Assembly: GCA_000004985.1 (NCBI GenBank)
Contig: GG738849.1
Length of the DNA: 64,000 nucleotides
Source of the DNA: Naegleria gruberi
Lineage: Eukaryota
Reading direction: 5' to 3' (one strand)
The notes below the pieces were generated by a model. It made no database searches, was not told the origin of the DNA, and was given only the letters and a program-made list of their open reading frames with translations. Positions 1 to 64,000 of this stretch are shown in pieces (position 1 is the stretch's first letter; every line of letters begins with the position of its first letter). Both the position numbers and the translations under genes were made by a program.

Positions 1-3000
1 AGCATTATCCTCTTCACTACTGCTATCCTCATATTCCTCATCCTCGTCTGTTGATTCAATATAACTTTCATGGAATAGGAATTCTTCAATAGCGATACAC
101 AAATCTTTCCATGTTTCCTCATCAACATCTTTAACAAAACTGTCTTCTGGAGAAATAACACAAGCCTTAACGACATTTTCTAAACCCTTGATGGAGGATT
201 TCCATAAAAAGTAGCTCTTTTGATTGGATTGTTTGACAAACTTGGTTTGAATCATATCGCCCAATAACTGAATAGTTTGCTTAAAAAGCTTTTGTCTAAC
301 AGCTGTAGGAGCTTGCAAACAACAACACTCAAGCAAAGTTTTTTGAAGTAAAACAGCATACTTGACAGGTGTCTCTATTTGTCCCTTTCTAATTGAATTC
401 TTAGAAGGAAGATGATTGCTTAAAATATCAAAAATGTATTCTCTAGTTTCGTCAGAGAATGAACTAATTTTACAAACCAAATCCATACAAGATCTTTGCA
501 CGGCAGATGGGAATATTATTACATTTACAGCTGCAGGACAAACTAGAAATTGGTCAATAAGATAATTAATAACATTTCTAATATCCTCTTGAGTGAAGAT
601 ACTTTCACCTCCATTTTGTTGTTGTTCATATAATTTTCCAATACCATCTAATAGTTGAGTTATTGTATCCACATTTACAAATGATTCTTTCTTATCATTA
701 GTGACATACTTGGAAAAATCTGCAAGTGTATGCCAAATTTCCCAAGCACCCTTCCACAGATTTTGCTTAATTTTACCTCTTGTACAGCTGATCATATCGT
801 ATAGATTTTTAACAGCTGTCATGGCAATTTCTGATGTTTTGGAGAGGACAGACTTGTGAATAAATAATGTAATATCGTTGCATGCCTTATCAACAAATAA
901 TGGAATTTCAGAAAGGATAGTTTTTCCGTGTTCACAAACAACTCTAGATACGAAATCAATTACCAAGGCTCTTGTTTCGCTCCATTGTTTAGCGGCAGTA
1001 TTTCTTGTGTGGTGAACAACAATTTGTTTCTTCTTTTTCTTTGAATCATCTGACTCAATTTGAGCATCTTTTCCTGCTGTTGGGAGCTCAAAATCTTCTA
1101 AACTGGTCTCAGCAGAGGTAGCAGCTTCGTGTGTCATGTCGAGAATCTTCAAGAGAATGTCAGAAATACACTTTTCCCATGTCTTTTTGATGAGTTGATC
1201 TCCTTGTGAAACCATTACAAATGATAGGATTTTAAGGGAAGAGTTTCTAACGTCAGGTCTAGAGTCTACAGTTGCTTCTCTGAGCTGCTCATAAAGAGTC
1301 AACCACAATTCATCAACTCTACTCAAATCACCTTCATTTTCTCCTGCCTCTTTATCATCTTTGTAAGTGTCTTGATTCTTTACTTTTGGATATCTGTCAG
1401 TTAAAAATTCAGCACTACTCATAAATAAATTGATGGCAACAAAACTTAAATTCAAGTCTGAGGCATCTCTTTGTTTGACATATGCACTGATTACAGTGAA
1501 AAACTCTGTAAGACATTCAAATCCTAATGTTGGTAAATATTCTTTGGAGGCTATGGATTGTACGCACTTGAAACCAAGTGGAATTAATTTGGCTCTATTT
1601 ACAGTGCTATTTGCTGACTTCTTTTTCGAGGTAGGAAGAGCAGCACATTCTTTTAACAATGGAAGCAAAACAGTCCAGGCTGTAGTGAGCTTGTGGCCAC
1701 ATTTACCAATAAGACTGTTAAGAGTTGTCAAAAGTTGTTCTCTTGTTTCCATATAATCACATGATGATTGGAAAATATCCATGAAAATAGTAAACACAAT
1801 TCTTTCCAAATCTGGAGATACTATCTCATTACTTTCCAATTCTCCGTCCTTGTTTCCAAATCTTACGCTATATTTGTTATTCTCAGGTCTATACATTGAG
1901 ATGATAACTTCATAAACGAAATTAATAGATGATTTACGAGTATGTTCATTTTCATTCTCTACCAACCATAGAATGTGAGAGGAAAACAGAGGCCATGTTT
2001 TCTCTACCCTATTCATATTGACTTGAACAGTTTCCAAAATTTTTTGTGCTGCAAATAATCTACTTTCACCAAGGAGGGCATTATTGGTTGTATCTTGTGA
2101 CAATCTGCACAATGACTTCAACATTACAAGAACAGATTCATCACTCAAGTGAGAGGTACTCATGAATAAATTTTGTAAAGCTGCAAACAAAATATTTAAA
2201 TCTTCTTGTTCACTTTCTGGTGCTGATGTGAAAGGCATTCTTTGGTTGAGTAGCTTATCAATTACCAAGAAATTCTTAAGCAACAAGTACCAACTGCTCC
2301 CCAACAATCCACCAAGACAGTGAGCAATATTGAACAATATTTTCATGACCAATACAGATTTTCTATTGAGGTCATCCATTTTCATTGTTACATCGGTTGG
2401 GCTGTTAGCACTATTTGCAACAACTGGTTCATAAGTTGTGTAGAATAGATCGCTAGTATTACTAAGATTAGAACTGGAATAGGTTCTTCTGGATAATTTG
2501 ATTTTTGGGGTAAATTTACAAAGGTTTGTCAAGAAGGCATCTCTTGGTGCTGATAATCCAGTAATTCCGCATGTATGAGTAAATAAGAGGTAGTTTCTCA
2601 AAATTGATTGAATATTTTCATCACCTTCACAAACCTCTAAGAGAATATACAATAAAGTTAATGTTGGCGCCCAAACAAGGTTTACAAATATTGAGCATAT
2701 TTTTTTCTTTTCCAAAGATTCTTCAGTATCTTCATCAACTTGGTTTTTCTTGATAGGACCAGTTGGTTTCTGAATACCTGACATGATACTCAGGGAAGTT
2801 ATTAATCCAGTGATACACTCTAAACAAGCACCAATTGATTCTCCAAGAGAAGGTGAATAGGTAGTCTTGTCAACTAGAATATCTAGTCTTGAAGTTTGTT
2901 TTTGTGTTAAATCAAAATTGCTTAACTTTGCAGATAAGCTACTGCTTCCTGTATTAATTGGTTGAGTATTCTTCTCGGCACTCATCGGGTCTGTTGGAGT

Positions 3001-4371
3001 ACCTGGAGTGGCTGATGTATTATAGTTGAGTAACTGTTGTACATAGGTAGTGACAGCACTAGAAAGTTTTGTAATAATATGTCCATCAATATTCAATTCA
3101 CCATTCTCAGATGATGAAGGTAGAGATTTATGAATATGAATCAATAATTCATAATCATAAAATATACTTTTCAACACTTCTAAAGCCAATACCTTGTTGC
3201 ATTGATTGGAAGATTTTTCAATAACATCTCGCAAGTGATCACAAATGACAAGAGTAAAAGTTTCAAAATGAAGAACCAAACCAAATGAATTGATTACAGA
3301 GCTTAAAAGCTTGTAAACTCGAAGCATTAAAGAAAAATTTGTAGAACTTCCATTAGAAATATTACTAATATTTGTCAATAAAAATGGTGTCATTCTTTGA
3401 CTGATGATATTCTTGAATAGATCAAACTGTAAGACAAAGTATTAATTAAATAATAAATAATTAATTGTACTTACTGTTGTAAAATATTTTCCATAATGTG
3501 ACAGTACTGAATCAACCAATTCAAGAATAAAATTAATATCTATATTTGAAATTCCAAGCCATTCCCCTGTTTCACCTTGAATAGTAGCACAAAGATCATT
3601 AAAATACAAAAATGCATTCTTGAATTGATTAGATTCCTCATCAATGGATCTTTCCAATTCTTCATTAGTCTCTGGATTAATTTTAGGTTTTAAAAATTCA
3701 AAAATTGATATTGTAGCTTGACGAAGAGTGGCTTTAGCAGTCATGTCAACATTTAAACTTTTAGATCCTTCCAGTGAATAGCATAATTTTAACAATTTTG
3801 AGAGTGTAATTTGATTAAGTTCATAACCCTCTCGTGCAGTGAAAATTGCCAAGACTAACTGAAGAATTTTAAGTTGCACATTTTCCTCTGTTGTGTGTTG
3901 TCCTAATCGACTGACTGTTTCTACAATAATATTCAATCCAGCCTGATGGTGATTGTTCGGAATTTGTGAAAAGCAATAAACCTACCTCGGGTACAGCACC
4001 ATATAGTAAAAGTTGATGAAGTGAAGATAGAGCAGTCACTATTAATTTTGTTGTTTTGCTTTCGCAAGCTATAAGAAATGGTTTAACAATATCCTCATTA
4101 TTTCCTTTAATCACTAAATAATAATAACAATAAATTCCGAAGATATTTTCCATCATCAAAATATTCACTTTAATCCACAAAATAAAACAGACCACATACA
4201 CTGAATAACTTGATCAGATGAAATACCTTGCTCTTCCATCTTTTCTTGTATCGATCTTAGTTGTCTGACACCACGATCAGCAGCATCTTTGATTGCCGGA
4301 AACTTCTTCTGTTGTGCTTCCACAGATAAAGATCTCAACTCACTCTGTAGTACCTTGAGAAGAGAACTCAT
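1..4371 (-). CDS. mon2: MON2 homolog (Golgi/endosome ARF-GEF-like scaffold), 5' portion; 3' end lies beyond the window start. Exon model (minus strand): 4371-4200, 4113-3986, 3942-3475, 3426-1
   Basis: The N-terminus MSSLLKVLQSELRSLSVEAQQKKFPAIKDAADRGV aligns with the MON2 N-terminus (human [27 protein letters not shown]). Downstream exons continue MON2-like with PFL..CESKTTK and QFKNAFLYFNDLCATIQGE. Three GT..AG introns of 86, 43 and 48 nt restore the frame between the ORF-track fragments 4165-4371, 3869-4201 and 3442-3936. The long open minus-strand frame from 3426 to 1 is missing from the ORF track only because it has no stop inside the window. Confidence 0.75.
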
Positions 4372-4579
4372 TTTTTGATTAAAAAAAAGAGCTCGAAATA
4401 TTTAAATTGATGATATTATTAATACATTACTCTGCTACCTGGTGATGAAAAATATTATGTAAATTTATGTAAATTGGTATTGATAATAATTTATTTGTGA
4501 TTTATGTGATTTAAATTGGATGATTTAAAAAATTGGCGTTACGTAGCTTGTTGGATTTATTTTAAATTGGTTTTTTGTA

Positions 4580-4601
4580 TGTGATCGAAAATGGCGGGAA
4601 T
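4580..4601. promoter_or_regulatory. Composite ATCGA + E2F-like site (TGATCGAAAATGGCGGGAAT) in the divergent MON2/CEP120-like promoter
   Basis: GGCGGGAA matches the E2F consensus TTTSSCGC in reverse. It sits in a 217-bp AT-rich intergenic region. The ATG inside atggcggga is followed by a stop after 12 codons and is not a gene start. Confidence 0.45.
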
Positions 4602-4625
4602 CAAACTACAAAAAAATGCAAAAAC

Positions 4626-7600
4626 ATGAGAAGACAACCACCTTCGTCATCGCCCAATAGTAGTAAACCACAACAACAATCAACATCTGCAAATGTGCAA
4701 CAACAATCAAATAATATAGTTCCTAATGTAGCCGTCAGTGAAACTAGTAGACAACATCCATTTTTCTTGCAAGGAAAAGATGAGCCCATCCTTTCCGAAT
4801 CACTGCCTCCAAAAGTGAGAGGCCAATGCTTGGGAGAGATATTCCTATGCTTGCATTGCATCAAGTGGATTACATAATAATAATAATAATTTTGCAATTC
4901 ATCCAATTTGGTGGGGAAGTGATGACAGATCTGTGTCACTTATTCCATCCAGCAATGAATCAAACAGCAAGGAGGATAAATCCAAAATCTCTGTAAGATA
5001 TCCTGTGAAAACAACAGAGGATATATTTAGAATATACCTGTCGAGTATGTAGTATTCATGCAATTTCATTAATTTACACAATATTAGATTCAAAGATTTT
5101 ATCATTGGTGATTGTGGATTGTTCAAGCCAAAATATTATTGCTGAAGCAGCAGTACCAGTTATTCAAATTTCATCATCAAATGCTATTCAAAAAGAGTAA
5201 GTATCTCAATATCATTTTCTGACCCTCAATAGATGGTTCAACGCTAAAAAAGGAAATGAAATTATTGCAAGTATTCAAGTGACAATAGCATTGGATTATT
5301 TTCTTCAAGTGACATCTTCTTCCCCTCAAAAACCTGCAAAAATTCAGAAAGAAATAGAAAGTGACTCAACAAGAGAAACAGAAAAGAAGCAAGAAAAGAA
5401 AGAACAGAAACCACAAGTACTGAAACACTACGATACAGATCCAGCAGAGGATGAAAAAACTGAAAAAGCTCCAAAAAAAACCGTATCAAAGACAGTAACA
5501 ATACGGGAGCCTTCAAGCAATAGCTTTGAACCAAAAAAGGTAACTGATCCAATTGACGATCTAATTCAGAATGCAAATATGCTAGAAAATGAAGTGAAAA
5601 AGTATTTATCAGAAAGCAATGTACCATTTTTCGATATACACTCTTTTAATAACAGAGAATCTACGGATGAAGTTCCCTTCTTCTTGAGGGATCAGGAGGA
5701 AGATGATAAGTAAGTATTCTTAATTCATCTGAGCATTTTAATTCTTCAAAGTTTCTCTGCTTCCATATCAACGATTTCTCCACGAGCTAGTTTTGATGAA
5801 ACCCATCTCTCTGAGGAAGAGCCTGAGGAAGAAGAAACCCTTGCTCCTCCAAAAATTCCAATTCAACCTCCCCAACCTGTAATATACCACTTTTTCCAAT
5901 CACCTCCTCCTCAACCTCAATATCCAACCAAAAATAATTCACCTACCATTGCAGAGAGAAAGGTAAAATCACCTAAGGAAGAAAAATATACCCCTGCTGA
6001 GCCTAAACCAATAGCAAGTCAGGAAAATCCAGTCTTCAGACACCTCCACACTCACATTCATGTTGATGAAAAACCACCAGTTAAAACCAGAGTAAGTATA
6101 GATTTATTCGATTAACTGTATTAATAAGAATAGTTCAGTATAATGTTTCACATAATTTCTGCCAAGCTAACCAAACGAATAGAAGAAAAGGATAACTGTA
6201 GAATCAAGGTGGATTTTAAACTCCCTTTTGGAAAAGATAGAGGAAAGAGTTCCCAAAACATCATAGTTACCTTCGATGAAGATGTTCGAGTCAACACGTA
6301 TGAGATATTTTCCTTCTCCAACCAAAATGTATTTCTCCCAAAGTTTAGAGATTGTTGTATGGTTATTGAAATATTTGACAATTTCAACAATTTTCTTGGA
6401 CTCAATCTTCTCAATCTTAATATTTTCTATGAGGCATTTTCTTTTGAAAAAAATTCTCAGTACATGTTTCCAAATAAGGAGGAACCAGTGATTGGACATT
6501 ATGGAGCATTTTCATGTAGCAATCCTGTTTCGGATGAAGTGATTTTGGAAATGAATTGCGTGCTGGCATTCGGTACAGAGTTCCAGGTCAAGGGATTCCT
6601 CAATTATCAGAGAGCTGCAATGACGATTCAGAATTTCGTAAGGTCTTCCCTCTCAAAATCCAGAGATAAACATCCTGAAGAAAGAGACATGATAGAAGAT
6701 AACAAACGCTTTAAACCAAGACCAAATGATGAAATCGAACAACCACGAGAAGAATACGAAGAAGAGGAACAGTATCACGAAGAAGATCAATACCCTATTA
6801 CCGAAAGCCAAGATATTGTTCATCCTATCTCTAAACCAAGTTCTCGAAATCACCAAGGTCAACAACAACCTGTTAATATACCAAAATGTATACCTCTTCC
6901 TGTGTTGTCATGTTTGACGGTGAGAATCAATAGAGCAACTGGATTGAAAGAGGCTGCCATTAAAGTGGGCTCATACAATTCACACCTTAGAGCAGCATCA
7001 CAAATTGGTGTGAATCCATTCATTGAGTTTGACAATATTAGTGGAGGTAAACCCATTCAAACACCAATATTAGCCAAAACATTTTGTCCAGTGTGGGACT
7101 TTGAGCATACTTTTGAGATATTTATTGATGAGTCAATGTTCCATACTTTGAATCATGATGAGATCATTTTCAAAGTTTTCCATAGAATTCCTCAATCTAG
7201 GATTGTCAGTCCCAATACCCCAACAGTAATTCAACTTGGAACAGTTGCGATACCTTTAAAGTATCTATTGAAATGTAAGAATGGTATTTCAGGTTGGTTT
7301 GATGTTTATGCACAAGATGAATCCATTGTTGGTACTGTAGATATTAGTATGACCTTTGATGAGAATACTGTTAACAACCTGTTTTTGAAAGAGCCTAATT
7401 CCAAAGTGGTTCAATCAAACAAACCTTCCCATTCCATTTGCAGGTTTACTATTGTCATTGAAGAAGTGAATATACCAACAGAGGTTACAGAGAGTCTAGT
7501 GCCATTTTACATGTCAGAACAAGAGCAACCAATACCTTGCTTTTTCTTTTTATCTTACAGATTGTTGGGAGAAGATTCTGTCATTGATAGCAGGCTGTAT

Positions 7601-8959
7601 AAATCTTCAACTAATGTTTCAAAGACAATACTACATCATACTACAGAGTTTAAGAAGGTTATTGACTCCAAGTTCAAGAAGTTGGTAGAAAAGGAAAAGA
7701 TGACAATACAAATTTATTGCTCTATTGATAACGGAAAACCAGCAGACGAGCAAACCATTAGGAAAAGAGCCAAACTCATTGGTTGTGTCTATATTGACTT
7801 GAAAAAGTTGTTTGAAAAGGGAAATCAAAAAACAGCCTATATAAGTGGAATTTACAATATTATTAACACTGAATCGGATAATCTCAATAATGGAAATGTT
7901 AAAATCAAACTAGGATGTGAAAAGATCAATTTTGGAGAACACCAACAAAAGATCAGAGAAAGCCTCATTCTCAACAGTAATAACTTTAAAAATATTGGTG
8001 TTCAAGCCAATACGAGCTTTTCTCTTCAATCTGAAGATGACTCTCAATTTATAGAGCAAATGGAGGAGCCAGAAGTTACTATGGATGAAAAAGCTCTGAA
8101 AATAACAGAAGAGTACTTGAAGGTTCAAAGCACTTCAAGAAAGAGAGTCAAGGTTCAAACAACATTCTCTCCTAATCAATCTGTAATAGAAGAACCAGAG
8201 GTCAATAGTCCAGTAATTCCCTCCAAGGCACCTTTGAACTATCTCAACATTAACATTGAAGAGGCTAATTTACCAAAAATTTATGGATATCATGGTGTAA
8301 AACCAAGGAATCCATACTCTTTTGTGAGACTTGTTCATCCAACTGGAGATTTGGAAAAGAGAGAGTACAGAACCAGATCAATTGAAAATGAGTGCAATCC
8401 CCACTGGGATGAATACTTACAACTTCCAATATTTTCTCAAATTGAAAATCTTTCCCTTCAAGTTTTCAGCAAGGACGAAAGCAAAGATTACTTGATAGGT
8501 ATTTCTAATATTGATCTATCTGGTCTGTGGTATGGTCTGAAAAAAATAGATGGTTGGTATCATATTGAAGACGCTGAAAAGTCGAAAATTGTTGGACAAA
8601 TCAAGATTAGTATTTCACCCGAGTTGTCTGTAAACAAAATTTCATCTCCCCAACTAGTGTTCAATAGCATTTCCATTCCAGAGGTTGACTATAAGGCATC
8701 TCTAGGAAGAAGTTTTGATAGACACTTACACTCCCTTATTAATAAGAATCAACCTTCTCCAAGCAATGGTGATTATAATACTCCTTCGGCTGGTGCATCA
8801 ACGCCAATCATTGAAGATAATATTAGCAATAAGGAAGATACTGACATAAGGGAAATCCCTGCATCCTTATACTCTAGCATGAATAGCGTAAATTTGGAAC
8901 GCGAAAAAGAAAAACTGAAAAATCACTTGCTTGACCTAGAAAACTTGTTGAATAAATGA
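4626..8959 (+). CDS. CEP120-like centriolar protein with multiple C2 domains and an IQ motif. Multi-exon; the 5' exons are only partly resolved. Exons I could place: about 4626-4814 (Q/S-rich), about 4990-5195 (beta-rich, frame joins the next exon; not a confident C2 call), about 5255-5712, about 5755-6092, and the last exon about 6135-8959
   Basis: The last exon (ORF 6143-8959) contains two clear C2 domains, LSCLTVRINRATGLKE...TFCPVWDFEHTFEIF and VRLVHPTGDLEKREYRTRSIENECNPHWDEY...KDYLIGISNIDLS. It also carries the CEP120 hallmark PCFFFLSYRLLGEDSV (human CEP120 PEFFFYYSLLGNDVT) and the IQ-like motif AAMTIQNFVR. Upstream exons join through GTAAGT..AG introns of 42-45 nt with conserved frame, for example ...AIQKE|WFNAKKGNEII and ...EEDD|N-FSASIS. 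An in-frame ATG with no preceding exon was not found for the beta-rich exon at about 4990-5195, so exon 1 is tentative. Confidence 0.55.
4875..4890. repeat. (TAA)5 microsatellite in an intron or spacer of the CEP120-like gene
   Basis: ataataataataataat. Confidence 0.8.
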
Positions 8960-8960
8960 T

Positions 8961-9800
8961 TTATTTTGAGAAAATTAATCTAAGAATGTAAAAAACGAAT
9001 AAGAGAATGATAATGGCAGCCAAGTGCAACATGTATGGATACTTGAATTGATACAAATCATACAAATGTTTGAGGTAATGTACAATGACCTTTCCAGAAA
9101 GTTTGCTAAACCCGTGCAATCTAACACCAAAAGCAAAGGCATGTTCAGCATGCTTTTTAACACCAGCCTTAGCATATAACTCGAGGGCAATCTTAAAACC
9201 AATTGGGTTAACAGAATTCAAAAGAGCTCTTTGATAAACTGATTTTGGTAAAGCGAAAAATCCAGACATTGGGTCAGAAAGTGGAGTAAGTGGTCTAGCC
9301 AAAGATCTAGCACCCTTTGAAATGATTTGACGATAGAGTGGCCAATTACTATCAACACTCATAGATCCACTTCCATATCTTGTTCCTAAAACGAATTCTA
9401 CTGCATTATCCTTAAATAAATATTGGAACATTTTTGGTACATCTTCAGGTGGATGTTGAAGATCTGCATCCATACACATCAAATATTGACCCTTTCCTTC
9501 ATCAAATCCTCTCAAGACAGCACTACTCAAACCCTTTTCATTGGTTCTTACAATAATTCTCAAGTTTGGATATTTAGTTTTATCCTTTGCCAATTCATTA
9601 ATAATATCATCACTTCCGTCCTTTGAATTATCATCAACAACGATCACTTCAGTATTACTTCTGATGAGTTTTTGTTGATCAAGAGTTTTAATTTCTTGTG
9701 TTTCCACAGCATCATAAATACGAGTGACCAATTCCTTCAAGTTGGCAGCTTCTTTAAAGGCTGGAATAACAATAGTAACGAGCACACTGCTTGAGGACAT
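8961..9800 (-). CDS. dpm1: Dolichol-phosphate mannosyltransferase (GT2 family) with a C-terminal transmembrane anchor, single exon
   Basis: VLVTIVIPAFKEAANLKELV, the DPM1 catalytic motif CMDADLQHPPE, GTRY, and a hydrophobic C-terminus as in yeast-type DPM1. The full 279-aa ORF starts at ATG 9800-9798. Confidence 0.85.
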   Translation of the reverse strand: MSSSSVLVTIVIPAFKEAANLKELVTRIYDAVETQEIKTLDQQKLIRSNTEVIVVDDNSKDGSDDIINELAKDKTKYPNLRIIVRTNEKGLSSAVLRGFDEGKGQYLMCMDADLQHPPEDVPKMFQYLFKDNAVEFVLGTRYGSGSMSVDSNWPLYRQIISKGARSLARPLTPLSDPMSGFFALPKSVYQRALLNSVNPIGFKIALELYAKAGVKKHAEHAFAFGVRLHGFSKLSGKVIVHYLKHLYDLYQFKYPYMLHLAAIIILLFVFYILRLIFSK

Positions 9801-10097
9801 TCTCCGATAACAATATTAAAAGAAAATAAATTGTTGATGAATAAAAGTAAAGCCTTGGCGATTCAAAGCTTGCTTAATTTTTTTTTGAAAGAAGAGGAAG
9901 ATTAAAGTGCGTGAACAGGAAACACGTGTTAGTGGTTAATGTTGGTTTGTAGATCTTTTGATAAGTGGGAAAAAACAATTATGAGTGTTGTTGTTCAGCA
10001 CTCACTTTACAAAGAAGTATTAGCTGCTCTCTTGTTCAATCAATTTCCAATCAGTGCTCTTTTACTATCGAAATGGACACAAGAGATTGTTTAAAAA

Positions 10098-11708
10098 ATG
10101 AAGAGGGTTTTGGTTACGGCAGCTTCATCATCGAGGAGGACGTCCCTATTAGTAGTGCCCTCATCATCATTATTGAAAATTGGAATTTCGAATAAATGTC
10201 CTTCTCAACAAATAGTACAATTATTGAACAAAACAAGTGGCACAGTGCTATCATCAAAATATTTTCACAATAATTTATCGGAAACATCTTCGATCAAGAA
10301 GAAGAATTTCCTCTCCTATCCTTCTTCATCTTCAATAACATCATTACGTAATTTTTCCAAGAGAAATCCAATCACTTCATCTCCAAATTCTTCCTCCGAA
10401 CAACAAGGTCAAGAGTATGATCCACAAAAAATCAGTAGAAATGCTGTTGTGAAAGCCATTGCTGGTAACGCCTTCATTACTGGTATCAAATTTATGGCTT
10501 ATCTTTCCTCTGGAAGTGCAACCATGTTGGCTGAAACTTGCCACTCTCTCATCGACTCTTTAAATCAAGGATTATTATTTCTGGGTATTAAACAATCATC
10601 AAGAACTCCGGATCAGGTAGGTATCTTTACCATAATATTTATTATTATTTACTATTAATTTATTATTAACTTATATTACTGATGGACTTGATAAAAGAAA
10701 TATCAATATGGATACGGAAGAGCTCGTTACTTTTATTCACTAGTTAGTGCATTGGGTATTTTCTGGGTAGGCAGTTTTTCCGTCATGTATAATGGAATTC
10801 AAACTTTGATACATCCAATTACAGAAAGTTTTACATCAAATAATGTAGCTACTGAGCACTCTTTGACAGAGTCGATAGCTGCCTCTCATCATCATTTAAT
10901 TGACAAGGAGTCTTGGTCTTATTCACTATTATCAAATTTTATGCCAGATCAAATGGTCACTACAATGATTTGTAATTATGGTCTAGTCACACCAGTGGTA
11001 CTCTTTATTTCATTAATAATTGATGGAGGAGTTCTTTTGAGTGTAATCAAAGATTTGAAAGAAGAAAAACCAAAAGATATGGGAATATTGACCTACCTCA
11101 AAGGTATACAGGATCCTATGGTATTGGCTGTACTTCTTGAAGATTTGGCTGCCTGTTTGGGTGTTTTTATTGCCTTTGGTGGAATTGGCATGTCAGTGTA
11201 CACAAACAATCTTGTCTATGATACAGTTGCTTCATTGGCTATTGGTGGTTTATTAGGAGTCGTCTCTCTTTCCCTCATCGAACTTAACAAGAATTATTTA
11301 ATTGGTAGAAGTATTGATAGTAAGACCGAAGCTAGAGTTAGAGAAATTCTAATGAGAAGGGAGTCGATTGAGGCTGTCTATGCAATTCAATCACAGTGGC
11401 TCAGTCCAACCAGTTTTAGTATTACTATTGAAGTTGATTTTAATGGTCACTATTTTTGTAAAGTACTCAAAGAGCTAGGATATGAAAAGGAGTTTATCAG
11501 AAAGGGTAAAGATGTTAAAGAACTTATGAAACTCCTCAACTGGTATACTGAAGATGTTACCAAGGCTATGGAGAGAGAAATTATTGACATTGAGGATGAT
11601 ATCAGAAGACAAATTCCAGAAGCAACATTTATAGAGTTAGAACCTAGTAGTAATTTGACAAATTTCAGAATTGTTGAATACTTGTTGAGCGATTCTAGAA
11701 GAGATTAA
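10098..11708 (+). CDS. Cation diffusion facilitator (CDF) metal transporter, MMT1/2-like, with a mitochondrial-type presequence. Exons 10098-10616 and 10699-11708
   Basis: N-terminus MKRVLVTAASSSRRTSLLVV, Arg/Ser-rich. The CDF core is NAVVKAIAGNAFITGIKFMAYLSSGSATMLAETCHSLIDSLNQ. An 82-nt intron (gtaggt...aaaag) joins ...RTPDQ to KYQYGYGRARYFYSLVSALGIFWVGSF, restoring the conserved CDF YGYGR segment that is split between ORFs 10098-10658 and 10752-11708. Confidence 0.8.
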
Positions 11709-12029
11709 AAATTCTTAATGTATTATTAATACTGTATGGCTCAATCTCTTTCAAATACATTCAATGTGTTCTCAACAATATTTTGTAAAATGGTCTATTT
11801 TTGGCCAAGATGTTTGTTGCCTACATTGCACGTTTAAACTTCCAAGTCCTTTTGTTGATGATTGAAAAAGGTTACTCTATTGAGATGAAACAAAATTAAA
11901 AAAAACGCTTCTTCGTCTCCTGTTGAATCTGCTAATAAGAAACAATAACTTCCCGAAGAGAGCAAGTCTTTGTATATAACCGTGTTATTGTATTATATAA
12001 TATTTACTAGTATTATATTTTTGTAAATA

Positions 12030-15000
12030 ATGTCTGGAGTTGGATCTTGGTTTATAGGAGGATTCTCCAGGCTGACAGATCCTATTAAAAAAAGAATATT
12101 TAAATTCGTGATTAAAAGACTTCTCGGAAGGTTTATTGAAGAACCCGATCTATCACAACTAGATGTTCAACTACCAGGTTCTCAAACACATAGGAAGGCT
12201 TCACATATTTCTGGACAACAAACAGATCAAATAGCCTCTTTTGATTTTGAATTGAAGAATGTACAACTCAAAGTTAAGGAGATTAACGAGAATATTCTGA
12301 TGCACAACAGTAAACTATCACAATCATCAGACAAGGATGGAATACCATTTATACTATCGAGTGGATATATTGAAAAGATTTGCGTAAAAATACCTTCCCT
12401 TATGGATATTATGAAGGAATCAATGATATTAGAACTTAATGGTTTAGAAGTGCAATTACAATTTAATGGTATGAATGAGGATTCTGGTTTTGGTAATGCT
12501 GCAAACTCATTCTTATTTCATTCGACTACATTTCATGATCCAAATGTTTTAGCAACGAGTATTCTTTTAGGTGATGTTACTAAATCTGATATTGCTCACG
12601 AGTTTAAAGATTTGGAAAAGGAAGATTTTGAAGAAGAAACAGATCCAATGAATTCCAGTATGGACAGTTCAACTATATTTAGTGATACAAAACAAGAAGA
12701 TACTGTTGGATTCAATGAGGGACATACAATTATTTCCCAAGCTGTTGAAAGAGTAATTTCTCAGCTCAAAGCCTTCGTTACCAATGTAACTGTAAGATTA
12801 GAATTTCCAAAACCAAGAACTACTGCTCCAATTGATACTCCAGTTCGTATTAAGAAGGAACAACGTTTGAAGAATGTACTTTTATTGCACTTCCCTAGAT
12901 TGGAATATTTGGATGAAACACCTAAAACAGAATCATGGCCATCTAAATTCACATACTCATTCATATTTAAAGGAATATTTCTTCAAGTGTTTGAAGAGTA
13001 TCACTCTTCAGGGTATAAAGTAGATAAGGATGATGAATCAGACTTTCCATCATCAAGTGTTAAACGTGATATGAATTCTTCATCAGATTTTACACCAACC
13101 TCTAATTATATTGTAAATACTCAACCTTCAAATACACTCGACGAAGGTAACACTATTTTTTATGGAGAAACAGAAAATAACAAGATCAAGGTCAATATAA
13201 GACCTTCAACGAACGCAATGAATGGCTCCATATTTGGTACACCCTCACCAACATTTCCAATACCTAATTCAAGTTCTAAAATTGATATTGAATTTGACAT
13301 TACTTCGATTCACTCGGTTATCACACCTAGTCAAATGGATATTTTATTGCAGATATTTGAAACTTTGAATAGTCGAGGAATTAATGTTGGATTTGATTCG
13401 TTTGCTACATCCTCAAAGGAAGAAAAAGAAGCTTCACCAGAGTTTAAGAGTTTCAAAAGTGACCATTCTACTGATCAAATAGGTACGAATGCCATGCTTC
13501 AAAGTATCGAAATTCCAATCACTACAAAAATGTCAGAAACTACTCTCATCAAATATCAAGAAAAGTTGGAGAGGACCAAATTACATGAGGAAGAGGTTGA
13601 TTCTGAAAATTTCCAATTCCATACATTCGAAAGTGAACCATTTTCTGATGAATCTGAAACAGAAGAGCATCAAATTCCAGAAATTAGAAAACCTGCAGGT
13701 ACACCAAAAAAGAAAACAAGCCCTCCTATTGAAAAATCTCCAATGAAAAATGTAAATCACAGATTTCTTACAATACCAAAGGCAACAGATACTCCAGCAT
13801 TTGGCTATAATGATATTAACTTATCTTCCAGTTCTGTTCCATGTATTAACTTTAAGATTGACATCAAACTAAAGGCAGCAACATTTAATTTACTCTATGA
13901 AGATGCAAATTTGGGTACAATGTGGAGAACCTTCTTCCGATCACATGATCAAAATTCTGGACCAGACATACCTGGAATAGGGCATCTTTCATTGAGGTTT
14001 GTCAATGGAATTTCGTGTGGTGTAGCTTTTAGTACTGGTGGCATTGTTACTAATGACAATTTCTCAGGTATTGAGCAAAAGAATATCAACAAAACTGATA
14101 CCACTTTCCATTTGACATTTGGGGATGTTCAACTTTCGGAAAGATTATGTAAAGAGTCTTTTGGAGGAAGACACATCTATTCAGAGTTGAAGGTTTTAGA
14201 GTTTTTGAACAAACCAAAGGATTCATCTGATCCAATCATTGACTATACTTATCATTTCAAAAAACGAGAAAACCTAGTCAAACATACACTCCGAATTAAC
14301 AGTCAAATCCAACTTAGTTTTGATCCAGGATTCCTTCAAAGAATGAACAAGGTGTCAAGTAGACTTTTCTCAAAGTCATCTCTATTCACTAAAATCTCTG
14401 AAAATGCAAATACAAGTCAGTATGGAGCTGTCAATGCATTTAATGAAAATTTTGAACAGGCTATTCTAGATGACTTGGATAAGGATCAAACACAAATAGG
14501 AGCACCTCAGCGTGTTGCCTTTGATATTTTAACATGTGGCATTTTGATTGATATTTTATTGCCAAAAGAGGCAGAGAATGGTGAGACTGTATTCCAATCA
14601 ACCCACTCATATAAGCCAGATCGTCTCCGAATTGATTGTAAGGAGATTAAAGTTAAGGCTTCCTTTAGAGAGGATGGAAATCAAATGTTGATAGACAATG
14701 AATTATATCAAGACAGAATCCAAATCGATAAGAATGCAACAATTATACCTATTATTGTTGGTGAAACTAATTTGATACTCATTGAGAAAAAGACTGGCAC
14801 TAGTATCGTTAAGATTAGACCAATGAAGATTTTCGCTACAATCAAACCTTCTGATGAAAATCATTCTATGGAGGAAGATGTACTATACAAGTCTTATATT
14901 TCAGTGCCTGAGTCCGTTTCATCTGACTTTTATGATGAAGTAGAACACTCATCATTAGATTCTTCTGTTGAAGAGTTTAATGGAGAAGATGATGAACAAG

Positions 15001-18000
15001 ACATTAGTGAAGATAAATATATTGATCCATCACAGCATGAAGAGGACGTGGACTTCTCAATTGATTCAATTGAAGATACCATAATTGGTAGCAAGGCATT
15101 GGAAAAATCCAAAATTTCTATTATTATCGATCTTGCAGAAAAGAATTCTAAATCCTCTGATTTTAGTATTGAGATTAGCAGAGAACATTTCCAAAAGTTG
15201 AATGATTTTATTTCTAAAATATCTCAAGCTCTCTCTGCTGTGTTCGATGAAAACCAAGCCCACAAGAAACCTTCTCCAAAGACGATTGATTCCAACCCAT
15301 CTGTGGCCATCAAATTCACAAGTAATAACTTTACCGTACGTCTATTAGATACCAACATGAGCAGAAATTGTGTTTTGAAGTTCAAAAAACTAAACGCGCT
15401 GTTAGTTATGTTCTCTAATTGGATTTCCAAGGATAACCAAAAGTGCACTCTTATCAATGCATACATTTCAAATGAGAGCATTACATTTTATGATGAAATT
15501 GCTAACTCACGTAGCTATATTTTACGCAGAGAGGATAAACTTGTAAAGGGATTTAGACAAGCCAAGAATTGCACAAACATCTCTGTGAATGTTGAGCTCT
15601 ATAACAAGTCCATCTCTGTTCAACCAAAGATATTTTTCTCTGGACTCTTCTTGGGATCCATGTTCCCTACCGAGGAAAATAATTGGAGAAAATTCTTGAC
15701 TCAATTCTTTGCCAGTGATTCCAAGACAGAACAAAAGATGATTCTCGACATCAAGACAGTTCTTCAAGACTGTGCTCTTGACTACCAGCCTAAAGACTCT
15801 GGAAATAGGCTGATACTTTTGGTGGACAAGCTTGGATTCCATACACACCTTAATTTACCAACACCATCAAAGAACACTATCTATGATATTAATTTTGAGG
15901 GTATGAGTTTACTATTGCACAATAACTTTGTCCACGATATTCCAAAATATCTACAAGAAGAAATCAAAAACAAGAGAATACCAAGAAGTGAATTTGGTTT
16001 CATCAATGAGCTTCACTATCTTTGCTTTGTGACAATTGCAAGCCTTGACAAACTTAATCTCAAATTCACACAGAGATCTGTCTCTGTCGAGGAATCACAG
16101 GCATCCTTAATCTTTGCATCCTCAACACAAGTAGATTTATTGGGACAGAGTAGTATTTACAAATCTAAAATTGTTAGCAAATTTGCTCTTACTGACAAGG
16201 AGAAGGAAATATTTAAACATAAGGAGCCAATCACTAAATTAGAGATTTCTGATGGAACCCTTATTGTGAACCTTTGTAAAGATTCATTGTCAACATTACA
16301 AGATGTAATCAAACAAATGACAGCACAATTTGCAACTCCATCATCAAGTGAGCAAAAGGTAACTGAACCAGAGAACCCTATTGTGATTAGATATCCTTCT
16401 CTTGAAGAGATTGATAACCCTGTCTTTACATCAAGCACTCCACAAAACTCTGTGAACATCTTTGAGGGAGTCAATGATTTACAGTTTGGTTTCTCTCCAA
16501 AGTTTACGAATAGTGCCGTCACAGAAGGAGAATATGCATTACCAAATAGAAAAACAAACACAAGAACTTTACCTTCTTCCAATAACTCATCAGCCTCAAA
16601 ATTATCAAGGGAAGACAGTGGAAAGACCTTGACTCCTGTCAAGACAGAACCACAACCAACTGGACTAATGTCTTGGGTTACCTCTCTCATGAATGATTAC
16701 TTGACAGAAGATGACTCAAAACCGCAACAGATTAAACCAACCATAACACCTGGATCAACATCTTACTATCCACAAACATCATCAGACGATGAAGACGACG
16801 ATGTTATCGTCACTAGTATTTACAAAGATGGGGTTGGTAGTAGTACCATGCTTGGTCAAAAGTCAACAAATACCAAGACATTACTCTCCTCCTTCATTCA
16901 AGAGCATACCTACTTTCCAACCATTAAGAAGGAAGATTTAGAGAATGATTCACGTCTACCATTAGATTATCCAACACCATCCTTTGAATTGGTACTATCA
17001 AAGTGTAATATTCTGTGTCACATTTTTGGAGGTAAAGATTGGGCTGACAATTCAGAAAGCGATCAAATGAACACTAGCCAATCTTCCACCACCTCTTCCA
17101 CTTTCTTACAATTTGGTGATTTAATACAATCCACCAGAGACCACACAAAACTGGTACAATTGAATCTGAACGATTTGTTACTGCAATACGATACCTTCCC
17201 TAATAGTGTTGCCAACTCTAATGTTTCTAGACTTTCATTTTCTATTACTGACATTGAACTTTTGGATAAGTTGAAAGAGTCAAACAGAAATAAGATTCTT
17301 AAATATTGGGAGACTGAATCTGAGCCTAGAGAAACTGACAGTAAAATGATTAGTCTTCTTCATGAGGTGATTAGACAAAAGGGTGCAACAAATGCAAATG
17401 AAGTTAGATTGGATATTGATATTCTGCCAATTCGTCTCAATGTTCACCAATCCACAATGGAATTTATAATTGAATTTTTTACATCTAATAAGGATGAAAT
17501 TCCTACCACACTACAAAATACTACAATGGAGGAAACAAAACCAACCTACTTCCAACAAGTTCATATTAGTCCAATTCAATTCAAAGTCGATTATCAACCT
17601 GTAAGAGTTAATCTTGATGCAGTCAAAGAGAATGGAATTACATCCTACAAGTCTGTAGCTCAAATGGTAAATCTAGTCCCAATTAACGGTGCTGAAGTCA
17701 AGATTAAACCAATCCAACTCAATGGTATCAGTGGCATTGAAGAGGTTGTTTCAAAATCTACAGCTCTCATTTTGGATTCAATTGATACTGGTGATATTTT
17801 CAGAGCATTATTGGGAATTATGCCTATCAAATCAATGTACAGCATTGGTACAGGTGTTGCTGATTTGGTTGTTCTCCCAATTCAATCCTATCAAACAGAT
17901 GGTCAAGTGCTGAGAGGATTAAGAAGAGGATTATCATCCTTTGTTACCAATCTGTCTGTTGGAACCGTACAACTTACCTCTAATGCTGCTACAGGTGTTA

Positions 18001-18377
18001 ACTATGTAGTTCAGAAAACTGATCAATATGTTAAGCAAAGCAGTGGTCTTGGCAAATTTATTAATTATGATTATGTTCAAGATGATGATGGGGATATTAG
18101 AACAGTACCAAACACTCCTCCACCTGCTGATGAAGATTTGCCAACCAATATTAACAATGCCATTCAAAGAGCTTACAGAGATATCAGCACTGGATTTGAA
18201 GATGCTAAACTTGCTGTCATTGCCATTCCAAAATCTGGTAATGTGTGGACTATTCCAAGAGTTGTACTCTCACCTCTGGCTGGTATGACAGGAGCTATCT
18301 CTAATCTTATGATTGGTATCAGAAGTGAAGTTGATTCTTCTTACAGACAAGAAAACAAAGACCTTTACAAAAAATAA
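12030..18377 (+). CDS. atg2: Autophagy-related protein 2 (ATG2), chorein-N lipid-transfer protein, 2115 aa, intronless
   Basis: The N-terminus ...KKRIFKFVIKRLLGRFIEEPDLSQLDVQL matches the ATG2 chorein-N start (human ATG2A ...VCRYLLHHYLGHFFQEHLSLDQLSLDL). The size (about 2100 aa) and the conserved C-terminal region are typical of ATG2. A single uninterrupted 6.3-kb ORF. Confidence 0.8.
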   Translation: MSGVGSWFIGGFSRLTDPIKKRIFKFVIKRLLGRFIEEPDLSQLDVQLPGSQTHRKASHISGQQTDQIASFDFELKNVQLKVKEINENILMHNSKLSQSSDKDGIPFILSSGYIEKICVKIPSLMDIMKESMILELNGLEVQLQFNGMNEDSGFGNAANSFLFHSTTFHDPNVLATSILLGDVTKSDIAHEFKDLEKEDFEEETDPMNSSMDSSTIFSDTKQEDTVGFNEGHTIISQAVERVISQLKAFVTNVTVRLEFPKPRTTAPIDTPVRIKKEQRLKNVLLLHFPRLEYLDETPKTESWPSKFTYSFIFKGIFLQVFEEYHSSGYKVDKDDESDFPSSSVKRDMNSSSDFTPTSNYIVNTQPSNTLDEGNTIFYGETENNKIKVNIRPSTNAMNGSIFGTPSPTFPIPNSSSKIDIEFDITSIHSVITPSQMDILLQIFETLNSRGINVGFDSFATSSKEEKEASPEFKSFKSDHSTDQIGTNAMLQSIEIPITTKMSETTLIKYQEKLERTKLHEEEVDSENFQFHTFESEPFSDESETEEHQIPEIRKPAGTPKKKTSPPIEKSPMKNVNHRFLTIPKATDTPAFGYNDINLSSSSVPCINFKIDIKLKAATFNLLYEDANLGTMWRTFFRSHDQNSGPDIPGIGHLSLRFVNGISCGVAFSTGGIVTNDNFSGIEQKNINKTDTTFHLTFGDVQLSERLCKESFGGRHIYSELKVLEFLNKPKDSSDPIIDYTYHFKKRENLVKHTLRINSQIQLSFDPGFLQRMNKVSSRLFSKSSLFTKISENANTSQYGAVNAFNENFEQAILDDLDKDQTQIGAPQRVAFDILTCGILIDILLPKEAENGETVFQSTHSYKPDRLRIDCKEIKVKASFREDGNQMLIDNELYQDRIQIDKNATIIPIIVGETNLILIEKKTGTSIVKIRPMKIFATIKPSDENHSMEEDVLYKSYISVPESVSSDFYDEVEHSSLDSSVEEFNGEDDEQDISEDKYIDPSQHEEDVDFSIDSIEDTIIGSKALEKSKISIIIDLAEKNSKSSDFSIEISREHFQKLNDFISKISQALSAVFDENQAHKKPSPKTIDSNPSVAIKFTSNNFTVRLLDTNMSRNCVLKFKKLNALLVMFSNWISKDNQKCTLINAYISNESITFYDEIANSRSYILRREDKLVKGFRQAKNCTNISVNVELYNKSISVQPKIFFSGLFLGSMFPTEENNWRKFLTQFFASDSKTEQKMILDIKTVLQDCALDYQPKDSGNRLILLVDKLGFHTHLNLPTPSKNTIYDINFEGMSLLLHNNFVHDIPKYLQEEIKNKRIPRSEFGFINELHYLCFVTIASLDKLNLKFTQRSVSVEESQASLIFASSTQVDLLGQSSIYKSKIVSKFALTDKEKEIFKHKEPITKLEISDGTLIVNLCKDSLSTLQDVIKQMTAQFATPSSSEQKVTEPENPIVIRYPSLEEIDNPVFTSSTPQNSVNIFEGVNDLQFGFSPKFTNSAVTEGEYALPNRKTNTRTLPSSNNSSASKLSREDSGKTLTPVKTEPQPTGLMSWVTSLMNDYLTEDDSKPQQIKPTITPGSTSYYPQTSSDDEDDDVIVTSIYKDGVGSSTMLGQKSTNTKTLLSSFIQEHTYFPTIKKEDLENDSRLPLDYPTPSFELVLSKCNILCHIFGGKDWADNSESDQMNTSQSSTTSSTFLQFGDLIQSTRDHTKLVQLNLNDLLLQYDTFPNSVANSNVSRLSFSITDIELLDKLKESNRNKILKYWETESEPRETDSKMISLLHEVIRQKGATNANEVRLDIDILPIRLNVHQSTMEFIIEFFTSNKDEIPTTLQNTTMEETKPTYFQQVHISPIQFKVDYQPVRVNLDAVKENGITSYKSVAQMVNLVPINGAEVKIKPIQLNGISGIEEVVSKSTALILDSIDTGDIFRALLGIMPIKSMYSIGTGVADLVVLPIQSYQTDGQVLRGLRRGLSSFVTNLSVGTVQLTSNAATGVNYVVQKTDQYVKQSSGLGKFINYDYVQDDDGDIRTVPNTPPPADEDLPTNINNAIQRAYRDISTGFEDAKLAVIAIPKSGNVWTIPRVVLSPLAGMTGAISNLMIGIRSEVDSSYRQENKDLYKK

Positions 18378-18380
18378 AAA

Positions 18381-21146
18381 TCACTCAAATAATATTCTTC
18401 TCCTTTGATCTGTAATATGTCTATCATAATTTTGATTAGAAATGGCTTTGCCTCTAGTTTCTAAATCCAGTTGATTTTGTAACAATTTGTATTCCTCATC
18501 CTGAGTGAGCCTATGCTGATATCGTTCATACTTGCCCATTTCCTTTTGTACTTTGGATTTGAAAGAAGTATCATCTTGAATAACTCCACTATTTCTAAGA
18601 AAGTCTCTTGTTTGATTTTTCTTCTTGTCCCTTTCATTGCTTACCTTCTTTTGCATGTAAACCTCCACTTTGTTTTTAAACCAATCCTTTTCTCCATCTG
18701 TTTTACAAATAAAAGTTTCAATGTGTTTAAAAGCTGCCTTTCGCATTACTTGATGTCTCTCTTGCTCAAATTGTGAATCAATGTTTTGGGAAACAGCCGA
18801 CATTTCTAAAGTACTATCTGTATAAAATGATTCGTATTCAAGTGTTTCTTGTAGAGATGTCACATAGCTCAAAACAAAGTGCTCACCCTCACTTTCTTTC
18901 GTGGATTTGTTTTTGATTATGTTAGTAATACAATAATCCCTTACGAGCTCTATTCTTTCCTCCCATTTATAGGGAATATAATATAACTGTGATTCTGAAT
19001 TCTCATCCAACTCGGAGTTTAAAACATAATTACTAATCTTTTCAATTAGATTTTGAATAACATGTTTTTTCTTAACTACTTTCAGGTCCAACAGTTCTTT
19101 CAACTTTTCCTCATCATCATTTCCTTTGAAAATCCATTCAAACAATAATGTGGAACTCTCCAATTCTATATCTGATTTTGTGAGATAGGGTAATATATCA
19201 CTGTATCGACTACTTGTCTCAATATATTGGGTTGCCTTCTTGAGAAGATTCTGTACAATGCTCAAATTATGAAGAGGACCCTCTGAGGAAATTAAATGTT
19301 GGAATTTAGAGAAAGGTACATCACCAATTTCCTCCTTGATAGCTTTCAGAAATTGAAAAGATCTAGCTTGTATTTGTTCCATATGATATCGTTCTACTGA
19401 ATTTAGATCTCTAAATGTTTCAATATCATGTCTTGTAATTGTTTCAAGATTTTTGAGAAATGACGGGTAGGATAATTTCAAATTCTCACCCAACATTTTG
19501 GGAATTTCGTCTCTTCTCTCCAAAAAACTTTCCAACTCCATATTCGATAGCTTTACCTTGACTCTATCTAGAAACATATTCTTAAATTCGTTGGATAAGT
19601 CTTCAGGACGAATGTATTCATTAGAATCGATATGAGGTTTGAGAATTGATTTTTCCAATAAACCTTGATACTTCTTATGTTTGTGGTATTCCAATTTTTT
19701 CAATAGAATTTTAGTAATCATTTCGCTCACAACTTGTTTGTGTTCGGTTGATTCCCAGACACTCTCCAGATTTTCAAGATGTTTGAGTCGGTACTGTAAC
19801 TCTTTCTCCTTTTGCTTGATCTGTTCTTCCTTTTTCTGTATGATCTTTTTTGGATCTCTATATAATGGAATCTGTATATTGATTGGACCAACAATATCTC
19901 TATATTGATTCATCCAATTATCAATTTCCCTCGACATGTTTGATGATCGACCCATACTATTAATTCTACTGGAGAAGGTATTATTATTCCAATATGATAA
20001 GCTATTGTTATTATTGCTTTGTAATTGAGTATCATCCATCGAAATGGAAAAATCCTTCTTCCTCTCATTATTTCTATTCTTATTCTGCAAATAGTTAAGA
20101 TAAACTTTTTTGGAAAAATCCACAATTCCCTTGTAGTGAACTCTCTTACTATCTCGTTGTTTGATTGGTTTTTCTGTCTTGTCTATAATATTATTAACGC
20201 TCTCATCATCCAACATTTGAATACCAGGAATTGGTATTAATCTTCTTTGAAGTAGCTGCATAATTGTCATTGAAATAATTTTCAATGCTCTCTTAGAAGT
20301 ACTCTCTCCTGATTGTTGTACAGCTGATGATTGGTTACCATGTCGAGAGTGAATATTGCTCAACTCTGAGGAAATGTTCTCCGTTTCTGATTTTAATCTT
20401 TTCAGTTCTGAAACTATAAATTGAACCAAGGATCTACCATTTTGAGCATTTGGAAGAAACTTATCAATAGCAATTTCCAACAACTCTTTCGGTATTCTTC
20501 TGTATTCCCTTTCTTTTAATTGAAGTTGATAGAGAGCTGTTCTAAGTGCATGTTTAAATTCGTACAATGTAATACTGGTTTCTCCCATCACATTTAACAA
20601 AATTTCAAAAACCTCAGTCTTCAGTTGTTCCCAAATCAAATCCATATTTTGATTTTCAATTCGGCCAGAAGAAGATTTTGAAGATGTCATTTGAGTATTC
20701 TTCCAACTTGAATATTGAGTGTTAGATTGTAACCATTCATCCTGATCATGAAAAAAGTCAACAACCTCTCCATTATTCCACATTAAATTATCCATCATTT
20801 TCCTGATATGATTTTCAATTTCTTCCATTCCTGATTTCTTTTCTAATTTTCTGGAAATGTATCGTGTTAGTTTTTGATATAGTTTTTTGAATTTGGGATG
20901 AACAGAAGGTGAATCACCTTGTGATGACGTTAAACTAAATAAATAGGGACATGTTTTAATTAATATTTGGTTCGGAATTTGATTACCAATAGAGGTTGAT
21001 TCATCATTTTCTTCTGATAATTCTTGTTTGATAGAAGATTGTAAAATCCTATTAAATAAATATTCATTATTTCCTTCCGATGATTTCTTGTTGTTATTAA
21101 CAATACTATTAGATAAATCGTCTAACCAATTATCATTCTCGCTCAT
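18381..21146 (-). CDS. Hypothetical 921-aa coiled-coil protein (orphan), single exon
   Basis: Uninterrupted minus-strand ORF starting MSENDNWLDD. Coding-like composition, predicted coiled-coil stretches, N/S-rich linkers. I recognise no family motif. Its stop lies 3 bp from the ATG2 stop (convergent). Confidence 0.5.
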   Translation of the reverse strand: MSENDNWLDDLSNSIVNNNKKSSEGNNEYLFNRILQSSIKQELSEENDESTSIGNQIPNQILIKTCPYLFSLTSSQGDSPSVHPKFKKLYQKLTRYISRKLEKKSGMEEIENHIRKMMDNLMWNNGEVVDFFHDQDEWLQSNTQYSSWKNTQMTSSKSSSGRIENQNMDLIWEQLKTEVFEILLNVMGETSITLYEFKHALRTALYQLQLKEREYRRIPKELLEIAIDKFLPNAQNGRSLVQFIVSELKRLKSETENISSELSNIHSRHGNQSSAVQQSGESTSKRALKIISMTIMQLLQRRLIPIPGIQMLDDESVNNIIDKTEKPIKQRDSKRVHYKGIVDFSKKVYLNYLQNKNRNNERKKDFSISMDDTQLQSNNNNSLSYWNNNTFSSRINSMGRSSNMSREIDNWMNQYRDIVGPINIQIPLYRDPKKIIQKKEEQIKQKEKELQYRLKHLENLESVWESTEHKQVVSEMITKILLKKLEYHKHKKYQGLLEKSILKPHIDSNEYIRPEDLSNEFKNMFLDRVKVKLSNMELESFLERRDEIPKMLGENLKLSYPSFLKNLETITRHDIETFRDLNSVERYHMEQIQARSFQFLKAIKEEIGDVPFSKFQHLISSEGPLHNLSIVQNLLKKATQYIETSSRYSDILPYLTKSDIELESSTLLFEWIFKGNDDEEKLKELLDLKVVKKKHVIQNLIEKISNYVLNSELDENSESQLYYIPYKWEERIELVRDYCITNIIKNKSTKESEGEHFVLSYVTSLQETLEYESFYTDSTLEMSAVSQNIDSQFEQERHQVMRKAAFKHIETFICKTDGEKDWFKNKVEVYMQKKVSNERDKKKNQTRDFLRNSGVIQDDTSFKSKVQKEMGKYERYQHRLTQDEEYKLLQNQLDLETRGKAISNQNYDRHITDQRRRILFE

Positions 21147-21231
21147 TGTATGGTTAATGCATTTTTATAATTTAAATTTTAGTTATTTATTTCCTAGGGC
21201 TGTTTAATGATCGAATTAGCACACTTATGGC

Positions 21232-22029
21232 TTATTCTTCATCAGCAGCTTCTTCTTCTTCATCAATCTTAGGAGCCAAATAGTAACGAATATAACAATC
21301 TTCAATAAACTTGAATTCAACCAACAATGGTGATTCCTTTGAGAGGTACAAACCAACTTGATTACTCAAGGAGGCAGATTTACAGAAAGTATTCAAGTAT
21401 TTCAAAGCAAATGTCAAACTGACAGATTCCTTCAATTGAATTGAAGTAGATTCATCACTCTTGTCAGCCTTTGTGTTTTCTCTGACAGTAATACTTCCGC
21501 TACCTGATTCACCAGTTACAGAGAATTTAACACCATCCTTGTTGACAGAAACAGTGACAGTATCACCAATAGTTTGCAAATCAGAACAAATCTTCTTGAA
21601 TTCAGCTGCTGGCATGGTAATTTCAGCAGTATAATCTGGTTCTGGAATGCCAACTGGTTCGGCATCAATTTCGATCAACTTCATTTCAAATTCACTCATT
21701 CTTTCTCCATTCTTGCTTTCGAATGTAAGAGCGAGGTTGTTTGGTTCATCAGAAGCCTTCAAGGAAATGGCATCATCCTTACCGGCACACTTTAACATCT
21801 TGTTCATGGCTTGCATGCTGATACCCAAGACAACATTCTTATCACATCTGTATCTTTCAAAGGCGTCCTTCTTGAGCATGAGGTGAACAAGAGAGACGTG
21901 AGCAGTGTCCATGGCTTGAAGGGCCATACCGTTACTATTACAATCAAAGTTAGCATCATTGACTAATTCCTTGATGGCATCGAGGATCTTCTTGAGGATT
22001 TCACCTTGTTGGAGTTTTGCTTCGAGCAT
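21232..22029 (-). CDS. pcna: Proliferating cell nuclear antigen (DNA sliding clamp), 265 aa, intronless
   Basis: Collinear with human PCNA along its whole length: MLEAKLQQGEILKKILDAIKELV..., LAPKIDEEEE, acidic C-terminal tail, QLGIPE-type IDCL region, SVSLTFALKYLNTF. Confidence 0.95.
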   Translation of the reverse strand: MLEAKLQQGEILKKILDAIKELVNDANFDCNSNGMALQAMDTAHVSLVHLMLKKDAFERYRCDKNVVLGISMQAMNKMLKCAGKDDAISLKASDEPNNLALTFESKNGERMSEFEMKLIEIDAEPVGIPEPDYTAEITMPAAEFKKICSDLQTIGDTVTVSVNKDGVKFSVTGESGSGSITVRENTKADKSDESTSIQLKESVSLTFALKYLNTFCKSASLSNQVGLYLSKESPLLVEFKFIEDCYIRYYLAPKIDEEEEAADEE

Positions 22030-22097
22030 TTTGAATAAATTATATGGTGATTATTTACACGGTTTGTGTGTTTGAATTTTTTTTGATTTTTAAAAAA

Positions 22098-22118
22098 GTT
22101 TAGCGCCAACTCGATTCC
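22098..22118. promoter_or_regulatory. E2F-like site TTTAGCGCCAAC followed by TCGATTC, about 70-90 bp upstream of the PCNA ATG (gene on the minus strand)
   Basis: TTTAGCGCC differs by one base from the canonical TTTGGCGCC. Read on the gene strand it is GGAATCGAGTTGGCGCTAAA, the same ATCGA..GGCGC arrangement as the other sites. PCNA is a classic E2F target. Confidence 0.45.
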
Positions 22119-22146
22119 TTTTGACTGCTAAATTTTTAAATTTTTA

Positions 22147-22181
22147 ACGTAACGGACGTGTGAACAGGCGCGAGCGGGAGA
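22147..22181. promoter_or_regulatory. GC-rich island (ACGTAACGGACGTGTGAACAGGCGCGAGCGGGAGAG) in the PCNA/ADAT1 intergenic region
   Basis: A 35-bp stretch of about 60% GC in an otherwise AT-rich (more than 75%) spacer. It contains GCGGGAGA, a TCTCCCGC E2F-like half-site on the gene strand, and a GGCGCGAG. Confidence 0.35.
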
Positions 22182-22267
22182 GTTTTGTTTTGTAATGTGA
22201 CAGATTTCAGCAAGTACAGTTAAAAACCACCATTTTACAAACTTTATTGATAACGGAGAACAATAAA

Positions 22268-23608
22268 CTAAATATTTTTTTTTATTATCCACTTATCAAA
22301 TGGTGGTTGAGATTTCATAGTATTCAATTTGATAACGTAGGTGGATTCTCTCTTTTTAATTTCGTGGTATGTTTTCATGTTTGGTTCCTTGTTTTCCAAT
22401 AGTTGAGCCAGTTCTGCACTCAGTTCCTTTCTTTTAATACAATTAATGAAGGATTTAAAGAAGATGTGTTTAGATAGTTGAGTGGCTGCTTTTGGAGTAT
22501 TTTCATCCTTCTTGGTTGTTCCTTGTTTGTGACCTTTCATACCAATAACAACTTCCTCAACATGAGATTGATTTTCCTGTGCTAAATTCAAGTAAGATCC
22601 TATACTATATCCACTGCCTTTTATCTTTGTTTCTGAAGCTCTATCAGAGAAATGTGGAATATTCGATACACCTTCCTTAAATAAGTAAAACGAAGGAGTC
22701 TTGGTACTTAATTGGTCAACTCTATCAACAATTGATTGATTCAATCGTTGTTGTGTGAGTTCCAAATCCAATTTAGATTTTTCACTCAACAATATTAAGA
22801 ATTTGTCAACAAAAATTGGTTCAAAAAAGTTTGATAATAATGATCCTTGAATTCCTACAACATTCCACTTTGTAATCTTGTCACTGCAGGACATGCTCTG
22901 ATTTCTTGAGCCTCCTCCAGGTTTTAGACGAACTAGATTGATAGTTTGATCCTCTCCAAACTTTTCATGAGTGCATGAATCGTTATGAATAATTTTAGAA
23001 CCAGTTCTACCTTCCAGTATTACCTTCTTTCTTTGTTTTTGGTTCTGATGAGTTTAGTTCTGTTTCATCTAGTTTCCGTTTCATATCATTCGGTTCAACA
23101 TTTTCAGACTTGTTGAGCTGTTCTTCATTATTTGCCTGGCTGTTTTGTTCAATAGTTTCACTTCCACTACTGACAGTACTAGGAGAATTAACAATTGAAC
23201 AATCCCCACCTTGAAAATAATTCTTCTAATAAAATTATGAAAACAATCCAATAACATACATGGCAATTCTGTTAATATCATGTATAATTCAAAATTATTC
23301 TTCAATTTCCACCTCTCCACTTCTTCTACCCAATCAAAATATTCCGAACACTTTCCACTCTCCATTAAATTGTACATAAATTTCATAAAACTTCTCCTTG
23401 CCATAACTTCAGCATGACAATCATGAAGTAAATATCCATTATTGATATCCTTCTCAATCAAGTCATGTCCGATACATTTTGTACCTGTACCAATCGAGCA
23501 GACAATGAATTTCTTTTCTTGTGGGATTGAATTATTAGAGCAATCCACTAAAACGAGAGCTGCAAAAATTGTAAATTCACTTCCTTGTGGTTTTCCTTTT
23601 TTTGTCAC
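22268..23608 (-). CDS. adat1: tRNA-specific adenosine deaminase 1 (ADAT1/Tad1-like A-to-I editase). Exon 1 23608-23260, 50-nt intron, exon 2 23209-22268, with a reading-frame discontinuity near 23022-23044
   Basis: Deaminase zinc motifs HDCHAEVMARR and TELPC|GDCS, the latter split by a GTATGT..CAAG intron. The C-terminal block KVILEGRTGSKII...SMSCSDKITKWNVVGIQGSLL aligns with human ADAT1 KVIDVYRTGAKCV...[21 protein letters not shown]. The frame changes by +1 inside CCAAAAACAAAGAAAGAAGG, with no intron long enough to explain it. Confidence 0.75.
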
Positions 23609-24074
23609 TTTGTCTGAATAAAACTATAGGTAAATAATTAATTGATAATTGTGTTTGAAACTAACTTTAAAAACATGCTTCATAAGATTTCCGAAATGAT
23701 GAGTTGTACAACCGTCATTATTAAATGACATTTTTTATATTTATTATTCTTTAAGATATTATTCTCAACAACTTGTTGCAAACTATTCTTTAATATACAT
23801 CCATAATGAAAATCGATTCAATATTATCCATCACTGAAAACAATTGTATTGAGAGGAGAAACAGACAACAATAGAAGTTGTTTGCTTGAGTAAGGAGCAA
23901 TATTTAAAAATAATATCAAAAAAAAAATTGTACAGCACAATCTTCCTCCCTTTTGTATTCAAACTTTGAACAAGAGAGCATTTTGAAGATTTAAATCACT
24001 TCCGCATTAAAAATAGTATTAATATTACTAGTGTGTTATTGTTAAATAGATTACTTTGTTGCGAATACTTTAGA

Positions 24075-27000
24075 ATGGCTGACGATTTATTGGATGGAAT
24101 TGATGATCTTTTTGATGACGATGATATTTCAAACCTTTTATCCTCAACAGATAATACTACACCAAGTCAAAATATACAACAACCCACACAAACATCACAA
24201 CAAATTCCCCTACCAAGACCTTCATCCTCTGTTTTAAATCATCAACCAATCAATGTTCCTACAGTAATCACATCAAACATGAGGTCATCATCCACTACGA
24301 TCCCAATGCCTCAACAACAACAACCCTTTAATAATGCTTTTAATAATAGGAGTAGTCAACCATTTATTAATTTCCACGGAATGAATCCATCTCATAACGT
24401 TATCAATCCTAACCAAATGCATACCATGAACAAACCAACAATGACTCAACAGGAATATCTGAATTTGATGAGAAATCCAAATCAGAACTACATACCTTCA
24501 AATCCTTCTTCATCCAATAACAATAATAATTTTATGAGGATGAATTCACTCCCCCTCAACCTTCCAAACATTAATAGCAACAATAGTAATACTGCAACAC
24601 ACAATCCTTACCTCATGCAAGTGGCTAATCTCAACAAACAACAACAACTTGTCAAAAGTTTTACAACTCAACAACCACAAGGTAAATACTCCTCCTCAGC
24701 AACTGCACAAGTAGCTCCACCAAAACCATCTATTCCTCTCCATTCTGTCATTAACCAAATGGGAGGAAATCCAAAACTCCAATTTTCAACAATGGTCAAT
24801 CCACCACCTTCTTCTGCTTCTGGTAATGCAAAATTGGCTCATTCATTCTTAAATTCTATTCAACAACTCAATACACCAACAGGTGGCGTAATACCTCCTT
24901 CTTTTTTCACATCAGCCCCATCAGCCCCAATTCAGATCACTCTACCAACAAGCACAAAGGGATTTCTTGAAATTTCAGCTGGTACAAAGTTAGGAAAGAA
25001 ATGGCCTAAACTTTTGAGTGAAATTCCAAAAGTTGAGATCACTGTTGTAAATAATAGAATATGGCAATCTTTGACCTCATCTCCAAACTCTAATGCTGAA
25101 AATAATTCCATCAGATGTTATGTTCCAGATTTTGGTTCAGAGTTTGATGATTTTGATGATGATGATCTTGATGATGAAGAGGACGATATGCTATCAGACG
25201 ACGAAGAGTTCAATAATATGGATGAGGAATCCTTTGACTTGAACAAATTTAATTCTAAAACCAAAAAGAGTCAAGGTATGAAGAGAACAAGGTCTGGAGA
25301 AAGACCAAGACAAAAAAGTAATGCGTGTGTCTATTTATTTTCTCCGAATAGAGAAGCATTTGGATATATTAGTTCTCAAGAGTATAATAATTGCTTTGTT
25401 CCTCTTTCTAAACACAAAGTAATCATGATAACTGTATCTCCACTTCCAAGTACTGATAATTCAGGAAGATTTTTTGTTTCTCTCAAAGTTTATCTTGTCA
25501 AAAAAGCCCTTGTGACTGATAAGAATATTCTCGAGTCTAATAATGATTCTAATGATTCCAATAACAATATTTTGACAACAGCTGTTGATGGAATGGCTGA
25601 TGAGCAAATTAGAATCTATAATATTCGTAAAAACTTTTTGAAAAAGTTATTCGAAATTTTAGATAGAAATAATTGTTCAACAGGTGCTTCTTCCTCTTCA
25701 GATTTAACTGAATATGATTCTAGCAAAGTGAGAAAGACGAGTGAATCTGATATTAATGCTTCTAGAATTAAACAAGAGGAAGAGGATGATCTTGATGCCC
25801 TCGATGACACTGATTTGGATGAGTACATTATTCAAAAAGCACCAGCTTCCAGCTCTACAAGCAGTTCTAACTTGGATATCCAAGGTACTGATAAGAGTCT
25901 AGAGAAGCAACTCGAAGAGTTGTACGATGAGATTGAAAAAACAATTGTTGATGATGAAAATGCAGAGAATGATTTTTCTGATGAGGAGGAATCGAGTCAT
26001 CACGAAATTGAAATTCCTGACGATACACTCTTAACGGCTGATCTTAGAAGTTATCAAAAGACTGCTGTGAAATGGATGCTTAAACGTGAAAGAATTGGAG
26101 AAGATAAAGTCAAAACCACACCCAAGTTACACTCCCTTTATCAAGAAAGAAAATTCCCAGACGGAACAGCATTTTACTTTAATCCTCTTAATGGTATTAT
26201 AACATTGACATTTGTTCCTGCTCCACCTGAACCAAAGGGTGGTATTCTTGCTGAGTAAGTTTTTATTTTCGAATACTGGTTACTAATTTAATAATTTTTT
26301 AGTGAAATGGGTCTTGGTAAGACTGTAGAAGTAATTGGCTTGATTGCCTCCAATAGAATGAAAGGAAAAAAGAATACACAAAAAGTTGGTGACAAGTATC
26401 AATCTCCTGCTACTTTGGTTGTAACTCCATTGACTATTGTTGACCAGTGGAAGCAAGAAATTGAAAAGCACACAAACAATCAACTCAGTGTATACGTTTA
26501 TCAAGGTAGTAGGCGTATCAGAGATGCACCAACACTTCTCAAATATGATGTAATTATTACCACATACAACACACTTAGTTTCGAGTTTAGTCAAACTTAT
26601 ACACCAGCAAAAGAAAGGTCCAACGCAAAAAAGAAACAAACGAAGGATACATCAATGCAGCAACCTAGTCCAATATACAAGATGAAATTTTTCAGAGTTG
26701 TTCTCGATGAAGCTCACAATATTAAAAATAGAAAGTCTCTTCAGGCCAGGGCTACAGCAGCTGTTGATGCAGAAAGAAGATGGGCAGTCACCGGTACACC
26801 AATTCAAAATCATATTGATGACTTATTCTCACTATTCCACTTCTTGAAAGTTAATCCACATGGAGATTGGAGATGGTGGTCAAGGTTTATTGGCAAACCA
26901 TTCGAAAAGAAGGATAAGAAGGCTATTGACGCTCTTCAATCTGTTATCAAGAAGTTGGTCATTCGTAGAACAAAGAATAAGAAGATTAATGGTAAAAGAA

Positions 27001-28151
27001 TTGTCATGTTGCCACCAAAGAGAATCGAGACAGTCAATATACAATTTACTGAGGCAGAGAGTAATTTTTACAAATCTCTCTACGAGTACAGCAAGGGTAA
27101 ATTTAACGAGTTTGTTAGAAGTGGAACTGTTCTTAAAAATTATGCAAACATTTTGGAAATGCTTTTGCACTTGAGACAGGTTTGCAACCATCCAGCTCTC
27201 ATCATTACAAGTTTCCAGAAGAAATCTGAAAAATCAACCATGAATGGCTTCTTGGAAAGTTTTGAACAAAAGAATGCCTTTGAAGTATATGATTCTATTT
27301 TACCAATGTTACCTCAAGTTTTAAAACTTAATAAGGAAAAGAACAAACCAAAACAAAATTTGGAAGATGGCATGATTTCCTCTCAACTCAAAGCTATTAA
27401 TGTTACTAAATATATGAGGACTAATTGGAGATCGAGTAGTAAGATTGGAGCTCTTATAGAAAAATTGAGAGTTTTAGAGTTGGGAACTAAATCAGTTGTG
27501 TTCTCACAGTGGACATCCATGTTGGACTTGGTAGAAGTAGCTCTCGAAAAATCTAACATTAAATTCGTCAGACTTGATGGTAAAATGCAAAGAAAAGACA
27601 GAGATGATGCAGTACAAAAATTCAAATTTGATCCTCATATTCAAGTTTGTCTTATTTCCCTCAAGGTTGGTGGTACAGGGTTGAACTTGGTTTGGGCTAC
27701 ACATGTATTTTTATTAGATCCATGGTGGAATCCTGCTATTGAAGAGCAAGCCATTGATAGAGTTCACCGTATTGGTCAAGATAAGCCTGTTACTGTTTTC
27801 AGATTCGTTGTAAAGGATTCAGTTGAAGAACGTATTTTGAGTTTACAAAAGAGTAAGACTAAAATTGCCAATGAAGCGCTCAATCTTGGTGGAAGTGATG
27901 ACGAGGAAGAAGAAAATTATACAACCTATACAACATCATTCTTGGGTGGCTCATTTGGTGGTGGTGCTTTGAAGAGCAAGTCATATGACTCTGATGAAGA
28001 ATATGAGGATGACGATGAAGACGAATTCAATGAAGTAACTGTAGATGACTTGGAGGATGAAGAATCAGGATCTGGTGGTGCCATGTTTGGCCATACCAAG
28101 AAGGATGCTCAAAAAATACGTATCAAGGATTTGTCTACAATCTTTGTTTAA
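24075..28151 (+). CDS. SNF2-family DNA-dependent ATPase of the Rad5/Rad16/lodestar lineage, with no RING finger visible between the ATPase lobes. Exons 24075-26254 and 26303-28151
   Basis: A 48-nt GTAAGT..TAG intron splits the codon GA|T and reconstitutes canonical motif I, ILA-DEMGLGKT. Further motifs are DEAHNIKNRKS (motif II), VTGTPIQNHIDDLFSLFHFLKV and the helicase-C block LISLKVGGTGLNLVWATHVFLLDPWWNPAIEEQAIDRVHRIGQ. The N-terminal 700 aa are N/Q/S-rich and acidic. Confidence 0.8.
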
Positions 28152-28242
28152 TAAAACAAGAATTATTGTCTACAATCTCTTTAATTCTAATAAATGTGAA
28201 CTGAATGACACAAAAGAGGAAACATAAAATTATGATAAAAAA

Positions 28243-29091
28243 ATGAGTCAACAGCCTTTTTTCCAGAAGGTTACACAGGCAAGAAAGAGCAAGTCTTCTG
28301 TTCCGAATACATCTACAAGCTTTTTTTCCACTTTAAATGCAACACTCCAAAACGATACAAGCGATAGGGATTTTTTGAATTATTTTAGTCTGAGTGAAGA
28401 GGATCACCAGAGAAGTGATGAAGCCCTTGGTCTTCGTACACAACATGATCCAGAAGCTAGTACACCATTAGCACCAGAAGATGATGAGGATGAACCTGTG
28501 GGGGATGAGGAAAACTCTCCAATATCACAACCAACACCTAGGACAAGACCTAGGCATCCAAACTATGGAATGAAAACAGTGAGGCAAACTTCTGCCTCTT
28601 CATCAAATAATCCAAATGAAAAACGAAAAAGAAAGCAAAGGTGGCTTCAAGAAATTCGAAAATATCAAAAATCAACTAGGAATCTCATTCCAAGGGCATC
28701 TTTAATTAGATTAATCAAACAAGTTACTGCCGAATTATCTGAGAAAATTCCATACATTAGACAGCTTGCTGGTGAAGGTGCAATTCGATGGAGAAAGGAT
28801 GCTCTTGCTGCTCTCCATTCAGCAGCAGAAGATTTTTTACATGAATTTTTAACACTTTCTAACTATGCCACATTGCATGCCAAAAGAGTTACACTCATGG
28901 GTAGGGATTTAAAGCTTGTACAAAATATTAATAGGGAACACAATAGACATAGTAACAATGCTGGAGGAAAGAAACAAGCGTCATTTCAAGAAAGACCAGC
29001 AAGGAAGAGAAAGGATCCCAAGCGTAAGGACCTTTCAGAGTCAGTCCCAGAAAATAGTGATGATTCTATGAGAGATGAAGAGTCCTCATAA
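28243..29091 (+). CDS. Centromeric histone H3 variant (CenH3/CENP-A-like): long divergent N-terminal tail, H3 histone fold with extended loop 1, plus a roughly 45-aa basic/acidic C-terminal extension
   Basis: Histone-fold region RWLQEIRKYQKSTRNLIPRASLIRLIKQV...LHAKRVTLMGRDLKLVQNI compared with H3 [28 protein letters not shown]...IHAKRVTIMPKDIQLARRI. Loop 1 (SEKIPYIRQLAGEGAIRWRKDA) is longer than in canonical H3, and the N-terminus is non-H3. Both are CenH3 hallmarks. Confidence 0.75.
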   Translation: MSQQPFFQKVTQARKSKSSVPNTSTSFFSTLNATLQNDTSDRDFLNYFSLSEEDHQRSDEALGLRTQHDPEASTPLAPEDDEDEPVGDEENSPISQPTPRTRPRHPNYGMKTVRQTSASSSNNPNEKRKRKQRWLQEIRKYQKSTRNLIPRASLIRLIKQVTAELSEKIPYIRQLAGEGAIRWRKDALAALHSAAEDFLHEFLTLSNYATLHAKRVTLMGRDLKLVQNINREHNRHSNNAGGKKQASFQERPARKRKDPKRKDLSESVPENSDDSMRDEESS

Positions 29092-29160
29092 TTTCAAATC
29101 ACTTTGTAAATAGCCTTTAACTGTAACAATATCAAAAATTGTAAAATATGTTCATGTATG

Positions 29161-29189
29161 TGATCGAATTTTAATACCCGCCATTTTTT
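29161..29189. promoter_or_regulatory. Composite TGTATGTGATCGAATTTTAATACCCGCCATTTTTT upstream of the FIGL1-like AAA ATPase
   Basis: Shares the 14-mer TGTATGTGATCGAA with the 4574-4587 element, and an E2F-like CCCGCCATTTT 10 bp downstream of it. Confidence 0.45.
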
Positions 29190-29200
29190 CTTCACTTCCA

Positions 29201-31147
29201 GTGTTTGTTCGAAATGCTAAATTAAAAAAAATGTCTGAACACTGCTCACTTTCGGAACAACTTGCGACCATACTAGTGCTACGAGAGGAAAATTTACTCT
29301 CTGAACCAAAACGAACGGACACTGTGGAAGTAACAATACCCGATTATTTTTCAAAACATTATAATAGAGTTTTAAGAGATCCTCTGGGGGAGTATCGTTC
29401 TCTGATTGAAGTACAATCGGTTGAAGAGGCTAATAGTTTTATAACATTTTCTAAACAAATCTTTAATCAAGTCTCTGTGGAGAATAATATAGTAGAACCA
29501 TCAAATTATAAATTAATATCAAAATCAGAAATCACAAGACAGTCACCACTTCTCCAAGCGTTAATGGTGAAAAGACAACACGAATATATTGCACCAAAAA
29601 TTGTAAATGTACCTTCATCTGTTGTTCGATCAACAACTCCGAGCTTTGAAAATGTAAATAGTAATAATTCAGTTGTACAGCAACAACAAATAGGAAGGAA
29701 GCCTATTCGATCATCTCACAACAACAAGTCTTCTGATGTTATGGTCATTGATGATGACGAGGAAAAACAACCAAAAAGTTCCTTCGTGACAGCTAAACAA
29801 TTAGTGAAGAAAAACAAGGGTAGTAATAGTAAGGATATTATGTCTGATGATGAAAATGAAGAGGAAACAATCAAGAAAAAGACATTGAGCGACATTAAAA
29901 ATCCAACCTCTAACTATCATCCAGTCACTTCATTGACAAGAAATTGTGGAGAAAATACAGGTGGAACGAAAAGGAAAAAGTTTGTGCCACCTTTGAAAGA
30001 TAATGGCAATAATAATAGTAATAATAATAATAATTCGAGTTCAAATTCAGGAGAAAAGCCTGCAAAAAAGAAAAAGAAAGGTGCTGATGATGAAAAGGCT
30101 CCTGATTTATCTAAATTATTTGAGGATGGTGAAATACCAGAGGAGTTGTCACATCTAGATCCTAAATTGATTGAGACAATTTCTAATGAAATTTTGGAAT
30201 CTAAAGTATCTGTAACTTGGGATGATATTGCTGGTTTGGCCTATGCAAAGAAATCAGTGCAGGAGGCTGTTATTTGGCCCCTAATGAGACCAGATTTATT
30301 TACAGGATTAAGAAAGCCTCCAAAGGGTAAGTTATAATTTCTGTTTAAAATATTCAAATTTATTTAAAATATTAATGAAATAGGACTTTTATTATTTGGA
30401 CCACCTGGTACTGGTAAGACACTGATTGGTAAGGCTATTGCTCATGAGAGTGGATCAACCTTCTTTTCCATTTCTGCATCCAGTTTAACCAGTAAATGGG
30501 TTGGTGAAGGTGAAAAATTGGTGAAAACACTATTTTCTCTGGCTAGATATTTCCAACCTTCTGTTGTTTTTATTGATGAAATTGACAGTTTACTTTCTCA
30601 AAGAAGTGATGGAGATGCTGACAATGGATCTAGAAGACTCAAAACAGAATTTTTAGTTCAATTGGATGGTGCTTCTACAAATGATGACCAAGATAGAATT
30701 TTGATTGTGGGTGCAACCAATAGACCAGAAGAAATTGACGAAGCTGTCAGAAGAAGAATGGGCAAGAGATTGTACATTCCTCTTCCATCTAAGGAGGGTA
30801 GAAAGGAAATGTTTTTGAGACTTCTCGCCAAGAATCCTAATACACTCTCTGATGAAGAAATGGAAAAGTTAGTAGAACTCACTGATGGTTATTCGGGTTC
30901 TGATATCAAAAATCTTTGTGCTGAAGCTTCTATGTTCTCAGTTAGAGATCTTGGATCATTTATTAAGCATGCGTCAGCTGATCAATTGAGGCCAATTGAG
31001 TTTAAGGATTGTAGATCAGCCCTTAAATCAATTCGTCCTTCTGTAGCACAAAGTGATCTAGATAGATATATTGAATGGAATAGAACATTTGGTTCTTTTG
31101 ATTTTGATGAGAAGGAACAAGAAGAGTCATCAGCAAAAAGTGATTAA
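29201..31147 (+). CDS. AAA ATPase of the meiotic clade (fidgetin-like 1 type). Exons 29201-30326 and 30384-31147
   Basis: A 57-nt GTAAGT..ATAG intron splits the codon G|GA and restores ...[27 protein letters not shown] (Walker A). Downstream motifs are [11 protein letters not shown] (Walker B), [21 protein letters not shown] (second region of homology with arginine finger) and the C-terminal WNRTFGSF. A non-ATPase N-terminal region precedes the ATPase; the start may be ATG 29201 or 29231. Confidence 0.8.
30008..30034 (+). repeat. (AAT)n imperfect microsatellite encoding an Asn/Ser run in the FIGL1-like gene
   Basis: aataataatagtaataataataataat. Confidence 0.85.
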
Positions 31148-31483
31148 AATTTTTATTGTGTATTCTTCATCTTAATCAATTAGCTACTCCAGATAATTTA
31201 ACAAAACTCGATGTCTGTCGATATTGAACTAGGTGAAAGGAATCCGAAACTTAAAATCACTTAATACCAACATTGGGGACAGAAAACTTTGTTATCCTTG
31301 ACTTGTTTTGCAAAACTCTGTTATTGATAGTTGAAGAATCCAATAAATCCAAGAAAACACTTTTCTTTGTTAATGCTAAAATATATTTCTGAATTTTTCA
31401 GATTTAACATTTCACCGATTCTTGTGATATTTTTCACATCATGCTGTTTTCCATAGTTCTTTGAAGGTTCCATTCTCATCAGA

Positions 31484-31971
31484 TTATAATAAATACTTTT
31501 TGAAATATTTCAATTTGCCATCACCATTGAAATAACATTCATAACAATGAGTCATAATATATGGTTTTCCAACATTGGTTGGACACTCTTCAATTAATCT
31601 CATTTCAACTTCTACTCCATATCCGAACCAATTGGGTTTAGTTTTGAATTTAGGTTCGAGTGTTGAAAGTGGATTATCCTTCCTAAAATTTTCGATACCT
31701 TGTTTAAAAACAATTTGTTCTGCCATTTGATGAGAGATGCGACTTCTACCTGCAGTTGAGAAATCAGACCAATCTTGTTTATCGTATTTTTCTAATTGTG
31801 ATTGCAGGAACGTTTCACATTCTAATTTAATTTTATCATCATGAGAGAGTGAATCGGCTGCTTTATCCGAATTATTTACACCAGTACTTGTTGATTCTGT
31901 GGCAGTCTGTGAAGATGTTGTTGATGGATCTTTTGTATCCTTTGAATTATTGGTTTGTTGTTGAAGCATTT
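31484..31971 (-). CDS. Hypothetical small protein (about 160-180 aa) with a conserved-looking C-terminal block
   Basis: Minus-strand ORF 31484-32035; the most plausible start is MLQQQ at about 31971. The C-terminus PNWFGYGVEVEMRLIEECPTNVGKPYIMTHCYECYFNGDGK looks like a folded domain, but I do not recognise the family. Confidence 0.35.
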
Positions 31972-32099
31972 TTTTATTGAAAATAGTCAAACAGTCATAA
32001 TGTGTCAAAATTATCTGGCATTTGACGTATTTCAATAATTTCCAAGACTTTTAAGGGACAACCAATTGCTTATTCTCTTCGTTCCACTATGAAAAGAAT

Positions 32100-33218
32100 T
32101 CAATTTTTTAAATCCATCTCAAAATTGATGCAAACATCGTAATATTTTGAATTTTTCAGCATGATTCTATGATATTTACAATTTGGTGATCCATAAAGCA
32201 ATTCACACACAAAATCCAATTCTTCCAATGTTGAGGGAAGATACAATGCTTTTCCTCTTCTTCTACATCTTCCAGATCGCATTCTACTAATTGCCTTATC
32301 ACAAATGACATCAAAATGCACAACCAATTCGCACCACTGCATGTCAATTCCATACCAATCATCATGAGTGCCAATCAAATACAACGATTCATAATACAGT
32401 TGATGTAATTTCCCACACTGAGGAACAACCAATAGGGAGGGAAATATTGAATCTTTTAGAATGACATGAAACTGCTCTGCTCTGGAGTAGGTATTGCAGA
32501 ATAGTACCGTAGAGACAGTTCCATTTTGAATGGATTGTAGCAAGCTGAGCTTTTGATCCATTTTTGGACAATAGACGAAATTCTCATAAATATTATCTCC
32601 CAACTGCTTCTCTCTTTGATCGAATGTAATAATAAGTGAATCCTTCAAATAATCATCATACATGTAACATTCTTTGGGTAACATTCTCAAACCAGTTCCC
32701 AGAATTTCACATCCTTTTGGGAGTTGATTGAAAATACTCTTAATACACTTTCTTCTTCCACATCCAATCTCTAACATGATATCCATTTCATCAATTGCAA
32801 GAATTTCCAAACTAGTAAAATTAATTCTATTCTTCTTAATTGCTAATTCTGGAGTGGTAATCAAAATTCTTGGATTTTCTCTCCAATCACTAGAAATTTT
32901 CGCCTCTTGAATAAAATCAGCAAGAGCAAGCATAGCACTTCTTACTTGATAGGCCAAAAACTCGTTCGGAACTAGAACTAAACCTTGCAATTGATCATCC
33001 TTCTTTGAAAAATCAACATGTTTCAATACTTTAATTATCAATCCAATAGTTTTCCCTGATCCTGCAATCCATTGAACTAGTGTGCAAGATTTCGTTGATT
33101 CAAAAGATTTCAAGATGGCTATTTGGGAGGGAAGCATCATTTCAAATCCATAGCAATAAATTCCTTTTAAAAGATTCTCCGAAACATTTAAATCCTCAAA
33201 AGATGTAGAATCAGACAT
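32100..33218 (-). CDS. Divergent eIF4A-like DEAD-box helicase paralogue with degenerate catalytic motifs (DEMD in place of DEAD), 372 aa, intronless
   Basis: Collinear with the eIF4A N-terminus: FEDLNVSENLLKGIYCYGFEMMLPSQIAILKSFESTKSCTLVQWIAGSGKTIGLI compared with [53 protein letters not shown]. Motif II is LAIDEMDIML, and motif VI is degenerate (SRMRSGRCRRRGKA). Confidence 0.65.
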   Translation of the reverse strand: MSDSTSFEDLNVSENLLKGIYCYGFEMMLPSQIAILKSFESTKSCTLVQWIAGSGKTIGLIIKVLKHVDFSKKDDQLQGLVLVPNEFLAYQVRSAMLALADFIQEAKISSDWRENPRILITTPELAIKKNRINFTSLEILAIDEMDIMLEIGCGRRKCIKSIFNQLPKGCEILGTGLRMLPKECYMYDDYLKDSLIITFDQREKQLGDNIYENFVYCPKMDQKLSLLQSIQNGTVSTVLFCNTYSRAEQFHVILKDSIFPSLLVVPQCGKLHQLYYESLYLIGTHDDWYGIDMQWCELVVHFDVICDKAISRMRSGRCRRRGKALYLPSTLEELDFVCELLYGSPNCKYHRIMLKNSKYYDVCINFEMDLKN

Positions 33219-33410
33219 TTTTTTGATTGAGAGTAGTTAACCTTGATCATTTGGAAAATTCAATCTACAGATATTCCCATTAAATCTGTTAGGCTTTGAA
33301 AAATTTAAAACCCTTGATCGCTTTTTATCGGCAGTTGGAAAAAAATCAATGGTTATTGTATGATCACAATGAAGGTCAAATCGAAACGTTATTTTTTTAT
33401 TTTTAAAAAA

Positions 33411-36400
33411 ATGAGCCTGAACGGAAATGTTACACCTCCTACATCATTATTGAACAACAATAGAAAAAACAAAGTTATTGGTGACGATGATGATGATGAG
33501 GACATGGTGTCCTCCAATAATAATAATAATAACAATAATAACAATAATAACAGTGCTAACGTTTCGCAAGGAGGTTCTGCATCAGCTAATAGTAGAAGGA
33601 AAGAAGAAAAGAAAGTGGTGAAGAGTTATGATGAATCGGAGAGTGCTAGCGATATGGACACAGATTCTGAGTCTGATGTATCGGATACTAGTAATAGTAG
33701 TTCTTCGGGAGAAGAAGAAGAAGGTATGTTAAATAATTATTTAGAAAATTAATAGTGTCATTTTGATATATTAAAAAAACAGAGGATGGATATTTGTGGA
33801 ATATTACTGAAGAAGATGGAAAAGATGTTGCTGTCCGAGGTTATGAGCATAGGTTTGTTTTTAAAAGGGCTATATAATATTTAATATTCTCGGAATTGTT
33901 TTTAATATCATCATCGTTAGAGGCGAAAACAAAAATCCAACTGCACCAGTTATGATGCAAATGAAAAAGTCCAAAAAAATTAATTTTCCAATTACTGTGA
34001 AAGATAACAAGTGTTCTATCGGATTATCTGGGTATTGTATGATAAAGGCGTCACACTGTATGGAGAGCGGATCGTATTATTATGAAGTCAAAATTGAGGA
34101 ATCCGTATCATGTGACACAACCAAACTTCCTGATTATGCAAAACAAAGTCATTATAGATGTGGATGGAGTATGGAGCAAGGATTCGATAAAGCTTGTTGT
34201 GGATACGATAAATACTCATTTAGTTATGGAAGTAGTGACGGAAATTGTTTTCATAAAGGAAAAGGATCTAAATACGGAGAAAAGTTTGGAGTTGGAGACA
34301 TAATTGGATGTTATATTGAAATACCAGATACCTCAACACCCAATATAATTTATGTTGATGGAAGTATGAGTTTAAAAACTGGAGAAGTTTTCAGAACAAA
34401 GATTGCTACATTGGCAGAGAAAATTGTACCAAATAGCAAAATAATCTTCTTCAAAAATGGAAAATTTCAAGGTGTCGCTTTTACTGATATCCCATATGGA
34501 GCATACTTTCCAGCTATTTCACTATATATGAATGCAAGCGTAACAATGAAATTTGAAAAATATCAACTACAATATAACCCTTATGATATCTGCCCAGAAT
34601 ATATTGCTAAAGATTGGAAACCTGTTGGTGATTTGAGACACCGTAATAAGAACACTCAAAAAACTCCAAGAAAGTCAAATTCACAAAACGAATTCAAAAC
34701 TCCACCTAGTATTTCAAAAGGCAACTTGAAAGAGATTGGAAAGGGTGCTTCTAAACAATTTCATCAATCACCATCCCAAAACAGACATTCAAAAATTGCC
34801 TCAGCCACAATTACTGAAAATAAGAAACCAAAAGAAAAGAAGGAAAAATCTGAGAAATCTCATCATCATCATTCCCATTCAGGACATGGTGATAAGAAAA
34901 CTAAAAAAAAGAAGGAACCAAGGCCATCCAATTCAAGTACCACAGATTTGAAAAAACCAGTTACTGATAAGCAGCCTTCTCCTTCTATTGTTATTGAAAA
35001 ACCTCCAATTGAATTACCACCTCCTCCACCTACTGTTTCAGTTGTCACTTCTACTGAAGTTCCAAAAAGTGTTACTGAGAAGAAAGAAAAGAAAAAGAAA
35101 CCAAAGCCTTTAAGGATTATTACAGACGAAACAGACCTACCAAACATTAAGGAAACAAAACCAAAAATTCAAGATTCTCCAAGATTACCACTAACCCCAT
35201 CTAGTTTGAACCAAAGCTCTGACTCTCCTCTTGTCAGAAGTTCCTCTTCCATGTCAAGGGTGCCAAGTTACTCTGATGTTATGCCTCCTTCTCCTGTTCC
35301 TCCACAACCAAAATCAGATCAGCAAAAATCAACAACACCAACTTTGGATAAGAATACTCGTTCTCCTTCCTCTGCAGGCTCATCGTCTTCAATTAGGAAA
35401 TCTAATAGTGGAACCAGTCTAGAAAAGAGTACATCCTCATCGACACCAACTACACCTGCCACTATCTCAACACCAATCTCAGCAACAAGCACTGCCTCTT
35501 CCTCTTCTGCAAGTAACGCAACTACACCTGCAATAATTCCTCCTGTAAATGATGTCATGCCTGTAAATAAGCCATATATAACAAACATGTCTGACAAGCC
35601 TATCGTTCAATCCTCATTTCCTTCGATTGAACAAATTACACCTCAAGCCAAGGAAAGGAAATCTAAACCAAAGTCTGAAGGTTCATCAATCATGGCTAGA
35701 TCAAAAAATTTCACACCAAAGAAAGTATTAGCCAAGAAGGAAGATTCGGTACCTGTAAAAACTGCTCCTAAGAGAAAGGCTCCAAGTAAAGATGAGGAAC
35801 CTGTCATTCATCACCACACAGTTAAGCTTTTGGATCCGAAAGATCTTCAACAGGCAAAGAAAGCTAAACCTACTCCATCTGCTGAGACAACACCTGTGGC
35901 TACTAATGCACCAAGTGAACCAAAGCCATCATCACCAACTAAGAAACGAAAGACAAGCAAGGCTGAAGCAAAAGAACCAAAGGAAACTCCATCATCTACT
36001 AAAACCAAGGACGAAAACAAAAAGATTGATTCTATTGAACAGGTTACTAGTAATGTAAAAGAAGCTATTCCTGAAAGAATTATGGAGACTATTATTCCTA
36101 AACAACAAATTCAACAAACAGTACATAATCCTGTTCAACCAACAGCTGTGAATCAAACCATACAAGATGCCTCTAAAAACATTTTACAGACCTCTCAACA
36201 TTACTCATCACAACTCAATCAGATTAGTCAACCAAATGTGCAAACAGTTCAGCAACCACAACACGTTAGCACGCAACAATCTTCCACTCCTCAATATGAA
36301 AGATCGAATGCAGAACCAGCATATTCATTTTCTAGTTTGCTGTTAGGATCACCAAACACTTCAAAGAGTATACAAGATCAAATAGGTCAAATATCGTCCT

Positions 36401-37809
36401 CTTCCTCAAACAATTTGAATCACCAATCTTCACAGATACCTGTTAATAATAGTAATTTTTACAAAAATACCTCCCAAGTTTCTACTACCGAAAGAAAACA
36501 AGATTGGCCTGTACATCAGTTACAGACACCAAACAGTGTAACAGCAGCAAGCATGGCAAACACATCATCATCAGTTAGAAATATGCAAACAAGCTTGCCG
36601 AATAATGTTCAAGATATGTCACCAAGTTATCAATCTAGAATGTCTCTTGAAAATCTTATGGCTCAAAACAAACATGAAAATTTGAGATTACTGGAACAAA
36701 TTAATACTCTGCCAAAGGATATTCCAAAGCAACCAAATCCAATGCAAGTCTCTACTCCAACAATGACAAGCCATACTCCTTCTTTCCGTGAATTACTCGA
36801 AACACCAAGTAGCTTTAATTCATCCTCCAGTAGTTCACAAATGTCTAATTCCAATAATTTCTTGACTTCTCAATCAAGAAACATACCTTCAACCGTACCA
36901 CAACAGCAACAGAAGGTTGGTAATCCAAATTTTGTAAACTATCAAATTGGTAAGGATCATACCCAAGGATCAAATCTAGGCAATACCAACAACTATTCCA
37001 ACTATCTACAACAACAACAACAACAACAGCAGCAAGCAGTTAATGAAGTGAAGCAATTGAGTCAACAGGTTTCGAATCAAAATATTTCAAATAATTATGG
37101 TCAATATTCCCAACAACAAAGAGGTAACTTCCAAACCAATACTGCCTATTCATCCAATATGAACACTGCCTCACATAATTTCGCACCTCACCACCAAAAT
37201 GTATTGGTCAACAATACTTCTGCCAACAACATGAATGTAAACCAAAATAACATGACCAATATTGCAAGTATGTCAAATATGAATCAAATGACATCAAATT
37301 TGATGAATAGTCAGAATAGCTCCAAATATAATTCTCTTCAAGGTGCTTCTCTCAACTATCCAACCATGAATCAACAATCCCAGCAACAACAAATTACAAG
37401 TTCATATTCAGGAAATATGGGAGGTCAACCAAAGCAAAATATGATGAGCACTTCTCAACAAGCTTTTAATCAACACCAACATTCCCAACAAACATTGTCT
37501 CATAATCAGCAACAACATTCCCAACAACAATACTCTTCGAATAATATTCCAAGAGGTTTTGCACCACAACAAATTAATCCACAGCAACTGGGAAATAGTC
37601 AAATGACCTCTAATCACCAACAACAATCAATGAATGTTGGTAATTCCAATAACAATATGCAACAATTCCTTCCTGGTATGCATCAGCAATTGCCCAATAA
37701 TTCCCACAACTTCCAAAACTACCAACAAAACAATTCACAACAACAACAAAACACTGGGCAACAATCATCTTTCAAATACTCTTACCTCAATAATAATATC
37801 AATAAATAA
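33411..37809 (+). CDS. ASH2-like SPRY-domain protein (Set1/COMPASS subunit homologue) with a C-terminal low-complexity Q/N/S/P tail of about 1000 aa. Exons 33411-33723, 33783-33852 and 33921-37809
   Basis: SPRY core GYCMIKASHCMESGSYYYEVKI...RCGWSMEQGFDKACCGYDKYSFSY...[38 protein letters not shown] compared with human ASH2L [20 protein letters not shown]...RLGWSQPLG...[29 protein letters not shown]. Two introns (59 and 68 nt, phases 1 and 2) link an acidic and poly-N first exon and a 70-nt micro-exon to the SPRY exon. I see no PHD or winged-helix region. Confidence 0.75.
33517..33552 (+). repeat. (AAT/AAC)n microsatellite encoding poly-Asn in ASH2-like exon 1
   Basis: aataataataataataacaataataacaataataac. 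Confidence 0.9.
37008..37039 (+). repeat. (CAA)n(CAG)n microsatellite encoding poly-Gln in the ASH2-like C-terminal tail
   Basis: acaacaacaacaacaacaacagcagcaagcag. Confidence 0.9.
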
Positions 37810-37954
37810 AACCTGAATATGACAAAAGGTGCCTAACTTCTGTAACAAGTTTCCCTCCTCGGCGAATAGAACAAAAAAGAAGTACAGAACAACTAACAGA
37901 AAAAAAATGTCAGCCCTAGGAGATAGTTAGCAACTGTTACACAATTTCGGATAT

Positions 37955-38987
37955 GTGTTTTTGTCTTTTTCATCATCAATTTCGATCATCTTTTGTAACA
38001 AGTATCTTTATCAATATTATCATTTTAATAGTGGTACATTGTTGATGGGACTTCACTTTGTATTTACAGCAATTTTTAGTTTTGCTCTCTCGCAAGCACA
38101 CAAATTCTTTCCTCAGTACAAGGCGTTGGAAAATTTCAAGTTGAAGAAGTTGGATTGGCAATCAGCCGCTCTTATGGGCTTGTTGTTGGCTCTTTCCGTA
38201 GTTTTTAATAACTTGAGTTTACAGTTTAATACTATTGGTGTTTATCAACTTTCCAAGTTGGTCATCATGCCAACAATTCTCGGATTGTCATACATCTTGT
38301 ACAAGGAAACAGCATCAAAACAATTATTATTATCTGTTTTATTAATTATTATTGGTTTAGCTATTACTGTCACTGCCGAAGTTAAGATTACAACATTTGG
38401 TCTTTTCACTTGTGTACTTGCTATTGCTGCAACTGCTGTTCAACAAATGCTTCTCCAAAAGAAGAACAAGGAATTGAATGCTAATCCATTCCAATTATTA
38501 ATTTATCAAGCTCCAGTTGCCTCATTGATTGTTCTTATTTGTTCGCCATTCCTTGATGGTGCAGATGTTATTGCCAATGATTGGCAAAAGATGACGGAGA
38601 GTATTGATTATTTGGTAAGTTGATTGTTTGCTTAGTAGAGGTGAATTAACAAAGAGGTTCAAGTTCTTTGTCATTCTCTCTTGTTTCATTGCATTTTATG
38701 TTAATTTGGGAAGCTTTTTGGTTATTGGTAAACTTTCAGCATTGACTTATCAAGTTGTGGGCCACTCCAAGACTATTGTCATTATTTATGTTGGATCTTT
38801 GATTTTCCAAACACCACTCAACTGGTCACAATTTTTCGGTGTTGTTATTGCCTTAGGTGGTACTATTTATTATTCCTATGTCAAGATGAATGAAACCAAG
38901 CCAGCAGCTACAACAACAACAGAAAAGGTACCAGAACAAGAACCACTCAAATCTGAGCAGCAAGAAGATGGCGAAGAAAGAGTATAA
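37955..38987 (+). CDS. SLC35E3-type nucleotide-sugar or triose-phosphate translocator family transporter. Exons about 37955-38614 and 38664-38987; the true initiation codon is unresolved
   Basis: SIIFCNKYLYQYYHFNSGTLLMGLHFVFT aligns with human SLC35E3 [30 protein letters not shown]. Further matches are LSLQFNTIGVYQLSK compared with LSLQNNTIGTYQLAK, and LTYQVVGHSK compared with VTYNMFGHFK. A 49-nt GTAAGT..CAAG intron joins IDYL to FFVILSCFIAFYVNL. The ORF-track start at 37955 is a GTG, and the frame stays open upstream to 37931 without an ATG. Confidence 0.75.
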
Positions 38988-39027
38988 ATCAATTTCTCTT
39001 TTTAAACATCTACTTGATTCAATTCTT

Positions 39028-41439
39028 TTATTTCCTACATGATCGAAGTATTTTCTTAAAAACTCTAAACCAGCTCTTCTTTCCATAAACTAACCTTAGT
39101 CCAACATAGCTCAAAATCTTACAAACAATCCAAAAAGAAGTGAGAATTGCCAAATAGACCCACAACATGTAATGTGGATCTGAATATCCATAATTCTTTT
39201 CCAGGAAATAGGTTCCGTTTGTGTAGTAATTTGAAGGGAGGGTAGTATTTAAAGGTGTTTCTAGTTGAATATCAAACTCATTGATAGCCATAGCTTTGAA
39301 ACCATAAAACAGATAATTGAGATATTTAAACCAAGCTAACCATTCAGTATTATGAATACCATAAACCCCACTTGTTAATATAAACATAATATTAATTACT
39401 GGTGTAATTAAATTCAATAAAGGTGGTATAGGAACAAGTGAAACAAGCATTTGAGCAAAACTCACACAAGTCCAATGATAAGTAGCAAAAATAAGGCCGA
39501 AAATTAATACTCGATCATATTCCAATGTCAATCCAGTCATAAAATAAACGATTCCACCAAAAAGCAGCGAAAATATCGACGTTTCTATTAAATCCTCCAT
39601 TGTCTTGGAAATAAAAAACGCACTAGTTCTATAGATTGAACTATTTCTCTCCTGGGTCAACATTGGAATTTGATTAATTAAATTTTTCAAACTTGCAGAA
39701 AACGTTAAAGAGATATTTAAATTGAGAAAGGTAAAAATTTTACCCTTCAATGGCATATTGTTAGGATCTATTTGAAAGTATAATAATCCAATAAATACAG
39801 ATACTGCTATTTTTTCCACGAAAGGTATTAAAAATTCCACTTTCCAATTTCTCAATCTACTCAAATAATTTCTCATTATAAGTGTAAAAACAGAGTAAAA
39901 GAAGTTGGCATAATAAGGCTCGTAGTGAAAAGTTGTTGGATCATTTTCAAGATATCGATTTTCCTCCTTATTTTTCATGGGAATGAAGAAATCGTCCAAT
40001 TGTTTGATATACTCTGTGGCAAATAACTCACTCTGATCTAACGGCTCTTGTGCATCTTCGACTAGTATTGTTTCAAATGTCTCTGTCTGAAGGAGAGAAA
40101 TAACTTGGAACAAAAACTCTACTTCATTATGATTTGATTCATCAGCACTGACACCGATTTTTGAAAAATAGGTAATTAACTTGTTCGGTGGACCAAAGTA
40201 TAATTGATTTCCCTTATTAAGTATTGATATATAATCAAATAACTCTAGTTCTTTTAAAGATGGCTTGTGAGATGTGACCACCACTCCCACACCCATAAGA
40301 GCAATTGATTTCATAATTCTAATAAAATGGGCAGCCTCTCCAATTTCCATGCCATCTGTTGGATATTCAAGAAGTAATACTCTGTGTTTGAGAACATTCT
40401 GCACGGCAATGTGTAATCTCTTCTTCTCAGCTGTTCCAAGGGCTGAATAAAACACATTCTCCTTGTTTTTCAACTCGTACTTTTTGAGGAGGTATTCCAA
40501 ACGTTCCTCTCTACAATTTGAGGCTGCACTCTTAATGTTTGTCAATTTCAATTTGACTGTGAAATTCAAAATTTCCCTCACAGTCAAAACTGGGTGGGAT
40601 GTTGCAAAATGCTTTGGGACATGAGCAACCAGAGACTTGTATTGAGTTGATGTTAGTCTAATACTCGGTTTGTCATGACACGAACAAACAACCTTTCCAT
40701 TAATTAATATTTGGCCTCCAAAATCCTTAAAATCACCTCTCTGGGATAGTATATTCAATAGAGTTGACTTGCCACTATTAGAAGAACCAATGAGAGCTGT
40801 TATCTTTCCTGGTGTCGCAAATCCACACACATTCTTAAGATGCAATGATTCATTTGTAGCTCCTAAAGGATATTGCAATCCCTTCCACTCCAAGAAACAT
40901 CTCTCATCACCCTCAACAAGTGGGTCATCATGAAATTCAACCTTTGCCAGGGAGCTTGATTTCTTAAGAAAACCTACACCTGGATGTTTGATTGGCTTAA
41001 TTGTTCCTTTCAGAGTCAATTTCCTCTGTGGAACAACATTTAATTCAAACTCTACCGCACTATTTCTCCTACTACTTTTAAAAGACAATTCATTTCTCAT
41101 GGCTGAGGCAACAGCTTGCAATGTTGATGGAGAGGCAAAATGGTTATCCTCCAGTTTATCAACAACATCGGACGACACTTGAGAAATATCGACTACTACT
41201 TGTCCTATATCATCATTGGGTGATGAAGATGTTACAACTATTGAGGGTGGAAGTGAAGATGCTTGAGATTCTTGAGTGGATACCACTGCTTCCGACATTT
41301 TTTCGCACTTGATTAGTGTGGGTTCACAGAATGGTGTGTTTCTTTCCCGCTCTACAGTTGTTACAAGAACTGTACTTGGAATGCGTCTACTGACCTCTGC
41401 CACGTCTGGAGATTGGGTTCTTCTTAAAATGTTTAGCAA
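39028..41439 (-). CDS. ABCG (White-type) half-transporter with an N-terminal NBD and a six-helix TMD. The NBD catalytic motifs are degenerate
   Basis: Walker A GSSNSGKSTLLNIL is intact and the H-loop TSHKPS is present. The signature reads SALGTAEKKRLHIA instead of LSGGERKRLSIA. Walker B and catalytic base read LLLEYPTDG instead of LLLDEPTSG. The Q-loop glutamine is absent (AHVPKH). The C-terminal hydrophobic segments and the ABC2-type architecture are typical of ABCG. Confidence 0.8.
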   Translation of the reverse strand: MLNILRRTQSPDVAEVSRRIPSTVLVTTVERERNTPFCEPTLIKCEKMSEAVVSTQESQASSLPPSIVVTSSSPNDDIGQVVVDISQVSSDVVDKLEDNHFASPSTLQAVASAMRNELSFKSSRRNSAVEFELNVVPQRKLTLKGTIKPIKHPGVGFLKKSSSLAKVEFHDDPLVEGDERCFLEWKGLQYPLGATNESLHLKNVCGFATPGKITALIGSSNSGKSTLLNILSQRGDFKDFGGQILINGKVVCSCHDKPSIRLTSTQYKSLVAHVPKHFATSHPVLTVREILNFTVKLKLTNIKSAASNCREERLEYLLKKYELKNKENVFYSALGTAEKKRLHIAVQNVLKHRVLLLEYPTDGMEIGEAAHFIRIMKSIALMGVGVVVTSHKPSLKELELFDYISILNKGNQLYFGPPNKLITYFSKIGVSADESNHNEVEFLFQVISLLQTETFETILVEDAQEPLDQSELFATEYIKQLDDFFIPMKNKEENRYLENDPTTFHYEPYYANFFYSVFTLIMRNYLSRLRNWKVEFLIPFVEKIAVSVFIGLLYFQIDPNNMPLKGKIFTFLNLNISLTFSASLKNLINQIPMLTQERNSSIYRTSAFFISKTMEDLIETSIFSLLFGGIVYFMTGLTLEYDRVLIFGLIFATYHWTCVSFAQMLVSLVPIPPLLNLITPVINIMFILTSGVYGIHNTEWLAWFKYLNYLFYGFKAMAINEFDIQLETPLNTTLPSNYYTNGTYFLEKNYGYSDPHYMLWVYLAILTSFWIVCKILSYVGLRLVYGKKSWFRVFKKILRSCRK

Positions 41440-41888
41440 GATCTGGAATTAATGAGGATACAGAATTAAACCAAGCTCTTTCTTAATTGTTTTTAAAGCA
41501 TAGAAAACAAACATTTAGCACTCTTCTTCAAGTTAGTTTTCTTTTACATTGAAACCGTATTCAATGTTTAATTGTTGATTTTCTGCATGAAGGTTCTTCT
41601 TTCGATTTCTCTTGAAGCCTCAGTAAATCGAAGACTGAAACTTAGAGCTTGTCTCCAAGCATTTAATACAAAGGATTAAGGAATTGTTGAATGTGACTAT
41701 AAAAGAAAGGTTTGGCCGAAAGTGAACCAATAAGAACTCAAACAAAATATAATTGTCAAAACTAATTTTCAATAAGAAACTCCATCATGGAACTCATACA
41801 ATAATAGGCTCAAAAATACAATATATTTTCCCTCAAATAATTTACGGTTGTTTTCTAATTAGTAAGAAGAATAAAAAAATGGATGAAG

Positions 41889-44800
41889 CTGAGGCGGCTA
41901 CAGAAAATGCTGATCACCATTCAGTGTATGATGAAAGTGATTTCTCCTCCGACGAAAATGAAGATGTAATCGATGATGACGAAGTGTATGATGATCTTTT
42001 TGATGATTCTGATTTGGAGGAAGATGATGATCAACTAGTAAAAAAACGGAAGCTGAAATCAGTAAGGAGAATGAGCAATTAGAGAAAATTCTTCAAATTT
42101 TCAATAATGAAAATCTATTTACAAAGAATGACGCTTTTGTATTGAGAAGTGAGGAAGAAAAAAAGTTTATTTCAACGGAGGCTGAAGCCAAACTGAAATC
42201 CCTTTACGAGTCTCTATATATTGCTCACTTGAACAAGAAAACGCTCTATCAAATCGAGCCGTTGGAGTTGTTATACTTATTGACCAATCACCGAGATTTA
42301 GATTGGATTGACATGCTAGGAAATGCAAAAGAAAGTAAACGGATTGAATTAATTCAAAAAGAAATTCAATCTCGAATAGATCAACAAACGGCTGAAGAAG
42401 CAGAGGAGGATAAGAATAATTTGGAAGGATATGTTTTGAGACGAGTTAGAAATCATAGAGATAGAGTTGTACATAATTTGGAAACGAAAGTTGAAGAAAT
42501 AATTAGGAGTATTCTCAATGTATTATTTTTTCCTGTAAAGAAAGGAACAACAGTGAAACCATTGGTTGATTTCGGTCCAAAAAAACTGAAACCCAAACTA
42601 AGGAGTATTGTTAAATCATTAGTGTATGGTGATTTAATGCATATTGAGGGGGAATCCGAAACAATTTCACCAGAGGAAGAAAGTGAAATGGTCGAAGTTT
42701 CTGGTCCTGAATTGGCTCAGAAGGAAATCGAACGAATGACAAAGGAACTGCACAACCTAAAGTCTCTCAACCTAGCATACAATGAAAAGGAGGAGGTTCT
42801 TATAGATATTACGAGGGATAAATTCTACGAGTTATTTAATGAAACAAGAAGACAAGCAATTGAGATTAGAAACTTGAAAGAGCAATTGGAAGGAAGGATA
42901 AAAATAATAGAAAAGATGAATGAGGAATATATCTATGATTTTCAGAGGTTGAAAATGACAATTATTGAAAAATTGGAACAAAAAAAGGCACTCACTGATG
43001 ATATTATGCTACTTTCAACTATGGGTGGTTCTTTAATTGCTGATTTTTCATTACTATTGGAGGAGGAAAGAAAAAAGGCACTAGATCAATTGAAATCTGT
43101 TAGAATAACTTTTGGTAAGGAAAAGAAAGTTATTGAAAACCAAAAGTTAAAAGAAATGCTCATTTGGAAGCAAAAGCTGGAATATCTTATTCAGGATCGA
43201 AACAGAATTGTCGAAGAATTGAAGAAAACTCACGAAGAAGAGAAAAAGCGCCTGATGGAAGAACTCTCTCTCCACAAGGGTAAAAAGGGACTTAAAAAAC
43301 TCAACTCTAAGGCCAATCTCTCCACCAGAAAGATTTCTTCTCCAATGCTGAGTGTGAGGGATAAACCTAAGAAACATCTCTTCATGACTCACACCAAGCC
43401 AATTAGTATTGAGCCAACCATTAAAATCTCAGCTCCAACCATAAGTGCAACAATCACCCACGGATCAACTAGACATCTTCTAACAAAACCATCTCCTTTG
43501 ATGAATATTACACATGCTGTAACCAATACTGTCACACCAACTACTCACCCACTACCTCCCCAACAAACTCCACTCACAACTACACAATCCTCAACTGTGG
43601 CCACCACTACCAACGCTAATTCCACAATACCCACTCGTGCTAGCTCAGACCTGCCCTCAAAAATTCTCACAACATCCCACTACCACAGTAATTCAAGTAC
43701 TGCACTACATCCAACAAGACCTAAGAGTGGAGGTGCAATTCTTTCAAAGAAAGAGTCTGTGGTTATTCCAGTTGACGAAGGTCCAATGTTGAGGACCTCT
43801 CTTGATAGAAAGCGAGTCAACTTACTTAGAAGTGCTAAAAAGAGTTACAGAGAAGTTTTGGATATAGACTCTGAAGAAGAAGCTTTGCTGAACGATAAAC
43901 CCGTTAAATATAAGGGAAGAAACAACATGACAAAGCTACATAGCGAAATTCTTGTCCACAAGAAACAAAACAGAGCACTCAGAGTCTTATTGAAGGAGAA
44001 GAATGAGAAACTTCGAACAGTAGTGGCAAAACTAAAGCAAGTGCGACAAAAGAGAGAAACGGCCTTGGATGAGTTGGAAAAGTTTAGAGAAATGCTAGCC
44101 CAAGAAATGAGCACCAATTCTTCTCTTAGAATTCAAATTAAGAGTCTAACCGAGCAAGTCAAAAGATACTCAAGACAGGAAAGAAACAATTCTCTCATGG
44201 AAGCCAAAAATGAAAACAAATCCATGCAAAGAATTCGAGAGGAGGGAAAGAAACGAACATTTGAGATCAGATCCAAGTTTGGTGGACTAAAAAACCAAAT
44301 GAAATTTTGGTCAAGGGAAATGAAAGAGGAGTTAATGAATGTAATAGATATAGAAGGAATAGAAGAGTTGGAAACGGCTGTTGCTGAAGCAGGAGCCGTA
44401 GATAGTGTATTTTCTAAAAACTTGGAAAAGTGGGATCGTTTCATTAGGAAAACTGCTCTCAAAAAAGCATCAAGTCAACCAGCATTAATGGTTGCTCAAA
44501 ATGGTATGTTGTCGATCTCTTTCTATTATTTTTTATTGTGAAAAGAAAACAAAAAGGCCAGCAGAGTGATGATATGTGACAGAGCAATGCAGACTGAAAT
44601 GACTTGCTTTCCAAATGCTGAGAGTGTATCAAAGCAAACCCTTAGTGTTGGAAAAACTGTTCCAAAGGATCTTGAAGACGCTTTTGATACCATTGAACAG
44701 CAAAATGTTGTTCTTGATGAACTAATTCATGATATTGAAAGAAATTACGAATTGGATAAGGCTGAAAAGACTAAATTTTACCGAATCAAAGAAAAGAAGG

Positions 44801-45435
44801 ACATATTAGAAAGGGAAAGAATGGCAAAATGGGGAAAGGTATTTTCTCTTGCTCAAAAACTTTCGAATTATGGCAATATCCGAGGAATTCCACTCTCTAT
44901 TAGTACTATTGACCAAGAGGTAGGATTGGATAAAGATATGAAAAATCAAGCCTCAATCTTTCGGCAATTTCACATATCTCAATCGACGCTGTCAGAAACT
45001 CGATCTTCTTCCCCTAACAAATCTAGAACAGCATCAAGAGCTTCACATAGAAATCCTGACATTGTAAATAACAGGTTAGAAGATTACCCATATGGAATTA
45101 ATAAGAGATCAGAGAGCGTTGGTCCCTTCATTGTTGAATATGCAGATCCTGTCAATGAATCAACACTTTCAAGATTAAGTGCCATACCAACAATCTCACC
45201 AAAGAAGACTTTACCAAAATTATTTACCACATCTCTTCATACTAGTCAGAACTCTTCATTGAACAATACCAAAGATTCAAGTATACTCAAAGGGAATTCA
45301 GATATCTTGTTGGGAAGAATGAGTGCTCCTTTAGTGAGACCAAGGAAAAAGAAAGAAAATCAAACTATGGAATCTAATGATTACAGACAGTTTCTCAACC
45401 CATACAAGCAACATCAAAAAAAACCATTCATGTAA
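41889..45435 (+). CDS. Hypothetical large coiled-coil protein with an acidic N-terminus and a Ser/Thr-rich middle. Proposed exons 41889-42061, 42127-44503 and 44546-45435; the last junction is tentative
   Basis: ATG at 41889 (MDEAEAATEN...). A GTAAGG..AAAG intron (65 nt) joins ...KLKS in frame to NDAFVLRSEEEKK. The 2.4-kb ORF has long heptad-like stretches (KEIERMTKELHNLKSLNLAYNEKEE...). A 42-nt GTATGT..AAAG intron would continue the frame into ORF 44566-45435, whose listed start is a GTG. Confidence 0.45.
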
Positions 45436-45478
45436 TAATATATTTTCTTAATTTATGTAAATGCTGGTTTATGATAAA

Positions 45479-47995
45479 TTATGGATCGAAATAATTTCCA
45501 GATATTGGTCCACCAGCGGTACTGCTTGTTTCAATGTTCGTTTCAGTCTTTAATAATCCATAATCACGACGTGATTCAACTCTCTTTAATTTCTTGATTT
45601 CTTTCTTATATTTCCTGAGCATGGATCTTCTCTCCAAAAAGTTTGAATGTTGCTTAAAGTCCTGATCATAAGAAGTAGGTTCAAGATCAATTAAAGTTCC
45701 ATAAAAACCTCTGTGACGTCCCATTACAAGAACAATACACAAGATAACTTTGGAAAACGTTGTCCAAAATCCACAGTAAGCCAATGATGACCCATCCTTA
45801 CCAACAGTCAATCCAGAGTTTGCATAGGCAGAAATAACTTCAAATAGGATGAAGAAAATAGAGAAACTCTTTGGATCTTCTTTCATGGAGTTATTTTCTG
45901 CAATAGAAATAATAAATACCATGATAATCATCCACATGTTACTTGTGGAGAGAATGGTAGCAAAGTAAAACCAAAAATCTGACAAGTATTTCACTAATAA
46001 TTTTCCAGATTTCTTTGCAAACTTTTTGAACTTTTGCATACGAGGAATAGAGGCATGATTAGATTCATCAACAGGTGGAGGAAGCATTGGATGCAAAGAT
46101 GTAACTGAGGCATTTCTTGAAAGAGTATAACCGTATACTCTCTTCTCTTCTTCTTCTAGTTCTACAATGGCTTCTTGTTCTCTTGTCGTTCTCTTTTGAA
46201 GTTTAACAAATACAACATCTTCGTTCTTGGCATTACTGGTTTCAGATTCCAAGTTATCATTATTTTCTGTGGCAGGAGTTTCAACACTGATTGTTGGTGG
46301 GCTGGATGGTTTGGTTTTGACTCTTCTTTCATTCTTGTGGGCAAACTTGATTGTTTTTTTTTCATCGTTGATATGTCTAACCATGTCCACTATCTTGTAT
46401 GCATTCTCTCTCAAACTACATGCCATTTGTGGTTTTGTATACATCATAATTATATAAACAGCAAGGGTAGGGAAAGAAAGTGTAAACAAGTCAATTGAAT
46501 TGAAACCACCAGTTCTAGCACTAATTGGATGGAATAAGGCGATTAAAATTCTTGTTGCTACAGATTTATCTGCCATTCTAGGACTACCCCAATCACACGC
46601 CAATGTAATAACAATACCAAAGACCAACAGTAAGATGGTGATAATACCATAAATTGTTGTCTGTATACCAGGAAACAAGTATGGTGAAAGGTGGTGATGT
46701 TTCTCTAAAATATATTTGAAAACAACCTTTCTTTTCGATGACATTTTGTAAATTATTACAAGAACATATCTCAACACCAGAGGGAAAAGAACATTTCCTA
46801 AAATGATAAGAATACCAACAGTCATACAAATTACCCAATCATCCACAAAATTGCCTAAATTTTCGTCCAACAGTGTAGATCCGCAATTGTTAAATGCACT
46901 AACAGCAATGTAAAGACCTAGCCAGAATGGACTCTTGCCGTGCATGTATTTTTCCTCATTGTACATTCCTGCAAAAACGCCTCCCAAAATTAGAAAACCA
47001 ACACTATTAATTACTACAACTAGAATGAAGGTTATAGAGTGTAGCCATAATAAAGCAGAATATTCAATGTCACTGTGAGGAAATCTTTCCTTTTGCTTAT
47101 TGGAAGTAAATTTTTGTTTCAGAGCACTAAAGAATGAAACAATTCGTGATTGGGCTGGAAAACTAACTGCTTCGTTTTGTGGGATAGTTGGTGGTAATTG
47201 TACCATAGTTGGTTGATACTTTGCTTCTTCTTCTCTAAGCTTGAACATTCTCTTTCTAGCTCTAAAAATCTTGATGAGAAGAATTGGAATCAAGGTAAAG
47301 TGCGGTCCTCCTGAAACAATTGCAAGAAACAAACTAACTTGGGATGGGACTGTAATATCAACAATTGGTTGAGTGACAAACCCAGCCAAACAAACATTTG
47401 CAAAGCTCATCAACAAGGCGTCAATATAGGGAATATTTGCTTTTGGGTTATTGAGCTCGAATACATAAATTAAAGTACCAAATAGGAATCCGCAAAAAAT
47501 AATATAAGCAATATGAATAGGTGCATAATATCTGTATAACCATTTAGGTTTCTTCTGTGTTGTAGCTTGTTCTCCACCATTTTCAAGATTATTCTTTGAA
47601 CGTTTGCAAAAATAAAAAGTACCCAAAGTTACTCTCAAAAACTGATCAATTTTAAATCCAAAATTATCATCACGGTCAACTTTTTCGTGACCCATATCCT
47701 CTTCAATTTCATTCAATTCCTTTTCTTCCTCCGATTCATTGTCAACATTTTCCATCATGGAATTTGGTTGATTTGAAAATGCACTACCCTGATAAGAAAC
47801 AGAGTCCTGGAATTGGTCTTCAAAACGTATGTTATTATGAAGATCGGTTGGTGTCGAGAGATATTGTTCCGCAGCCAATTCTCTTATACTAATATTATCC
47901 GTATTATTATTGTTTGTATTCTCCTCCAATTCGATGGAGGTTGTCGACGGTTCTAATGATGTCTTTTCTATGTTATTGCCAGTTGTAGTAGTCAT
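45479..47995 (-). CDS. Trk/HKT-family (TrkH-fold) cation and K+ transporter, 838 aa, intronless
   Basis: Trk signatures ISARTGGFNSIDL and AYANSGLTVGKDGSSLAYCGFWTTFSKVILCIVLVMGRHRGF, with four repeated M1-P-M2 hydrophobic modules. The long N-terminal and loop extensions are typical of fungal and protist TRK proteins. Confidence 0.85.
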   Translation of the reverse strand: MTTTTGNNIEKTSLEPSTTSIELEENTNNNNTDNISIRELAAEQYLSTPTDLHNNIRFEDQFQDSVSYQGSAFSNQPNSMMENVDNESEEEKELNEIEEDMGHEKVDRDDNFGFKIDQFLRVTLGTFYFCKRSKNNLENGGEQATTQKKPKWLYRYYAPIHIAYIIFCGFLFGTLIYVFELNNPKANIPYIDALLMSFANVCLAGFVTQPIVDITVPSQVSLFLAIVSGGPHFTLIPILLIKIFRARKRMFKLREEEAKYQPTMVQLPPTIPQNEAVSFPAQSRIVSFFSALKQKFTSNKQKERFPHSDIEYSALLWLHSITFILVVVINSVGFLILGGVFAGMYNEEKYMHGKSPFWLGLYIAVSAFNNCGSTLLDENLGNFVDDWVICMTVGILIILGNVLFPLVLRYVLVIIYKMSSKRKVVFKYILEKHHHLSPYLFPGIQTTIYGIITILLLVFGIVITLACDWGSPRMADKSVATRILIALFHPISARTGGFNSIDLFTLSFPTLAVYIIMMYTKPQMACSLRENAYKIVDMVRHINDEKKTIKFAHKNERRVKTKPSSPPTISVETPATENNDNLESETSNAKNEDVVFVKLQKRTTREQEAIVELEEEEKRVYGYTLSRNASVTSLHPMLPPPVDESNHASIPRMQKFKKFAKKSGKLLVKYLSDFWFYFATILSTSNMWMIIMVFIISIAENNSMKEDPKSFSIFFILFEVISAYANSGLTVGKDGSSLAYCGFWTTFSKVILCIVLVMGRHRGFYGTLIDLEPTSYDQDFKQHSNFLERRSMLRKYKKEIKKLKRVESRRDYGLLKTETNIETSSTAGGPISGNYFDP

Positions 47996-48024
47996 TTCAG
48001 ACCAGATTCGTATTGTTGATGATT

Positions 48025-48045
48025 ATCGAACTTGTAGCGCATAAA
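48025..48045. promoter_or_regulatory. ATCGAACTTGTAGCGCATAAA, 30-50 bp upstream of the TRK transporter ATG (gene on the minus strand)
   Basis: Same ATCGA-N-(T)GGCGC-like arrangement as the PCNA site (ATCGAGTTGGCGCTAAA). Confidence 0.3.
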
Positions 48046-48348
48046 CTAACGTTGAGAGAGGACACTTGTGTGCTTAGGTAATGATAAACAGTGTTATTTT
48101 TTTAATACGTCAACAAGTAATCCTTCTCTGGATATTATTGCTTTTTACTCTGTTTTTTTATTATTTAATTAAAAACGAGTTTGGATGATGGCACTGTTAG
48201 GATTATTATTGGTGCTACAAAAAACTGTAATAATACTGAGTTGAAAAATTAGTTTATTATTTTGATGTAGTAGTTGGTTCTTCCTAACCTTCTTTTGTTC
48301 TGTTAAAATCAACAAATAATTTAATAACAAAAAGGTGGAGGCTGATTG

Positions 48349-49071
48349 TCAGACATAAATATAATGATTATCATCCAACTTTGCACCATCCTTGGATAGG
48401 TATTGGCCATCCACAAATACTACTTCCCTTCTAAAGCCCTGGTCCTTCTTTAACCAAGCTTTAATTTTAAAAGTAACTATCGGAATGAAAATCATTAAAC
48501 TCAAGCTTGTGATAATGAAACATCCGAATATTGCCATTGAAATTAGAATACTTGTGGGAGAGTTGATCTTTTCCAATAATTCCTTTCCAGAATCAACATT
48601 CTTATTTATGGAGACAAAATAAGATGTTGTTGGTGTAGAATTTGTTGCAATATAACAATTAAATAATTCTCCATTCCCAACAATACTATTCGTAATAATG
48701 ACAGAATCGGTTAAATTTCTAACAATAACAGTATTCCAATTCAATTTTGATAAAATTGCTAGTGATGTATTGGGAAATTTGTAAGGATAGTCATTCCAAA
48801 TCACTACCTTTGGATAGCACATTTTAACATTGGTACAACTTCTTGAAAAGCAATGTCTTTCAATAGTGCATTGATTATCACGATCCATCATCAAACATGT
48901 TATATTATAATTATTTGAGTTGATAACTCTATCCCGATCAATGATCCAAATGTCTTTACTAGCTTCCAATCCCGATAAAACTGCAGCTAAATAGCCTCCA
49001 CAAATTATGAAGGAAATGAATGCAATTGTTGCAACAAAACAACCAAATTTTTCGCAAAATTGCTTGCACAA
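48349..49071 (-). CDS. Hypothetical Cys- and Asn-rich membrane protein with N-terminal and C-terminal transmembrane segments
   Basis: 240-aa ORF. Hydrophobic helices at both ends: FVATIAFISFIICGGYLAAVL and ILISMAIFGCFIITSLSLMIFIPIV. Multiple N-x-S/T sites and Cys residues lie between them. No recognisable family. Confidence 0.4.
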   Translation of the reverse strand: MCKQFCEKFGCFVATIAFISFIICGGYLAAVLSGLEASKDIWIIDRDRVINSNNYNITCLMMDRDNQCTIERHCFSRSCTNVKMCYPKVVIWNDYPYKFPNTSLAILSKLNWNTVIVRNLTDSVIITNSIVGNGELFNCYIATNSTPTTSYFVSINKNVDSGKELLEKINSPTSILISMAIFGCFIITSLSLMIFIPIVTFKIKAWLKKDQGFRREVVFVDGQYLSKDGAKLDDNHYIYV

Positions 49072-49156
49072 CAGATGATGTTTAAAAGAGAACAGTTTCG
49101 AATTTTTTTAATAATTTTTATTAATAACTGGGAGGTGGTTAGAGCGGTTTGAAAAA

Positions 49157-49168
49157 GGTTCCCGCTAC
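49157..49168. promoter_or_regulatory. GGTTCCCGCTAC (TTCCCGC E2F half-site) about 20 bp upstream of the IFT20 ATG
   Basis: Isolated GC-containing motif in an AT-rich 114-bp spacer. TCGAATTTTTTTAAT 60 bp upstream resembles TCGAATTTTAAT in the FIGL1 element. Confidence 0.25.
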
Positions 49169-49185
49169 AAAGTTCTACAAAAAAA

Positions 49186-49628
49186 ATGGAAGACTTGAAA
49201 TTAACGTTCGATGAGGAATATAACTTGAGAGTGTTTGACCCAGCCAAGTTTAGTACTTCCGAGATGATGAAGACCAAATCGGAGGAGTTTGCTTCCAGTA
49301 AGTGTTGTATGGAAGGATTTAATTTAATAATTCATGTGAAGAGATTAAGGATTTTCAGAAACTTGTTGCTGAAGTAATGCAAATATTGAACAATCAGGGG
49401 AAAACAATTGAAGATGAAAAATTAAAAGCCATTGGTATGAGAAATCTTGTTAAAGGGGAGGAGGATCGAAGAAAGAATTTATTGAGAGAATACAACCAAT
49501 TAATAACAGACAAGCACACAGAATTGGAGAGGTATATTGATGAATTGGAGTCGCTGAAAAAAGTTGACCAAGAACAAAAGAAGCTTATTGAAAGATTGAG
49601 CAACAATGAGCCAACAGATTTAGATTAA
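49186..49628 (+). CDS. ift20: Intraflagellar transport protein 20 (IFT-B complex), about 127 aa. Exons 49186-49297 and 49359-49628
   Basis: Collinear with human IFT20. LTFDEEYNLRVFDP compared with LHFDELNKLRVLDP. EDEKLKAIGMRNLVK compared with ENEKMKAIGARNLLK. ELERYIDELESLKKVDQEQ compared with QLERYRVEYEALCKVEAEQ. A 61-nt GTAAGT..TTCAG intron (phase 1) joins ...EEFAS to KLVAEVMQIL. Confidence 0.85.
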
Positions 49629-49713
49629 AAATTGTAAAGAATATATTGAAATTGTAAATTATGATTAATTATTAAATTATTTTCGAATATGATTTATTGT
49701 TTCTGATAAATAT

Positions 49714-50574
49714 TTACACCCTGTGAGCCTCTAGTAATGGAGCTTCTTTCTTCCTGTCAACTGTAAAGAACCTAATGATGGTGACAATAATACAAATAGT
49801 AAAGAAAATTACTGGAATTGCAAAAGAAGCACCAATGATAGTACCAATCAACCAACTCTCCATTAAATTATATGGAATGTAACACATGGTATAACTTGAA
49901 GCTTGGAAATTGAAACCAGCTTTCAGCAATTCATCAGCAACAAGAGTGGTATTGAACTCGACTGTTTGATTGGCTGGGAGAGTAAAATGGGAGCTTGGGA
50001 ATGTCTTCTTGCTGGAAGCAATGTATGGTTCAATAGGCACACTTGACAAGCCATCAGCATGAGTAAAAGAAAGGAAAACAGATTCAACTGGAATTGAAAA
50101 TTGGAGAGGATAATTTACAGTGGTCATTGTTGTATCTGTAGTATTTGAAATAAATCCAATGGTACCAAGCATCTTGTAAGAAAGAACAATATTCAATACG
50201 GTACTCTTTGGTAAACTATCCAATGCTGAGAAACTGACTGCAATTACTTGAGCTGTTGCAGTACTTGTAACATCTATCTTGAAGACTTTCAAATCGGAAA
50301 TTTTAAATCCTGTTGGAGGAGTTCCCACAATTGTTGCCTTAACTGTATGAACCCACACATATTTAAGAGGAAGGTCTGTTGTTGGAATTTTTCTTTCGAA
50401 ACTTGTAACTCCATACGATGATGATACTAGTGTAATATTTTCGCTGACTGAAATCATACAGTCATCAGTACTACCTATTGTTATGGAACCTCGAAAGGAC
50501 TTGACAGAATCAAACTGTGCCGACACTAGAGAAAATAAAATTGTCATACTAAATACTAGGGCGAGAATAAACAT
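49714..50574 (-). CDS. Hypothetical type-I membrane glycoprotein: signal peptide, Ser/Thr-rich ectodomain, a single C-terminal TM and a short basic tail
   Basis: ORF 49714-50625. The likely start is MFILALVFSMTILFSLVSAQ (signal peptide). Many N-x-T/S sites. C-terminal TM WLIGTIIGASFAIPVIFFTICIIVTII followed by RFFTVDRKK. No family assignment. Confidence 0.4.
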   Translation of the reverse strand: MFILALVFSMTILFSLVSAQFDSVKSFRGSITIGSTDDCMISVSENITLVSSSYGVTSFERKIPTTDLPLKYVWVHTVKATIVGTPPTGFKISDLKVFKIDVTSTATAQVIAVSFSALDSLPKSTVLNIVLSYKMLGTIGFISNTTDTTMTTVNYPLQFSIPVESVFLSFTHADGLSSVPIEPYIASSKKTFPSSHFTLPANQTVEFNTTLVADELLKAGFNFQASSYTMCYIPYNLMESWLIGTIIGASFAIPVIFFTICIIVTIIRFFTVDRKKEAPLLEAHRV

Positions 50575-50710
50575 GAGCGTTTTTCCTCTTGTAGTAGCAA
50601 TTCTATCATTTTTGAACATATTCACTAGTGGTTTGAGGGAGATAGGAAAACGCCTTATTTTTTTTTAAAGTTTGTTTGACAAACGGTTTAAAGTACATCT
50701 GTAGTCAGAA

Positions 50711-50729
50711 ATGGATTTGGCGCCATTTT
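50711..50729. promoter_or_regulatory. Near-palindromic E2F-type site ATGGATTTGGCGCCATTTT in the divergent promoter between the 303-aa membrane protein gene and the Arp gene
   Basis: TTTGGCGCCA is the canonical palindromic E2F/DP core. The flanking ATGGATTTGGCGCC parallels ATCGAGTTGGCGCT at PCNA. Confidence 0.4.
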
Positions 50730-50908
50730 CAATATCCCTTGATGGAATCTACTGGTCTTATTAATGTCTGTTCATTTAGGTATTTGAGAACATGATATAT
50801 TTTAATAATTGCTCAAAGACAATTGACTAGTATCATGATGAGAATACAAAACCTCTGAAATGAATATTTGCATACATCTAAGGCAAACTTGAATCACTAT
50901 AAAAAAAA

Positions 50909-52831
50909 ATGTCCTTCTTCTTTCGGAGAGGAAATCGTTCCACTAGTCAAAACAATAATCAGTCATCGGTGGCATCCATAAATTCAACATCGGATGATGA
51001 AGAGGAGGTGGCTACACCATCAATAACAGATCAGAATAAGGTATTAATTTCATCACCACGTTTCCGAAGTAGTAGCCTCTCACAACAGCAAAACAATCAA
51101 AGAACAGACGAAAGAATTGAGATTGCAGTGGAGGGTGATGATAGTGGCACCCCTTCAACTCTATCGAAAGTGGACATTAATAGAGTAGAACAATCGAGTG
51201 GATTATTGGAAATTCCTTCATCTGCCTACAAGAGAAAAATCTCATTCTCTGATGAATCAAGTCCAGAAACAACACCAACAAAAACAGCAACATCAGATAA
51301 TTTGTATAGTTCAGCACTTACTACTAAGGGTAATTATAAAGTGACACCAAATAGTAATAGAAGAGTTTTGAATAAGATTCCTTCCTCTCTCAGATTGGAT
51401 CCAAAAACATTTACAAGGAAGAACTCAACTCCTCAATTATTCACCTCCCCAAGAAATCCTTTATCATTATCTCTCTCTAAATTGAATGAAACAAAAATAT
51501 CATCCGAAAATATAAGCAATGTTGTGCTGAGTAGTAGGAGCTCCTCGCAGCTTGTAGTAATTATTGAAATAGGGAGAAAATATTTCAAGTGTGGAATATC
51601 TGGAGACTATTGCCCAAGAGTAGTTCTTCCTGTACCTTATGAACTTTCAGAAATGTTGTGTAAATGTAAAAATCATAATTTTAATATAGACCACATGAAA
51701 CAAGCCTTTTCCAGTTTTGAAAAAGATATTGGATCTTGTAATATAGAAACTGATGTAATTTTTGATGAGTATACACGAATTGGATTCGGGAACAGTATTG
51801 AAGATGATGCCTATTATGAAGAAAAACTGTCTCACCTTTTGGGAAAACTATTAAAGAGGATATTCATCGATGAACTCAAACTTCATTTGGATAGCATAGA
51901 TCATGTGGTAATTTTGGAGAATGTTTATTCACTACATGAAAATCTAGTGAGGAGAACAGTGGAAGACATGTGCAATAGAAAACGATTTTCCAAACTGAAA
52001 GGAATTAAATTTATCAATGCTCAAAGTTGTGCCCTAATACCTAGCTCTTGCTCGGTAAAATTTCAAACAGCAAATGATAGCAACAAATTGCTTTCTCCAC
52101 CCATCCTAAGTTTGACTTCGAGGAAAGGAAACGAAGAGATGGATGTAAATGGCTTGGTTATTGATTGTGGATTTTCAGAATGTAAAATTGTACCAGTCTT
52201 GTTTGGATGTATTGTGCAGGCTGGTGTGGTAGTTGTTGACACTGGATCAAAACATATTCTTCGACGATTGAAGGACAATTTGATGAAAATGAATCCAAAA
52301 GAATCACTGACACCTCAGCACTGTGACCATGTGGATCTCAATAAGTTATTCTATGAGCATGATGAAGGAGAAATGCTCAAGTATAGCAAACTGATGGATT
52401 GTGAAACAATGCTATTGGAAGATATTTTCACAAGAGTTTGTTATTGTGATGGTGAAGGAGATAATCCACTTGTTCCATTTTCAGATATTATTCAGTATTG
52501 GAATGGCAGGTATTGTATCTCAATTACTGACGCCATCAGAAGAGAGGCTTGTGACATTTTATTTGACCCTCTCATGGAAGGTATTGTGGAAAGTTTGAAA
52601 CGAATTGAAATTGATCCACGATCTAAAATTTTGAAAAACATTCTGGTATGTGGAGGTTTGGCTGAAATTGCTGGTTTCAAAAAGAAGCTCCTTAGAAGTT
52701 TGAGGGATATACTGAGTGAGCGAGATATGACAAGGAGTTGGTTGAAAAACATTGGAATCAATATGGATGATACAGTCTCTCATTCCATTCTCAATTGGTA
52801 TGGTGCCTCAATTATTTCCTCACAATTATAA
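50909..52831 (+). CDS. Divergent actin-related protein (Arp10/11- or Arp8-like) with a Ser-rich N-terminal extension of about 200 aa
   Basis: Actin-fold signatures LVIDCGFSECKIVPVLFG (actin VLDSGDGVTHTVPIYEG) and KNILVCGGLAEIAGFKKKL (actin [20 protein letters not shown]). The rest is highly divergent. Confidence 0.7.
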   Translation: MSFFFRRGNRSTSQNNNQSSVASINSTSDDEEEVATPSITDQNKVLISSPRFRSSSLSQQQNNQRTDERIEIAVEGDDSGTPSTLSKVDINRVEQSSGLLEIPSSAYKRKISFSDESSPETTPTKTATSDNLYSSALTTKGNYKVTPNSNRRVLNKIPSSLRLDPKTFTRKNSTPQLFTSPRNPLSLSLSKLNETKISSENISNVVLSSRSSSQLVVIIEIGRKYFKCGISGDYCPRVVLPVPYELSEMLCKCKNHNFNIDHMKQAFSSFEKDIGSCNIETDVIFDEYTRIGFGNSIEDDAYYEEKLSHLLGKLLKRIFIDELKLHLDSIDHVVILENVYSLHENLVRRTVEDMCNRKRFSKLKGIKFINAQSCALIPSSCSVKFQTANDSNKLLSPPILSLTSRKGNEEMDVNGLVIDCGFSECKIVPVLFGCIVQAGVVVVDTGSKHILRRLKDNLMKMNPKESLTPQHCDHVDLNKLFYEHDEGEMLKYSKLMDCETMLLEDIFTRVCYCDGEGDNPLVPFSDIIQYWNGRYCISITDAIRREACDILFDPLMEGIVESLKRIEIDPRSKILKNILVCGGLAEIAGFKKKLLRSLRDILSERDMTRSWLKNIGINMDDTVSHSILNWYGASIISSQL

Positions 52832-52842
52832 ACATGACATAT

Positions 52843-54210
52843 TTATTTGTATTTAAAAACAATGTCATCAAAGAGTGGATTTTCAAAGCTGGCCTTGATA
52901 AGATCTCCCTTTTCTAATTCTCTTGACTTTCCAGTCATTGTACCACTAGAAATGATTTGACCTGCCAAAACATCACGACCAAATTCACCTGTAATTCTGT
53001 TAATACATTGCAGACAAGTATCTAATGGACCTTTAGTTTCATTTGGATCATATTGACCATTGCAAACGAAACTTCCCTTGGCCTTTGTATCAGATTCACC
53101 ATTCAAGAAGAGTTCAACATTTTCAAATGACAACTTGGCAACTTGTGTCTTATCGAAAGTTGATGGCTTTTCTGGAATGATTAAATTAATATGACCACCC
53201 AAATCAGCAATTCTTGTCAAGACACCTCCATTATTTTCAACATTATCAACTCTTGTACCAATAATTTCTACAACACCTTTAACATGATCCAATGCATCAA
53301 TTAATTCTTCCTTTGTATATGGTTCAGAACGAGCCTTTAAATCCTTAGCCAAAACAAAACCAAATTCAATTTCTACCATTGGTCCAAAGTTTGTCACATC
53401 TTCAACTTGAACAGATTCTGGATTTTTCAAAACTTGATGTTCAAAAATAGGTCCCAAGAATGGTTGCTTGATGTTCAATCTCACCAAAGCCTTTGGTTGA
53501 GTTGCTCCAATTTTCCATCCAACTAATTTCCAACCCTTTTCCTTTTCCAAGAGATCAATCAATCTCAATTGAGCATATTGAGCTTCAGTTTCAGATTTTG
53601 GAAGAATGTTTTGAGGGAATGTTAAAATAGTTCTATTTGCTAATTTTCTCTTTTTGATAGATTTGAAAGCGGCCATTGGTGTAACTTCATCAGGATCAAT
53701 TTTAGAGAGTGCTTCCTTGTTAAATTTGAGAACAGGAACATCTTCATCTTCATTTTGTGGCTTTCTTTCTTTAATTTCATTTTCTAATAACTTTTGAATG
53801 ATTTTATCATCTCTCAATGTAATTTCTTCAATTTGTTCCAAAGCTGATTTTTGTTTAGGATTAGTTTCAAGGAAATCTTGATAATTTTTATATTGAAATT
53901 TCATCAATAATCTTGCAATATATTCAATTCTTTTTTGTTCATCACTATTCCATTTATCTTGTTTAAACCACAATTGGAGTGGCTTTTCAAGTGGTTTATC
54001 AAGAATTTTGTTAATGTACTTTTTCTTTGGACGAGCTTGAGCAACCATTGGTTTTGCTTCTTCAAAGGAAGCAGCAGAAGCATTATCCTGTTGATTGAGA
54101 GTAATTTCCGATCTAGAGAAATTTCTAACAACAACATTGCTGAATAAATACTGTTGTTGTGGCGATGAGGAATTGGATAAAAGCCTTCTGATTGGGAGAG
54201 TTGTTTTCAT
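52843..54210 (-). CDS. 2-keto-4-pentenoate hydratase / 2-oxohept-3-enedioate hydratase family (MhpD/HpcG-like, FAH superfamily) domain fused to an N-terminal extension of about 190 aa with a presequence-like start
   Basis: The C-terminal 260 aa align with E. coli MhpD. [26 protein letters not shown] compared with [39 protein letters not shown] compared with [32 protein letters not shown] compared with [30 protein letters not shown] compared with GDIILTGALGP. The N-terminus [34 protein letters not shown] resembles a mitochondrial targeting peptide. Confidence 0.7.
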   Translation of the reverse strand: [455 protein letters not shown]

Positions 54211-54480
54211 TTTGATTGAATTATTTTTTTTATTAAAATTTTTTAAATTTTGTTGTGATCCACATTTTCGAAAATTTTGGATAGCTGAGTTGTTTTGTAA
54301 TATTTATGAAAATTTAATTTTCCTGATACAGGATAATTCACTCTAATAATTGTTGGTCTAAGTGGCAACAATATATTTTAAAGGCTCTTGAGAGTGTATA
54401 AATAATTCAATTCTATTTTGACATGTTAAATGTTATTTTTAAAGAGCTAGAAGTTAAATAAAAGTAAAAATTGAAAGAAA

Positions 54481-55566
54481 ATGAATGAAGAAGGATTTTC
54501 CTCATTGTTGCAGCTAAGACATCAAACAGATTGCATTGGTGTTATTTTACAATTTTTTGGATTCAAGGAAAGAATTTGCAAGCTTTCTCTCGTGTGCAAA
54601 GATTGGATGAAACTCATCAAACAGCTGCCGATCAGAATCCATTTACATCAATACTCGAATTGGGTTGGTTGGGATGAATCAAATTCAAAAACTTATAGGA
54701 AAATGATCAAGAGTGAATTCTTGAATAATTTGATCGGTTTGGAAATGTCTGGATGTGTTTCCGAGGATGTGAAAAATGTTGTGAAGAAGTATTCAAAACT
54801 TGAGTATCTTTCTGTGCATAATTGTCATCCAAGAGGTGCATTTGCAGTTGCGAAATATCTCCCCAATTTGACTGCGTTGGATTTTAGTGAATCAAGAATT
54901 TTAAATATTGGTTCAATTTCTATTGTAAAGAGTGAAAATATGAGAAATTTAACAAGTTTAAATTTGGACTATTGTAAAGTTTCTGAAGTTTTTGCAAGAG
55001 AGCTTGTTAGTAGTCCTTATATGAACAATCTGAATAGTCTTTCTCTTAAATGTAATAATTTGAAAGTGGAAGGTGTCAAAATTCTTAGTCAAAGTCCAAT
55101 ACTTTCCAATCTAACATTCTTAAAATTAGAAAGAAATAGAATTGGAAAGGAAGGATTATCCTACCTATGTAATAGTATCCATATGAACAAATTAACCTCT
55201 CTCAATCTTAAAGGAAATTCATTAGGTGATGAAGGAATGGAAATTCTAACCTCTCACAATTCAATCCTCAAAAAACTAACTCTTTTGAATTTGAGTGGTA
55301 ATTCAATTACAGATGAAGGGATTAGAACGTTGGTAAATTCGCCAGATATGAGCAATTTGAGTTCTCTCTATTTGGGTAATAATGATGGTTATCGTGGATG
55401 GTTTAAGGTTTACAGTCTTTACAATAATTATACAAAACTAGCTGTCGAGATGATAGTTGAAAGTCCTTTTATGAAACAACTCAAAAATTTACAATTAATT
55501 CCTATGGCAGAGAAAGATAAGGTATTACTCAAATCTATTCCAAACCTAAAAATTGTTTCTAGATGA
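54481..55566 (+). CDS. F-box / leucine-rich-repeat protein (RNI-type LRRs)
   Basis: N-terminal F-box-like CIGVILQFFGFKERICKLSLVCKDWMKLI, followed by about 9 LRRs of the LxxLxLxxNxIgdeG type (LTSLNLKGNSLGDEGMEIL, LTLLNLSGNSITDEGIRTL). Confidence 0.65.
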   Translation: MNEEGFSSLLQLRHQTDCIGVILQFFGFKERICKLSLVCKDWMKLIKQLPIRIHLHQYSNWVGWDESNSKTYRKMIKSEFLNNLIGLEMSGCVSEDVKNVVKKYSKLEYLSVHNCHPRGAFAVAKYLPNLTALDFSESRILNIGSISIVKSENMRNLTSLNLDYCKVSEVFARELVSSPYMNNLNSLSLKCNNLKVEGVKILSQSPILSNLTFLKLERNRIGKEGLSYLCNSIHMNKLTSLNLKGNSLGDEGMEILTSHNSILKKLTLLNLSGNSITDEGIRTLVNSPDMSNLSSLYLGNNDGYRGWFKVYSLYNNYTKLAVEMIVESPFMKQLKNLQLIPMAEKDKVLLKSIPNLKIVSR

Positions 55567-55774
55567 TTATAAAATTCCAATTATTTACTGAATCAGAATT
55601 ATTCATCACAATATTTTCTTTGTGAATTTTAATCCATTCAACTTGCTGTAATAAAGCACACTATGAAGACTTGTACAACATGAATCCTCAGTCTACTAGT
55701 ACATCTCCATAAATATCAAGGCATACCTTTCAAAACTATTTTGATTTTACACTTTCAGAGATATAATTGAAAAC

Positions 55775-56779
55775 TTATGAGTAAACCTTCTTTACAATAA
55801 TTCTATCAGATGGATGAGATTTGTTTCCCATTTCCCAAGTATAGGAAACGGCACATGCAAGATATTCACCACTAGTACTAAAAGTCAATACAGCAATGCT
55901 TGTACTATAGGGTGCTGAACGAGAAACCCTCCTCTTCTTATCCTTATCCCAGAACATTAATACACCATCACAACCACCTGTTACAAATATATTTGGATGT
56001 CTTGGATTGAAATCAATAGTATTGACTGGATAGAGTGTTTCTACAGCTTGTTGTCCTGTTTGACTTCTGTGACATTTGAAAGCATAATTCGAATTTGAAT
56101 TGTTAAAGTATTCTACTGCTACTCTTCCTTCAATAGATCCGATAGCATAAGAATTATTGTCACCAAAACACTTGACAACTCTGGTTTGATACTTCAATCC
56201 ACTTTGCTTTCTAATATGTAAGGAGAGAGGTTGATTGGAATCTTTTTGAATATGCACAATGAATATGAGCAAGTCTTGGGATGCTACCACCAATTTAGAT
56301 CCATCAGGAGTGACATCCATGCTGTAGACCTTTTTGGTCAGGTCCAAGGTCTGTATGCATGTATTCTGTTGAGTATCCCAGAGCTTGATTGTTCCATCCC
56401 AACTTCCAGTTATGATTTTCTCTGGTGTTCCAGGAATTGTTGAAATACACTTGATAGCACTCTTGTGAAAATCAGGAAATGTTCCAATCACACTTTGTTC
56501 TCCACTCTTCATATTGTATTTGACCAATTTTCCGTCCAAACCAGCACTAAATGTACACTCCTCACCATTAGAAAAACATCCACACAATACACTTGTCTGA
56601 TGTTCATACTTGGTAACTAAAGAGTTGGATTTGACATTGTAAATTCTAACGGATTTATCCCAACTTGTAACCAGTAGCAAATCATGATTCAAGGTTGAAA
56701 AATTTAGGCTAGAAATGCCATCTGTTGGTGGATCGTGCAAGTCAAAGCCTTCCTCTGTAATGAGTTGTTGTGAAGACAT
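55775..56779 (-). CDS. bub3: Mitotic checkpoint protein BUB3 (WD40), 334 aa, intronless
   Basis: Collinear with human BUB3. [30 protein letters not shown] compared with [63 protein letters not shown] compared with [40 protein letters not shown] and YPVNTIDF are conserved. Confidence 0.9.
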   Translation of the reverse strand: [334 protein letters not shown]

Positions 56780-56793
56780 TTTTTTGTTAAATT

Positions 56794-56806
56794 TTGTGGC
56801 GGGAAT
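56794..56806. promoter_or_regulatory. E2F-like TTGTGGCGGGAAT 15-30 bp upstream of the BUB3 ATG (gene on the minus strand)
   Basis: GGCGGGAA core identical to the CEP120-like promoter site; located just beyond the BUB3 start codon at 56779. Confidence 0.4.
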
Positions 56807-56932
56807 AAAACAAAGCCTTGTTGTTTAAAAGCAAGCCTGTGTGAATGAGAAAAGGAGTGTGTTGCATTGGAGAAATGATGAAGGCTACTTGTTTGAACAA
56901 ATCCTTTTTATTATCAAGTTATTAAAAATCAA

Positions 56933-57739
56933 TTAAATACAATTTTCTCTAGATGGTTGTGAAATTGGTAATGTACGATGTGTCTTGAGGTTGCTCTTGC
57001 ACTTAAAGTTGGCACTATCTTCAACATACTTGACTTGATGATTGATAATCTTTGGTACTTTGTGTACTTGTGTGCCTGGAATTCTCTTGACTGGTAAAAT
57101 ATCCTTTTCCATAGCTTGTTGTTCTCTCTTCTTTTGTCTATCTATTCTACTCATTTGAGCATTTGCAACATTTCTTCCGTGCTTCAAACGAACAATTGGA
57201 TCCTTCACGAATGGTTCCTCTCCTTCAAAGTGGAATTGAAGTTCTGTTTGTTTGGAAATATCAGCAAGACGTGGAGCAACAACAATATATTTTCTATCAT
57301 ATACTTCATCATGAACAAATTGAACCCAACCATCTCTCAAAGCATGAAGAGTGTAATCCTTTCCTTGAAGAACATTGTATCCTGGCCAATATGTATTTCC
57401 TCTTTGTCTAATAAGAATTTCTCCAGCTTTAACTCTTTCTCCTTGTCTTCTCTTTAAACCTAATCTCTTGGAGTGAGAGTCTTTGGTTTTACTTGTAGAA
57501 CCACCACTCTTCTTGGAAGCGAAACGAAGTTGTGTTTGTTGTTGAGAAATAGAATTAATCAAAAATTGTGAAGTTGATGATGTGGTAGATGATGTTAATG
57601 ATGATGTATTGACTGAGAGTTGGGAGAATAATAAACCCGTGCTATTCAAACGTGGTTTATTAAACACGGAGAGAAGTGACGAGGAACAAAATTTCTTCAT
57701 TTTTTTAAAGAAATAAAAAAATTTAAAATTTATTTTCAA
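56933..57739 (-). CDS. Mitochondrial ribosomal protein bL27m with an N-terminal presequence and a C-terminal extension
   Basis: Core [68 protein letters not shown] compared with bacterial bL27 [63 protein letters not shown]. The start is either ATG 57739 or 57702. Confidence 0.8.
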
Positions 57740-57817
57740 TATTGATTATTTGAGGAAACATTTTTGATAAGGTTTGTGTAGATTGATTTCTTTTAATTTG
57801 AGCTAGATTTATTAGAT

Positions 57818-60800
57818 TTACCAGTACAAATTTTTGATTTTCAAGTACTTGACCAACAATTTTCTCATTTCATTGACAAAGAGTACCATAAACATCCACG
57901 GAAGAGGATACAACCATGAATCAACTGTTACAGGTCTAAAGCCGAAAATAGCATCATTAATGAACGGAACATAAATCAAAAAGGCAGAAAGAGCAATAGC
58001 AACCACAGCGCCAAGATAGATGTACAAATTGGAGAATAATGGGAAAGTAAATACAAATTCTCTTCTAGTTCTGCAGGAGTACATGTTGACAATTTGACAC
58101 AAAACAATACATAAAAAGTAACTTGTTTGAGCAGTAACCAAAATGTTGCTTTGATCCACTCCACTTAGAGTAATTCCAGTTTCTACAATAAACAATGGTG
58201 TTGATGAAGTGTTTTGGAAATAATTGCCTTGTCTAGCAGCCCACAAATACCTTGGGGGAACTCCATAAAATGCAAATGTGAATATAAAACAAAATATGCC
58301 ACCAAGTGATTCAATTAAACCAGAAACGAGATAACAGAACATGAGTTCAGGAATTCCAATTAGTGACTGCAATTTGTTTCTTGGTGGAATACTCATTAAA
58401 TCATTTTCTGCTTTTTCATAGGCGAGACAAATAGAAGATGCTACTTCAGTACCCAAATCGAGACAAATCATTTGCAAACCTGTCATTGGTACAGGAATAC
58501 CAAAGAACATGAAAGCAATAAATGAAGACATTTCAGGCAAGTTATGGCTTACTGTGTAAACAAGACTCTTCTTTAAATTGTCAAAAATCAATCTACCTTC
58601 TTGAATTCCGTTTACAATTGATGCAAAGTTATCATCCAACAAGATAAGGGCAGCAGCTTCTTTAGAGACAGCAGAACCACTCAAGTTCATTGCAACACCA
58701 ATGTCAGCCTTTTTGAGAGCTGGAGAATCGTTTGTTCCATCTCCTGTTACGGCCACAATATGACCATATTCTTGGAATTTGGAAACAATAAACAACTTTT
58801 GTTGTGGAGAAGTTCTAGCAAATACCAACTGCTTAATTTTCATAATTCCTTTCCAATCTTCATTAGTCAATTGATCTATTTGTTCTCCATGGATAACCAT
58901 AGCTTCAGGTTGAGAGCCATAATTCTGTTCATCCATTTCGTCCAGTATGAGCGCTTTTTGTTCTATGATACCCACTTGTTTGGCAATGGCTTTTGCAGTG
59001 AGAGGGTGATCTCCAGTGACCATGACTACTTGAATACCTCCAGTTTTACACTTGGCAACAGCTTCAGTTACTCCTACCTTTGGAGGATCAGTCAATGCTA
59101 CCATTCCCAAAAATGTCAAATTTTTGGCAAAATCTCTGATATTATCAATATCTCCAGATGGAATTTGTGACTTTGAAATGCTAGTTTGGGCAAATGCCAA
59201 AACTCTACAACCTTTTGATGCAAAAAAGTCATAAGAATCTTGAAAGTTGTTTCTCCAGTTCTCATCCATATCATATTCAACACCAGATATTAAAATTTTG
59301 GAACAAAGAGAAGCAATTCTTTCAGGGGCTCCCTTCATTAACAATAGAGCGTCATCGTTAGGTTGATTAGGAATCTCGTTGATAGTAAGCATCCACTTAT
59401 TCTTTGAACTAAAAGGAATACAATAGAGTTCTTCATGATCTTTTCTAATGCTTTTAAGACTGGCCTTTCCTCTGGATTCTACATACTTAATGAGAGCAAT
59501 TTCTGAGGCATCTCCAAGACATTCTCTTTTCATGATTGGAGTGTTTAAATTTGCTTCATTTTCAAGGAATGTGGCTGTACTACACAAGCTGCAAGCTCTT
59601 TGCAACAACTCTTCAGTAGATAAATTTTGAGGAGCATTACTAGAAGCACCATTGGTTGAAGTCGCGCTTGTGGAGTTATCCATATTGTATGGAATGGTGA
59701 TAACTGAAGAATCAATCCATGCTTCAACAACGGTCATCTTATTTTGTGTGAGTGTTCCAGTCTTGTCAGAACAAATGACTGAAACAGAACCCAATGTTTC
59801 CACATGATCCAGTTTCTTGACAACAATGTTAACCTCTTTCAAACGTTGTGCAGAGATTGAAAGACATGTGGTCACAGTAGCAATTAAACCTGCAGGGATG
59901 CAACCAGTAATTACACCAACTAAAGATGACAGTACTTAGTATTGTATGATGAAATTTGATAACTTACTGCAAAAAATAAAGCTCTGAAACCATGTGAAAC
60001 CAAAGCTCATACATACACAAAAGAAAATAATGCAACAAACAATAGCAATGGTTCCCAATATGAAAACAAATTTGTCAATTTCTCTTCTGATAGGTGTTTT
60101 TCTTTCCTTTTGACCACCTGCCAAGTGAGCAATTTTTCCCATAACTGTCTTGTTTGCTGTTCTAATTACAATTCCAAAACCAAATCCTTCGACAACAGTA
60201 GATCCAAAAAATAGTAAATTAGATGCTTCCAATGGGTTAGGAGCAGTATTTTCAATGGTTCTAGTTTGAGGATCTGATTCTCCAGTCAAAGTACTATTGT
60301 CTACCTTCATACCAGAACTACTGACACATCTTAAATCTGCTGGGATCAAATCACCTGTTGAAATTTTAACAACATCACCAAGGACCAAATCTTCAGCATC
60401 AATCTTTTGTAAAATACCATCTCTAATAACCCAACACGAATTCTTTTGTAACTGTTGAAAACTCTCAATAATTTTCTCTCCCTTTCTTTCTTGAACTAAT
60501 GTTACAATAGCATTGAATAAAACAACCACAAACAATATCAATCCAAGGAAAATATTTGGAATGGATTCAGGTGTTCTTTCGATGATGACGTCAAGAATAC
60601 TCAAAAAACCAGCAATAATCAATACCAAAGAGAATGGAGAAAGAAGTTCCTTGATAACTTTAACTATGAATAAAGTTCTCTTCGGAGGAGCCAGAATATT
60701 CTTACCATCAGTCAACAATCGTTCGGAAACAATTTTAGAGGACAAGCCTTGAGAGTTTTCAGGATGGTGAACATCAAAATTCGTGTCTAAGGACTCAACT

Positions 60801-60979
60801 ATGGAATCAATAGTAAGTAAATGTTCTTTAATATCAACAGCTTTACGAGAAGTCTTTTTTGAGACTTTAACATTCGTCTTGCTTTGAGCAATGACGATAT
60901 CAGTTGATTGTCATGCTTCCACATATAGAGCATTTTGGTTATCGATTGTGGTCGATACCTCCGACGATTCGTGAATCAT
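57818..60979 (-). CDS. P-type ATPase type IIC (Na+/K+ or H+/K+ ATPase alpha-subunit family). Exons (minus strand): C-terminal exon 59919-57818, 48-nt intron, exon 59968-60876, and a putative 21-nt initiator exon 60979-60959
   Basis: Motifs ICSDKTGTLTQNKMTV (phosphorylation site), MVTGDHPLTAKAIAKQVGII, FARTSPQQKLFIVSKFQEYGHIVAVTGDGTNDSPALKKADIGVAMN, DDNFASIVNGIQEGRLIFDNLKKS and LTGESDPQ. A GTAAGT..TTTAG intron joins ...FIFC to IGVITGCIPAGLIATVTTCL. The frame upstream of MSSKIV stays open to 60910 without an ATG, so the initiator exon (MIHESSE, 82-nt intron) is speculative. Confidence 0.8.
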
Positions 60980-61510
60980 TGTTGTATGTAGGTACTATTA
61001 CTAATAACGATACAGGTAACAAGACAATAAATTTTTTTTTTCAAAATTTTTCTTCAACGCCCATGATTTTTTCAAAGTACGTGGTAATTAATTTAATCGG
61101 GAGGTATTACCATCTTGGTTGTCCATATTGGTTAATTACAATAAAACGAGAGGAAGGGAACATGCTTCAATTTTTAAGGCCATAATTTCAATAGTAAAGT
61201 TCCCGTGTTGGGTTTTTGGTCAATGTTAACATTCAATATCTTGTTAAGAAGGAAAACAATTCCTTTAAGATAACAATCCAGGATAACAAAATAATGTATT
61301 TTTTTGACAACATCGTACTGCAGAGTTGTCTTGACTATTCACAGATGTAAAATGAAAACAAGGCCGAAAATTTACAATGAAAGCATTAGCAGTGTAACGG
61401 TATCACACCAGCCTTCCAAGCTGGTGACTTTAGGCTAATGCAAATCCTTTTACTAAAAACCCAAAACATCATTTTAATACTGTTTCTTTTCAAATGTTAG
61501 CATTAATTTA

Positions 61511-62284
61511 TTAAAGAAGAATAGCATTAACAAAATCCATGCCTGTTGGAACTTCAATTCTCTGCCTATTCATATTGGTATTTTTCATTCCTTCTATTGA
61601 GAGAGGATTACAATCTCTGTTGTTCCATCTTTCAAATAGCTTTTTCTTTCTGTATTCTTGATTGACAAGTTTGGATTGAGTCAAAACATGAGCCAATTCC
61701 TTCTCCGATCTCTCTAACTTTTCCTTAAAGCTTGAAGTATCCATAGAGTACAATCGCATAATATCTGCCATGTCAATAGGTTTTGTTTCAATATTAGCAA
61801 GCTTTGGTTGTTCCACTAATTGTAAAACTGGAGAAATCAATGATTCATCCTCTTCCCTTCTAGTATGTTCTTGGACAACTCTACTGGGAGGGGATAACAA
61901 TGATTCATGGCTGTCTTTTCTATTGTTTTTTGGGGGAATTTGTTTCTTCTCTTGTTTTTCTTTTAGGGGTGATGAAACTCTTTCCATCCCACTTTCAACC
62001 TTAACTTCTAGAGCTGGGGTTGAATCCGAAACACCTTCCTTCTGTGTTTGCTTCTCAATAATTGGTTTCCAAAGCCTTCTTCTTGCATTGATAAACCAAT
62101 TGTTCACCTGAACAAGTGTTAGCGAGGTTTCCTCTGCCAAGACAGCCTTCTCCTCTTCCGAAGGATACGGATGTTGAAAGTGTAAAAAAAGCCAATTCTT
62201 CAAATGCTCAACAGCCTCCTTAGGTAATGTACCTCTCGATTGTTTAACCATTTTCTGTATTGATTGTTGATTGAATGATGACAA
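61511..62284 (-). CDS. TALE-class (three-amino-acid loop extension) homeodomain transcription factor, 257 aa
   Basis: Homeodomain TLPKEAVEHLKNWLFLHFQHPYPSEEEKAVLAEETSLTLVQVNNWFINARRRLWKP, with PYP in the loop and WFINARRR in helix 3, both typical of MEIS/PBX/KNOX-type TALE proteins. Confidence 0.8.
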   Translation of the reverse strand: MSSFNQQSIQKMVKQSRGTLPKEAVEHLKNWLFLHFQHPYPSEEEKAVLAEETSLTLVQVNNWFINARRRLWKPIIEKQTQKEGVSDSTPALEVKVESGMERVSSPLKEKQEKKQIPPKNNRKDSHESLLSPPSRVVQEHTRREEDESLISPVLQLVEQPKLANIETKPIDMADIMRLYSMDTSSFKEKLERSEKELAHVLTQSKLVNQEYRKKKLFERWNNRDCNPLSIEGMKNTNMNRQRIEVPTGMDFVNAILL

Positions 62285-62585
62285 TGATTATTATTTTTAC
62301 TATTACAAATCAGTGATGAAAAAATGAGTAAGGAATATATTTTTCAAAACTGCCTTAAAACTCTGCTATTTTTTTTTGTAGTTAAGTTTTGGAGGCAGTA
62401 TTTGAACAAGCTGCTGCTTGCCACAATATATAAAAATAACATTTGACATTAAGGTGCTTTGTAATATTTTGACTTTCACCAACCACAAAAGCATTTCATT
62501 CCGATCGCACAAAATAACCGCACAACATTTTCCATGTCATCACACATTCAATAATAATTAAATTAAAAATCAACCAGATAAAAAA

Positions 62586-64000
62586 ATGATCAGCAGTAAT
62601 ATTTCAAATCCTTACTCAGGATCATCAAATATTGTTGTTTCCTCTCCTCCAACAACAACCACCACTTCTAGTAAAAATCAAAAATTATATGATGTAACTA
62701 TTTTCGGAGCAACAGGTTTTACCGGAACTCTCATCACAAGATACTTGATTCAGAGATTGAGTTCTCTTGTTGAGAGTGATTCGGATTTAATGGTGAGTGG
62801 AAGAAGATTTTGTATTGCTGGTAGAAATGAGAGTAGATTGAATGAACTTGTCATGGCACACAATATTAAAATGTCAGACAAGGGAAGAAAAGATTTAATA
62901 ATTGACGTTGCAGTGATTAGTAAAGTCGAAAAGGGACCAAAGTTATTAGAATTGACAGGCAATACAAAGGTTTTACTAAATGTTGCTGGACCGTTTATTG
63001 CTTGTGGTGGATTGGAAATTGTTGATAGTTGTGTAGAGACTGGAACTGATTATTTGGACATTACTGGTGAACCAGAATATGTACTTGAATCTGCTCAAAA
63101 ATTCCACGACAAGGCACGTGAAAACAATGTCAAGATTATTCACTGTTGTGGTTTTGATAGTATTCCTGCTGATTTGGGAACAAACATCTCCTTGTTTCAT
63201 GTAAAGAACAAATTGGAAGAATTGGGAATTTCACAAACTGACAAGACAACAATTGTGACAAATGGGTATTTGTCACTCAACTTGCCAGGTTTTGTGAGCT
63301 ATGGAACTTTTAATACTCTTGTTACATCATTGGAAAATTATAGTGTTTTCAGTGGAAAGAAAACAAGTGAAAAAATTGTACAAAAGACAAGTGACAAGAA
63401 GGGATCATATAGTAAGAGAGGAACCCAATATCATGCAGGATTGCAAAACTATATTGTACCATTTTCAACTTCAGATCCACTCATTGTTAGAAGATCGAAT
63501 CACTTGATTGGCTATGATACATCCCTTTCTGAAAATACTGAAAATACTTTCGAGTATAACAATTACTTACAACTTTCCAACCGCTACTATTTATTCTTAA
63601 TGATCATCTTCTTCATGATCATGTTCATTTGTACAAGACTTTCATTTGGAGCTAGGTTTTTAAGATTCTTGTACTCTTTAAAGCCAAATCCAACCCAAAA
63701 GGAAAGAGATGAGAGTAGTTTTGAATTTGTTTTTGAAACTTTTGGTAAGGTAACACCAGCAAACTCCACCGATCCAGTCCTGTTCAAATGTAAGACCAGA
63801 ATGTACAATAATAATGATCCAGGATATACAGAAACAGCAGTTTATTGCTTAGATAGTGCTCTCTTCTTGCTGAATAATTCAAATGCTGCCAGGTCTAATC
63901 CAGGTGTTTTGACTCCAAGTAGTGTATTTGGTGTGGAGCAATGTAAAGAGGAATATTTGAGATGTTTAGGACAACATACAACCTTAAAATTCGATTTTGT
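62586..64000 (+). CDS. Saccharopine dehydrogenase-like oxidoreductase (SCCPDH family), N-terminal about 470 aa; the 3' end runs beyond the window
   Basis: Uninterrupted + frame from ATG 62586 to the window end, absent from the ORF track because it has no stop. Rossmann motif YDVTIFGATGFTGTLITRYL, then IAGRNESRLNEL, VLLNVAGPF and a central hydrophobic segment, as in SCCPDH proteins. Confidence 0.75.
   Translation, partial: MISSNISNPYSGSSNIVVSSPPTTTTTSSKNQKLYDVTIFGATGFTGTLITRYLIQRLSSLVESDSDLMVSGRRFCIAGRNESRLNELVMAHNIKMSDKGRKDLIIDVAVISKVEKGPKLLELTGNTKVLLNVAGPFIACGGLEIVDSCVETGTDYLDITGEPEYVLESAQKFHDKARENNVKIIHCCGFDSIPADLGTNISLFHVKNKLEELGISQTDKTTIVTNGYLSLNLPGFVSYGTFNTLVTSLENYSVFSGKKTSEKIVQKTSDKKGSYSKRGTQYHAGLQNYIVPFSTSDPLIVRRSNHLIGYDTSLSENTENTFEYNNYLQLSNRYYLFLMIIFFMIMFICTRLSFGARFLRFLYSLKPNPTQKERDESSFEFVFETFGKVTPANSTDPVLFKCKTRMYNNNDPGYTETAVYCLDSALFLLNNSNAARSNPGVLTPSSVFGVEQCKEEYLRCLGQHTTLKFDF

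Follow-up and report, generated by a model that had tools for sequence, protein, structure and literature searches.

A predicted mitochondrial protein of the MhpD-like branch of the FAH superfamily in Naegleria gruberi

What is a member of a "bacterial aromatic-catabolism" branch of the FAH superfamily doing in a heterolobosean amoeba? The question is raised by one uninterrupted ORF of 455 amino acids, with an ATG start and a TAA stop, in the 64,000-nucleotide stretch of contig GG738849.1 that was analysed here (the window). Its coordinates, taken from the ORF list, were checked.

52843..54210, minus strand: complete single-exon CDS of 455 codons plus TAA, NAEGRDRAFT_46154 / XP_002681791.1 (ORF list and sequence identity).

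The ORF product matches the annotated N. gruberi protein XP_002681791.1 / EFC49047.1 / D2V2F2 with 100% identity and coverage; a literature search by the protein accessions returned nothing usable. The gene has an Arp-like gene on one side and an F-box/LRR gene on the other. As a preliminary description of this locus stated, it stands alone between them: among the ORFs of at least 150 aa at 42-64 kb of the window, no catabolic-pathway domain was found, and neither aldolase, dehydrogenase, dioxygenase or hydrolase partners nor acetaldehyde dehydrogenase or ring-cleavage genes were present. Only one member of the MhpD-like family was found in N. gruberi.

The family to which the protein belongs is defined by its C-terminal part.

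52846..53625, minus strand: FAH-fold catalytic core of the MhpD/HpcG/4-oxalocrotonate decarboxylase (4-OD) type, residues 196-455 (profiles, BLASTP, AlphaFold2, Foldseek).

These approximately 260 residues align with E. coli MhpD at 25% identity over 253 columns (BLASTP, E 1e-13); hhalign relates the core to MhpD with a probability of 98.6% (E 6e-16), and the NCBIfam MhpD model detects the protein at E 3.4e-14. When the family profile was compared with the PDB, MhpD scored 133 bits (E 1.3e-37), HpcG 119 bits and NahK 104 bits, whereas other FAH branches reached at most 33 bits (yeast 1nkq, 33 bits; FAHD1, 6fog, 16.9 bits, E 0.034). The AlphaFold2 model, built from 115 sequences (with 6 sequences, the pLDDT was a poor 51), has core pLDDT values of 85-98 as means of ten-residue blocks, and all 50 Foldseek matches listed for this model are FAH-fold proteins. 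The best 20 comprise 8ih6, 5d2f, 5d2i, 2eb4-6, 1sv6 and 2wqt. The core matches the MhpD/HpcG/4-OD structures at E 1e-16 to 1e-19 with a target-TM of 0.80-0.85, and within this range MhpD (1sv6, 2wqt) and HpcG/HpaH (2eb4-6), which are also the best sequence matches, lie at 0.81-0.85; the other FAH branches, in contrast, give E values of 1e-10 or weaker. The Naegleria domain belongs to the MhpD/HpcG/4-OD branch of the FAH superfamily, in agreement with the earlier suggestion of a bacterial MhpD/HpcG-type domain. It does not group with FAHD1/FAHD2 (6fog, 6sbi; yeast 1nkq), which share the superfamily fold and the mitochondrial location but form another branch of the superfamily (17-33 against 104-133 bits; target-TM 0.58-0.71 against 0.80-0.85). 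Pfam PF01557 (FAA_hydrolase) gave no match to the Naegleria protein at E <= 0.01; its relatives P0018, P0039 and P0048 pass this model (46-50 bits against 23.9), and the miss is due to divergence and not to another fold.

About 195 residues precede the core, and their start is basic, Ser-rich and acid-free, much as first described (about 190 residues with an Arg/Ser-rich start). The accompanying view that a catalytic domain had been fused to 190 extra residues has to be revised, because part of this region is the fold's own helix alpha1, which is followed by a lineage-specific insertion. The extension consists of four parts, namely a fast-evolving presequence, a conserved segment of about 35 aa, helix alpha1 and an insertion of about 90 aa, with a linker behind the first of them.

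54109..54210, minus strand: predicted cleavable mitochondrial presequence, residues 1-34 (composition, RxFS motif, published predictions and co-fractionation).
54055..54108, minus strand: poorly conserved linker, residues 35-52 (11-33% identity in Naegleria and Willaertia; pLDDT < 50).
53947..54054, minus strand: conserved pre-alpha1 segment, residues 53-88 (69-81% identity in Heterolobosea; 20 of 36 residues invariant).
53899..53946, minus strand: helix alpha1 of the MhpD-type fold, residues 89-104 (alignment, HMMER; pLDDT about 90).
53626..53898, minus strand: helical insertion, rich in Lys and Glu, that separates alpha1 from the core, residues 105-195 (alignment gaps, predicted helices).

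Residues 1-34 contain four Arg and one Lys (net +5) and no acidic residue, the first being E35, and the presequence ends in an R-x-F-S motif of the R-3 type, which reads RNFS in N. gruberi and RSFS or RHFS in the orthologues. Between species, 18-38% of this stretch is identical, whereas residues 53-104 and the core reach 68-88%. The features of a mitochondrial precursor, that is, a basic and acid-free N-terminus, an MPP-type Arg motif and low conservation relative to the mature part, are all present, and we infer cleavage after R-x-F-S, with the removal of about 32-34 residues. Residues 53-104, on the other hand, are as conserved as the core or more so (69-88% against 68-77%). The pre-alpha1 segment has no Pfam match; it is a signature of the eukaryote-like clade described below and is recognisable in the relatives P0010, P0006 and P0011, while the KRxEYAARxF motif in helix alpha1 is common to all 12 members of this clade. 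HMMER aligns the alpha1-equivalent helix of relative P0017 with position 4 in the full-length profile of the bacterial proteins, and in a Naegleria construct with the insertion deleted, the match reaches back to the same position with a gain of 3-7 bits, whereas a control helix brings no gain. The insertion is predicted to form helices at residues 110-116, 123-148, 165-170 and 178-187 (pLDDT 58-84) and shows 42-71% identity in the Naegleria/Willaertia clade, to which its full form is specific; it is shorter in the P0005/6/10 group and absent from P0011/13/16/17.

The mitochondrial assignment has published support. In the N. gruberi organelle-fractionation proteome of Horvathova et al. 2021 (PMC8134430), the protein is in the mitochondrial cluster of 946 proteins, defined by 376 markers, a set that its authors term "putative" and in which, as in co-fractionation proteomics generally, some contamination is possible. 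Supplementary Data 2 (sheet 1) gives 24 unique peptides with 55.2% coverage, log2 LFQ values of 25.7, 28.1 and 29.5 that rise to their highest in the densest fraction, the one richest in mitochondria, and prediction scores of 89 (TargetP), 84 (MultiLoc) and 43 (PSORT II). The proposal of a mitochondrial presequence and location, made at first from the sequence, is supported by these data.

The reaction has to be sought in the active site, for which the following positions are relevant.

53512..53514, minus strand: codon of Lys233, which lies in the GWKIGAT motif and corresponds to MhpD Lys60 (151 of 155 relatives have Lys).
53458..53460, minus strand: codon of Phe251, at the position of MhpD Asp78 (alignment with MhpD; Phe in 115 of 155 relatives).
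53365..53373, minus strand: codons of Glu280-x-Glu282, corresponding to the MhpD metal ligands Glu105/Glu107 (of 155 relatives, 152 keep Glu at the first position and 153 at the second).
53266..53268, minus strand: codon of Glu315, corresponding to MhpD Glu138, the third metal ligand (sole invariant column of the 115-sequence alignment).

The equivalents of MhpD Lys60, Glu105, Glu107, Glu138, Arg143 and Asp157 are each kept in at least 141 of the 155 relatives, and the Glu triad, the Lys, Arg320 and Asp336 are kept throughout the eukaryote-like clade and its bacterial relatives. With MhpD and HpcG, the Naegleria protein shares the GxK-G-T motif, the Glu-x-Glu plus Glu triad and the counterparts of Arg143 and Asp157. 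It was initially described as aligning motif by motif with MhpD; the homology is indeed far beyond chance, but the QPDFG motif of MhpD reads QPFLG in Naegleria, with Phe251 for Asp78, and Arg59 is replaced by Trp. All six of the closest family members have this Phe, and those of the 155 relatives that lack Phe here have Ile, Val, Met, Tyr or Leu. At this column (MhpD-78/HpcG-79), the three solved hydratases have Asp (QPDFG or EPDYG), whereas both solved decarboxylases, NahK and 8ih6_F, have Ile. The Asp is said to activate water, and the catalytic roles of MhpD Lys60 and Asp78 have reportedly been treated in studies of HpcG and NahK. Its loss argues against hydratase chemistry without identifying the actual reaction, although the argument concerns one alignment column and NCBIfam, if it favours either, gives the hydratase models higher scores than the decarboxylase model. 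Only three columns discriminate the hydratase from the decarboxylase structures, which is too few to assign the chemistry; the Naegleria family is hydratase-like at one of them and "other" at two, and has the exact decarboxylase state at none.

It is unlikely that the protein is a genuine 2-keto-4-pentenoate (2-hydroxypentadienoate) hydratase, acting in mitochondria in what remains of a meta-cleavage pathway of the aromatic or a related type. The MhpD/HpaH/DmpE hydratase models and structures are its best named matches, its relatives are labelled "2-keto-4-pentenoate hydratase" by JGI, and the metal ligands and Lys are intact; however, its scores against the hydratase models, 52.8 bits for NF008461 (MhpD; cut-off 350), 41.6 for TIGR03220 (408.8) and 49.8 for TIGR02312 (351.5), are all far below the equivalog cut-offs (42-53 against 350-409 bits), so that it is not an MhpD equivalog. 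The Asp of all three solved hydratases is replaced by a hydrophobic residue in nearly all of the 155 closest relatives, the Naegleria gene lacks pathway partners within the region surveyed, and a catabolic gene neighbourhood is not conserved in the bacterial members either, where any one neighbour family recurs in 7 of 50 loci at most. The protein is probably not the hydratase that its database name suggests.

The reading that we favour, and consider likely though well short of certain, is that NAEGRDRAFT_46154 encodes a nuclear-encoded, mitochondrion-targeted, predicted divalent-metal-dependent enzyme of the MhpD/HpcG/4-OD branch whose residues point to a non-hydratase. Import would be directed by about 32-34 N-terminal residues, with cleavage after the R-x-F-S motif. 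Glu280, Glu282 and Glu315 of the mature protein would hold Mg2+ or Mn2+, the bound metal would chelate the 2-oxo-carboxylate end of a small 2-oxo-acid, and Lys233 may stabilise the enolate. Because the hydratase Asp is replaced by Phe, decarboxylation, or tautomerisation/isomerisation, of the 2-oxo-acid would be likelier than hydration of 2-oxopent-4-enoate; both metal binding and the type of chemistry are predicted here. The pre-alpha1 segment and the insertion of about 90 residues may be lineage-specific additions under purifying selection, for which contacts within an oligomer or with a partner would be a guess.

Comparison with the known enzymes places this candidate apart from each of them. 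Relative to MhpD, it adds the presequence, the pre-alpha1 segment and the insertion after alpha1, and it is without meta-cleavage operon partners; MhpD and HpcG themselves build assemblies based on pentamers. The 4-oxalocrotonate decarboxylases (NahK, 5d2f/5d2i; 8ih6_F) resemble it in the fold, the metal site and the hydrophobic residue replacing Asp, but they have Ile where it has Phe, and the corresponding model TIGR03218 (DmpH/XylI/NahK) gives 37 bits against a cut-off of 350.55, the lowest score of the four models. Moreover, bacterial 4-OD acts in a complex with a paralogous hydratase, as in 8ih6, whereas N. gruberi has the single family member noted above.

The oxaloacetate decarboxylase-like role that had been suggested for this protein would make it the equivalent, in Heterolobosea, of the mitochondrial oxaloacetate decarboxylase/tautomerase FAHD1, either as an orthologue or as a functional replacement recruited from another FAH branch. 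The shared superfamily fold and compartment would suit such a role, the lack of the hydratase Asp is consistent with decarboxylation, and no "fumarylacetoacetate/FAHD" entry is found in the portion of the N. gruberi mitochondrial proteome table that the analysis covered. Orthology, however, is excluded by the profile (17 bits, E 0.03, against 133 for MhpD) and by Foldseek (about 1e-8 against about 1e-19), and functional analogy is pure conjecture; as a whole, this explanation is improbable. Still more doubtful is the idea that the fold is inactive and has been repurposed, as a structural component or an assembly factor, for a mitochondrial complex, with the N-terminal additions as its functional part. 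The strong conservation of residues 53-104, the lost Asp and the solitary gene would agree with it; against it, the three metal Glu, the Lys, Arg320 and Asp336 are kept across the eukaryote-like clade and its bacterial relatives, which is not expected of a dead enzyme. In addition, the Asp is already absent in free-standing bacterial members, so its loss did not accompany a eukaryotic repurposing.

The distribution of the protein bears on its origin. Orthologues are present in related protists, namely N. fowleri, N. lovaniensis and Willaertia, and further eukaryote-like relatives are 25-41% identical. In a neighbour-joining tree with bootstrap (numpy implementation), 12 sequences from Naegleria, Willaertia and environmental protists form a eukaryote-like clade with 90-92% bootstrap, nested in an uncharacterised, stand-alone bacterial subfamily that is mostly alphaproteobacterial among the labelled genomes. 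A homologue search with a trimmed alignment gave 14 proteins and no named eukaryote besides Naegleria and Willaertia; no animal or fungal homologue of the MhpD-type branch was found, and the mitochondrial-proteome supplements of Andalucia godoyi list no such protein. A test for poly(A) tails on two short contigs with "long-form" relatives was negative or uninformative, and contig L003 is clearly eukaryotic, carrying histone H2A, a mitochondrial carrier and AIF. The nearest prokaryotic relatives (e.g., P0015, P0018 and P0051; 22-36% identity) belong to this bacterial subfamily, which is characterised by GWK[IV]GAT ... PF-x-G and shares with Naegleria the Trp before the Lys, a hydrophobic residue for Asp78 and stand-alone genes; its proteins are about 260 aa long and lack the presequence, the pre-alpha1 segment and the insertion. 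Members come from Rhodospirillales, Hwanghaeella, Thalassobaculum and Rhodoblastus, with some Dehalococcoidia and Acidimicrobiia, a taxonomic make-up that is biased because the pattern used to scan the genome collection, GWK[IV]GAT[QND][PDA], is narrow.

The idea of an old horizontal acquisition holds as regards age, given the orthologues and the relatives at 25-41% identity, but horizontal transfer is indistinguishable from endosymbiotic gene transfer. A recent arrival of the gene from bacteria, or contamination of the assembly, for which the bacterial type of the domain and Azospirillum as the published best BLAST hit might speak, is ruled out by an 850-kb scaffold with eukaryotic genes on both sides and convergent stop codons 11 bp apart at the junction with a neighbour, a gene GC equal to its surroundings (0.33 against 0.345 for the window), the presequence and eukaryote-specific insertions, the orthologues, the published peptides from amoeba organelles and an identity of only 22-36% to any bacterial sequence found. 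NAEGRDRAFT_46154 is a native eukaryotic gene, as its GC, its eukaryotic neighbours and its orthologues in three further heterolobosean species demonstrate.

According to the abstract of a review (PMC7116474), the eukaryotic members of the FAH superfamily described so far are limited to FAH, FAHD1 and FAHD2, so that the Naegleria lineage is additional to them. A wider proposal can be put forward only tentatively: microbial eukaryotes may possess a deep-branching family of MhpD-like mitochondrial enzymes, beside FAH and FAHD1/2, that has escaped description and of which the Naegleria protein would be the first named representative. This family would be defined by the pre-alpha1 segment, the loss of the hydratase Asp and the presequence. 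It might go back to one ancient acquisition whose donor was an alphaproteobacterium, perhaps the ancestor of mitochondria itself, and be patchily retained in Heterolobosea and several unsequenced or environmental lineages. There it might act, other than as a hydratase, on a 2-oxo-acid of mitochondria that animals and fungi process in a different way.

The enzyme fold is known, and the Naegleria protein is a genuine protist variant of it that still awaits characterisation. The presence of this protein indicates that some protists send a member of the "bacterial aromatic-catabolism" branch to mitochondria, with conserved additions and in an abundance sufficient for 24 peptides. NAEGRDRAFT_46154 is a concrete, clonable candidate for an as yet unassigned step in the mitochondrial 2-oxo-acid metabolism of protists, with orthologues in the pathogen N. 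fowleri and no counterpart of the branch found in animals or fungi; any broader mechanistic consequence hinges on the substrate being found. The bacterial loci give no hint of it, since no conserved partner occurs among the 50 examined. The analysis also flags the large bacterial subfamily itself, which is routinely mis-annotated as "2-keto-4-pentenoate hydratase" and has neither the hydratase Asp nor the pathway context; no member tested reaches any NCBIfam equivalog cut-off. One of its genes, P0015, adjoins genes for an aldehyde dehydrogenase, a CoA-transferase and an enoyl-CoA hydratase, an arrangement that is not general in the subfamily.

The protein studied here is identical over its full length (100%) to XP_002681791.1 / EFC49047.1 / NAEGRDRAFT_46154 / UniProt D2V2F2, and its annotated gene sits on an 850-kb scaffold of N. 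gruberi, which makes the window nuclear DNA of this species. The gene and its convergent neighbour are as follows.

52843-54210, minus strand: target ORF, 455 codons without interruption, ATG start, TAA stop
50909-52831, plus strand: actin-related-protein (Arp)-like ORF, Actin match weak and partial (60.8 bits, residues 216-513)

Because their opposite-strand stop codons lie 11 bp apart, the 3' UTRs of the two genes must overlap. The N-terminal ~215 residues of the Arp-like protein are Ser/Asn/Gln-rich low complexity. On the other side, an F-box/LRR gene is divergent from the target, 270 bp upstream. The further ORFs of at least 150 aa between 42 and 64 kb of the window encode a TrkH-type transporter, a WD40 protein, a mitochondrial-type bL27, a P-type ATPase and a TALE homeobox protein, and no catabolic-pathway gene is found among them, in agreement with the preliminary description of a gene standing alone between Arp and F-box genes.

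When known families and structures are compared, the homology of residues ~196-455 lies with the MhpD/HpcG/4-oxalocrotonate-decarboxylase group within the fumarylacetoacetate hydrolase (FAH) superfamily. E. coli MhpD is 25% identical over 253 columns (BLASTP, E 1e-13) and is matched by hhalign with a probability of 98.6%. When the target-family profile was run against all PDB sequences, MhpD scored 133 bits, HpcG 119, the 8ih6 hydratase 107.5 and the decarboxylase NahK 104, whereas superfamily members outside this group scored 33 bits (yeast Ynl168c, 1nkq) and 16.9 bits (human FAHD1, 6fog; E 0.034). Similarly, in an AlphaFold2 model built from 115 sequences, the core reaches pLDDT 85-98 as ten-residue block means, and the top 20 Foldseek matches are all MhpD, HpcG, NahK and 8ih6 hydratase or decarboxylase chains (target-TM 0.80-0.85, E 1e-16 to 1e-19); FAHD1, YisK and others follow behind a clear gap (E 1e-10 or weaker). 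The bacterial MhpD/HpcG-type domain proposed earlier is therefore upheld, and the grouping with FAHD1/FAHD2 that would speak against it is not seen. On the other hand, the MhpD, HpaH, DmpE and DmpH models of NCBIfam give the target 37-53 bits against equivalog cut-offs of 350-409 bits, and Pfam PF01557 registers no match on the protein. Judged by these scores, the target is an MhpD-branch protein but no MhpD equivalog.

HMMER, run exhaustively against 1.84 billion representatives, returned 1,984 relatives at E <= 0.001, the 150 best of which have in common the signature G-W-K-[IV]-G-A-T ... P-F-x-G, where MhpD has G-R-K-V-G-L-T and P-D-F-G. The equivalents of MhpD Lys60, the metal triad Glu105/Glu107/Glu138, Arg143 and Asp157 are kept in 141 or more of the 155 relatives; in the target they are Lys233, Glu280/Glu282/Glu315, Arg320 and Asp336. 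In contrast, the position of MhpD Asp78 is occupied by Phe251, and this column holds Phe in 115/155 relatives and Ile, Val, Met, Tyr or Leu in the rest, whereas all three solved hydratases (MhpD, 8ih6_A, HpcG) have Asp and both solved decarboxylases (NahK, 8ih6_F) have Ile. This Asp has reportedly been proposed, in work on HpcG and NahK, as the water-activating base. Since it is replaced, the target and its relatives probably do not use canonical hydratase chemistry. Hydratases and decarboxylases are told apart by three columns, of which one is hydratase-like in the family and two are "other"; with so few columns, none of them decarboxylase-like, the target is not assignable as a decarboxylase.

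Most likely, the target would be a soluble mitochondrial Mg2+/Mn2+ enzyme, in which the Glu triad would hold a metal chelating the 2-oxo-carboxylate of a small 2-oxo-acid and Lys233 would stabilise the enolate; the reaction would be a decarboxylation or a keto-enol/allylic isomerisation. That it is not a hydration is an even bet. A true hydratase is unlikely, given the missing Asp, scores far under the equivalog cut-offs and the absence of pathway partner genes (ORFs of at least 150 aa, 42-64 kb). Slightly less likely still is an oxaloacetate decarboxylase that, by analogy, might have functionally replaced FAHD1, orthology with which is excluded. An inactive structural subunit is improbable, as the metal site is intact and the loss of Asp is older than the eukaryotic clade described below.

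The target is listed in the mitochondrial proteome of Horvathova et al. 2021 (Nat Commun 12:2947; PMC8134430). In Supplementary Data 2, sheet 1, it has 24 unique peptides (55.2% coverage), and its log2 LFQ values (25.66, 28.07, 29.53) rise to the densest, most mitochondria-enriched fraction. The same sheet gives PSORT II 43, MultiLoc 84 and TargetP 89 and places the protein in functional category 18, the adjoining rows being mostly "unk". A literature search by accession found no paper discussing it. The mitochondrial presequence suggested earlier is consistent with the conservation of the N-terminal extension among five heterolobosean sequences (N. gruberi, environmental Naegleria-like, N. 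lovaniensis, N. fowleri, Willaertia magna), given here as identity to N. gruberi.

Residues 1-34: presequence, 18-38%, R-x-F-S motif conserved (RNFS / RSFS / RHFS)
Residues 35-52: linker, 11-33%
Residues 53-88: pre-alpha1 segment, 69-81%
Residues 89-104: helix alpha1, 81-88%
Residues 105-195: insertion, 42-71%
Residues 196-455: core, 68-77%

The first 34 residues include 4 Arg and 1 Lys but nothing acidic, and the overall pattern is that expected of a cleaved presequence ahead of a constrained mature protein. Overall, an MhpD-branch identity and a mitochondrial location are held with high confidence.

The ~190 residues described as fused to the catalytic domain are only partly additional. The helix at 89-104 (KR-x-EYAAR-x-F or KKLDYASKAF) is common to all more distant eukaryote-like relatives; in one of them, P0017, HMMER aligns it to position 4 of a profile built on bacterial members at their full length of ~260 aa, and once residues ~105-190 are deleted from the target, its match reaches back to that position and gains 3-7 bits, with no gain from a control helix. 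These placements identify it as helix alpha1 of the MhpD-type fold. Only the presequence, the pre-alpha1 segment of ~35 residues and the insertion are true additions, and no Pfam family matches any of them. The insertion is helical, Lys/Glu-rich and specific to the Naegleria/Willaertia clade, being shorter in P0005/6/10 and absent in P0011/13/16/17.

Named orthologues occur only in the related protists N. lovaniensis, N. fowleri and Willaertia magna (64-73% identity); these, and a GC content (0.33) like that of the window (0.345), refute a contaminant or recent transfer, which has next to no probability. The exhaustive profile search added relatives of the same architecture (P0005/P0006/P0010, P0011, P0013/P0014, P0016/P0017), and the 26-kb metagenomic contig of P0010 is plainly eukaryotic (histone H2A, mitochondrial carrier, AIF, WD40/IFT-like genes). 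The gene model of P0014 (L004 1598-3247), called as 549 aa, probably begins too far upstream: its first ~95 residues, with a THTHT repeat and hydrophobic junk, read like a translation of DNA ahead of the gene, with a plausible start thereafter at "MLLRRLLPFPAKSTR...". In neighbour-joining trees restricted to 232-233 catalytic-domain columns, the 12 eukaryote-like sequences form one clade (bootstrap 92% with 150 taxa, 90% with 215), within which Naegleria/Willaertia + P0005/6/10 + P0011 and P0013/14 + P0016/17 each receive 99%; their common pre-alpha1 segment supports the clade independently of these trees. The point-estimate tree places most other long forms around these 12: one clade of 34 taxa takes in 25/32 sequences that have at least 20 additional residues at the N-terminus (hypergeometric P 4e-19), a clade recovered exactly in 0 bootstraps. 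Among the taxa that join first in bootstraps, long forms still show an enrichment of about four-fold, and a crude presequence charge criterion is passed by 20/42 of them versus 4/101 bacterial-length proteins. They hint at a wider eukaryotic distribution, their short contigs being putatively eukaryotic.

Many GWK..GAT / PF-x-G members of 290-360 aa from SRA and metagenome assemblies (P0019, P0025, P0028, P0029, P0032, P0047, P0062, P0072, P0081, P0096, P0146; two at loci L070 and L071) begin with leaders of 25-70 residues, rich in Arg/Ala/Ser and poor in acidic residues, such as MRAIRGARVLSRAFSTRSS..., and tend to group around the Naegleria clade in NJ trees. They may represent forms that other microbial eukaryotes send to an organelle; a related protein, P0044, is present in MMETSP.

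Labelled prokaryotic genomes were sampled by the motif GWK[IV]GAT[QND][PDA], a pattern that biases taxonomic make-up; in this sample Alphaproteobacteria (Rhodospirillales, Hwanghaeella, Thalassobaculum, Rhodoblastus, Geminicoccaceae) account for about three quarters, next to a few Dehalococcoidia, Acidimicrobiia, Burkholderiales or Flavobacteriaceae, and the relatives are 22-36% identical to the target. This is compatible with an alphaproteobacterial, even endosymbiotic, origin. Of the old horizontal acquisition proposed earlier, the age is supported, but horizontal is not separable from endosymbiotic descent; no sister group emerges from the trees. The abstract of a review (PMC7116474) names FAH, FAHD1 and FAHD2 as the only described eukaryotic members of the superfamily. 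Fold, superfamily branch and mitochondrial location (supplementary table) were already known, so the protein is no new category; the novelty lies in recognising a distinct eukaryote-like clade outside FAH/FAHD1/FAHD2, with its own N-terminal architecture and without the hydratase Asp. A broader reading, less likely than not, is that the enzyme belongs to an ancient mitochondrial family which descends from Alphaproteobacteria, was kept patchily and has a new activity.

The bacterial members also lack the hydratase Asp, miss every NCBIfam equivalog threshold (70-144 bits) and have no conserved, meta-cleavage or other, gene neighbourhood, any neighbour family occurring in at most 7/50 loci. This subfamily is probably systematically mis-named. 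Its members (P0015 at L008 8001-8780; 61 GTDB loci, L009-L069) are annotated or annotatable as "2-keto-4-pentenoate hydratase"; the P0015 gene adjoins aldehyde dehydrogenase, CoA-transferase and enoyl-CoA hydratase genes.

Other features of the window are as follows.

56933-57739, minus strand: bL27-type ORF, 268 aa, bacterial-type Ribosomal_L27 domain at residues 74-153 (E 4.5e-28)
57818-59875, minus strand: P-type cation ATPase, C-terminal half (Cation_ATPase_C, Hydrolase)
59936-60745, minus strand: P-type cation ATPase, N-terminal half (Cation_ATPase_N, E1-E2_ATPase)
33952-37809, plus strand: 1,285-aa ORF, C-terminal ~1,000 residues Ser/Thr/Pro/Gln/Asn-rich low complexity

The first, with an N-terminal extension of ~70 residues, probably represents the nuclear copy encoding bL27 of the mitochondrial ribosome; it lies three genes from the target, likewise a gene for a mitochondrial protein. 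The adjacent same-strand ATPase halves, about 60 nt apart, look like one gene split by a short intron. Finally, the largest strand-composition skew of the window (36-38 kb; GC skew -0.32, AT skew +0.23) coincides with the low-complexity 1,285-aa ORF and is a coding-composition effect.
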